This document shows positions 1 through 32,000 of a stretch of DNA of 32,000 nucleotides, piece by piece. The notes under the pieces are model-generated. The model saw only the letters and a program-made list of their open reading frames with translations, was not told the DNA's origin and did not search any database. The stretch comes from an uncultured archaeon (GTDB lineage: Archaea > Iainarchaeota > Iainarchaeia > Iainarchaeales > CSSED10-239). The DNA lies in assembly GCA_964586355.1 (NCBI GenBank), contig CAZPGO010000032.1:9505-41504 (forward strand), read 5' to 3'. The stretch's first letter is position 1. Each line of letters starts with the position of its first letter. The translations under genes and the position numbers were made by a program.

Positions 1-348
1 AAGGCAATAAATTGAAATTCTTCTTTCTTTAAAAATTTTTAAATATTTTTCAGGAATCTCCTCAAACACTTCTTTTTTTCTAATATCCCAAACTTGCGGG
101 TGGTGAACAAATAACAATAGATCTGTTTCTTTTTTTGCTATTATTTTTTTAAGAACCTTCTCTTCTGGAAAAACAGCAGTGTAAACCTTTTTTATTTCTT
201 TAGAAAAATCATAAACTACCCCCATAGATCTTTCTTTAAAATTATTTGATAAATATTTATTTGTTTTAGTAAATTTCCAGTCATCACTAAGACCTCTTCT
301 TAATATAAAGTATTGTTCAAGTTTTTCATATATTTTTTTTGCAAGCAT
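1..348 (-). CDS. NIF3/YbgI-family protein, N-terminal 116 codons (gene runs off the window start)
   Basis: Not in the ORF track because it is truncated by the window edge. Reverse-strand translation from ATG at 348 reads MLAKKIYEKLEQYF...KVYTAVFPEEKVLKKIIAKKETDLLLFVHHPQVWD...RRISIYCL and stays open to nt 1. The hydrophobic run followed by HHP, and the general layout, resemble the NIF3 family. Confidence 0.5.
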   Translation of the reverse strand, partial: MLAKKIYEKLEQYFILRRGLSDDWKFTKTNKYLSNNFKERSMGVVYDFSKEIKKVYTAVFPEEKVLKKIIAKKETDLLLFVHHPQVWDIRKKEVFEEIPEKYLKIFKERRISIYCL

Positions 349-415
349 ACTAATAATAGATAAGATTTATATATAAATTCTTTCTATTTTTAATATATTA
401 TAAAAAGAGGATAAT

Positions 416-1021
416 ATGCCTGGCAAATATGAAAATATTGTTATGTTAGTTCATCCATTGTATGATCTTATCTATAATGATATTAATGATTTACTTAGTG
501 AAAGAAAAGCAACCAGCTTAAATCTATTTATAAAAGACGCCTTAAAAGATCCAAAAATAAAACATCAATTAATAACAACAATAACAGAATATAGAAAAGA
601 GCTTCTAAAATATCAAAAAGACCCTGCAACACTTCTGTTAATCTATTTGCCAACAGTAAAAAATACAGATCTAGATTTTATCTTTAAAAGGGTGTCTAAG
701 GAACTTATAGTGGATCTAAAAAAAATATTTAAAGAAAGATTAATAATAAGCACTAGGTTTTCAGTAGATAATCTAATCTCAGAAATACCTCTAAAAAATT
801 TTTCTAAGAAAATACAATTAAAGGCCTTTGGAGAATATAAAAATATTTGTGTAACAACCTATCTAGATTCTCTTGCAAATCAATTAGAGCAAAGAGGATT
901 TAAAACAAGATCTAAAATACTTGCAAGAAAATCCTACTCTTCTTCTAATGGTAGATTTCCTGGGTTAGATCATAAGGCAAGGTTTAGATCTTTAAGAAGG
1001 TTTGTAAAAAGACCATTGTGA
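416..1021 (+). CDS. hypothetical protein (201 aa), basic C-terminus
   Basis: ORF track. GAGGA Shine-Dalgarno-like motif 6-10 nt upstream of the ATG. No family motif recognised. Confidence 0.6.
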   Translation: MPGKYENIVMLVHPLYDLIYNDINDLLSERKATSLNLFIKDALKDPKIKHQLITTITEYRKELLKYQKDPATLLLIYLPTVKNTDLDFIFKRVSKELIVDLKKIFKERLIISTRFSVDNLISEIPLKNFSKKIQLKAFGEYKNICVTTYLDSLANQLEQRGFKTRSKILARKSYSSSNGRFPGLDHKARFRSLRRFVKRPL

Positions 1022-1108
1022 TTCTCTAATCAAAACCATTATAAAAGATTTGATTAACTATTTTTAGTATATATTTTACTTAAATATATTTATTAATAAA
1101 GATCTAAT

Positions 1109-3739
1109 ATGAATAAAGAAATTACTGGACTAACAACCATTGAAGCAAAAAAAGAACTAGAAAAATATGGATATAATGAGCTTAAAGAATCAAATAAAGC
1201 TTCCTGGTATTCTATACTATTTAGACAAGTGAAAAGTAATTTTATAGTCTATTTTTTATTTGTAGCAATGATCCTATCCTTTTTTGTAGAAAAATCAGTA
1301 ACAGCTTATACCATTTTAGCAGTAATAGTTTTAGTTATTGGTGTTGGTTTTTTTCAAGAATATAAGGCAGAAAAAGCAGTTGAAGCACTAAAAGGTATGT
1401 TAATGCCAATAAGTGTGGTTTTAAGAGATGGTAAGGAAAAAGAAATTCCATCTAAAGAAATAGTTCCAGAAGATATTATTTTTATAAGAACTGGAGAAAA
1501 GATTCCTGCTGATGCTGTGATTTTAGAAGAAAATCATTTGTTGATTAATGAATCAATATTAACTGGAGAATCCAAAGAGGTTAAGAAAAAAAAAATGATC
1601 TCTATAGATGATATTACAAATGATAACAAAATATTTATGGGTTCTTTTGTAGTAAATGGAAAATGTAAAGCAAAAGTACTTCACACAGGAATGAACACCA
1701 AATTTGGAAAAATTGCTGGTTTAATTTCTGATACTGAAAAAAGTTTGCCTTTACAAAATAAATTAAATTATATAATAAGGTATATTACTTTTTTTGGAGT
1801 AATTTTAGCATTATTAGCAGGAATACTAGTTTTATTTAGATCAACACCAATAACTTCAGAAGTTATAATAGAAGTACTGATACTTGTAATTGCAATAGGG
1901 GTTTCTGTTTTTCCAGAAGGTTTTCCAGTAGCACTTATAACCACTCTTTCTTTTGGTGCTTATAGAATGGCAAAGCAAAATGCAATTGTTAATAGAATGT
2001 CAATTATTGAAACACTTGGAGAGACAACAGTAATCTGTTCAGATAAAACAGGAACTATTACAAAAGGAGAAATGACAGTAAAAAAGATCTTTGTAAATAA
2101 TCAGTTAATTGATGTTAGTGGTGCCGGTTATGAAAAAAAAGGAGAGTTTTTAATAAATAATAAACCAATTAAAGGGTTTGATGAGTTAGATCTTTTAATA
2201 AAAACTGGTGTTTTATGTAATAATTGTTTTGTTCAAGAAATAGAAAATGATATTAATTATAAGATAAGTGGCACACCAACAGAAGCTGCCCTTTTAGTAC
2301 TGGGTACTAAAAAAAATATTTTTAAGGAAGATTATAAACTAGAAATAATCGATGAAATTCCTTTTAATTCTGATAAAAAGATGATGAGTGTTATCTATAA
2401 TGAAAACAATAGTTTTACTGTTTATTCAAAAGGGGCACCAGAAGTTATTATTAATAAATGTAATAAAATAATAGTAAATGGAAAAATAAAAACATTAACA
2501 GCTAAAGATAAAGAAGAAGTCTTAAAAGCAAATAAAGATTTAAATTTATTTGCATTAAGAACAATTGCTCTTGCATATAAAACTCAAAAATCAAAAGAAG
2601 ATCCTGAAAAAGATCTAATATTTATTGGGCTTGTTGGTTTAGAAGATCCCCCAAGAGAAGAAGTTAAAGAGACTATTAAAATTTGTCAGAATGCAGGAAT
2701 CTCTGTAAAAATGATTACTGGAGATAATAAAGAAACTGCTATATCAATTGCAAAACAAATAGGTCTAGATTCCAAAAATTATCTTTTAGGTAGCAATCTA
2801 GATTCTATGACAGATGATGAACTAAAAAAAACCATTGAAAGCATAACAATTTTTGCAAGAGTAAGGCCAGAGCATAAGTTAAGAATTGTAAAAGCACTAA
2901 AAGAAAATAATGAGATCGTAACAATGACAGGAGATGGAGTAAACGATGCTCCTGCGCTAAAAGAAGCTCATGTTGGTGTAGCTATGGGTAAAGCAGGGAC
3001 AGATGTTTCTAGGTCTGTTGCAGATCTTATTCTAAAAGATGATAATTTTGCAACTATTGTTAATGCAGTAAAAGAAGGTAGGACCATTTTTAGCAATTTA
3101 AGGAAATTTGTAACTTATCAGTTATCTTGTAACTTTTCTGAAATCTTTGTAATTATTATTGGTGTTCTTCTTGCGATTAAATTTGGATGGGTTGTGCCAT
3201 TATTACTACCATTACATATTTTGTTTATGAATATGGTTACTGATAATCTGCCAGCAATAACACTAGGTCTTAATCCCTCTTCTAAAAACATAATGGCTCA
3301 AAAACCAAGACACAAAGGCATATTAACAAAAAACTTAATAATTTTGTTTTTGTTTACTGGTTTGGTTATGGGTGTTTTTACTTTAGCCACATACTATTTT
3401 ACTTTTAATTATTTAGGTCATTCTGTAGAGATTGCTAGAACCACAGCACTTGCAACATTAATAATATTGGAGTTAGTTGCTGCATATAGTTTTAGATCTT
3501 TTAACAAAACAATACTTTCAAGATCTCCTTTTGTAAATAAATATTTGTTTTTTGCTGCTACTTTATCTTTTATAGCAACCATAATTATAATTTATACACC
3601 TATAAATAAAATATTTTTAACAGTTCCAATAGTGTTAAGTGATTGGTTAGTTGTTATTTTGTTTTCTGTATTATTTGCAATAATATTTGATCTATTAAAA
3701 ATATTAAATACTAAATATAATTTTTGGACAATAGAGTGA
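1109..3739 (+). CDS. P2-type cation-transporting P-type ATPase (Ca2+-ATPase-like)
   Basis: TGES actuator motif; PEGFP in M4; phosphorylation site ICSDKTGTIT (Asp codon at 2042-2044); hinge MTGDGVNDAPALK; M5/M6 ion-site residues (SCNFSEIF, NMVTDNLPA) as in SERCA/LMCA1-type pumps. No CPC heavy-metal motif. Confidence 0.93.
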   Translation: MNKEITGLTTIEAKKELEKYGYNELKESNKASWYSILFRQVKSNFIVYFLFVAMILSFFVEKSVTAYTILAVIVLVIGVGFFQEYKAEKAVEALKGMLMPISVVLRDGKEKEIPSKEIVPEDIIFIRTGEKIPADAVILEENHLLINESILTGESKEVKKKKMISIDDITNDNKIFMGSFVVNGKCKAKVLHTGMNTKFGKIAGLISDTEKSLPLQNKLNYIIRYITFFGVILALLAGILVLFRSTPITSEVIIEVLILVIAIGVSVFPEGFPVALITTLSFGAYRMAKQNAIVNRMSIIETLGETTVICSDKTGTITKGEMTVKKIFVNNQLIDVSGAGYEKKGEFLINNKPIKGFDELDLLIKTGVLCNNCFVQEIENDINYKISGTPTEAALLVLGTKKNIFKEDYKLEIIDEIPFNSDKKMMSVIYNENNSFTVYSKGAPEVIINKCNKIIVNGKIKTLTAKDKEEVLKANKDLNLFALRTIALAYKTQKSKEDPEKDLIFIGLVGLEDPPREEVKETIKICQNAGISVKMITGDNKETAISIAKQIGLDSKNYLLGSNLDSMTDDELKKTIESITIFARVRPEHKLRIVKALKENNEIVTMTGDGVNDAPALKEAHVGVAMGKAGTDVSRSVADLILKDDNFATIVNAVKEGRTIFSNLRKFVTYQLSCNFSEIFVIIIGVLLAIKFGWVVPLLLPLHILFMNMVTDNLPAITLGLNPSSKNIMAQKPRHKGILTKNLIILFLFTGLVMGVFTLATYYFTFNYLGHSVEIARTTALATLIILELVAAYSFRSFNKTILSRSPFVNKYLFFAATLSFIATIIIIYTPINKIFLTVPIVLSDWLVVILFSVLFAIIFDLLKILNTKYNFWTIE

Positions 3740-3763
3740 ATATAAACAAATAAAAGAGTAAAT

Positions 3764-4405
3764 ATGAGAAAAAGTAATTTACCATTAATTAGAAGAAAAA
3801 TGGCTGCCTTTGGAGATATAGCAATAAGGGGAACAAATAAATTACATGAAAAAACAAATGGAAAAACATATAACGGATTTCATAATCATTTTATTTTTTC
3901 AAAAAAGTTATTAGATACAAATACATCAACAAGAGATCTAATCTCCAGAATTGGAAATGCAGTTAATGATGCTATGCACTATGCATTTAAGTATAGTGGC
4001 TTTCAATACAAATTAGTTGGAAACAAATTCAGTTATAAATATAATTCTAAAGATAAACCAACAGTTGTCTTTGTGATGTCAAAAGAAGGAATTGGTTTTG
4101 ATGCTAATCTTCTAAAAACCACCTTGAGTTCAAAATTTGAAATCCCAGGATCAGAAAATATTCTTGGACTGACATATTCAGGGGGCATATTAGCAGATAA
4201 AAAAAATGTTTTTTCTGTAACTATTGATAAAAAAGATTTAATAGATTTAAATTCTGCATTAAGTGAACATTTTAAAAAATTAGAAGCAAATAACCAGAAA
4301 ATATATGGTAAAGAGATAAATGCTGATTATTTTTTAACAAATTTTTTAGTTAGAAGAATAATTTCTAAAGCTCTGGTGAAATATAGAAAAAGAGAAAAAA
4401 ATTAA
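3764..4405 (+). CDS. hypothetical protein (213 aa)
   Basis: ORF track. Follows the ATPase gene after 24 nt. No recognisable motifs or TM segments. Confidence 0.55.
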   Translation: MRKSNLPLIRRKMAAFGDIAIRGTNKLHEKTNGKTYNGFHNHFIFSKKLLDTNTSTRDLISRIGNAVNDAMHYAFKYSGFQYKLVGNKFSYKYNSKDKPTVVFVMSKEGIGFDANLLKTTLSSKFEIPGSENILGLTYSGGILADKKNVFSVTIDKKDLIDLNSALSEHFKKLEANNQKIYGKEINADYFLTNFLVRRIISKALVKYRKREKN

Positions 4406-4411
4406 TTTTTT
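4395..4411. terminator. palindromic A7-TTAA-T6 spanning two overlapping convergent stop codons; candidate bidirectional oligo-T terminator
   Basis: The plus-strand stop is TAA 4403-4405 and the minus-strand stop is at 4402-4404. Each strand reads an oligo-T run (T6 or T7) immediately after its own stop. Confidence 0.4.
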
Positions 4412-5706
4412 CTGAATCTGTTTGGTCTTCTTTGTAGATTTGAAACATCTTTAAAACTTACAAAGTTTACATTCTTTTTATTACCAAAGGATTTATTATT
4501 TGATTTTCTATTATTTGTTTTATTAGAAAAACTGGAATTAGATCTTCTGTTAGATTGTTTATTAGTTCTTTGTTTTTTTTCTAAGTGCTCTATTTGTATC
4601 CTTTCAAATCCTGGTGTTTTTATGGCTTTAAGTTTAAAACCAAAACTTTTTGCCATACCTACAAATTCGATCTCTTCTCTTACAGATAATAAACTTATTG
4701 CTTTTCCGTCTTTTCCTGCTCTTGCAGTTCTACCTATTCTATGAATATATTGATTGTTTTCTTTTGGCAAATCAAAGTTATATATATGCTCTAAATCTTC
4801 AATATGTATTCCTCTTGCAGAAACATCTGTAGAAATAAGTATAGCTGTTTTATTTTCTTTATAATTTTTTGTAATATTTGTTCTTCTGTTTTGTTCTAAT
4901 CCACCATGTATCTTATAAACCTCTAAATTATGTTTTTTAAGGTTATTATAGATTAGATCTACTTCATCTCTAGTGTTACAAAAAACAATAGATTTTTTTT
5001 TTTCTGTTTTTAATAGATGTAATAATAATGAGATTTTTTCTGAAGATTTTATTATATAATATTCTTGTAATAACTTTGTAGGGTCTACCAAATGTTGAAC
5101 TTTTATAATTTCTGGCTTTTTCATATACTTTCTTTCAATTTGATTTACATCTTTAGTAATTGTTGCAGAAAACAACAACATTTGTTTTCTATTTTTTGCA
5201 GAATCTATAATCTCAGTAATATCTTTGTAAAAACCCATGTCGCACATTCTGTCTGCCTCATCAAGAATGACAATATCTGTGTTATTTAGATTTAATGTTT
5301 TTCTATTTAGGTGATCTAGTACTCTCCCAGGTGTTCCAATTACAATCACTGCTCTTTTAAGTTCATCTATTTGTTTATTAATAGGCATTCCACCAAAAAC
5401 AACTGTGGAAAAAACTTTTTTATTTTTTGTAAGTGTTCTTGCTTCAGCATAGATCTGATTTGCTAATTCTCTTGTAGGGGTTAAGACAATAACATTTGCT
5501 TTTTTGTTTTTATCTAGTATTTGCAAAACACCAGATAAGAATGCAAAAGTTTTTCCTGTACCTGTAGCAGATTGTGCAATAACATCTTTTTTAGCTATTA
5601 TTTTTGGAATTGCTTTTTCTTGTATCTCTGTGGGTTTTTTATAGTCTAGTTTTTTTACAATATCTATAATATCAGAATCTAGACCAAGTTTTTGAAATTC
5701 TTTCAT
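4402..5706 (-). CDS. DEAD-box ATP-dependent RNA helicase with N/K/R/S-rich C-terminal tail
   Basis: Q-motif region PTEIQ; motif I AQSATGTGKTFAF; PTRELA; motif II LDEADRM; SAT; HRIGRTARAG. The last ~60 aa are low-complexity and basic. Confidence 0.95.
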   Translation of the reverse strand: MKEFQKLGLDSDIIDIVKKLDYKKPTEIQEKAIPKIIAKKDVIAQSATGTGKTFAFLSGVLQILDKNKKANVIVLTPTRELANQIYAEARTLTKNKKVFSTVVFGGMPINKQIDELKRAVIVIGTPGRVLDHLNRKTLNLNNTDIVILDEADRMCDMGFYKDITEIIDSAKNRKQMLLFSATITKDVNQIERKYMKKPEIIKVQHLVDPTKLLQEYYIIKSSEKISLLLHLLKTEKKKSIVFCNTRDEVDLIYNNLKKHNLEVYKIHGGLEQNRRTNITKNYKENKTAILISTDVSARGIHIEDLEHIYNFDLPKENNQYIHRIGRTARAGKDGKAISLLSVREEIEFVGMAKSFGFKLKAIKTPGFERIQIEHLEKKQRTNKQSNRRSNSSFSNKTNNRKSNNKSFGNKKNVNFVSFKDVSNLQRRPNRFRKN

Positions 5707-5977
5707 AATTAATCACTTGTCCATTTTATTTTATTATTTAATTTTTTTATTGATCAAAAATAGTTTAATAAATTTTTTACTAAATATTTTTTATTTTTAC
5801 AAATAAATTCAATAAATTATATATTATTTATAATAAGAAGCATTTAAAATATGGAAAGATTAGCTTCCTATTACCATCATTTTTTAAATATATAATTATA
5901 TATATTATTTATTAACTAATTTTTAGTACTATTTCTAATAATTAGTAATCTAAAGAAATAATTATTTGTGAGATTTT

Positions 5978-6316
5978 ATGAAAGATAATTTTGTTGTTTT
6001 AATAATTATGATTTTAGTGATTACTGTAATTGGTGAGATATTATTTATAATTCCTCACAACACAGAAAACACAAACAAAGTGAGTGTGGTATATCAACCA
6101 ATGCAATGTGAAGTAGAACCTTGGCAAGATGAAAACTTAAGTCTGGACATTTATTTTTCAAATAAAAATATAACTATAAGTGAATTTAAGAAAATAGAAA
6201 GATCAGAAATATTCTGTCAAGCTTGCGAGGTTTGCCCAAAAAGTTATTATTATACTATGAATGTATATGCCAAAGACCTAAGTCATTTAAAAAAAATAGG
6301 CTTTAGCCAAATATAA
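5978..6316 (+). CDS. small signal-anchored Cys-containing protein (112 aa), hypothetical
   Basis: N-terminal hydrophobic segment VVLIIMILVITVIGEILFII. Four Cys, including CQACEVC. Lies 17 nt upstream of the FKBP gene. Confidence 0.5.
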   Translation: MKDNFVVLIIMILVITVIGEILFIIPHNTENTNKVSVVYQPMQCEVEPWQDENLSLDIYFSNKNITISEFKKIERSEIFCQACEVCPKSYYYTMNVYAKDLSHLKKIGFSQI

Positions 6317-6333
6317 AAAAAGGAGATGAAAAA

Positions 6334-6909
6334 ATGATAAAAGAAAATGATTGGATATCAATTGAATATGAGGGGAAATTTGAAGATGGGAAAGTCTTTG
6401 ATTCTTCAAAAGAAAAACCATTAATCTTTAAGGTAGGTTCTGGAATGATAATTCCTGGATTAGATGAAGAAGTTGTTAATATGGCAGTAGGTGATAAAAA
6501 AACAATAACTATTCCTTGTGAAAAAGCATATGGTCCATTAAGTGATCAAGTTATGGATATTCCAAAATCTGCTTTTGGTGATTTTGATAATTTTGTTGAG
6601 GATACAGAATTACAGTTTGTTTCAAGTATGGGTCCTATTCTTTTAAAGATTATAAAGATCAATGAAGATAGCATAAGTGCAACAGTAAATCACCCTCTTG
6701 CAGGAAAAACATTAATATTTGATATAGAAATTAAAAAAATATTAACAGAAGAAGAATCTAAAGAACAAGAAGAAAAATTTAATAACTTTAGAGAGCAAAT
6801 AGAGAAACTACACCACGCAGAAGAAGAATGTTCTTGTGAAAATTGTTCAGAATGTGCTGAAAGCTGTCAAGGATCTGTTTCTTCTGATTCTCAAGAAGAT
6901 TGTGAATAA
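6334..6909 (+). CDS. FKBP-type peptidyl-prolyl cis-trans isomerase, SlyD-like, with acidic Cys-rich tail
   Basis: AGGAGA Shine-Dalgarno motif upstream. FKBP core (YEGKFEDGKVFDSS...F.VG.G.IIPGLDE...M..G). Insert-in-flap region and NHPLAGKTLIFDIEIKKI as in SlyD/archaeal short FKBPs. C-terminal tail EEECSCENCSECAESCQGSVSSDSQEDCE. Confidence 0.88.
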   Translation: MIKENDWISIEYEGKFEDGKVFDSSKEKPLIFKVGSGMIIPGLDEEVVNMAVGDKKTITIPCEKAYGPLSDQVMDIPKSAFGDFDNFVEDTELQFVSSMGPILLKIIKINEDSISATVNHPLAGKTLIFDIEIKKILTEEESKEQEEKFNNFREQIEKLHHAEEECSCENCSECAESCQGSVSSDSQEDCE

Positions 6910-6926
6910 TTAGATTTTTCACAACC

Positions 6927-6944
6927 TTTTTTTTGATTTTTTTT
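6927..6944 (+). terminator. oligo-T tracts (T8-GA-T8) downstream of the FKBP gene
   Basis: Archaeal intrinsic termination uses oligo-T runs. Two T8 runs lie 18-35 nt after the stop codon at 6907-6909. Confidence 0.45.
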
Positions 6945-7018
6945 AATATAATAAAGCTTTTTATAATCTTTTATACCTATTTATTTTATTTATAATATAT
7001 ATAATATGTGAAATAAAT

Positions 7019-8308
7019 ATGCTTGATATTAAATTTATAAGAGAAAACAAAGATCTAGTAAAAGAAAACACAAAAAAAAAAGGAAAAGATGCTCTTTTAC
7101 CATTAGTTGATGAGATTATAGATCTGGATAAAAAATATAGAGAAGGAATCGTTCTTGCAAACTCTCTAAAACAAAAAAGAAATCAAGTCACAGAAAAAAT
7201 TGCAGAAAATAAACAAAAAGGACTTGGAGTAGATGAGCTTATTTTAGAAGCCAGAGAGTTACCAGGCAAAATAAAAGAAATAGATGAAAAACAAAAAGAA
7301 CTTTTTGAAAAAATAATAGATCTACAAAAAAAATTCCCAAATATTGTTTCAGAAAAAACACCAATAGGTAAAGATGAATCCGAAAATGTAGAGATAGAAA
7401 GATATGGCAAAATTAAAGAATTTGATTTTGAGCAAAAAACACATAGTGAACTTATAGAAAAATTAAATGTTGCTAATTTTGAAGCATCTAGAGAAGTTGC
7501 TGGTAAGGGGTTTTATTATCTTACTGGAGATCTTGCTCTGTTAAATAGAGCACTTATTAATTATGCTACTGATTATTTACAAAGTAAGAACTATACCTAT
7601 GTTTTACCACCAATATTAATTAACAAAAATGCATGTGATGGAGTAATTGATTTTGAATTTTTTAGAGACATGGTGTATAAGATAGAAAATGAAGACCTTT
7701 ATCTTATAGGAACTTCAGAACATCCATTAATATCTATGTTTATAAATAAGACAATTGATGAAGAAAAGCTACCAATAAAACTATTTAGCTATACTCCTTG
7801 TTTTAGAAAGGAAATTGGTAGTCATGGAATAGATGAGAGAGGTCTTTTTAGATTACATCAATTTGATAAAGTTGAGCAAGTTATTATTTGTGATCCATTA
7901 AGTTCAACAGAACTTTTTGAAGAATTAAAAGAGAATACAATTAAATTATTTAAAGATCTAGACCTGCCAATAAGAGTATTAGAGATCTGTACAGGAGATC
8001 TTGGAGATACAAAGCATAGGCAGATAGATGTTGAAGTGTGGTCTCCTAGATCAAATAAGTATATTGAAGTTGGTTCTTGTAGTAACCTAACAGATAATCA
8101 ATCAGTAAAACTAAATATTAAAGCAAAAAATAAACAAAATGACAAACATTATGTTCATACCCTAAATGATACTGCAATTGCAACCTCTAGAGCACTTGTT
8201 GCAATTATTGAAAATAACCAAACAAAAGAAGGAACTATTCAAATTCCAAAAGTCTTACAGAAATATATGTTTGGTAAAACAGAGATTAAAAGAAATAATC
8301 TATTTTAG
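7019..8308 (+). CDS. serS: seryl-tRNA synthetase (class II, standard type)
   Basis: N-terminal coiled-coil arm beginning MLDIKFIRENKDLV; class II core motifs GTSEHPL, FRKEIGSHGIDERGLFRLHQFDKVEQ, and TLNDTAIATSRALVAIIEN. Confidence 0.95.
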   Translation: MLDIKFIRENKDLVKENTKKKGKDALLPLVDEIIDLDKKYREGIVLANSLKQKRNQVTEKIAENKQKGLGVDELILEARELPGKIKEIDEKQKELFEKIIDLQKKFPNIVSEKTPIGKDESENVEIERYGKIKEFDFEQKTHSELIEKLNVANFEASREVAGKGFYYLTGDLALLNRALINYATDYLQSKNYTYVLPPILINKNACDGVIDFEFFRDMVYKIENEDLYLIGTSEHPLISMFINKTIDEEKLPIKLFSYTPCFRKEIGSHGIDERGLFRLHQFDKVEQVIICDPLSSTELFEELKENTIKLFKDLDLPIRVLEICTGDLGDTKHRQIDVEVWSPRSNKYIEVGSCSNLTDNQSVKLNIKAKNKQNDKHYVHTLNDTAIATSRALVAIIENNQTKEGTIQIPKVLQKYMFGKTEIKRNNLF

Positions 8309-8309
8309 A

Positions 8310-8321
8310 TTTTTGTTTTTT
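8310..8321 (+). terminator. oligo-T tract (T5-G-T6) immediately after the serS stop
   Basis: T-rich run directly after TAG 8306-8308. Confidence 0.35.
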
Positions 8322-8412
8322 ATAATCCAATTATTTAAATAAAGTTTGCACTAAAATTATTAAGATCAATGATATTTATAGATATATATTAGAATAAAAA
8401 GAGAAAATCACC

Positions 8413-11400
8413 ATGCAGATAAAAGAATTAATAATAAAAAATTTCAAATCCTTTGATTATGCACAAATACCATTCAAAGATGGTCTTGGGGTTGTTGTTG
8501 GACCAAATGGATCAGGTAAAAGTAATATTATTGATGCTTTGTTATTTGTTTTTGGAATAACATCTCTAAAAAGACTAAGAGTAGATAAATTATCAGATCT
8601 TGTAAACCATAATTCAAAAGAAAAAACAGCAAGAGTAAGATTAGTTTTTGAACATGGTGGTCAAAATGTTGATATTGTAAGAGAAATTGATGCTTCTGGT
8701 AAATCTGTTTTTTTACTTAATGAAAAAAGAAAAGCATTAAATGAAATTACTTCTTTTTTAGAAGAACTTGGACTAACTGCAGATAGTTATTATACAGTTC
8801 AACAAGGAGATGTAACTAGAGTCATCAACATGAGCTCAGAAGAGCGAAGAAAAATAATTGAAGATATCTCTGGTTTATCTTTGTTTGATGAAAGAAAAAA
8901 AGAGGCACAAGATAATCTTGATAAAGTAAATAAAAGACTAGAGAAAGTATCTATTGCTCTAAACGAGAGAAGGCCATATATAGAACAACTATCTAAAGAA
9001 AAAGAAGATGCTATTAAATATAAAGAATTGGATTTTAATGAACAACTTTTCACCTATACTCTTTATAGAAAACAAATAGAAGATGCCAAAAATGAGCTAG
9101 AACTAGAAGAAGCTACAATACAAAAAAAATTAATTGATATTGATAATTTACAAAAAGAAAAAAAAGAAATTTATATTAAAATATCAGATCTAGAAAAGAA
9201 ACAAGAACAACTAAATATAGATCTAATTGCTCATTCTGAAAAAGTTCAATCAACTATTGGCAGAGAGCTTTCTGAGAGTAAAGCAAATAAAGAAATTGTT
9301 TTAAATAATTTAAAACTTAGAGAAGAGAATCTAGAATCATTAAAAAAAGAAAACGAAAAAGCAGCAATAGATCTTTCTTTATTTAAAAAACAAAGCCAAG
9401 ATGTTTTAGGAGTTATTAATGATCAAAAACAAAAACTAGATCTTAAAAAAATAACAAGAGATCAATTAAAGGAAAAAGTTGATAATAATCTTAAAGAGTA
9501 TGAGAAATTAAGAGCATTAAAGGAAGAGTATTATCTTTCATTAAATAATATTAATAAAAAATTAGCTCTATTACAAGACCAATATCTAGAAAATAAAAAC
9601 AAAATTAGTGCCTATAACTATCAAAAAGAAAGCTTAGAAAAACAAGAAAAAATTAGAGAACAAGAAAAAAAAGATCTTGAACAAAAAAGAAAAGAGATAG
9701 AAGATGGATTAATTGTTTTAAGAAAAGATCTAGAAAAAACCGAAAAAGAAATTCTAGAAAATAATAAAGATCTTGATAAAATAAAAAAAGATCTTTTAGA
9801 AAAAACAGAAAAACAAAATAAATTTTCTATTGATCTTGCATCATTAAAAAAAGATCTCTCTTTTAGTGTTTCTGTTTTAGATAAAAAAGATAAAGTTAAA
9901 GAAAAATTAAAAAAATTTAGTAGTTATGTTGGATTTTTAGAAGATCATGTTTCATTAGACAAATCCCAAAAATCAATTTATTCTAATTATGTAATATTAA
10001 AAGATGTTAGTGAGATCTCAAAAATAATAAAAGACATAGATATAAATATTTATTTTGTGGTATTATCTGCTTTAGATCTTAAATTAGAAGATCTGTTTGA
10101 AAACTTTAAAAAAGAAAAAACAAAACACACAAAACAATTAGAAATAGATGGATTCTATTTTGATGGTTTTTGTTATAAAAGAATACTTGTAAAAGATAGT
10201 AAAGATCTAGAAACAAAGATTGGTAACTTAGAAAAAGAGATCTCAACTAATAAGGAGCAAATAAGTAAGTTAGAAGAAACCATTAAAGAAAAAACAGAAA
10301 AATTAAACTTTTTAATAAAAGAGCAAAACACTTATAACATTAAAATAAATACACAAGTAGGTCTGTTAGATGATCTAATCTCAAAAATATCAGATCTAAA
10401 AGAGAGAAAAGAATCTGTTGCTACAAAAACTATTACACAAAATCTTGGACAAACAGAAAAAGATCTTACTTTAATAGAAAAAGAGCTCTCCCTTACAAAA
10501 ACACAAAAGCAAGAAATTGATTCTAAGTTAAAGGAGATAGATCTTGGTTCTCATGATTCTCTAAGAGACGAATATGATTCTTTAGTTTTTGAAATTAATC
10601 AACTAGAACAAAGCTTAATCTCTAAAAATGCTGAAATAAAATCTTTTTCTGAAAAAAGTGATAGTAAGGTTAATTACATAGAGATAAATAATCAAAAAAT
10701 AAAAGAATATGAGTTACAAGTAAATGAGTATAAAGATAAGTTATTAACTCTAGAAAACAAAATAAAAGAAGTTTCAGAAAAATACAGCAGAGAAGAAGAA
10801 AAAAAGCAACAAATGTTTGAAGAAAGATCTAAAATTAATCATGAAATTTCTCAATATAATCAACAAAATTATTCTTTAGAATCTGATATTAACGAGATTA
10901 ATTCTTTGATAAATGATTCAAAAATAAATCTTACAACCATAAAAAGTAAGATAACACAAACAGAGCAAAATCTAAAATTACTTGAAACTTCAATAGATAT
11001 TAAAAAAGAAAATATAGATCTCTCTATTGAAGAACTATACTCTAAGTTAAGATCTATAAAACGTGAAAAAAATGCACTAGGTAATATTAATTTTAATGCA
11101 ATTGAAAGTTATGAAAAGCTTGCAAAAGAATATGAAGAAATTATTCAAAAATATGATGTGATTATTAAAGAAAGAGAGCAAGTTGAAGCAATGCTTTCTG
11201 AGATTAATATGAAAAAGACTACAATATTTATGGATTGTTTTAATAAAGTAAATAAAGAATTTAAAGATGTTATTTCAAAAATGTCTAAAACCCTCTTAGG
11301 ATCTCTTGAACTTGTTGGTGAAGATGAATTAACTTCTAAGTTAATGATAAATATTACCAAAAATAAAACCACTAAAAATATTGATATTATGTCAGGTGGA

Positions 11401-11664
11401 GAAAAGACCATTACAGCTCTTGCTTTTATCTTTGCTATTAATGCTTATAAAAAATGTCCTTTTTATATTTTGGATGAGGTTGATGCAGCATTAGATGATC
11501 TAAATTCAGATAATTTATTAAACTATATTAAAGAGTTGTCTAAGAGTACAACCATAATTGCAGTAACACACAATAGTGCTTTAGTAAGTGGTGCTAATCA
11601 GATTGTTGGTGTTACTTTGAAGGGTAATTCTTCTGTTATTGGTTTGGATATGGGCGGATATTAG
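8413..11664 (+). CDS. smc: SMC chromosome-segregation ATPase (1083 aa) with an unusually short hinge
   Basis: Walker A GPNGSGKSN; ABC signature MSGGEKT; Walker B FYILDEVDAALD; D-loop region. Long K/E/L-rich coiled coils flank a ~95-aa non-coil segment (nt ~9920-10200). Confidence 0.92.
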   Translation: MQIKELIIKNFKSFDYAQIPFKDGLGVVVGPNGSGKSNIIDALLFVFGITSLKRLRVDKLSDLVNHNSKEKTARVRLVFEHGGQNVDIVREIDASGKSVFLLNEKRKALNEITSFLEELGLTADSYYTVQQGDVTRVINMSSEERRKIIEDISGLSLFDERKKEAQDNLDKVNKRLEKVSIALNERRPYIEQLSKEKEDAIKYKELDFNEQLFTYTLYRKQIEDAKNELELEEATIQKKLIDIDNLQKEKKEIYIKISDLEKKQEQLNIDLIAHSEKVQSTIGRELSESKANKEIVLNNLKLREENLESLKKENEKAAIDLSLFKKQSQDVLGVINDQKQKLDLKKITRDQLKEKVDNNLKEYEKLRALKEEYYLSLNNINKKLALLQDQYLENKNKISAYNYQKESLEKQEKIREQEKKDLEQKRKEIEDGLIVLRKDLEKTEKEILENNKDLDKIKKDLLEKTEKQNKFSIDLASLKKDLSFSVSVLDKKDKVKEKLKKFSSYVGFLEDHVSLDKSQKSIYSNYVILKDVSEISKIIKDIDINIYFVVLSALDLKLEDLFENFKKEKTKHTKQLEIDGFYFDGFCYKRILVKDSKDLETKIGNLEKEISTNKEQISKLEETIKEKTEKLNFLIKEQNTYNIKINTQVGLLDDLISKISDLKERKESVATKTITQNLGQTEKDLTLIEKELSLTKTQKQEIDSKLKEIDLGSHDSLRDEYDSLVFEINQLEQSLISKNAEIKSFSEKSDSKVNYIEINNQKIKEYELQVNEYKDKLLTLENKIKEVSEKYSREEEKKQQMFEERSKINHEISQYNQQNYSLESDINEINSLINDSKINLTTIKSKITQTEQNLKLLETSIDIKKENIDLSIEELYSKLRSIKREKNALGNINFNAIESYEKLAKEYEEIIQKYDVIIKEREQVEAMLSEINMKKTTIFMDCFNKVNKEFKDVISKMSKTLLGSLELVGEDELTSKLMINITKNKTTKNIDIMSGGEKTITALAFIFAINAYKKCPFYILDEVDAALDDLNSDNLLNYIKELSKSTTIIAVTHNSALVSGANQIVGVTLKGNSSVIGLDMGGY

Positions 11665-11671
11665 TTTTTTT
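11665..11671 (+). terminator. T7 run directly after the smc stop codon
   Basis: TAG 11662-11664 is followed by TTTTTTT. Confidence 0.35.
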
Positions 11672-11729
11672 GTTTAAATCCTTATCTTTTTATTCTTTTT
11701 GTTAGGTTATTGATTTCTATTTCCACCTT

Positions 11730-11785
11730 CTCTTTTTAAACTTAACTGCTTGTTTTTGATTCAGCAACTCTTTTTAAACTTAACT
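11730..11785 (+). repeat. two perfect 18-bp direct repeats CTCTTTTTAAACTTAACT (11730-11747 and 11768-11785)
   Basis: Read directly in the smc/surface-protein intergenic region. Each copy contains a TATA-box-like TTTTTAAA. Confidence 0.8.
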
Positions 11786-11872
11786 AATCCATGTATATAT
11801 ATATTAACTATACAAAGTTAATTGTTGATCTTATGATTAACATAAGTAAAAACACAAAAACCCCCTTTTTTC

Positions 11873-11893
11873 GCCCTTTTTTAAAAAAAGGGC
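11873..11893. promoter_or_regulatory. GC-clamped near-perfect palindrome GCCC-T6/A7-GGGC, ~27 nt upstream of ATG 11920
   Basis: Read directly. It is a rare G+C-clamped element in an AT-rich spacer, just upstream of a TATA-like AATATTTATTTAAAAAA. Function not established. Confidence 0.3.
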
Positions 11894-11919
11894 AATATTT
11901 ATTTAAAAAAGGAATAATT

Positions 11920-12846
11920 ATGAAAAAAATTAGATCTTTAATTTTTATTTTTTTAGCAATCATTATGTTATCTATATTTGTAAAAAATGTTTTTGCTAGT
12001 GAGATCAACTATACCTTCACAGAAACAGTTGTTCTTAAGGATAAGCCTGTTTTTTATGATCTAACCCTGCATAATCCTTCTAATGAATCTCAATTGTACC
12101 AAATTAAGGCATATACCACGCCATTTAAAGTAACATTAATACCAGAAAAAATAAGACTAGCACCAAGAGAAACAGGAACAATCTCTTTTATGTTTGAGCC
12201 TCTCTTGGACCAATTAGAGTCTGTTTATGCCTCTAATTTTAAAATAACTTCTAATAATGAAAATAAAACAATATATTTTAATATTAATCAAAAATCTAAC
12301 AAAATTTGTCCATTAACAATAACTATAGATGATATTATTAATGATGAAAATTTATCATTTATTTTAAGAGTAGAAAATAATAGTACTAGAGGGTATAATC
12401 TAGAATTAATCTCTTTAGAAAATATTAATGATTTTAATAGATCTGTACTAAGATCTAACAGAGAAGAAATAATTGAGAAAACATATGTTTTTTCTGATTT
12501 TAATAGAGATTTAGAAAGAACAATTCTTACCTATAAATGCAACAATATAGAAAACACAAAAGAAATAGAAATACCTAAACAAGAGAAAGAAGAAACACAA
12601 ACAGAAGTTACAGGAGTAACAGGTTTTGTTGGTTTTTTAGATCTTGGTTTTGTAAATGTTTTTTTAGACTCATTTGCTGCAATTTTTTTGGGTTTTGTAA
12701 ATGTTTTTTATAACTCTTTAATCTCTATTGATTTCTTAGTAATTTTAAATTCCACAATAACTCATATAATTTTAATAGTTATTTTAGTATTTTTAATTTT
12801 ATCTTTTACAACTAGATATATAAAATATCTCTATCTAAAAAAATAA
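11920..12846 (+). CDS. secreted/membrane-anchored surface protein with PapD/MSP-like Ig-fold segment (308 aa from the internal ATG)
   Basis: The track ORF starts at 11791, but a typical signal peptide MKKIRSLIFIFLAIIMLSIFVKNVFA begins at ATG 11920. LTLHNPSNESQLYQIKAYTTPFKVTLIPEKIRLAPRETGTISFMF resembles beta-sandwich (MSP/PapD/CARDB-like) domains. C-terminal TM plus basic tail. An in-frame 19-bp repeat (12646-12664 and 12691-12709) encodes GFVNVF twice. Confidence 0.65.
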   Translation: MKKIRSLIFIFLAIIMLSIFVKNVFASEINYTFTETVVLKDKPVFYDLTLHNPSNESQLYQIKAYTTPFKVTLIPEKIRLAPRETGTISFMFEPLLDQLESVYASNFKITSNNENKTIYFNINQKSNKICPLTITIDDIINDENLSFILRVENNSTRGYNLELISLENINDFNRSVLRSNREEIIEKTYVFSDFNRDLERTILTYKCNNIENTKEIEIPKQEKEETQTEVTGVTGFVGFLDLGFVNVFLDSFAAIFLGFVNVFYNSLISIDFLVILNSTITHIILIVILVFLILSFTTRYIKYLYLKK

Positions 12847-12862
12847 AAAAATGTGATATATT

Positions 12863-14701
12863 ATGAAAAAAATGAATCTTGTAATAGGAATATTAATAAT
12901 ATTCTCTTTTATAAATATTGGATTGGTTTCTGCTAATGCAATTAATAACATAGATCTAACCTTTGATAAAGAGTATTATTCTGTAATGGAAGATACTAGT
13001 CTTAGAGTTGGATTTACAATAAAAAATAGAAACAATTTTGATGTTAAGTTATTTGCATACACTGAGTGTGATAATGATGATATTGTTTGTGATTATAGTA
13101 AAACATTTGATATTTCCAAAAACTCAGAAAAAACAGGTTCTTTTTATGTTACTGGAATAGATGATTACAGTTCATCAGTAAGAATATATTTAAGAGGGAT
13201 GGACACACAAACCTCTGGTCAAGAAATAGATTTTTATACAGATATAGATGTTGTAAGGGATTATGACGATTCAGATTTTGAAATTGATCTTAGAAACCAT
13301 TCTTTATGTATTGGTGAATCTAATGAACTAATATTAGAGATAGATAATTATAATCAAAATGACTTTTATGATCTAAAACTGGAAAGTAGTAAACTAATCT
13401 TTGATCAAGTTACTAGTAATCCTGTATATTTAGGAAACGATCTAAAAGAAATAAAATATCTAGTAACTGTTCCAAAAGAGGTTTTACCAGGAACAAGTTA
13501 TGATGTTATTTTAAGAATAGAAAATGATAGAGTTTCAGTAACTAATGAATTCTCTGTATCAGTTACTCACTGCCCCAAACCTGCTGATTTTAGTGTTAGT
13601 GGAGCTAGTGTGGTTTCATATTATTTAAATAAAGATGATTCAAAAACAGAAACCTATACAATATACAATAATTCTTCACATAAGAAAAAAATCTTTGTTG
13701 CAGAAACTCAAGAAGATAATGAGATCTTTGTAGAGATTGGTAATAGAGAGATAGAGATCTTACCAAGATCCAGTAAAACAGTAGAAATAACTTTTAATGT
13801 TCCTAAAGAAATAGACTCTGGAACAAAGGAAATAGATCTATCTTTTTTTGATGGTTTGCATACTGTTTCTAAAAAAGTAAGATTACAGATAAATCCAGAA
13901 TATAAGATAAGCACAAGAATACTACAAGGAAATGAAGTCACTTTACCAATAGGGCGATTTGTAGATGTAATGTTAGTTATTGAAAATAATGGAGATCTTT
14001 ATGAGACCTTTGATATTTTAACAAATGTTTCAGGGGATATTACTCTAAGAACAAGAGAAAACACTATAACAGTTTTGCCAAAAAGCAGTTATATTTTACC
14101 ATTAACAGTTTCTGCAGGAAACCATATAGAAGAAGGGGACCTTGCAAGAATGGATGTTAGAGTTGTTGGTAGAAATAGTGATTATTTAAGAAATTTTTCA
14201 GTAAATTTTAATGTTGTAAGAAGTAAGGGTTCTTTACCTATTGAGTTTTTATCTTTTCCTAAAGAGGTTGCAATTGATGCAAATACTACTGTTAATTTCC
14301 AAATAGAACTTAAAAACTTTAGTAATGAAGAGATAATTATTGATAGAATAGAAATAAATAGCCTTCCTCAAAACATAAATTACAGTACTCCACAAAATAT
14401 TTCTTTGGCATCTCAAGAGAGAAAAATTATAGATGGCTCTTTATATATTGGCAATCTACAATTACAACCAGGTGATGAAATATTAGCAAGAGTTGCTTTT
14501 ATTGGTAGAGATGGAACTGTACTAGAAAAGAAATTACTTTTAAAAACACCAACAGATGTAAAGACAGAAGAACCTAAAAAATCAAAAGTTACTGGGTTTT
14601 TAAATCTAAGTAATTCTATTTTCTTAGGTTTGATTGTAATTTCAATATCAATAATCTTAATGTTTGCTTTAGGTGTTTTTAAGAAAAAAAATAGATTTTA
14701 A
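12863..14701 (+). CDS. cell-surface protein with ~5-6 Ig-like (CARDB/S-layer-domain-like) repeats, signal peptide and C-terminal TM anchor
   Basis: Signal peptide MKKMNLVIGILIIFSFINIGLVSANA. Repeated beta-rich modules with an x-I/L-x-N-x-(S/N/G) pattern (FTIKNRNN, LEIDNYNQ, YTIYNNSS, LVIENNGD, IELKNFSN). C-terminal VTGF...IFLGLIVISISIILMFALGVFKKKNRF. Confidence 0.75.
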   Translation: MKKMNLVIGILIIFSFINIGLVSANAINNIDLTFDKEYYSVMEDTSLRVGFTIKNRNNFDVKLFAYTECDNDDIVCDYSKTFDISKNSEKTGSFYVTGIDDYSSSVRIYLRGMDTQTSGQEIDFYTDIDVVRDYDDSDFEIDLRNHSLCIGESNELILEIDNYNQNDFYDLKLESSKLIFDQVTSNPVYLGNDLKEIKYLVTVPKEVLPGTSYDVILRIENDRVSVTNEFSVSVTHCPKPADFSVSGASVVSYYLNKDDSKTETYTIYNNSSHKKKIFVAETQEDNEIFVEIGNREIEILPRSSKTVEITFNVPKEIDSGTKEIDLSFFDGLHTVSKKVRLQINPEYKISTRILQGNEVTLPIGRFVDVMLVIENNGDLYETFDILTNVSGDITLRTRENTITVLPKSSYILPLTVSAGNHIEEGDLARMDVRVVGRNSDYLRNFSVNFNVVRSKGSLPIEFLSFPKEVAIDANTTVNFQIELKNFSNEEIIIDRIEINSLPQNINYSTPQNISLASQERKIIDGSLYIGNLQLQPGDEILARVAFIGRDGTVLEKKLLLKTPTDVKTEEPKKSKVTGFLNLSNSIFLGLIVISISIILMFALGVFKKKNRF

Positions 14702-16335
14702 TCCTTAAGATTATCAAAAACATTTTTTTCTTTTTCTATATTTTTCATTTTATTTTCTATTAGTTTCATTGTTTGGTTCATTTTTTCTATATTTTTATCA
14801 ATTACTGCAATAAACTGCTCTTTAAATTTATCAATCTCATTTATTTTGTCTTGAGCAATTTGTATTTTTTTAATTTCTGATTCTACTTTTTCTTTAATTT
14901 CATCTACTGTTCTTATTTTTCCTTTAACCTCTTGAGTTATTGCTGACTCATATATGTTTAGTGCCCCTGAGATCTTTTCATCAATACTTTCTAATAACAT
15001 CTTTTTAAAATCCACTAATTCATCTATCTTTTTTGAAATGATTTCTGGATCTGTTTTTGAAACTATGGTATTTTTTAGATTGTTTAGTTCCAAAAATTGT
15101 TTGTCTATGTCGTTTTTATAAGCATCTTTTGCTTTTACTAAAAACTCTCTTTTAACTCCTTCAAATCTATCCTCATATCTGTTTGCTAGTTTTTGTTTAA
15201 AGGACTCTAGTTCAGACAACTTATCATAAAGTTCTTTTGGATTGATTTGGCTAGAGATTTTTTCCTTAAAGTCATTAAGTTTTTTAACCTCAGTATTTAT
15301 TGCACTTTGTGTGTTTTTTATTAGTCCTTGTGTTATTCTTGATTGAAGTGCTAAGATGTCATTAATTTCTTTTAGTTTTACATTTATTTTTGTGGTAGTG
15401 GTTACTGTTAGTTTATTAATATTATCCTGTATTATTTTACTATTTCCTTCCAGTTGTTCACCAAGTTCATTAACATTATTTATGGTCTTTTGTAATTCTG
15501 ATTTGCCACTATTTATTTCTTCAATTTTTTTATTTAGTTTTGCTTGTTCTATTTTAATCATTGCAAGTTGTTTTGTTATTTGTACATTTGCTGCTTGTTC
15601 TTGTTGACTAATCATATCTGTTAATTTAGAGATTAATAGTTGTTTGTTTGTTTCTTGAATTTTTTTGTATTTTATTAACTCTTGATCTATTTTTGATTTT
15701 AAATATTCTTCTATTTTTTCTTGTTTAGACTCTATCTCAGAAAGTTTAGTGTTTATTGTGGTTGCAAGACCAGTTTCCCAAATATTTTGATCTTCTTTAA
15801 TCTCTATTGGTGCTATTGCTGGCTTTGTTATTTTTTTTGTATTTTCTTTTTTATCTAGTTCTTCTATTTTTTCATTAAATTTATCATAAACATTTTCAGA
15901 GATTAGATCATCTTTTTCTTCTTTGTCTTTTCTGTTAAGTTGATCTAAATCTAGATCTTTTGTAATATCTGGAAGTTCTTCTTCTGTTTCTTCTTTTTTA
16001 GAATCTTCTTTTTTTTCATCACTAAGTTCTTTAACCCCTTGTTTTAGATCAGAGATTTCATCAGAATCAGAGTTAAAAAAATCAGAAGGAATTTCTTCTT
16101 TTTTAAAAGCTGATGCTACAGTTACTTTTTTTTCTTCTGGATTAGAAACAGAGATCTCTTTACTTCCATTTTGATCTGATTTCAATGGTTCTTTTTTAGA
16201 ATCAGAATTAAGTAAATCATTACAATCTTTTTCAGAGAGACCCATTTTTAGCAAATTCTCTTTTATTTCTTTATCAGACATTCCTAAACTTTTTAGTTTT
16301 TTAATATTTTCAATAATTCTTGGGTCAGGAATCAT
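14698..16335 (-). CDS. long coiled-coil protein (545 aa): small N-terminal helical domain, acidic linker, ~350-aa coiled coil
   Basis: N-terminus IENIKKLKSLGMSDKEIKENLLKMGLSEKDCNDLL (UBA/SAP-like helix-turn-helix pattern; weak call). Then an E/K/D/S-rich linker, then heptad-rich K/E/I/L/Q sequence. No P-loop and no TM. Lies 6 nt downstream of adk on the same strand. Confidence 0.7.
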   Translation of the reverse strand: MIPDPRIIENIKKLKSLGMSDKEIKENLLKMGLSEKDCNDLLNSDSKKEPLKSDQNGSKEISVSNPEEKKVTVASAFKKEEIPSDFFNSDSDEISDLKQGVKELSDEKKEDSKKEETEEELPDITKDLDLDQLNRKDKEEKDDLISENVYDKFNEKIEELDKKENTKKITKPAIAPIEIKEDQNIWETGLATTINTKLSEIESKQEKIEEYLKSKIDQELIKYKKIQETNKQLLISKLTDMISQQEQAANVQITKQLAMIKIEQAKLNKKIEEINSGKSELQKTINNVNELGEQLEGNSKIIQDNINKLTVTTTTKINVKLKEINDILALQSRITQGLIKNTQSAINTEVKKLNDFKEKISSQINPKELYDKLSELESFKQKLANRYEDRFEGVKREFLVKAKDAYKNDIDKQFLELNNLKNTIVSKTDPEIISKKIDELVDFKKMLLESIDEKISGALNIYESAITQEVKGKIRTVDEIKEKVESEIKKIQIAQDKINEIDKFKEQFIAVIDKNIEKMNQTMKLIENKMKNIEKEKNVFDNLKD

Positions 16336-16341
16336 AAAAAT

Positions 16342-16902
16342 TTACACATTTTTTATTTTTTTTAAAATTTCTTTATGTACTTCTTCTATTGTTTGTTTTC
16401 CATTAATATCTAGTAATAACCCAGTTTTTTTATAATAATCTAAAACTGGTTTTGAATCTTTAAAGTAGATATTAAATCTATGTTCTATAATTTCTTTAGT
16501 GTCATCATATCTTTTTCTAAGAAGCATTCTTTTAACACATTCTTTTTTTGGCACATTTATGAAAAGTACTTTTTTTAGTTTATAATTTTTAGTATGTAAA
16601 AAATAATTAAAAATTATTGCTTGAGTATTAACTCTTGGAAAGCCATCTAAAATTATTTTGTTAGATCTTTCTTTTTGTATTTTCTTAAATAAAAGATCGC
16701 AAGCAATTTCGTCTGGTGCTAGGTTACCTTTACTAATTAGCTTATGAATATATTTGCCGATTTTTGTTTTTTTCTTAATCTCTTCCTTTAAAACATCGCT
16801 CATTACAATGTTTTTATATTTTAATTTTTTAGACAACAATTCATTTTGTGTGCTCTTACCACTACCAGCTGGTCCAAGTATAATTAGTATTTCTTTTGTC
16901 AT
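16342..16902 (-). CDS. adk: adenylate kinase, short-LID (bacterial/eukaryotic monomeric) type
   Basis: P-loop ILGPAGSGKSTQ; NMP-binding region; LDGFPR; short lid RKRYDDTKEIIEHR without a Zn-Cys cluster. Confidence 0.88.
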   Translation of the reverse strand: MTKEILIILGPAGSGKSTQNELLSKKLKYKNIVMSDVLKEEIKKKTKIGKYIHKLISKGNLAPDEIACDLLFKKIQKERSNKIILDGFPRVNTQAIIFNYFLHTKNYKLKKVLFINVPKKECVKRMLLRKRYDDTKEIIEHRFNIYFKDSKPVLDYYKKTGLLLDINGKQTIEEVHKEILKKIKNV

Positions 16903-17021
16903 GTTAATTTTTGTTATATTTTTTACTATTATATTTTAAAGGTTATATAATATATATCTATATATTAGTAATTATACTAATATTTAAAAAGATTGTTTTT
17001 TATAGTTAACTATTAAAATAT

Positions 17022-17096
17022 AGGCAAGTAGCATAGTCTGGATAATGCACAAGCCTCCTAAGCTTGGGATCGTGGGTTCGAATCCCACCTTGCCTG
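17022..17096 (+). tRNA. tRNA-Arg (anticodon CCT at 17057-17059), no intron, CCA not encoded
   Basis: Hand-folded cloverleaf. Acceptor AGGCAAG/CTTGCCT (7 bp), D stem GCAT/ATGC, anticodon stem CAAGC/GCTTG with loop CTCCTAA, 5-nt variable loop, T arm GTGGG-TTCGAAT-CCCAC, discriminator G. It is the most G+C-rich island in the window. Confidence 0.9.
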
Positions 17097-17149
17097 TTGG
17101 CTGGTTTTAGTAAATCAGCACTTAAAATATACAAAGTAGTACTAATATT

Positions 17150-18208
17150 CTATTTTTTAAGCTCAATTGTTTGTGTTGGAAATGCGAAATCTATTTTAGC
17201 TTTTTCAAATTCTTTTTTTATTGTTATGTTTATTTTGTCTTTGGTTTTTACATATTCGTTATAATCTAGAGAAATAATCCAATAAATAATTCTAATATTT
17301 AATGAAAAATCCCCAAACGATTCAAAAGAAACTAAAAAGCTATCCTGTTCAACATTTTTGTTTTTCTTTAAAATAGTTGTAACTATTTTTTTTGCTTGTT
17401 CTAGTTTTATAACACTAGTATCATAAGTTAGACCTAATGTGTAATTTTCTTTTCTTGCTCTTCTCTCAGAAATATTTTCTACTGAGTTTGTTGAAAGTAA
17501 TCTGTTTGGGATTACTACTACGGTGTTATCAAAGGTTCTTATTTTTGTAGATCTTATGCCAATCTCTTCAACACTACCTAATCCTTCAGATGTTTGTAAA
17601 ATATCCCCCATCTTAAATGGTCTTTCTATAAAAATAGTAACTCCAGAAATGAGATTTTCTAAAATATCTTTTGCAGCAAATGCTATTGCAATACCACCAA
17701 TACCAAGCCCTGCAAGTAATGCTGTAACATTATATCCTAGATTTGAAAGTATCACTAATATGGCAAAAGTTAATAGTACGATTTTCACCAAAGATTTTAG
17801 TAAAGGTATTAATTGATCATCATATTTGGAATCAGATTTTTTTGCATATTTTTCTAGGTATTCTTCAATTATTCCTATAAAAAACTTTATGAAAAATAAA
17901 GTTATTGAGAGAACAACTACAATAAACGTTGCTTGTTTTACAAAGTTTTGTAATGCTAAAGAAGTGTTTAGATATTTAAAACCTATTGTAAAAAATATAA
18001 GTATTATAATAACTTTAATAGGCATGGGTTTAGATAATATTTTTGCAATAATATCATCTATTTTATTTTTTGTAAATTTTGTTAGTTTTATAAAAATATT
18101 TTTAATTATAAATATTGTAAGCCAACTAACAAAGAATCCTAAGAATATAAAAAAAGAAAATAAGATCCAATTCATTATAGTACTTCCAAATATTATTTGT
18201 TCTAGCAT
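17150..18208 (-). CDS. MscS-family small-conductance mechanosensitive channel
   Basis: Several N-terminal TM helices; pore-helix region GLGIGGIAIAFAAKDILENLISGVTIFIERPFKMGDIL; beta-domain GSVEEIGIRSTKIRTFDNTVVVIPN. Confidence 0.9.
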   Translation of the reverse strand: MLEQIIFGSTIMNWILFSFFIFLGFFVSWLTIFIIKNIFIKLTKFTKNKIDDIIAKILSKPMPIKVIIILIFFTIGFKYLNTSLALQNFVKQATFIVVVLSITLFFIKFFIGIIEEYLEKYAKKSDSKYDDQLIPLLKSLVKIVLLTFAILVILSNLGYNVTALLAGLGIGGIAIAFAAKDILENLISGVTIFIERPFKMGDILQTSEGLGSVEEIGIRSTKIRTFDNTVVVIPNRLLSTNSVENISERRARKENYTLGLTYDTSVIKLEQAKKIVTTILKKNKNVEQDSFLVSFESFGDFSLNIRIIYWIISLDYNEYVKTKDKINITIKKEFEKAKIDFAFPTQTIELKK

Positions 18209-18480
18209 TTTTATTTCCTTCTTTTATTTTTGTGTGTGATTTAATCAATTATATTTTTTTTTTAATCTGTTTCTTTGTTTTGATATTTCTTTTCTGCTTT
18301 ATTTTAGTCAGATCTAATATATAATATAATACATAAGTATTATAAGTATTTTTTATTTACCAACTCTTCTTTATAAATCTACTAGTATTTATAAAAAGAA
18401 CTACCTAAAAATAAAGAATATCTTTTTATATTGTTTTATTTTCTTTATCTATATATAATATTTTAAAAATGAGATAAAAA

Positions 18481-19926
18481 ATGTATACTAGATGGTATTT
18501 AGATGTAATCTTTAAATATATAGGTCAATTGATCTATTATAGTAGTTATACTTTATTGATACCTGTTTTTTTATCTTTAATATTTAAGGAACCATTTGCA
18601 GTAACTGTTGCATATTTTGTGATTTTTTTAACTGTTTTTTTTATTGGTCTAATTTTATATAAAACCATTTCTTTAAATAAAAGACCATTTGTAAATCTAA
18701 ACTTTGTTCATTATCTTGCAATTATTTGTGGATTTTGGATTTTATTTTCTTTTTTTTCTGCTCTTCCATTAGTAATTGTAGGACAGTTTGCTATAATAGA
18801 TTCTATTTTTGAAACCATGTCTATGCTTACCACAACAGGATTAAGTGTTCTTCCAATATTACCAACACTTGCAAGTTTAATTTTTTGGAGATCTATTTTA
18901 GCATGGATTGGTGGAATTGGTTTGATATTGTTGGCTTATTTTGGTGTTTTAAACTCTCACTCCAGTTTTAATAAGTTAATGAGAGCTGAAGGAAGAGAGC
19001 TTATAAGACCAAATGTTAAAAACACCATTAAGCATTTGTGGATGATCTATTCAATATTAACTATTTTTGGAATTATTCTTTTAATTGTTTTTGGAATGAA
19101 TCTATTTAATTCCATAAACTACACAATGGCTGCAATCTCAACTACTGGTCTGCAGATTGGTATAAACGATGCTTTGTTGTTAGAAAATCCTTTTATTCAG
19201 TTGTCTTTAGTATTAATAATGGTGATTGGAGCAACATCTTTTTTAACACATTATTTTGCTTTAAGAAAAAAGTCAATTGTTGAATATTTTAAGGATAATC
19301 AGTTTATTGCTTTTTTATCTTTAGTAGGTGTTTCTATATTTGTTTTTTTAGTAACTATTGGCTCTAAACACTCATGGACAAAGTTATTGTTTTTATCAGT
19401 ATCTGCAATATCTGGGGGCGGATTTAAGATATTTGGTGTTGAAGAGATTGTGGTTATTCCAGCAATTTCTCTTTTAATGATCATATTTTTAATGTTTATT
19501 GGTGGATCTACTAATTCTACAAGTGGTGGCATAAAGATGCATAGACTTGTTCTTTTATTTAAAACAATTTATTGGAAAATAAAGGAGATAATTCTTCCAG
19601 AAAATGCACATTTTTCAAGAAAATATAATGATGAGCAATATGATGATGAAAAGATTTCTTCTATATATTTTTTTTTGTTTATTTATTTTATATTTATCTT
19701 AATAGGTACATTTGTTTTAGTTGCATACAATAACCCACTTCAAGAAAGCTTTTTTGAAGTAATCTCTGCTCAAAGTAATGTGGGTTTATCTAGTGGAGTT
19801 ACTACTAGTGCATTACCAGTAATTCCAAAAGTGATGTTAATAATTAATATGTGGATTGGAAGATTAGAGATTATCCCTTTTTTGGGGTTAGTTGGTCTTT
19901 TGTTTCAAAAAAAAATATATTTATAA
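18481..19926 (+). CDS. trkH: TrkH/KtrB-family K+ transporter membrane subunit
   Basis: Four pore-loop (MPM) selectivity motifs: MLTTTGLS, ISTTGLQ, AISGGGFK, QSNVGLSSG. Polytopic hydrophobic sequence. Confidence 0.88.
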   Translation: MYTRWYLDVIFKYIGQLIYYSSYTLLIPVFLSLIFKEPFAVTVAYFVIFLTVFFIGLILYKTISLNKRPFVNLNFVHYLAIICGFWILFSFFSALPLVIVGQFAIIDSIFETMSMLTTTGLSVLPILPTLASLIFWRSILAWIGGIGLILLAYFGVLNSHSSFNKLMRAEGRELIRPNVKNTIKHLWMIYSILTIFGIILLIVFGMNLFNSINYTMAAISTTGLQIGINDALLLENPFIQLSLVLIMVIGATSFLTHYFALRKKSIVEYFKDNQFIAFLSLVGVSIFVFLVTIGSKHSWTKLLFLSVSAISGGGFKIFGVEEIVVIPAISLLMIIFLMFIGGSTNSTSGGIKMHRLVLLFKTIYWKIKEIILPENAHFSRKYNDEQYDDEKISSIYFFLFIYFIFILIGTFVLVAYNNPLQESFFEVISAQSNVGLSSGVTTSALPVIPKVMLIINMWIGRLEIIPFLGLVGLLFQKKIYL

Positions 19927-19948
19927 AAAATAAAGAAGGTGTTAGAAA

Positions 19949-20605
19949 ATGTATATTATTTTAGTTGGTGCAGGTGGTATTGGTTTAGCACTTGCAGAAC
20001 TTTTAAATGCTGAGGATCATGATGTTGTTGTTATTGATAAAGATCCAATAAGAGCAAAAAAAATGTCTTTAGAAAAAGAGGTTGTAACAATTAATGGGGA
20101 TGCAACAGATATTGCTGTTTTACAAAAAGCAGGTATCTCTCAAGCAGATCTTTTTATTTCTCTGACTGATAGTGATGAGATCAATTTAGTTGTGGGTTTA
20201 ATTGCTAAAGAATATGGAGTAAAAACAGTTGCTATTTCTTTGATAAAAACAAATTATAAAAAAGAGGTCTTAGAAAAATTAGGAATAGATATGGTAATAC
20301 ATCCAAATATTGCAGCAGCTGGTTATATTGCGCAAATGATTAGTTCTAAGGATATTTTAGATCTGTCCTTTTTCTCTGTTGGAGATGCTGAATTGATTGA
20401 GCAAGTTATTACTAAAAAAACAAAATATCATGGATTACATATAGTTAAGTTTAAGGAATTATTACCACCAAATTCTACAGTTATCGGCTATTTTAAAAAT
20501 GCTAAATTTTATGTGTATAACCAAGATGACAGAATAGAAGAAGGTCAAAAAATGCTTTTAGTTGCAAAAAAAGATGAAATAAATAATTTAAAAAAATTAT
20601 TTTAG
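19949..20605 (+). CDS. trkA: TrkA/KtrA-type K+ uptake regulatory subunit (RCK: TrkA-N plus TrkA-C)
   Basis: AAGGTG Shine-Dalgarno motif 8 nt upstream. Rossmann ILVGAGGIGLALAELL...VVVID. C-terminal small RCK-C-like domain. Lies directly downstream of trkH. Confidence 0.87.
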   Translation: MYIILVGAGGIGLALAELLNAEDHDVVVIDKDPIRAKKMSLEKEVVTINGDATDIAVLQKAGISQADLFISLTDSDEINLVVGLIAKEYGVKTVAISLIKTNYKKEVLEKLGIDMVIHPNIAAAGYIAQMISSKDILDLSFFSVGDAELIEQVITKKTKYHGLHIVKFKELLPPNSTVIGYFKNAKFYVYNQDDRIEEGQKMLLVAKKDEINNLKKLF

Positions 20606-21357
20606 GTTATATGGGTTATTTTTTGTACTCCACTCTCAAAATGTATACAAAGAGTGTGACGATAAACCCTTTTCCCTCTTCTATCTGCTGTTACTAAACT
20701 TTTTGTTTCTTGCCATGATTTGGCATTTTTATTTAAAATAAGTGTTTGTAATATTTTTTTACTTTGATCTAAATTATCCAAATAGATATCTATTCCTGTT
20801 TTTTGTGGTTTCTCTTTGACTATATGTACTTGTTTAGAAATATTTTTTCTACTTTCATTCATTTCAAAGATCATATTTCTTGTTTGTGAAACTATTCTAT
20901 CCATGATTTCTTCCTTTATATCTGAATTATCAAATCTTAATTGTAATATTGTTGTGTAATAATTTCCAGAAAGTCTTGAACATCTCTCACATTCGTTTTT
21001 TCTTAAAGAGATGTCTTTTTCCATTTTTATTTCTTTGATTTTATTGCCAATTAAGGCTTTTGCTGTAACAATTACATAATGTTCATGTAATTCATCATCA
21101 AGAATCAGTTTTACAAAAATCTTTGCTTGATCTAGGTCTTTTGTTTTTATATGTTTTGCTAAATCTTTTTCTAGATCTTCAACTGTTTTATAATATTTTT
21201 TTGCATATTTTAAGATTCCACATCTTGGGCAAAGAGTGATTTCAAAAGTTGGTGCATTTATCACTTGATGTTCTGATACATAGCACTCAATACAGAAACC
21301 ATTTATTTGAGAATCATCATCAATCTCTTTACCACATTTTGGGCAAAATCTTTTCAT
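20602..21357 (-). CDS. archaeal NMD3-family protein (60S export adaptor homologue)
   Basis: N-terminal Zn-ribbon pattern CPKCG...CIECY...CPRCG, about 250 aa in total, as in archaeal NMD3 (COG1499-type). Confidence 0.75.
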   Translation of the reverse strand: MKRFCPKCGKEIDDDSQINGFCIECYVSEHQVINAPTFEITLCPRCGILKYAKKYYKTVEDLEKDLAKHIKTKDLDQAKIFVKLILDDELHEHYVIVTAKALIGNKIKEIKMEKDISLRKNECERCSRLSGNYYTTILQLRFDNSDIKEEIMDRIVSQTRNMIFEMNESRKNISKQVHIVKEKPQKTGIDIYLDNLDQSKKILQTLILNKNAKSWQETKSLVTADRRGKRVYRHTLCIHFESGVQKITHIT

Positions 21358-21372
21358 TTTATTTTTCCTTTT

Positions 21373-22680
21373 TTATTCTAATTCTATTACGTCGCCATTT
21401 TGTGGATTAACAGCATCAATACCTAATCCTTTTAGTTCTTCTTTAAAGTTTATTGTTGTTTGTTTATCTCCATGAACACAAATGACTTTTCTTGGATTAA
21501 CTTTTTTTACTAACTCTAAAAGTTCTTCTCTATCTGCATGAGCGGAAAAACTATACTTCATTACTTTTGCTCTTGGTTGATAGCTTTTTCCATCAATTAA
21601 TAGCTTTCCTGTGTGTTCTAGTCTATATCCGTTTGTGCCTTTAACTTGATATCCACTAAGTATAATTTTGTTTTTAGGATCTGCACCAAGCTCTTGAATA
21701 TATCCTAATACAGGTCCACCTTCTAGCATTCCTGCAGTAGAAATAATTATACATTGTTGATTAACTATTTTGCTTCTTTTTTTTCTGTTTTTTATAAATT
21801 CAACAACATCAACAGCTTTTTTAAAAGCTTTAAAATCTGTGAAAAATTCTGGATATTGTGAAAAAATCATTGTTGCTTTTTTAGACATTCCATCTAGATA
21901 GATTGGCACATTATTAATTTTATGCTTTGAGAGTATATTTATTAATTCTTGACTTCTCTCAATTGCAAATGCTGGTAAGATAACAGATCCACCATTTTCA
22001 ATAGTTTCTAATATTTCTGTAATAAATAATTTTTCTTGATTTTTTCTATCTTTATGATTTTCTAAACCATAAGTTGTTTCTGTTATTAAGTAATCAACAG
22101 CTGGTAATTTTTTATCATAACCTTTAAACATTTGACTTTCAGATCCTCTAAAGTCTCCAGTGTACATTACTTTTTTGTTTTCTTGTTCTACTACAGAAAT
22201 AACACTTCCAACAATATGTCCTGCATCATAAAAGGTTACTTTTGTGTTTGGTGTTATTTCTATGTTTTTTTTATAATCTAAATAGTATGCAGAATCATTT
22301 GCTGTATTAATATCTACTGGCTTAAAACCAGCTTCTGTTCCTGTTATTTTTGCAATCTTCATAGTGTCTTCCCATAAAAGGTTTGACAACTGTAGTGTTG
22401 GTGGTGTTAAAAACAAAGGAGTTATTGCTCCTGGTTTATATAAGTAAGGAATTGCACCAGAGTGATCTAGATGTGCGTGACTTAATATTATTGCATGAAG
22501 TGGATCTCTTACTTTTTTAGGGTATTCTGTTTTTTTTAATGTTGTCTCTCCCTCTGGATCTACATCGCTAGATGCTGGATTAAGTTTTAAACCATAATCC
22601 ATCAATATATTTTCTTTGCCCTTTAACAAAAGAGCACTTCTTCCAACCTCTTGACCTGCGCCAAGACATTCTAATTTCAT
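21373..22680 (-). CDS. beta-CASP metallo-beta-lactamase ribonuclease, aCPSF2-like (no KH domains)
   Basis: MKLECLGAGQEVGRSALLL start; HxHxDH motif LSHAHLDHSGAIP; later MBL/beta-CASP motifs (YDAGHIVGS, ITETTYG, SAHAD, VHGD). Confidence 0.9.
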   Translation of the reverse strand: MKLECLGAGQEVGRSALLLKGKENILMDYGLKLNPASSDVDPEGETTLKKTEYPKKVRDPLHAIILSHAHLDHSGAIPYLYKPGAITPLFLTPPTLQLSNLLWEDTMKIAKITGTEAGFKPVDINTANDSAYYLDYKKNIEITPNTKVTFYDAGHIVGSVISVVEQENKKVMYTGDFRGSESQMFKGYDKKLPAVDYLITETTYGLENHKDRKNQEKLFITEILETIENGGSVILPAFAIERSQELINILSKHKINNVPIYLDGMSKKATMIFSQYPEFFTDFKAFKKAVDVVEFIKNRKKRSKIVNQQCIIISTAGMLEGGPVLGYIQELGADPKNKIILSGYQVKGTNGYRLEHTGKLLIDGKSYQPRAKVMKYSFSAHADREELLELVKKVNPRKVICVHGDKQTTINFKEELKGLGIDAVNPQNGDVIELE

Positions 22681-22872
22681 AGTTTTTTCTAACCTCTTTA
22701 TTTTCTATCTTATTAAAAATATATAAATAATAGTTTTATATAATCTTGTTTTTTTAAAAAAGTTTTATAAAAAATAGTTTTTTACTAATTTTTCAAAATA
22801 CAAAATAATATATAAACATTTGTAATAAATATATATTAGTACAAAACATTTTTAAAATAGAAACATTTTAAT

Positions 22873-23505
22873 GTGATTATGAAATTGGCTTGGTTAAACT
22901 TTTTAGAATCTATTTGTTTTTTAGAAGAAAACAATATTGTTTGTCATGAGACATTTATTATTAATAAGAAAGACCAATTAAAAAAACACATAGACTTTCC
23001 ATATGTTTTAAAGATAAGTTCAGATCTTTTACACAAAACAGAAGTAAATGCAGTAAAAACAGATTTATTTTCTTTAAAGGATCTTGAAAAAGCTTTTTTA
23101 GATCTTAATACTGTTTTAATAAAAAACAAAATTGATGGAACCATTTGTTTACAAAAACAAATAAAAGGAATAGAAGTTATTGTTGGTATAACAAACGATT
23201 CCCAATTTGGAAAAGTTTTGTTATTTGGACAGGGAGGGATCTTTGCTGAAAAAAATAAAGACAACTCAATGAAAATTTTGCCAATAACAAAAAAAGATAC
23301 AAAAGATCTTTTAGAAAAAACAATTGTTGGAAAAATAATTTCTAAAGGGTATAGAAACAAAAAATATCCAAAAGAGAAATTAGAAAAACTGTTTTTAGAT
23401 CTTAGTAAGTTAGCTATTCAAAAAGATATTAAAGAACTAGATCTAAATCCAATAATAATTACAGAAAAAGAGATCTATATCGTGGATGCTAGAATAAAAG
23501 TTTAG
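22873..23505 (+). CDS. stand-alone ATP-grasp protein resembling the beta subunit of ADP-forming acetyl-CoA synthetase
   Basis: FPYVLKISSDLLHKTEVNAVKTDL, IVGITNDSQFGKVLLFGQGGIFAE and ELDLNPIII match the ACD-beta pattern (PVVLKI.SP.I.HK.D.GGV; ElivG...D..FGpv..fG.GG; ElDiNPl). The track start is GTG 22873; ATG 22879 is an alternative start. Confidence 0.65.
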   Translation: MIMKLAWLNFLESICFLEENNIVCHETFIINKKDQLKKHIDFPYVLKISSDLLHKTEVNAVKTDLFSLKDLEKAFLDLNTVLIKNKIDGTICLQKQIKGIEVIVGITNDSQFGKVLLFGQGGIFAEKNKDNSMKILPITKKDTKDLLEKTIVGKIISKGYRNKKYPKEKLEKLFLDLSKLAIQKDIKELDLNPIIITEKEIYIVDARIKV

Positions 23506-23515
23506 AGGAAAAAGA

Positions 23516-24628
23516 ATGAATTTTCAAAATATTATGTCAAAAGAAGATATGTTTTTTAAATTAGATAATATTATCAATAAATTAGATATAAAAGATAAGA
23601 TACTTATTATAACTCATAATGATTTAGATGGGTTGGTCTCAGCATACTGTTTAGAAAAATATTTAATTAGTGGAAATTTTAATGTTGTTGTACATACATT
23701 ATCCAATAAAATATTAATGCAAAATTTTGATGATTATTGCGATAGAATAAATACAGACCATTTTGATTGTATTATTAGTTTAGATATATTTGATCAGAAA
23801 ATGTTAACACAATTTAATAATAAAAAATATTTTGTTGTTGATCATCACGCAAGTTCAAAAAATCTAGATAAGGACAATATTGTAAATCTTTCAGATTATT
23901 TTAATATAAACAAAATACCAGCAGTTGGTGCTTTTTTATTTGGATATACCCAAAATAAAGTCGAGTATCCTGTTTGGTTCTCACTTGTTGCAAAATTTTG
24001 TGATGGTTTAATTTTGGAAAATGAGTTTTTTGTATCTCATCTGGATAATGATATAAATTATATTAATGATCTTCCAAGGCCAGAAATTTTGAAATTTATT
24101 GAATTTATTAATTCTTTTTATAATCATGATTTGAATATAAAAGACATTTATTTGCCGTTTAGAGAATGCGTGGATTCCGATAATTTATTTTGGTATGGGT
24201 TCTCTAAATCAGAAGAACTAATATATTTAAATAAATTAAAAAAGAAAATAGATATTTCAAAAGACGCACTTTTAAAAAAATGTTTAATAAAATATAAAAA
24301 ATATGATTCTGCAAAATTAATCTTATTTAATATTACTGAAAAAGAGAATGAGGTTAGAAGGGAAATTATTGGTACTTTTGAGTATCTATTTTTTGGATAT
24401 AATATTTTATTTCTTTCAAAAACAAATGATGGATATATTATATCATACAGAACAAACACAACCAATTTTGATGTGATCAAAAATTTAAAACCAATATATG
24501 ATAATTATTGTCATTTTCAAGGACATCCTTTTGCAGCAGGTGGTTTTGTTAAAACAGAATTTAAAAATAAATTTATTAAAGATACATTAAATTATTTAAA
24601 AAAATATTATTTAAATAAGGATATTTAA
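23516..24628 (+). CDS. DHH/DHHA1-family phosphoesterase (RecJ/NrnA-like)
   Basis: GAGGA Shine-Dalgarno motif upstream. Motif I IITHNDLDGLVSA; DHH motif FVVDHHAS; DHHA1 motif GHPFAAGG near the C-terminus. Confidence 0.8.
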   Translation: MNFQNIMSKEDMFFKLDNIINKLDIKDKILIITHNDLDGLVSAYCLEKYLISGNFNVVVHTLSNKILMQNFDDYCDRINTDHFDCIISLDIFDQKMLTQFNNKKYFVVDHHASSKNLDKDNIVNLSDYFNINKIPAVGAFLFGYTQNKVEYPVWFSLVAKFCDGLILENEFFVSHLDNDINYINDLPRPEILKFIEFINSFYNHDLNIKDIYLPFRECVDSDNLFWYGFSKSEELIYLNKLKKKIDISKDALLKKCLIKYKKYDSAKLILFNITEKENEVRREIIGTFEYLFFGYNILFLSKTNDGYIISYRTNTTNFDVIKNLKPIYDNYCHFQGHPFAAGGFVKTEFKNKFIKDTLNYLKKYYLNKDI

Positions 24629-24631
24629 AAT

Positions 24632-25549
24632 ATGAAATATAATTTAGATTTACATACGTGTCTTCTAAAGAGAAGATCTCCATCCAAAAGATATTGGAAA
24701 TATGTAAATAAAAATAATTTGTTAGGAACCGCAATAACTGAACAAAATACTCTTAATCCAAAAGGAGCATATTTTGAATTATTAAAAAATAAACCAAAAA
24801 ATAAAGTATTGATTCCAGGAGTCTCAATTAACACCGATTTAGGAGAAGTAATAATTCTTTCAAAATCTCCAGAGATTTATGACTATGGAATAATCTATGA
24901 GCAAAACATAGGTCTAAAAAGAATATACGATTTTTGTGAAAAAAAAGGTTATTTAATTGCTTTTTCACACCCATTTGGCTATGCCACAAATTCAGTAACT
25001 TACAAAATGGGTCTTGATAAATTAGAAAAGTTTGTAAAAACTAAAAATATTGGTGTTGAAACATATAATGGAATGATTGGTTATCTTTCATATTATATGT
25101 ATGATTCCTTTTTTATTAGAAGATTTAGAGATTTATTACTTTTTTTAGAAAAAAATACTCTTTCAAAAACTATTAAAATTTCAAAATATTTTCAAAAAAT
25201 TAATTTGATTTTAGATCAAAAAAGTTATGATGTTGTGTATAGATTTTCAGCAGGAATAAAATTAGGTAAAATTGCAAAATTTGTAATTGCTGGTTCTGGA
25301 ACACAGTATATAGAAAGAATAGGTTCTGGTGTTTTAAGTATTGATCTTTCTAAAAACTTTTTTGAAGATTTTGATGATTCTGAAAAGCAAAACGAATATA
25401 TTTTAAATAAGATCTATAATAAACAAATAATATCAGTAGGTCCACCAGGAACAGACACAGAATCAGGTTTTGAGAGATCTAAAAGAAGAATTAAAAAAAC
25501 AAAAGCTTATATTGATTTAATTTATCTTACAAAAAACTCTGTTAAATGA
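24632..25549 (+). CDS. PHP-domain-like protein with several substituted metal ligands
   Basis: The order of PHP motifs is preserved but degenerate: DLHTC (family DLHxH), AITEQN (iTDHn), PGVSIN (GvE), AFSHPF (aHP), VETYNG (E.yN), AGSGTQY (GSDAH). Its stop overlaps the next gene's start by 4 nt (ATGA at 25546-25549). Confidence 0.5.
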   Translation: MKYNLDLHTCLLKRRSPSKRYWKYVNKNNLLGTAITEQNTLNPKGAYFELLKNKPKNKVLIPGVSINTDLGEVIILSKSPEIYDYGIIYEQNIGLKRIYDFCEKKGYLIAFSHPFGYATNSVTYKMGLDKLEKFVKTKNIGVETYNGMIGYLSYYMYDSFFIRRFRDLLLFLEKNTLSKTIKISKYFQKINLILDQKSYDVVYRFSAGIKLGKIAKFVIAGSGTQYIERIGSGVLSIDLSKNFFEDFDDSEKQNEYILNKIYNKQIISVGPPGTDTESGFERSKRRIKKTKAYIDLIYLTKNSVK

Positions 25550-26292
25550 TTATTATGATGCCTTTATTTATTTATCCTATGTTTTTAATAACTTTAATCT
25601 GCTTAGGATATTATGTTTATCAAGACTTTAAATTTAGAGAAATAAATATTGTTCCAATGATTTTTTTATCAATATTTGCTTTTTTGTACAATCTATATTT
25701 TTTTGTTAGATTAGGGGTTTGGAACTTTTATTTAGTACAAATATTAATAACTTGTTTTTTTGTAGGTGTTATTTTTACACTTGGAAAAATTACTGTTTTT
25801 GCATATATTGGAGAAGGAGATCTATTAACAATTATTTTTATTTCCATAACTAGTGGGCTAGGTATTTTATATGCTCCAGTTATTTTCTTAGCCTCTTTAG
25901 TTGCTATTTTGTTTATTCCTTTGATTTTGTTTTTTTATAATTTGTTTTGTAAGCATTATACAAAGTATTCTTTTTTTGATAATATTTTTTTAATGTCATT
26001 AGGTTATCCTTTATTAATCTCTAAGATAAATAAATTTCATACACCTTTAGAAAAAATAAGTATAAAAAACGGAAGAATTAAAAGAATTGTTAATCTTAAA
26101 CCAAACACAGATCCAAAATCAGAAATTTATGATCTGAAAAAAACAAATTCTATTTATAATTTAAAATATGTTTGGGTCTCTCCATTAATACCTTTTGTGG
26201 TCCCAATTTTTATTTCTTACCTGGTTTTTTCAGTTTTAAGCCTTTTTAACTGTTTTTTAGAACTTGGAAAGTATCTTATTTTATATATATAA
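25546..26292 (+). CDS. A24-family archaeal prepilin/preflagellin peptidase (PibD/FlaK/EppA-like)
   Basis: Polytopic membrane protein. First catalytic Asp sits in YQDFKFREI (D27, nt 25624-25626). The second sits in GEGDL (D92, nt 25819-25821), corresponding to the GxGD motif of the family. Confidence 0.8.
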   Translation: MIIMMPLFIYPMFLITLICLGYYVYQDFKFREINIVPMIFLSIFAFLYNLYFFVRLGVWNFYLVQILITCFFVGVIFTLGKITVFAYIGEGDLLTIIFISITSGLGILYAPVIFLASLVAILFIPLILFFYNLFCKHYTKYSFFDNIFLMSLGYPLLISKINKFHTPLEKISIKNGRIKRIVNLKPNTDPKSEIYDLKKTNSIYNLKYVWVSPLIPFVVPIFISYLVFSVLSLFNCFLELGKYLILYI

Positions 26293-26361
26293 TATTTAAA
26301 AATATAATGGACTTTCACTATTCCTATATAATATTTATATTTTTAAATAAAGATTAATAAT

Positions 26362-29094
26362 ATGGTAGAACTAAAAAAAAATAAATTACATAAGTCAGAG
26401 ATAAAAAAAGAAAAACTATCTGTAAAAGATAGTGGATTAAAAAAATTAAGTTTATTTAATCCTAAAGATAATGATAATTATAAGAATAATTCTAAAAACC
26501 ACTCACTATCAAAAACAAAAGAATATGTTCCAAAAAAGATAGTTTTCAAAAAGTTAGATCTTTCAAAAAAAAACCTTCTACTATCAGCTAATAAAATTAG
26601 TAAAGAACAAGATAAGAAAAGAGATCAAAAAACAAATAATTTAGATACTGGTGAAATCTTAAATTATTTAAAAAGTCAATTACCTAAAGACGATCTAACT
26701 CAAGACTCAAAAGAAGTAACTGATCTAGAAAATACAAAAAAGTCAGAATCTGTTGATGATCTTTTAGATGAATTGTCCTCAAAAACAAAAGATATGGATC
26801 AAGATAACAGCATATCTATAGAACAAATCTCTTTTTTAGATGATTCTCCAAAATTAAAAAAAATGTTTTTTAAAGATCACAATGTTTCTAATCTTTATTC
26901 TAAAATAGATAGTCTAGAAAAACAAACAAATTTAGAAGAAGATAGATTAAATAAGTTAGAAAAAAACAGAAACCTTAAAGAAAATAATTTAGTTAAAGAT
27001 CAAAAAGATTCAAATAACTCAAAAGGACAAAAATTAAAAAAGTTTAAAGTTATTCCTCTAATTGAACAATTTGATATTCCTTCTATTTTGTCATTAAAAG
27101 ACAAAACAAATTTTGAAGGAACAATATTTAAGAAAGGTTTTTTTATAATGGATGATATTAAATTGGGTTCTGATCAATTAAGACCAAATAATTTTATAAA
27201 AGATAAAAATTCTTTAAAACTAAATCCAGAAATTGATAAAAAAAGAGAACAAATTAAAAAAGAAAAAGCTAAAAAGAAAGAAGATAAAAAACAAGAAAAA
27301 AAAGATATTACAAATATAATAGTAAATTCTAAAGAGCTTTATGATGATGTTAGTGACTTTGAGAAAAAATCAAATTCAAAAGAAATAATTCCTAATACTA
27401 AAAAATTATCTTTAGATAAAGATCAAAACAGAAATTCTGATAAAGAGAATTCTATAATCTCAACCAGCTCCGTTTCTAATAATTCAGATACTAATCAAAA
27501 GGTTGATGAGAATGAAGTTTTAAAGAAAAAGAATTCTTTGTTATCTGGTACTAAAGAAACAGGCTTTAGTCATTTGTTACCCTCTAACAAATCTTTTTCT
27601 GATTCAAAAGAGATTTCTCAGAAGTTTATAAGATCTGGTATCCAATCAAAAACAGGATCTGTAATTAAAAGCGACTTTGAAAATAAGGCAAAAACTTATC
27701 CAGAATTAGTGTATACTATTAAATCTAGTGCAAAAAATTTTGATTATAGTTCTGTGTATGAGAAATATAATATTGATGAACTCTCTTATGTAACAATATT
27801 TTATGATAATGTAAAAGGTCTTTGTTATAATATTGTTCAACCAGAGCTTACAGCCCCTCAAGAAAAAATATTTTTAGATATAAAAAAACATTTTTTAGAT
27901 TCAATTGATCAAAATTATTTTTCCTTTAAGGGGGATAAAGAAAATATTAGAAAATATATTAGATCTATTTTTGATATAACAATAGTTAAATTGTCATATA
28001 ATCTATCTAGTCTAGACAAAAAAATGTATTTTAGTTTTATTGAAAGAGATGTTTCTGGGCTAGGTTTTTTGTATAATCTTTTAAATGATAAAAATGTTTT
28101 AGAAGTAACTTGTCCAGGAGAAAAAACAGCAATAACTGTTTATCATATAAAATATGGTGTTTTACAAACAAATCTAGAGTTTGAAAGTATTCCTAAATTA
28201 AACTTGTTTGTTTTATCTTTAACAAAGATTATGGGTCTACATGTAAATTCTAATCAACCAGTAATTTCTGGGCACTTACCAAATGGGTATAAGGTTGAAG
28301 GACTTTATTCTGTTGGGGATATAAGTAATAGAGGGTCTTCTTTTATTATAAAGAAATATCTTGAAGAACCATTAACCCCAGTAACTCTAATGACCTTAGG
28401 TATTGGAAGTATTGATATCTTTTCATATATCTGGAGTGCTATTGATGAAGGTTATCAGATTGTGTTTACTGGTGAAGAAGAAAATTCTTTAATAACTAAC
28501 ACAGTTGCACAATTTTACCCAGATAAAAAAATAATTTCAGTACAGTCTGTTGATAATTTAACATTAGCTCAAAAAAATTGGATTAAAAGAATTTCTTTAG
28601 AAGACACACAGGTAAGTAAAAAACTAATACTTACTCAAAGTATTTCAGAAAAACCAGATTATTTGATATTAGATCAATTTACTGAAGAGTTTTTTGATAC
28701 TCAATGGTATAATCTAAATATGTTGTCTGTTGATAATAAATTAATTGATACTTATTGTGAAAAAGCAAAATCGATTAGTAGTAATCTATTATTAATAGAT
28801 CTTAAAAGAATAAAACAATCCAAAAATCAACAACAAACACAATTTAATAAAATAAAAGAGATCTACAAGGGAAAGGAATATGAGGTGATTGACTTTAATT
28901 CTAAAGATCTAGAATTCCGTGTTAATTTATTGTCTTCAAATATAGATCTAGCAGCCTTTTCTAAGAAAAAGAAATTATTAAGGTGGTTGTTGGATTCTAA
29001 GATCACTAACTATAAGGATTTTAATAGTGTGATAAATGATTATTATTTAGACCCAAATAATTTATTCGAAAAAATAGGATTAAAAGAAAGTTAA
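26362..29094 (+). CDS. FlaI/PilB/GspE-family secretion-ATPase homologue with degenerate catalytic motifs and a ~440-aa low-complexity N-terminal extension
   Basis: The C-terminal ~465 aa follow the archaeal FlaI/type IV pilus ATPase pattern: YNIVQPELT, ERDVSGLGFLYNLLNDKNVLEVTCPG, ISGHLPNGYKVEG, GSSFIIKKY, PLTPVTLM, KNWI, KPDY. However, Walker A is GEEENSLIT (28471-28497), the Asp box is VQSVDN (28540-28557), Walker B is PDYLILDQFTE (28654-28686), and no His box is present. Confidence 0.8.
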   Translation: MVELKKNKLHKSEIKKEKLSVKDSGLKKLSLFNPKDNDNYKNNSKNHSLSKTKEYVPKKIVFKKLDLSKKNLLLSANKISKEQDKKRDQKTNNLDTGEILNYLKSQLPKDDLTQDSKEVTDLENTKKSESVDDLLDELSSKTKDMDQDNSISIEQISFLDDSPKLKKMFFKDHNVSNLYSKIDSLEKQTNLEEDRLNKLEKNRNLKENNLVKDQKDSNNSKGQKLKKFKVIPLIEQFDIPSILSLKDKTNFEGTIFKKGFFIMDDIKLGSDQLRPNNFIKDKNSLKLNPEIDKKREQIKKEKAKKKEDKKQEKKDITNIIVNSKELYDDVSDFEKKSNSKEIIPNTKKLSLDKDQNRNSDKENSIISTSSVSNNSDTNQKVDENEVLKKKNSLLSGTKETGFSHLLPSNKSFSDSKEISQKFIRSGIQSKTGSVIKSDFENKAKTYPELVYTIKSSAKNFDYSSVYEKYNIDELSYVTIFYDNVKGLCYNIVQPELTAPQEKIFLDIKKHFLDSIDQNYFSFKGDKENIRKYIRSIFDITIVKLSYNLSSLDKKMYFSFIERDVSGLGFLYNLLNDKNVLEVTCPGEKTAITVYHIKYGVLQTNLEFESIPKLNLFVLSLTKIMGLHVNSNQPVISGHLPNGYKVEGLYSVGDISNRGSSFIIKKYLEEPLTPVTLMTLGIGSIDIFSYIWSAIDEGYQIVFTGEEENSLITNTVAQFYPDKKIISVQSVDNLTLAQKNWIKRISLEDTQVSKKLILTQSISEKPDYLILDQFTEEFFDTQWYNLNMLSVDNKLIDTYCEKAKSISSNLLLIDLKRIKQSKNQQQTQFNKIKEIYKGKEYEVIDFNSKDLEFRVNLLSSNIDLAAFSKKKKLLRWLLDSKITNYKDFNSVINDYYLDPNNLFEKIGLKES

Positions 29095-29098
29095 AAAT

Positions 29099-29941
29099 AT
29101 GTTTGGAAAAATATATAGTAAAATTGCTGGTGTTTTTTTTGCAGATATTGCAAAAATAATTTCACCTCAATTTAAAAGTTTAGGCAAAACTCTTGAGTTT
29201 ACTGATATTAATGAAAATCTAGTTACCTATTTATCAAACTGTTTATTTTTCTCTTTTTTTATAGGTTTTGTTTTAGAGCTGCTTATGGTTTTTGTGTTGT
29301 TAAAATTAAATATCTATTTTACTATTATCTCTTTTTTGGTAACAATTATTATAGCAGCAAGTTTTGCTGTTTTGATTTTTATTATTCTTTATAGATTTCC
29401 ATATTATATTGTAAAAAGCAAAAAAAAAGATATAGAATCAGAACTAGAGATAAGTTCTAAGCATCTTTCTGTTTTAGAAGATAAAAACTTAACAGTAAAA
29501 GATGTTTTGTTAATCTTACAATCTATTGAAGGAAACAAGCTATTATCTGAAGAATCAAAAAAGATATTAAAGTTAGCAGATCTTAATCATAATCTAAAAA
29601 GCACATTAAAATATATTTGTAGTAATACTTACTCTGAACAAGAATATTCTTTTTTTAGTAAATTAATTGATGTTATTGATAAAAAGATTACACTTTTTGA
29701 AGCAATAACAGAATATTTAACAAGTATAGAACAAGCAAAAAAAGAGAAAGCTGAACAAAGAAAAACAAAAATAAATCTTTTGTTTTTAATTAACATTTTT
29801 TTATTTATATTAATTTTCTTATTAGTTTTTAGTATTTTTTTAATGCCAGTTTATGAAGAGTCAATAAGAGAGCTATTATTAGCAATTGCTATAGTGTTTC
29901 CAATAGTTGAAATAATCTTGGTGTTTGTTTTAAGTAGATGA
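29099..29941 (+). CDS. type IV filament platform protein, single T2SSF-like domain (TadB/FlaJ-half-like)
   Basis: Topology is N-terminal TM pair, ~130-aa cytoplasmic helical domain, then C-terminal TM pair. Lies 4 nt after the FlaI-like gene. The family call rests on topology and context only. Confidence 0.6.
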   Translation: MFGKIYSKIAGVFFADIAKIISPQFKSLGKTLEFTDINENLVTYLSNCLFFSFFIGFVLELLMVFVLLKLNIYFTIISFLVTIIIAASFAVLIFIILYRFPYYIVKSKKKDIESELEISSKHLSVLEDKNLTVKDVLLILQSIEGNKLLSEESKKILKLADLNHNLKSTLKYICSNTYSEQEYSFFSKLIDVIDKKITLFEAITEYLTSIEQAKKEKAEQRKTKINLLFLINIFLFILIFLLVFSIFLMPVYEESIRELLLAIAIVFPIVEIILVFVLSR

Positions 29942-29947
29942 TAGTTT

Positions 29948-31063
29948 ATGAATAAAGTAACAAAAGCAATAAAATTATTTTTTTATAAAAACGAATATCA
30001 GCTATTAGAGCTTTCTGGGATATTTGGTGCTTTTTTAATAGTGTTGATTGCTAATTATTTTTTTGTATCTAGTAAAATGTTTTACTTGATTTTGTTGTTT
30101 GGCTTGTTTGTTGGCTCTTTTGGTTTTATAATTGAATATTTTATAAAACAAGACAAAAAGAAATCCATAGAAACAGAATATGGTTATTTCTTATCAGATC
30201 TTTCTAAAGAATATAAAAAAACAAATAATATGTCTTTATCTTTATCTAACTTATTAGAGTCTAACTTTTATGGTAGTATTAATCTAGAAATAAAAAGACT
30301 TTCTAATAGAGTGTCTTGGGGAGAAAGTTTTGAAGAGTCTTTAAAATCAATTAATGAAAATATTAATAGCCCAATAATAGAACATAGTCTTAGTCTATTA
30401 AATGTTTTAAAAGAATCAGCAATGACTTATGATAAAGTTTTACTAAATATTTCAAAAGATATTAATATTTTTAAAAGTGAGACTAGAAGTAGAAAATATT
30501 TCAAAAATCTTTTTAACTTGTCTATTGTTTTTTATTTTTTATTTATATTAATATTAATCTATATAGATTTTATAATAGGAAAAAACTTTTTATGGTTTAG
30601 CGGTTCAGAAGAAATGACAAGAGTTTTTTTTGATAATTTTTTGTTGTATATTGGTTTGTTGTTAGCTTTTTTTACTGCATTTGTAATGTACTCCATTAAT
30701 TCTGATAGACCAATTGTTTTGTTAAAATATGTGTCTGTTTTATTTTTAATAACTATAATATTATTTCAAATCTTCATTCCAAAACCAGATGCTGATGAAG
30801 TACTAATTGATACCATTAATTATTTAGTAAAACATAATAGTGATAAAGAAATAGAGATAGACCAAATAATTGCAATAAAATCCATTAGTTCTAAATTGGT
30901 GGTTGATAAAACAGGAATTGAAACTCTTGTTTTTATAAATAATGATTCTTTAGAGAGAATAGAAGAGTTTGGATTAATTATTGAAAATCCTTTGTTTTTT
31001 AATTTTTTAATAACTAAAAAAAGCAATCTAAATTATGTTGTTTACTATACCAAGTTGGAATAA
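29948..31063 (+). CDS. type IV filament platform protein, second single T2SSF-like domain (TadC/FlaJ-half-like) with extra ~90-aa C-terminal domain
   Basis: Same TM/helical-domain/TM arrangement (…EYGYFLSDLSKEYKKTNNMSLSLSNLLES…IKRLSNRVSWGESFEESLKSI…). Lies 6 nt after the previous gene. Has an additional soluble C-terminal segment. Confidence 0.6.
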   Translation: MNKVTKAIKLFFYKNEYQLLELSGIFGAFLIVLIANYFFVSSKMFYLILLFGLFVGSFGFIIEYFIKQDKKKSIETEYGYFLSDLSKEYKKTNNMSLSLSNLLESNFYGSINLEIKRLSNRVSWGESFEESLKSINENINSPIIEHSLSLLNVLKESAMTYDKVLLNISKDINIFKSETRSRKYFKNLFNLSIVFYFLFILILIYIDFIIGKNFLWFSGSEEMTRVFFDNFLLYIGLLLAFFTAFVMYSINSDRPIVLLKYVSVLFLITIILFQIFIPKPDADEVLIDTINYLVKHNSDKEIEIDQIIAIKSISSKLVVDKTGIETLVFINNDSLERIEEFGLIIENPLFFNFLITKKSNLNYVVYYTKLE

Positions 31064-31066
31064 ACT

Positions 31067-31408
31067 ATGATCTTAAACAAAACCACAAATAAAAAAATAA
31101 TTTCTAAAAAGAAAATTGCAGACACCTTTATAAAAAGAGCAATTGGTCTAATGTTTTCTTCTAAGAAAAAATTTGATTTTGGTTTGATTTTTGATCTAAA
31201 AAGGGAAACTGTTACTGGTGCTGGTATTCATATGTTTTTTGTGTTTTTTAGTATTAATGTTTTGTTTTTGGATAAAAATAAAAAAATTATTGATTATAAG
31301 AGATTAAGACCATTTACTATCTATCAACCAGTAAAAAAAATAAGATATATTATAGAATTACCAGTAAAATGTAATAACTATAAAATAAATGACAAGGTGG
31401 AGTGGTAA
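31067..31408 (+). CDS. DUF192-family protein (COG1430-like)
   Basis: FIKRAIGLMF...GLIF...IHMFFVFFSINVLFLDKNKKIIDY...RYIIELP matches the DUF192 pattern (rGLM.r....g.lF......hM..m.fpiDv.flD......V.....yvLE). Confidence 0.65.
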   Translation: MILNKTTNKKIISKKKIADTFIKRAIGLMFSSKKKFDFGLIFDLKRETVTGAGIHMFFVFFSINVLFLDKNKKIIDYKRLRPFTIYQPVKKIRYIIELPVKCNNYKINDKVEW

Positions 31409-31411
31409 AGT

Positions 31412-32000
31412 ATTTCTAAAATTTTATTAAATAAATCTAAAGGGCTATCAGAGATTATAACTGTCGTTTTAATTATAGTTATTGTTGCAATTTTGTCTGT
31501 AATTGTTTATAGTTGGTCAAAAGACACCATGGATAATAGTTTAAGTAGAATAGATAAACAACAAAGCGATCTTGAAAGATATTTGGATTGTAGTGAGGTT
31601 AGGTTAAAAGTTGATTCTTGTAAGATTGACAAATACACTAAAGACATAAATATTTTAGTTTTAAATCAATCACAGATGGATCTTCCAGATTTTATATTAA
31701 GTATTTTAGGTAAAACCTATGATGGAGAAGAATTTAATCAAAACATTTTATTTTCAAAAAAACTTAAGAAAGGAGAAAATTCTTTTCTTACAACTCTAGA
31801 TGCTGTGACTGTTTTTGATGATTCTAATATTGATGATTTAGATCTGAGGAAGATAGATCAGATATCTTTAGGCAATCAGAGATGCAATACTCTTTTTATT
31901 TCAGATCTTAATTGTGAGATTGTAGATAGTTTAGAAGATCATTTAGTTGCGTATTACAGTTTAGATCAAGAAGATCTAATTTATAATGAATTGGAAGGAT
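31412..32000 (+). CDS. archaeal type IV pilin-like protein with class III signal peptide (partial; runs off the window end); proposed ATT start
   Basis: Not in the ORF track. The frame is open from the TAA at 31406-31408 to nt 32000. It encodes (I/M)SKILLNKSKG|LSEIITVVLIIVIVAILSVIVYSW, i.e. a short basic leader, a KG cleavage motif and a hydrophobic helix, as in archaeal Pilin_N-type pilins. There is no ATG/GTG/TTG before the helix. AAGGTGGAG (31394-31402) is a Shine-Dalgarno-like motif upstream of ATT 31412. Confidence 0.65.
   Translation, partial: MSKILLNKSKGLSEIITVVLIIVIVAILSVIVYSWSKDTMDNSLSRIDKQQSDLERYLDCSEVRLKVDSCKIDKYTKDINILVLNQSQMDLPDFILSILGKTYDGEEFNQNILFSKKLKKGENSFLTTLDAVTVFDDSNIDDLDLRKIDQISLGNQRCNTLFISDLNCEIVDSLEDHLVAYYSLDQEDLIYNELEG

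Follow-up and report, generated by a model that had tools for sequence, protein, structure and literature searches.

A type IV filament operon of Iainarchaeota with a split platform and a conserved ATPase homolog that has lost its catalytic motifs

The assembly ATPase is, to our knowledge, regarded as indispensable in every type IV filament machine. The Epd pilus of Methanococcus maripaludis is assembled by EpdL, the working ATPase of the system, has a dedicated A24 peptidase, EppA, and, like the Epd-like and clade 1/2 type IV pili (T4P), carries its platform as two contiguous genes with a single T2SSF domain each. The pilins of Epd and Epd-like T4P bear class III signals, and these pili have a role in adhesion. 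The platform is also split, as TadB/TadC, in the bacterial Tad/Flp systems (TadA/CpaF, TadB, TadC, TadV and TadZ). The Tad peptidase has no methyltransferase domain, and the motor TadA is active and even bifunctional. TadZ is atypical and non-hydrolyzing, and its NTPase fold is of the MinD/ParA type, not of the VirB11/FlaI type. Two contiguous single-T2SSF genes define the Epd-like/Tad-like subgroup (PMC6668835), and in archaea many clade 2 systems, as well as the Epd-like ones, have split platforms (PMC6668835, PMC4858521). Epd-like systems also include a secondary, non-motor partner with an NTPase fold, which is FlaH-like (PMC6668835).

We analyzed a 32,000-nt stretch of archaeal DNA (hereafter, the window), in which positions 25546–32000 carry six consecutive genes on the plus strand. 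The initial annotation had called the same six genes at identical coordinates: a prepilin peptidase, an ATPase homolog, two half-size platform proteins, a DUF192 protein and a pilin. A gap of 69 nt (26293–26361) separates the peptidase gene from that of the ATPase homolog; the following gaps are 4, 6 and 3 nt, and a further 3 nt precede the first possible start of the pilin gene. The order from the peptidase to DUF192 was kept across close relatives, and a four-gene core (peptidase, ATPase homolog and both platform genes) was also found in a distant locus, where no other T4P gene was in view. The source genome, which had been described as DPANN-like, belongs to DPANN, and every relative with a name falls within Iainarchaeota/Diapherotrites, Ca. 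Forterrea among them. No archaellins and no FlaC–H accessory genes were detected when the window ORFs of at least 80 aa were scanned against Pfam. Archaellum FlaI, FlaK and FlaJ, together with afGspE, nevertheless provided the closest solved structures or curated models for the ATPase homolog, the peptidase and platform protein 1. In the archaellum, however, FlaI is active and FlaJ is one polypeptide, whereas the window has a split platform and an ATPase predicted to be inactive.

The first gene (25546–26292) encodes a FlaK-like, A24-family class III signal (prepilin/preflagellin) peptidase of 248 aa, which matched Pfam Arc_PepC_II (1.4e-10) and NCBIfam FlaK (4.9e-12, residues 13–231) and has at least six hydrophobic segments by hydropathy. 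Its two catalytic aspartates, D27 and D92 (in GEGD), are intact, as previously noted, and both were invariant across 16 orthologs; the locus therefore contains an A24 peptidase of the kind that serves type IV filament systems. No other prepilin peptidase was seen in the examined sequence.

The second gene (26362–29094) encodes a 910-aa FlaI/GspE homolog, referred to below as the pseudo-ATPase. Homology to afGspE (2oap, 1.6e-34) and FlaI (4ii7, 1.1e-28) was clear, but the Pfam scan gave no T2SSE match, with a weak PilB3_C match at aa 868–905, and only positions 6–356 of the 527-position NCBIfam FlaI model were covered. The protein consists of an N-terminal extension (aa 1–455, 26362–27726), a FlaI/GspE-type N-terminal domain that aligns to afGspE and FlaI (aa 456–690, 27727–28431) and a degenerate RecA-like ATPase domain with C-terminal helices (aa 691–910, 28432–29094). 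In the degenerate domain, G-EEEN-SLIT, which is two residues shorter and has no Lys, stands in place of Walker A GxxxxGKT (P-loop remnant at 28459–28500, IVFTGEEENSLITN), VQSV in place of the Asp box IEDT (28534–28560, ISVQSVDNL) and DQ in place of Walker B GE (28654–28689, PDYLILDQFTEE), and the His box is deleted. The degeneracy that had been read from this single sequence proved to be a property of the family: the P-loop GxxxxGK[ST] was present in 0 of 17 members, and the four functional motifs of the hexameric ATPase that characterizes type IV filament systems have all been lost, both from the locus copy and from every one of these 17. It is very unlikely that the protein still hydrolyzes ATP through non-canonical residues, in which case the locus would be an ordinary one for T4P whose motor has diverged strongly. 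The fold and hexameric-ATPase architecture are predicted to be kept, and some orthologs have an acidic residue at the position of the Walker B Glu (VDEF); however, besides the missing His box, the P-loop is 1–2 residues shorter and lacks Gly-Lys-Thr in all 17 members, and even within the family there is no conservation at the Walker A, Asp-box and Walker B sites. In a representative library of 1.84 billion proteins, 16 representatives scored above 650 bits, together with two fragments, and below this family the scores dropped sharply to P-loop-bearing ATPases. The nearest sequences were PilB3_C-type ATPases, one of them from Aenigmatarchaeota. The pseudo-ATPase is most likely a FlaI-like paralog whose ability to bind and hydrolyze nucleotides disappeared long ago.

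Motif loss was not accompanied by signs of decay. The window copy and those at 16 divergent loci (44–57% identity) all have unbroken reading frames, and dN/dS of the degenerate ATPase domain was 0.02–0.21. The domain at aa 456–690 is the best-conserved part of the protein (mean pairwise identity 0.61, dN/dS 0.05–0.14). The N-terminal extension (mean pairwise identity 0.29, dN/dS 0.2–0.7) is fast-evolving, predicted to be non-membrane and rich in a few residues (K 20%, S 12%, L 10%, N 9.5% and D 9.5%); total length among orthologs ranged from 772 to 1116 aa. An AlphaFold2 (AF2) model of the degenerate domain region reached a pLDDT of 89.1 and a pTM of 0.84 (pLDDT about 90 for aa 456–690) and superposed on afGspE and FlaI. 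Foldseek matched it to afGspE 2oap (E = 5e-32; TM 0.81 for chain 2), with CpaF as a lower-ranked match (E = 5e-18, TM 0.47). With family-wide motif loss, purifying selection and a retained predicted two-domain fold, the protein is, as far as sequence and model can tell, a conserved pseudoenzyme and not a product of decay. The opposite reading, a duplicated and functionless T4P module heading for loss, could appeal to one MAG that has lost both platform genes and to the pilin gene, which is absent in many relatives and has no canonical start codon in the window. It is largely refuted, and we regard it as extremely improbable, by the intact frames and low dN/dS, the strict synteny and the high confidence of the AF2 model. 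A P-loop NTPase fold kept without its catalytic motifs, presumably for a structural or coupling role, also occurs in EccC of the ESX/type VII machinery (the term pseudoATPase domain is used for EccC in bioRxiv 10.1101/800169). EccC differs in that it belongs to an unrelated machine and another subfamily, and its pseudoATPase is one domain of a multi-ATPase polypeptide, whereas that of the window is a stand-alone, putatively dead paralog with a platform of its own.

The two following genes encode the half-size platform proteins, each with one T2SSF domain. Platform protein 1 (280 aa, 29099–29941) matched Pfam T2SSF above the gathering score (9.6e-9) and positions 9–243 of the 555-position NCBIfam FlaJ model (1.8e-9), and it corresponds to FlaJ's N-terminal half. 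Platform protein 2 (371 aa, 29948–31063) scored below the T2SSF gathering score (2.4e-4), and the domain was matched in 9 of its 10 orthologs (best 1.9e-8), in agreement with the initial reading of both genes as platform halves. Hydropathy indicated a common plan of a transmembrane (TM) pair, a soluble domain of roughly 120 aa and a TM pair or triple: TM 41–59 and 79–97, soluble 100–225, and TM 228–246 and 259–277 in platform protein 1; TM about 22–62, soluble 65–190 and TM 193–273 in platform protein 2, which ends in a soluble domain of about 90 aa (283–371). The locus thus has the polytopic T2SSF platform of type IV filament systems, in the form of two contiguous single-T2SSF genes, 6 nt apart, that is typical of the Epd-like/Tad-like subgroup. 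The split had been taken as an arrangement of bacterial Tad systems. That attribution did not hold, because the same arrangement occurs in the archaeal systems described above and also follows active ATPases in DPANN; Tad/Flp systems, moreover, are bacterial, often have a secretin and use tiny Flp peptide pilins, unlike the window operon.

The closest counterparts came from Aenigmatarchaeota, where the first and second T2SSF genes after an active ATPase were the best outside matches of platform proteins 1 and 2, respectively. Two loci, L113/L114 (Aenigmatarchaeota and one other lineage), share the order of a PilB3_C-type ATPase gene, a platform gene of about 290 aa and one of about 310 aa, and BLAST paired the pseudo-ATPase with ATP585, platform protein 1 with T2SSF296 and platform protein 2 with T2SSF315. 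By these pairings, the window operon (module A) is orthologous to what appear to be ordinary active modules in both lineages. Unlike the pseudo-ATPase, the ATPases of L113/L114 keep the Pfam T2SSE domain, with P-loop, Walker B and His box intact in P0015 and P0011; the long N-terminal extension is missing there, and neither an adjacent peptidase nor DUF192 is present.

The 113-aa protein encoded at 31067–31408 belongs to DUF192/COG1430 by sequence (Pfam DUF192, 1.7e-11; NCBIfam PRK03760, 2.7e-33) and by predicted fold (AF2 pLDDT 87; Foldseek matches to the DUF192 structures 3pjy and 3m7a at TM 0.78–0.81), and no signal peptide was detected in it. Of 15 close relatives, 14 have its gene after that of platform protein 2, but it is missing from the most distant pseudo-ATPase locus. 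In the two other DPANN lineages checked, DUF192 was unlinked in one and lay about 3 kb from a T4P core in the other. Linkage to the operon is therefore lineage-specific, and DUF192 has not been described in Epd-like systems (Makarova 2016, PMC4858521; Denise 2019, PMC6668835).

The last gene, of which the window holds the 5′ part (31412–32000), encodes a pilin-like adhesin. Its translation contains the class III signal motif KSKG/LSEIITVVLIIVIVAILS (..KSKG/LSEIITVV..) followed by a hydrophobic N-terminal helix; TIGR02537 was matched at 21.2 bits (cut-off, 20 bits) and the UpsA N-terminus at 2e-4. A class III-signal pilin is therefore present, as had been claimed, but it is more than a plain pilin: on the full contig the frame runs past the window end to give a 537-aa adhesin-like protein with a Laminin_G_3 (LamG) domain. 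Upstream of the signal peptide there is no ATG, GTG or TTG, the candidate starts being ATT at 31412 and 31421 only. Homologous pilins after DUF192 in five relatives (L013, L016–L018 and L022) start with M-x(3-9)-KK-[SA]IS, and many close relatives have no pilin gene beside module A. Between DUF192 and the window end no ORF for a short Flp- or Epd-type pilin was found, so that the sole pilin of the operon is the 537-aa protein, in contrast to the short pilins of Epd-like systems. The LamG domain of this pilin makes a role in adhesion plausible; the initial proposal of a host-attachment apparatus stands to that extent, with host cells as a conceivable target.

No active motor was found in the 6.5-kb locus or in the 10 kb downstream. 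The initial claim that the locus has none is upheld over this range, but it does not extend to the organism. A T2SSE ATPase fused to a 4Fe-4S ferredoxin domain (Fer4), P0070, occupies 58,913–60,613 of contig Ga0643561_0000246, some 22.7 kb downstream of the pseudo-ATPase, and has intact motifs (GNTGSGKT, VEEVRE, GEVRS and TIHAQ). The sequence fetched from the first 18 kb of this contig overlaps the window by 11,021 nt, with 100% identity; placement of the T4P operon on the 63-kb contig rests on this identity and on a matching contig count, four contigs of at least 50 kb on which the first gene of the window and DUF192 occur together. Two T2SSF genes (243 and 263 aa) and a VTT gene come next after P0070, which is flanked by pilins with the N-termini ..SPLIATILLIVVS... 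Besides its motif-intact ATPase, this second set (module B) contains another split platform, a DedA/VTT protein and no fewer than five LamG-type pilin genes, so that extension of the sequence beyond nt 32000 not only completed the LamG pilin but also revealed further pilins; no peptidase gene was called beside it. The Fer4-ATPase is 18 kb downstream in L022/L023 and directly follows DUF192 in L011. A canonical ATPase immediately downstream, which according to the initial annotation would make this an ordinary locus with an extra paralog, is hence present in one relative and nearly so here. A similar pairing, parallel to that of modules A and B, is seen in L113, where a second module of an ATPase and two T2SSF genes adjoins a DedA/VTT gene.

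On balance, we lean towards the view that the operon is one of two paralogous T4P modules in Iainarchaeota, in which the pseudo-ATPase forms a structural or regulatory ring and energy is supplied in trans. The peptidase of module A would process the pilins of both modules. The pseudo-ATPase would use its conserved N-terminal domain to dock on the cognate platform, probably in the form of a ring, and act as a static scaffold, adaptor or regulator, while the module B ATPase would power filament assembly and might conceivably also service platform A. The product would be an adhesive pilus, plausibly attaching to surfaces or host cells. Such a role would be comparable to those of the non-hydrolyzing partners FlaH and TadZ, but the ancestry would not: the partner in Epd-like systems is a KaiC/RecA-like protein, whereas that of the window appears to be a dead copy of the motor itself, and the Epd ATPase is a working one. 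Mixed hexamers are unlikely, because the pseudo-ATPase and the module B ATPase are only about 20% identical over 212 aa. Two observations speak against this view: many close relatives have no pilin gene beside module A, and the MAG that has lost its platform genes, L014, retains the pseudo-ATPase and DUF192, which fits poorly with a strictly platform-docking role unless that MAG is degenerating or misassembled. A more specific arrangement can be put forward only tentatively, namely a two-ring pilus machine in which the dead ring, kept on its own split platform while the proteins diverged to as little as 44–57% identity, would be a static cap, adaptor or clutch and the 4Fe-4S ATPase would do all the mechanical work in trans, or else a motorless adhesin anchor derived from a type IV filament; the ferredoxin domain of the trans ATPase may serve in redox sensing.

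Module A might instead work autonomously and independently of ATP, as a static base that anchors or exports LamG adhesins without polymerization, or with another energy source. The four-gene core travels together even in the distant lineage, the degenerate domain is strongly constrained, and module B, with its own platform and pilins, looks self-sufficient. We nevertheless judge this unlikely, since an active Fer4-ATPase is nearby in every relative with enough contig, and since module B has no peptidase, which argues that the modules are interdependent. We know of no type IV filament system that assembles without a hexameric ATPase. Nor do two published surveys contain ATPase-free type IV filament assembly (PMC4858521, PMC6668835). 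A further reading is a brake or competitor: the pseudo-ATPase would vie with an active ATPase for a platform and lock, pause or switch the pilus, as an inert analog of PilB/PilT exchange. The partner-binding N-terminal domain is the most conserved region, the predicted fold is intact, and the long, variable and disordered extension could take regulatory input. However, strict synteny ties the pseudo-ATPase to co-evolving platform genes of its own. This points to a dedicated complex, not to a contest for platform B, and makes this reading improbable as well.

Strong purifying selection thus appears to have preserved, across a whole lineage, a T4P operon that is complete except that its ATPase is predicted to be catalytically dead. 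It offers a natural system in which to ask what an ATPase ring does beyond hydrolysis (platform gating, pilin recruitment or regulation) and whether a single active motor can service two platforms. The overlapping contigs describe a region of about 35 kb with LamG-domain pilins, two platforms and a ferredoxin-fused motor, which is a candidate DPANN cell-attachment apparatus. There are also consequences for annotation. Pseudo-ATPases of this family receive no T2SSE domain call and are labeled hypothetical, and gene callers cut off the pilin signal peptide; in automated surveys, such genomes would therefore be recorded as having no pilus or an incomplete one.

An additional gene, absent from the gene list of the initial annotation, lies at 24632–25549 on the plus strand and overlaps the start of the peptidase gene by 4 nt. 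It encodes a 305-aa protein of unknown function, with no sequence match in Pfam, NCBIfam or PDB. The gene is a member of the syntenic block, being located directly upstream of the peptidase gene in 13 of 15 related loci (55–59% identity), and probably stands at the head of the co-transcribed unit.

Six co-directional plus-strand genes run from nucleotide 25546 to the end of the window, with coordinates exactly as given in the initial annotation and intergenic gaps of 69, 4, 6, 3 and 3 nt. The window has a G+C content of approximately 25% and contains archaeal housekeeping genes, such as NMD3, SerRS, SMC and a beta-CASP nuclease. The first gene of the operon, starting at 25546, encodes a 248-aa peptidase, which matched Pfam Arc_PepC_II (1.4e-10) and the FlaK model over the whole length (4.9e-12); its two catalytic aspartates, D27 and D92 (in GEGD), were present as described and were invariant across 16 orthologues. 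The two membrane proteins encoded downstream of the ATPase homologue were confirmed as T2SSF platforms. Platform 1 (29099–29941, 280 aa) contained one T2SSF domain above the Pfam threshold and matched the N-terminal half of the FlaJ model. Platform 2 (29948–31063, 371 aa) matched T2SSF at 2.4e-4, which is under the Pfam threshold for the window protein alone, and 9 of 10 platform 2 orthologues showed the match (best, 1.9e-8). Hydropathy analysis gave the same layout for both proteins, a soluble domain between transmembrane regions. Comparison of platform 1 with platform 2 by hhalign was not significant (Neff approximately 2.3), and profile searches with either alignment against PDB sequences returned chance matches only; the mutual paralogy of the two proteins is thus indicated only by the Pfam T2SSF matches. 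The original list of six genes was incomplete, since a 305-aa gene (24632–25549), which overlaps the peptidase start (ATGA), also belongs to the block. This gene was located upstream of the peptidase gene in 13 of 15 relatives, with 55–59% identity, and so ranks among the more conserved genes of the block. Its product had no match in Pfam, NCBIfam or PDB sequences, and an assignment as a PHP-phosphoesterase was dropped, as these databases gave it no support.

The 910-aa protein encoded at 26362–29094 is a clear homologue of afGspE (2oap, 1.6e-34) and FlaI (4ii7, 1.1e-28). The Pfam scan returned no T2SSE match for it, and the NCBIfam FlaI model was matched only at model positions 6–356 of 527. 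Alignment with canonical relatives bore out the earlier claim that the ATPase is dead, because all of the catalytic motifs were gone. The P-loop, GGTASGKTT in canonical proteins, is G-EEEN-SLIT in the window protein, two residues shorter and without Gly-Lys-Thr; the Asp box (IEDTxE) is replaced by VQSVDN and Walker B (DYIVLGEVRG) by DYLILDQFTE, and the segment bearing the His box is deleted. The pattern GxxxxGK[ST] was found in none of the 17 genomic copies of the family (the window and 16 loci), and the residues at the former motif positions were not conserved even among these copies. Residual, non-canonical ATPase activity of the protein is accordingly regarded as very improbable. Despite the loss of motifs, the pseudo-ATPase is under strong purifying selection: dN/dS was 0.05–0.14 in the N-terminal domain (aa 456–690) and 0.02–0.21 in the degenerate ATPase domain (aa 691–910), and reached 0.2–0.7 in the 455-aa K/S/L/N/D-rich N-terminal extension. 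AlphaFold2 modelled residues 460–910 with good confidence (pLDDT 89.1, pTM 0.84), and the model superposed on afGspE and FlaI across both domains (E 5e-32, TM up to 0.81). We conclude that the dead ATPase is a conserved pseudoenzyme, its inactivity being predicted from the motifs. That the locus is a decaying remnant can hardly be credited, as it is contradicted by the low dN/dS, the confident structure model and the conserved synteny described below.

The 15 genome hits of the pseudo-ATPase all came from uncultured archaea; wherever a lineage was named, it was Iainarchaeota/Diapherotrites, and one of these hits was the complete genome of Ca. Forterrea multitransposorum. Nearly all relatives retained the same gene order (305-aa gene, peptidase, pseudo-ATPase, platform 1, platform 2 and DUF192; 44–64% protein identity). 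The number of pilin genes following DUF192 varied, from none in closer relatives to one to three in the Forterrea group. In one MAG (DAOMZT010000004.1, L014:8765-11754) both platform genes were missing and DUF192 followed the pseudo-ATPase after 66 nt, with no run of N at the site; a close relative with 84% identity in the pseudo-ATPase (L019) has both. An exhaustive profile search of 1.84 billion representatives recovered 16 representatives above 650 bits and two fragments, beyond which scores fell steeply to P-loop-bearing ATPases. A distant further pseudo-ATPase, P0169, lies in a locus with the order peptidase, pseudo-ATPase, T2SSF, T2SSF. The N-terminal extension (26362–27726) is predicted to be disordered and is highly variable in length among orthologues (whole protein, 772–1116 aa), and contains the conserved short motifs SFLDDxPK, VSNLYxKIDxIE and PLIExxxIPEI. 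Repeats that confounded assembly are reported in the Forterrea genome paper for a “secretion-related ATPase” (PMC5905446); the gene in question is probably that of the pseudo-ATPase.

The description of the operon as having no active motor is true for the locus, but not for the organism. No T2SSE ATPase was found elsewhere in the window or in the 10 kb that follow on the full contig. Those 10 kb, which the initial annotation had proposed to search for further pilins or adhesins, contained the LamG pilin of the operon, rpL10e, a methyltransferase, NDK, an ABC transporter and a second LamG protein. In a related locus, L011, DUF192 was directly followed by a gene for a 596-aa ATPase with an N-terminal 4Fe-4S dicluster domain, an intact GNTGSGKT and a Pfam T2SSE match (1.7e-34). 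Three genes come next: one of 251 aa that matched T2SSF weakly and below threshold, one of 272 aa without any family match, and a DedA/VTT gene. The same module was located 18 kb downstream of the pseudo-ATPase on one contig in L022/L023. The window's own population encodes an orthologue of the L011 ATPase, P0070, with Walker A GNTGSGKT, VEEVRE, GEVRS and TIHAQ, at 58,913–60,613 of JGI contig Ga0643561_0000246 (63,384 nt). This contig bears the first gene of the window at 7,558–8,163, has matching G+C and agreed with the window at 100% identity across the 11,021 nt compared. Assuming collinearity across the middle of the contig, P0070 lies downstream on the same strand, about 19.8 kb past the window end and about 22.7 kb from the pseudo-ATPase stop codon. 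Next come two T2SSF genes (243 and 263 aa) and a VTT gene; the module occupies 58,913–62,802 of this contig (L109:10001-13890), and corresponds to L011:10068-14110 and L023:10001-15352. Among the best 120 matches to the Fer4-ATPase listed, 95 had a ferredoxin domain call, and the named carriers included Iainarchaeota/Diapherotrites and Micrarchaeota. It is conceivable that the Fer4-ATPase acts as a redox-sensing pilus motor. The genes around P0070 include five or more for LamG-type pilins whose N-termini read ..SPLIATILLIVVS.., and no peptidase was found among them. A cluster of six pilin-like adhesins, which are LamG (Laminin_G_3), DUF5018 or unannotated proteins, flanks the active ATPase module (L109:2928-6635, L108:11760-14129 and L002:16657-17754); the N-termini read in five of the six all conformed to ..[RK]S[LV]SPLIA[ST]ILLIVVS... 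The pilus-related genes, including the window operon, span approximately 35 kb, with housekeeping genes interspersed.

The nearby active ATPase weakens the motorless reading, and we consider it unlikely that the operon encodes an autonomous anchor that works independently of a motor. Rather, we lean towards a two-module adhesive type IV pilus system in which the operon makes up one half. The window operon would supply the peptidase, a second platform, the LamG adhesin-pilin, DUF192 and a catalytically inert FlaI-like ring, and the downstream Fer4-ATPase module would supply the energy. The strong conservation of the ring's N-terminal domain suggests docking on the cognate platform, where the ring may serve as a scaffold, adaptor or regulator. 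FlaH and TadZ, which are non-hydrolysing NTPase-fold partners, offer a precedent for such a role, but not for the ancestry of the protein. A role of the pseudo-ATPase as a competitive brake on the active motor is regarded as improbable. DUF192 is only a candidate member of the two-module system that we favour. Its identity was confirmed by sequence and predicted fold, and it was syntenic with the operon in 14 of 15 close relatives. It was absent from the distant P0169 locus. In a Woesearchaeota genome it showed no linkage to T4P genes, and in another lineage it was only loosely linked, approximately 3 kb from a T4P core. The fold search returned DUF192 structural-genomics entries only, and no link between DUF192 and pili was found in the literature; DUF192 as a general T4P component is therefore unsupported.

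The last ORF of the window begins with KSKG followed by LSEIITVVLIIVIVAILS and passes the TIGR02537 archaellin/pilin N-terminal model, in agreement with its description as a class-III-signal pilin. That description needs amendment in two respects: on the full contig the ORF encodes a 537-aa Laminin_G_3 protein, and no ATG, GTG or TTG precedes the signal peptide. The reading frame is that of DUF192 and opens straight after its stop codon (31406–31530), and the only start candidates upstream of the signal peptide are ATT at 31412 and ATT at 31421. Public gene calls place the start at TTG 31493 or ATG 31529, thereby cutting off the signal peptide. The N-terminal sequence was identical in three further contigs, and a short fourth differed at 1 of 105 residues. 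A GGTGGAG upstream of the ATT was dropped as a Shine-Dalgarno candidate because the other operon genes lack such a motif.

The best active relatives of the pseudo-ATPase were PilB3_C-type ATPases from Aenigmatarchaeota and one further lineage (approximately 25% identity), whose loci have the order ATPase, T2SSF (~290 aa), T2SSF (~310 aa). In BLAST searches, platform 1 paired with the first T2SSF protein of those loci and platform 2 with the second. One active-relative contig carries two tandem modules of ATPase and split platform, both ATPases having Pfam T2SSE and one module lying beside a DedA/VTT gene, indicating that paired split-platform paralogous modules also exist outside Iainarchaeota. 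Two such modules may be ancestral in DPANN; in Iainarchaeota, the ATPase of one would then have lost catalysis and acquired the long disordered extension. Archaeal systems of the Epd-like type and of clade 2 have been reported to possess split platforms, which have been proposed as the origin of bacterial TadB/TadC (PMC6668835, PMC4858521). Hence the initial annotation was right that there are two single-T2SSF genes, but the arrangement is already described in archaea. Its proposal of an undescribed system holds in part, for the dead ATPase; this protein aside, the components of the locus are all of known kinds. Literature searches found no pseudo-ATPases in type IV pili, nor any type IV filament locus with a conserved, catalytically dead paralogue of the PilB/FlaI family; the Forterrea genome paper goes no further than the repeat-containing “secretion-related ATPase”.

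Among other FlaI-family proteins, P0209 (GDAGTGRTS, VGDTRD) and P0239 (GKAKSGKH, LDRVSG), both from other lineages, have partly degenerate motifs, and thus catalysis may have been lost repeatedly in the family. A FlaI-like ATPase, P0228, has an apparent large intein within its P-loop (GGTATGK-C...HN-TTFLN). The space separating the pilus operon from rpL10e contains a conserved noncoding element of approximately 200 nt, observed at L002:11954-12525 (equivalent to ~33,020–33,591 of the window, just outside it) and at the same position in L005, L006, L008-L010, L012, L014 and L019. It comprises a TATA-like box (ATATATAAAGATTTTAGGGC), invariant blocks, a terminal hairpin (AACAGG-TCC-CTGTT) and a U-run; no family reached the threshold in an Rfam scan, and the element resembles a small RNA gene about 110 nt long. 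Approximately 7–9 kb upstream of the window start (contig ML8_10000279, L105:570-2290), two tandem CbiA/ParA-type NTPases fused to 4Fe-4S domains adjoin a small Nitro_FeMo-Co-domain protein; these genes are over 30 kb away from the pilus operon, to which they are probably unrelated.

Follow-up and report, generated by a model that had tools for sequence, protein, structure and literature searches.

A hexameric ATPase of the PilB/GspE/FlaI type is regarded as a requirement of all type IV filament machines (pili, archaella, type II secretion systems and competence pili). A pilus-assembly operon of an uncultured archaeon of the Iainarchaeota, which is otherwise intact, encodes in the motor position a FlaI/PilB-like protein with degenerate ATPase motifs, raising the question of whether this gene is a decaying motor or a retained pseudo-ATPase, and of what a ring lacking these motifs could contribute to a type IV pilus-like machine. 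Coordinates refer to the window, which is the whole 32,000-nt stretch analysed on contig CAZPGO010000032.1 (GCA_964586355.1). The open reading frame has the start, end, strand and length given in the preliminary description (Table 1). The host belongs to the DPANN archaea and is small and very AT-rich.

Table 1. Features of the pseudo-ATPase and its gene cluster, in window coordinates.
Feature	Position	Strand	Remarks
PHP-domain-like protein, 305 aa	24632..25549	+	First conserved gene of cluster
FlaK/PibD-type prepilin (class III signal) peptidase	25546..26292	+	Pfam Arc_PepC_II E=1.4e-10
Pseudo-ATPase, FlaI/PilB/afGspE family, 910 aa	26362..29094	+	ATG start
N-terminal extension, residues 1-445	26362..27696	+	Lys/Ser/Asn/Asp-rich, mostly predicted disordered
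FlaI-like core, residues 446-910	27697..29094	+	N-terminal domain, RecA-like C-terminal domain, PilB3_C-like helical tail
Former Walker A (P-loop)	28471..28497	+	G704-T712 GEEENSLIT opposite GxxxSGKTT, 2-aa deletion, without Lys
Former Asp box	28540..28557	+	V727-N732 VQSVDN opposite IEDTxE
Former Walker B	28654..28686	+	P765-E775 PDYLILDQFTE opposite PDYIIVGEVRG
Former His-box region	28708..28737	+	TGH and HA elements deleted or replaced
Split TadC/FlaJ-type membrane platform, first half, 280 aa	29099..29941	+	Pfam T2SSF E=9.6e-9
Split platform, second half, 371 aa	29948..31063	+	Pfam T2SSF E=2.4e-4, under curated cut-off
DUF192 protein, 113 aa	31067..31408	+	Pfam DUF192 E=1.7e-11; last conserved gene of cluster
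Pilin-headed adhesin, N-terminus	31412..32000	+	Class III signal peptide (..NKSKG followed by LSEIITVVLIIVIVAILSVIVY)

The cluster runs from the PHP-like protein through the prepilin peptidase, the pseudo-ATPase and the two platform genes to the DUF192 protein. The stop of the PHP-like gene overlaps the peptidase start, and the following intergenic gaps are 69, 4, 6 and 3 nt, the first platform half starting 4 nt past the pseudo-ATPase stop. The PHP-like protein has no Pfam match of its own; its relatives (~35% identity) carry PF02811/PF13263 (PHP, PHP-associated), and the gene lies directly upstream of the peptidase in L001, L003 and L007-L009. The peptidase matches the NCBIfam FlaK model (E=4.9e-12) and the FlaK structure 3S0X in the PDB (E=3.4e-5), its first catalytic Asp motif aligns (yqDFkfREI vs vqDFrsREI) and a GxGD-type motif (IGEGD) is found, so that to judge from its sequence the enzyme is apparently active. 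The first platform half matches NCBIfam ArlJ/FlaJ (E=1.8e-9), and the second, whose orthologues are annotated as T2SSF, is colinear with the second T2SSF gene of L039. The DUF192 gene follows the platform genes in L001, L003 and L007-L010 and is missing from the L039 module. An ATP-grasp gene upstream (22873-23505), separated from the cluster by a DHH gene in this genome, was considered as an alternative energy module; its product resembles the beta-type domain of ADP-forming acyl-CoA synthetases, and such a role is unsupported.

The adhesin gene carries the sole class III signal peptide of the window and scores above the cut-off of the archaellin/pilin N-terminal domain model TIGR02537 (E=2.7e-5). 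Its translation may start at an ATT codon or depend on read-through from the DUF192 gene. It runs past the window, and the full gene, present in L012, encodes ~537 aa with a Laminin_G_3 domain (E=1.7e-17). The LamG adhesin adjoins the cluster only in this lineage. The class III signal proteins near the locus are large LamG adhesins, not small pilins, and in most relatives there is no pilin gene within 10 kb of the module. Of the components by which an archaeal type IV pilus-like system is recognised, two T2SSF proteins, a FlaK/PibD-like peptidase and proteins with pilin N-termini are therefore co-located, and a competent assembly ATPase is absent from the locus and the ~51 kb around it.

The C-terminal half of the pseudo-ATPase (~446-910), previously aligned by eye to archaeal FlaI and type IV pilus ATPases, is indeed of the FlaI/afGspE type. 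Pfam T2SSE (PF00437) gives no match to it at E<=0.1, and homology was therefore established through the PDB, NCBIfam and the fold. Searches of the PDB with phmmer recover afGspE (2OAP, E=1.6e-34, query 545-773) and FlaI (4II7, E=1.1e-28, query 469-775), and the NCBIfam FlaI model matches with E=2.7e-33. In the AF2 model the core has pLDDT values mostly of 85-95 and superposes on afGspE/FlaI in Foldseek (2OAP/4II7), the match to 2OAP_2 having E=8e-31 and TM 0.75 over 483 columns. Pfam PilB3_C gives only a weak sub-threshold match at residues 868-905, and precomputed PF00437 matches are found for 0/22 orthologues vs 21/21 canonical relatives. Homology to solved members and the N-terminal plus RecA-like domain fold thus place the protein in the GspE/PilB/FlaI superfamily, from which it departs in PF00437, Walker A, the Asp box, Walker B, the His box and the arginines. 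The score against the archaellum FlaI/ArlI equivalog NF058587 is 115.5 bits, below the cut-off of 550, and the window and its flanks contain no archaellum genes (ArlH, ArlF/G, ArlB, ArlX/CDE), so that the IMG label 'archaeal flagellar protein FlaI' is an over-annotation.

The motif positions given in the preliminary description are right, and the columns hold against solved FlaI/GspE proteins and 57 catalytically intact relatives. Alignment sets GEEENSLIT, VQSVDN and PDYLILDQFTE opposite Walker A, the Asp box and Walker B, as had been proposed, and the TGH...HA elements, which had not been visible by eye, are gone through 5- and 9-aa deletions. The family comprises at least 28 orthologues; motifs were scanned in 23 proteins (the window protein and 22 orthologues) and columns counted in 28 members. 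The former P-loop is 2-3 aa shorter than GxxxxGKT in all 28 and acidic (Asp/Glu) in nearly all. An intact P-loop elsewhere in the protein, which would have contradicted the proposal, was not found: GK[ST] occurs nowhere in the pseudo-ATPase and in 0/23 family proteins, whereas canonical relatives have GxxxxGKT in 21/21, strict PDYxxxGE in 18/21 and [ST]GH in 21/21. In the Asp box, Gln728 replaces Glu in 28/28 members and the T and E are lost. In Walker B, Gly is replaced by Asp771 in 27/28, Arg and Gly are lost, and the column of the catalytic Glu is variable (E in 12/28, then N, T, D and Q). In the His box, GH is deleted and the second His is lost. The arginines are also lost (R644K, R664K, R762S, R774T, R801K and R826I/T/M). 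Altogether, ~33 of the ~58 columns that are at least 90% conserved in the 57 live relatives are lost in the 28 members, including every catalytic position and all Arg, and the structural residues are kept.

The vacated site has acquired residues of its own. Between 26 and 28 of the 28 members carry Q728, D771, Y643, K644, W782 and Y783 as newly fixed residues; W782 and Y783 sit just upstream of the former His-box region, and the former Arg positions 644 and 664 stay basic as Lys. The old nucleotide pocket would thus have been re-fixed with a short acidic loop, Q728, D771, K644, K664, Y643, W782 and Y783 as invariants, and carboxylate-lysine contacts within it may imitate a pocket that is permanently 'occupied' or closed.

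The losses are shared across a clade, and the gene is under constraint. The reading frame is intact in the at least 28 orthologues (37-92% identity), all of which have the same motif losses, and in an NJ tree the family makes up a clade of its own with a long stem. An exhaustive profile search sets it apart by a sharp score gap (>580 bits vs at most 259 bits for others). The relatives appear at NCBI under Ca. Diapherotrites / Ca. Iainarchaeum; bins carrying the family include JBBABY01, DAOOUC01, CAZGLB01, DAOOON01, GCA_043821385.1 and the IMG bins of Ga0643561_0000246 and ML8_10000279, and IMG 3300001335 and 3300077522 are among the source samples. The dN/dS values are 0.058-0.097 for the core, 0.15-0.29 for the extension and 0.05-0.16 for neighbouring genes, including 0.05-0.08 for the first platform half and 0.06 for the second. 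Three separately recorded assemblies with different sample accessions show 0 mismatches over 10.9 kb, and the pseudo-ATPase gene is identical in them base for base, which argues against an assembly artefact. The degenerate motifs are thus common to all members of a monophyletic DPANN clade and the gene is under strong purifying selection, indicating that it is a retained pseudo-motor rather than a broken gene, as the preliminary description had suspected. Neither the P-loop and catalytic carboxylates nor the His box and conserved arginines survive in what is otherwise a full-length, well-folded member of the FlaI/PilB/GspE superfamily; clear homology to an enzyme, loss of catalytic residues and purifying selection are the marks by which a pseudoenzyme is operationally defined.

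Gene order is conserved in nine related loci, and the pseudo-ATPase gene invariably follows that of a prepilin peptidase which is apparently active and precedes those of a split TadC/FlaJ platform. A more distant protein (P0058, 30% identical), which also lacks the motifs, lies in an unrelated neighbourhood in the order peptidase, dead ATPase, T2SSF, T2SSF, and the closest live relatives have the same arrangement of ATPase and split T2SSF. No other T2SSE gene is present in the window, in the 9.5 kb upstream of it or in the 10 kb downstream. The earlier statement that this is the only motor encoded at the locus therefore holds for the locus and the ~51 kb around it. A profile search with live DPANN ATPases gave, among the 120 matches listed, none on a contig equal in length to one that carries the family. 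The most AT-rich live ATPase among the matches (P0174) is an orphan gene between MetRS and enolase, and none of its relatives in JGI metagenomes come from samples holding this contig.

The N-terminal ~440 residues had been described as K/N/S/D-rich and probably disordered. The composition of the 445 residues (K 20%, S 12%, L 10%, N 10%, D 10%) and pLDDT values mostly below 50 in the AF2 model agree with this, but conserved islands interrupt the disorder at ~1-6 (MVELKK), 131-207, 229-250 (LIExFDIPxI), 278-324 and 401-410 (FxHLLPxN, with the counterpart F/YxYILPxD in orthologues), so that the extension is not featureless. Residues ~300-400 are an insertion peculiar to this lineage. The fusion of an extension to the dead motor is present as described but is not special to the dead clade, since catalytically live relatives also bear Lys-rich extensions of 200-500 aa.

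The reading that we favour, with moderate confidence, is that the pseudo-ATPase serves a type IV pilus-like machine as a ring without catalysis, a scaffold or adaptor, and that the energy of the machine comes from a canonical ATPase elsewhere in the genome. The motif loss suggests that canonical ATP binding or hydrolysis would no longer be possible. The protein would still form a cytoplasmic ring docking on the platform, since the N-terminal domain, the inter-domain hinge (GSSFIIKKYLExPLTP, among the best-conserved parts), the structural core residues and the helical tail are best conserved and are common to live relatives. The Lys-rich, mostly disordered N-terminal arm with its short conserved motifs may recruit partners, and the machine may handle peptidase-processed, pilin-headed LamG adhesins as candidate substrates. 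Energy would most likely be supplied by the ATPase encoded elsewhere because, to our knowledge, all characterised type IV filament systems require ATP hydrolysis, which every studied filament needs in order to extract pilins from the membrane; supply in trans is in this respect an assumption taken from general type IV filament biology.

A rather unlikely alternative is that there is no hydrolysing motor at all and that the dead ring is a structural plug in a static or passively assembling platform, which for example anchors or displays peptidase-processed, pilin-headed LamG adhesins, with no dynamic filament. Such a platform would fit the ~51 kb without a canonical ATPase, the dedicated, co-evolving platform genes that a dead ATPase keeps even in the 30%-identical relative, the neighbouring class III signal proteins being large adhesins rather than small pilins, and the small, reductive genomes of DPANN archaea. 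The need for ATP hydrolysis in characterised filament systems argues against it, however, and the ~51 kb searched are a minor part of the genome. In addition, archaeal ATPase/TadC modules commonly rely on components encoded in trans, according to the archaeal T4P census (PMC4858521). It is likewise doubtful that this entire clade within the DPANN archaea runs the module with an ATP-incapable ring and no live paralogue, the adhesins being assembled or displayed without a dedicated ATPase or the module having a new, non-filament function; if true, it would make the module the first machine of type IV filament descent to lack a hydrolysing motor.

It is improbable that the dead ring is instead a dominant-negative pseudoenzyme that throttles or switches pilus assembly, either by competing for the platform with a live ATPase or by joining it in mixed hexamers. 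Retention of an interface-forming fold with loss of catalysis is the classic signature of a pseudoenzyme regulator, and PilB-type ATPases with Walker mutations typically behave as dominant negatives, but the canonical motor position, together with a platform and a peptidase of its own, suits a core part of the machine better than an accessory regulator, and the live paralogue that would be regulated is not found in the window and its flanks (~51 kb). That non-canonical residues still allow the protein to act as an NTPase or to sense nucleotides is highly improbable. The Lys retained at the former Arg 644 and 664 and the new invariant polar residues lining the old pocket imply that the site is constrained, and loss of canonical motifs alone is no strict bar to unconventional nucleotide binding; against this, the protein lacks a Lys/Thr P-loop throughout, the shortened acidic loop should repel phosphate, the Walker B Glu is not conserved and the His box has been lost by deletion. 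The remaining reading, that the gene is a recent pseudogene or arose from an error of assembly or a false frameshift, has nothing but the missing motifs to speak for it and is refuted for practical purposes by the intact orthologues, the core dN/dS of 0.06-0.10, the three identical assemblies and the high-confidence AF2 core.

The scaffold reading can be compared with known systems. The pseudo-ATPase shares with afGspE (2OAP), FlaI/ArlI (4II7, 4IHQ) and PilB-type proteins the two-domain fold and the C-terminal helical tail, and with archaeal secretion ATPases the structural residues, the inter-domain hinge and a position directly upstream of a TadC/FlaJ platform, the closest live relatives likewise having a platform split in two and, in many cases, an extended N-terminal arm; unlike afGspE, FlaI and PilB it lacks all the motifs and the PF00437 match. 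A nucleotide-fold protein serving as scaffold, hub or modulator and not as power source has counterparts in the archaellum (ArlH/FlaH) and in Tad pili (TadZ/CpaE), P-loop proteins which hydrolyse ATP little or not at all and are structural or recruiting parts of type IV filament machines; TadZ is so described in the TFF superfamily paper (PMC6668835). Unlike the pseudo-ATPase, however, these proteins belong to other P-loop families (KaiC/RecA-like and ParA/MinD-like), still bind ATP and act beside a live PilB/FlaI-type ATPase, whereas here the PilB/FlaI-type subunit itself is dead. The bindosome assembly system of Sulfolobus, with BasE as ATPase and BasF as platform, is likewise a type IV pilus-like pair, which handles large class III signal proteins processed by a peptidase and not the small pilins of classical systems, but BasE is canonical and the bindosome link rests only on the pilin-headed LamG adhesins near the locus; a live relative (P0024) matches the BasE model with E=3.6e-59, far under the model's curated cut-off. 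Pseudo-ATPase modules also occur in other ring machines, such as the NSF D2 ring, dynein AAA5/6 and the degenerate EccC domains, in which catalysis is lost while fold and assembly interfaces are kept under purifying selection, but they come from families unrelated to this one, and the dead module is usually fused to a live one or works alongside it within a single complex.

A dead copy that selection has conserved where the motor is expected, and that comes with a platform and a peptidase of its own, uncouples the ring as a structure from the ring as an energy transducer and provides a natural 'Walker-null' ring for studying ring-platform docking. DPANN archaea depend on cell-cell contact, and an unusual adhesin-handling apparatus could therefore matter for host attachment. 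The locus also misleads automatic annotation, since Pfam misses the pseudo-ATPase and the FlaI label of IMG would wrongly suggest motility. No description of a dead PilB/FlaI-type subunit was found in the literature searched, which included the census of archaeal T4P (PMC4858521), the paper on the TFF superfamily (PMC6668835) and reviews of the T4F mechanism (PMC10191384) and of PilB (PMC11656802). Two proteins considered as further dead enzymes, P0075 and P0181, carry inteins inside the P-loop, which explain their seeming motif loss.

The pseudo-ATPase is encoded by an intact, ATG-initiated reading frame with the boundaries first proposed for it. It matches afGspE (2OAP, E=1.6e-34) and FlaI (4II7, E=1.1e-28) in phmmer searches of PDB sequences, and the NCBIfam FlaI model with E=2.7e-33 and 115 bits, far under the equivalog cut-off of 550 bits. 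An AlphaFold2 model built from 37 input sequences has pLDDT values mostly of 85-95 in the core (residues ~446-910), and Foldseek superposes the model on chain 2 of 2OAP with a TM score of 0.75 over 483 columns (E=8e-31) and matches it to all FlaI chains (E ~1e-29). The homology of the core to secretion ATPases, which the preliminary description had proposed by eye, is unambiguous, and the protein is a member of the FlaI/PilB/GspE superfamily by fold and ancestry. A Pfam search of the reading frame gives no match to T2SSE, the sole match being a weak one to PilB3_C at the tail; the protein lacks every catalytic feature that defines membership and falls short of the curated Pfam and NCBIfam thresholds. 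The window has a G+C content of ~25% and carries archaeal housekeeping genes (NMD3, beta-CASP RNase, SerRS and SMC), and relatives of two of its genes bear the NCBI label Ca. Diapherotrites or Ca. (I)ainarchaeum, which places the source organism among the DPANN archaea.

In the HMMER and MAFFT alignments, GEEENSLIT lies opposite GxxxSGKTT of Walker A with a two-residue deletion, VQSVDN opposite IEDTxE of the Asp box and PDYLILDQFTE opposite PDYIIVGEVRG of Walker B, exactly where these motifs had first been located, and the TGH...HA His box is deleted. A scan of all 910 residues for GK[ST] found none, and there is no intact P-loop elsewhere in the protein. GK[ST] is absent from all 23 family proteins examined, whereas all 21 canonical matches have it as GxxxxGKT; the strict PDYxxxGE pattern occurs in 0/23 and 18/21, respectively. 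[ST]GH is found in 21/21 canonical matches and in a single family protein, that of the window, as an unrelated SGH at residue 636. A column-by-column comparison of 28 family members with 57 live relatives has shown that the family has lost ~33 of the ~58 columns that are at least 90% conserved in the live enzymes. These include Gly, Lys and Thr of Walker A, Glu, Thr and Glu of the Asp box, Gly, Arg, Gly and Glu of Walker B, where the catalytic Glu column is variable, both His-box histidines and six conserved arginines. The structural residues D576, C584, G586, H595, P633, G642, G658, F661, P670, W691, G704, N713, W740, P765, Y767, E833 and Y894 are kept. Lost positions are newly fixed as Y643, K644, Q728, D771, W782 and Y783 in 26-28 of the 28 members, and the shortened former P-loop of nearly all members contains Asp or Glu, indicating that, as judged from sequence, the old active site is remodelled, not decaying.

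A word-indexed search found 22 orthologues with 46-56% identity over the core, none of them with a precomputed PF00437 match, and below these a further group of canonical FlaI-like proteins with ~25% identity. When 1.84 billion cluster representatives were searched exhaustively with a profile, ~16 family clusters of 791-1132 aa scored above 580 bits, with a sharp gap beneath them, the next scoring at most 259 bits. A neighbour-joining tree places the 28 family sequences in a clade of their own with a long stem. The dN/dS values, calculated by the Nei-Gojobori method for three orthologue pairs, are 0.058-0.097 for the core, 0.15-0.29 for the N-terminal extension and 0.05-0.16 for the neighbouring platform, peptidase, PHP-like and DUF192 genes. 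The gene and the surrounding 10.9 kb are base-identical across assemblies under three sample accessions (two JGI metagenomes and one Logan assembly). The gene is neither dying nor an artefact. In agreement with the original proposal of a retained pseudo-ATPase, motif loss is universal in the 23 family proteins, the core is under purifying selection in the three orthologue pairs, and several lost positions are re-fixed across the exclusive clade.

Two homologues outside the main clade are partially degenerate: P0115 has GKH for GKT and a degenerate Walker B and His box, and P0089 has Lys to Arg in Walker A and Glu to Asp in Walker B, which suggests that catalysis may have been eroded repeatedly in this group of DPANN ATPases. 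Three live relatives, P0075, P0181 and P0122, contain large inteins in their catalytic motifs, placed between GK and T of Walker A in P0075 and P0181 (GK/C...HN/T) and directly before the His-box TGH in P0122 (GMA/S...HN/TGHP). A naive motif scan scores all three as dead; for P0075 and P0181 this reading was rejected, since the missing P-loop is one interrupted by an intein.

The N-terminal arm (residues 1-445) is rich in Lys, Ser, Asn and Asp and has pLDDT values mostly below 50, consistent with the disorder expected from its composition. It is nevertheless under constraint, and its conserved islands are MVELKK (1-6), residues ~131-207, LIExFDIPxI (~229-250), residues ~278-324 and F/YxYILPxD directly ahead of the core. 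A lineage-specific, Lys/Ser/Asn-rich insertion of ~100 aa at residues ~300-400 accounts for the length of 910 aa against ~800 aa (~790-825 aa) in most orthologues. Charged extensions of 200-500 aa are also present in the catalytically intact relatives P0059, P0062, P0064, P0082 and P0147; the extension is therefore older than the loss of catalysis and not linked to it.

Features of the pseudo-ATPase gene cluster (window coordinates)
Feature	Position	Orientation	Remarks
DHH/DHHA1-family gene	23516-24628		between ATP-grasp and PHP-like genes
PHP-like protein	24632-25549	co-directional with pseudo-ATPase	305 aa; 4-nt overlap with peptidase gene
FlaK/PibD-type prepilin peptidase	25546-26292	co-directional	first catalytic Asp motif aligns to FlaK; GxGD-type IGEGD
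Pseudo-ATPase	26362-29094	+	ATG start, 910 aa; 69 nt after peptidase
Lys/Ser/Asn-rich insertion	27260-27560		within pseudo-ATPase
T2SSF half 1	29099-29941	co-directional	4 nt after pseudo-ATPase
T2SSF half 2	29948-31063	co-directional	6 nt after T2SSF half 1
DUF192	31067-31408	co-directional	3 nt after T2SSF half 2

The operon is as tight as first described, and its prepilin peptidase is apparently active, to judge from the catalytic motifs. The gene order is matched in nine related loci, which alone is weak functional evidence since these genomes are broadly syntenic. Stronger evidence comes from P0058, a sister to the clade with just 30% identity and with the catalytic motifs likewise missing: its neighbourhood is wholly different, yet a Peptidase_A24 gene and two T2SSF genes, the latter colinear with the T2SSF halves of the window, flank it here too. 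The closest live relatives, P0024 and P0031, have the same ATPase and split-platform layout as the window, and the module is therefore descended from an ordinary DPANN pilus-type module. The split TadC/FlaJ platform, encoded by adjacent genes for ~280 aa and 310-390 aa (window 29099-31063; L011:5771-7588; L039:10475-12471, the P0058 locus), is common to the dead-ATPase modules and their closest live DPANN relatives.

A well-folded, selected and catalytically stripped superfamily member occupies the motor position of this type IV pilus-like operon, adjoining a platform under constraint and a peptidase that appears to be active. Since conservation is highest in the N-terminal domain, hinge and C-terminal tail, the pseudo-ATPase may retain a ring- or platform-docking role, and it would not itself hydrolyse ATP. 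The newly fixed acidic and basic pocket residues may hold both domains in a single state, and the N-terminal arm may recruit partners. To our knowledge, type IV filament assembly needs ATP as a general rule. Together with the use of trans-encoded components by archaeal systems, as described in PMC4858521, this raises the possibility that the energy comes from a putative live ATPase encoded elsewhere. No second ATPase is present in ~51 kb of this genome, and two indirect searches yielded no candidate for a live one. The main rival explanation, which we consider unlikely, dispenses with a live motor altogether and sees the module as a static device that anchors or displays pilin-headed adhesins. 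The gene after DUF192 in this genome encodes a Laminin_G_3 protein bearing a textbook class III signal peptide, and a second Pilin_N and LamG protein lies 6 kb beyond; relatives have ribosomal protein L10e after DUF192 and show no pilin-like gene within 10 kb.

P0174, a canonical T2SSE ATPase of 494 aa on other low-GC archaeal contigs (L017:4649-6133, L018 and L019), is an orphan between MetRS and enolase with no adjoining T2SSF gene. This broad archaeal group thus has live ATPases that stand alone; no link was found between P0174 and the genome of the window.

The nearest functional analogies to the pseudo-ATPase are ArlH and TadZ; these non-hydrolysing accessory P-loop proteins come from different families and work alongside a live PilB-type ring. 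No description of a dead PilB/FlaI-type subunit was found in the archaeal T4P census, the TFF superfamily analysis, reviews and a non-exhaustive body of full-text literature. IMG annotates the protein as FlaI; neither FlaI nor ATPase is a suitable annotation.

The PHP-like protein is conserved and translationally coupled to the prepilin peptidase, and its 35%-identity relatives carry PF02811/PF13263. Its N-terminal motif is DLHTC in place of the usual DxHxH, so that the operon may contain another degenerate enzyme besides the pseudo-ATPase. The DHH/DHHA1-family gene is present in this lineage only; in relatives, the PHP-like gene directly follows the ATP-grasp gene. No ATG, GTG or TTG lies upstream of the class III signal peptide of the pilin-headed LamG gene (window 31397-31500; L012:10331-11956). 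The frame runs on from the TAA stop of DUF192 (..VEW, stop, SISKILLNKSKG/LSEII..), and an SD-like GGTGGAG precedes an ATT codon at 31412 by ~10 nt. JGI gene callers set the start within the transmembrane helix (at the equivalent of window 31493 or 31529), so that the signal peptide is lost from the gene call. Translation of the LamG gene could begin by ATT initiation or stop-codon read-through.
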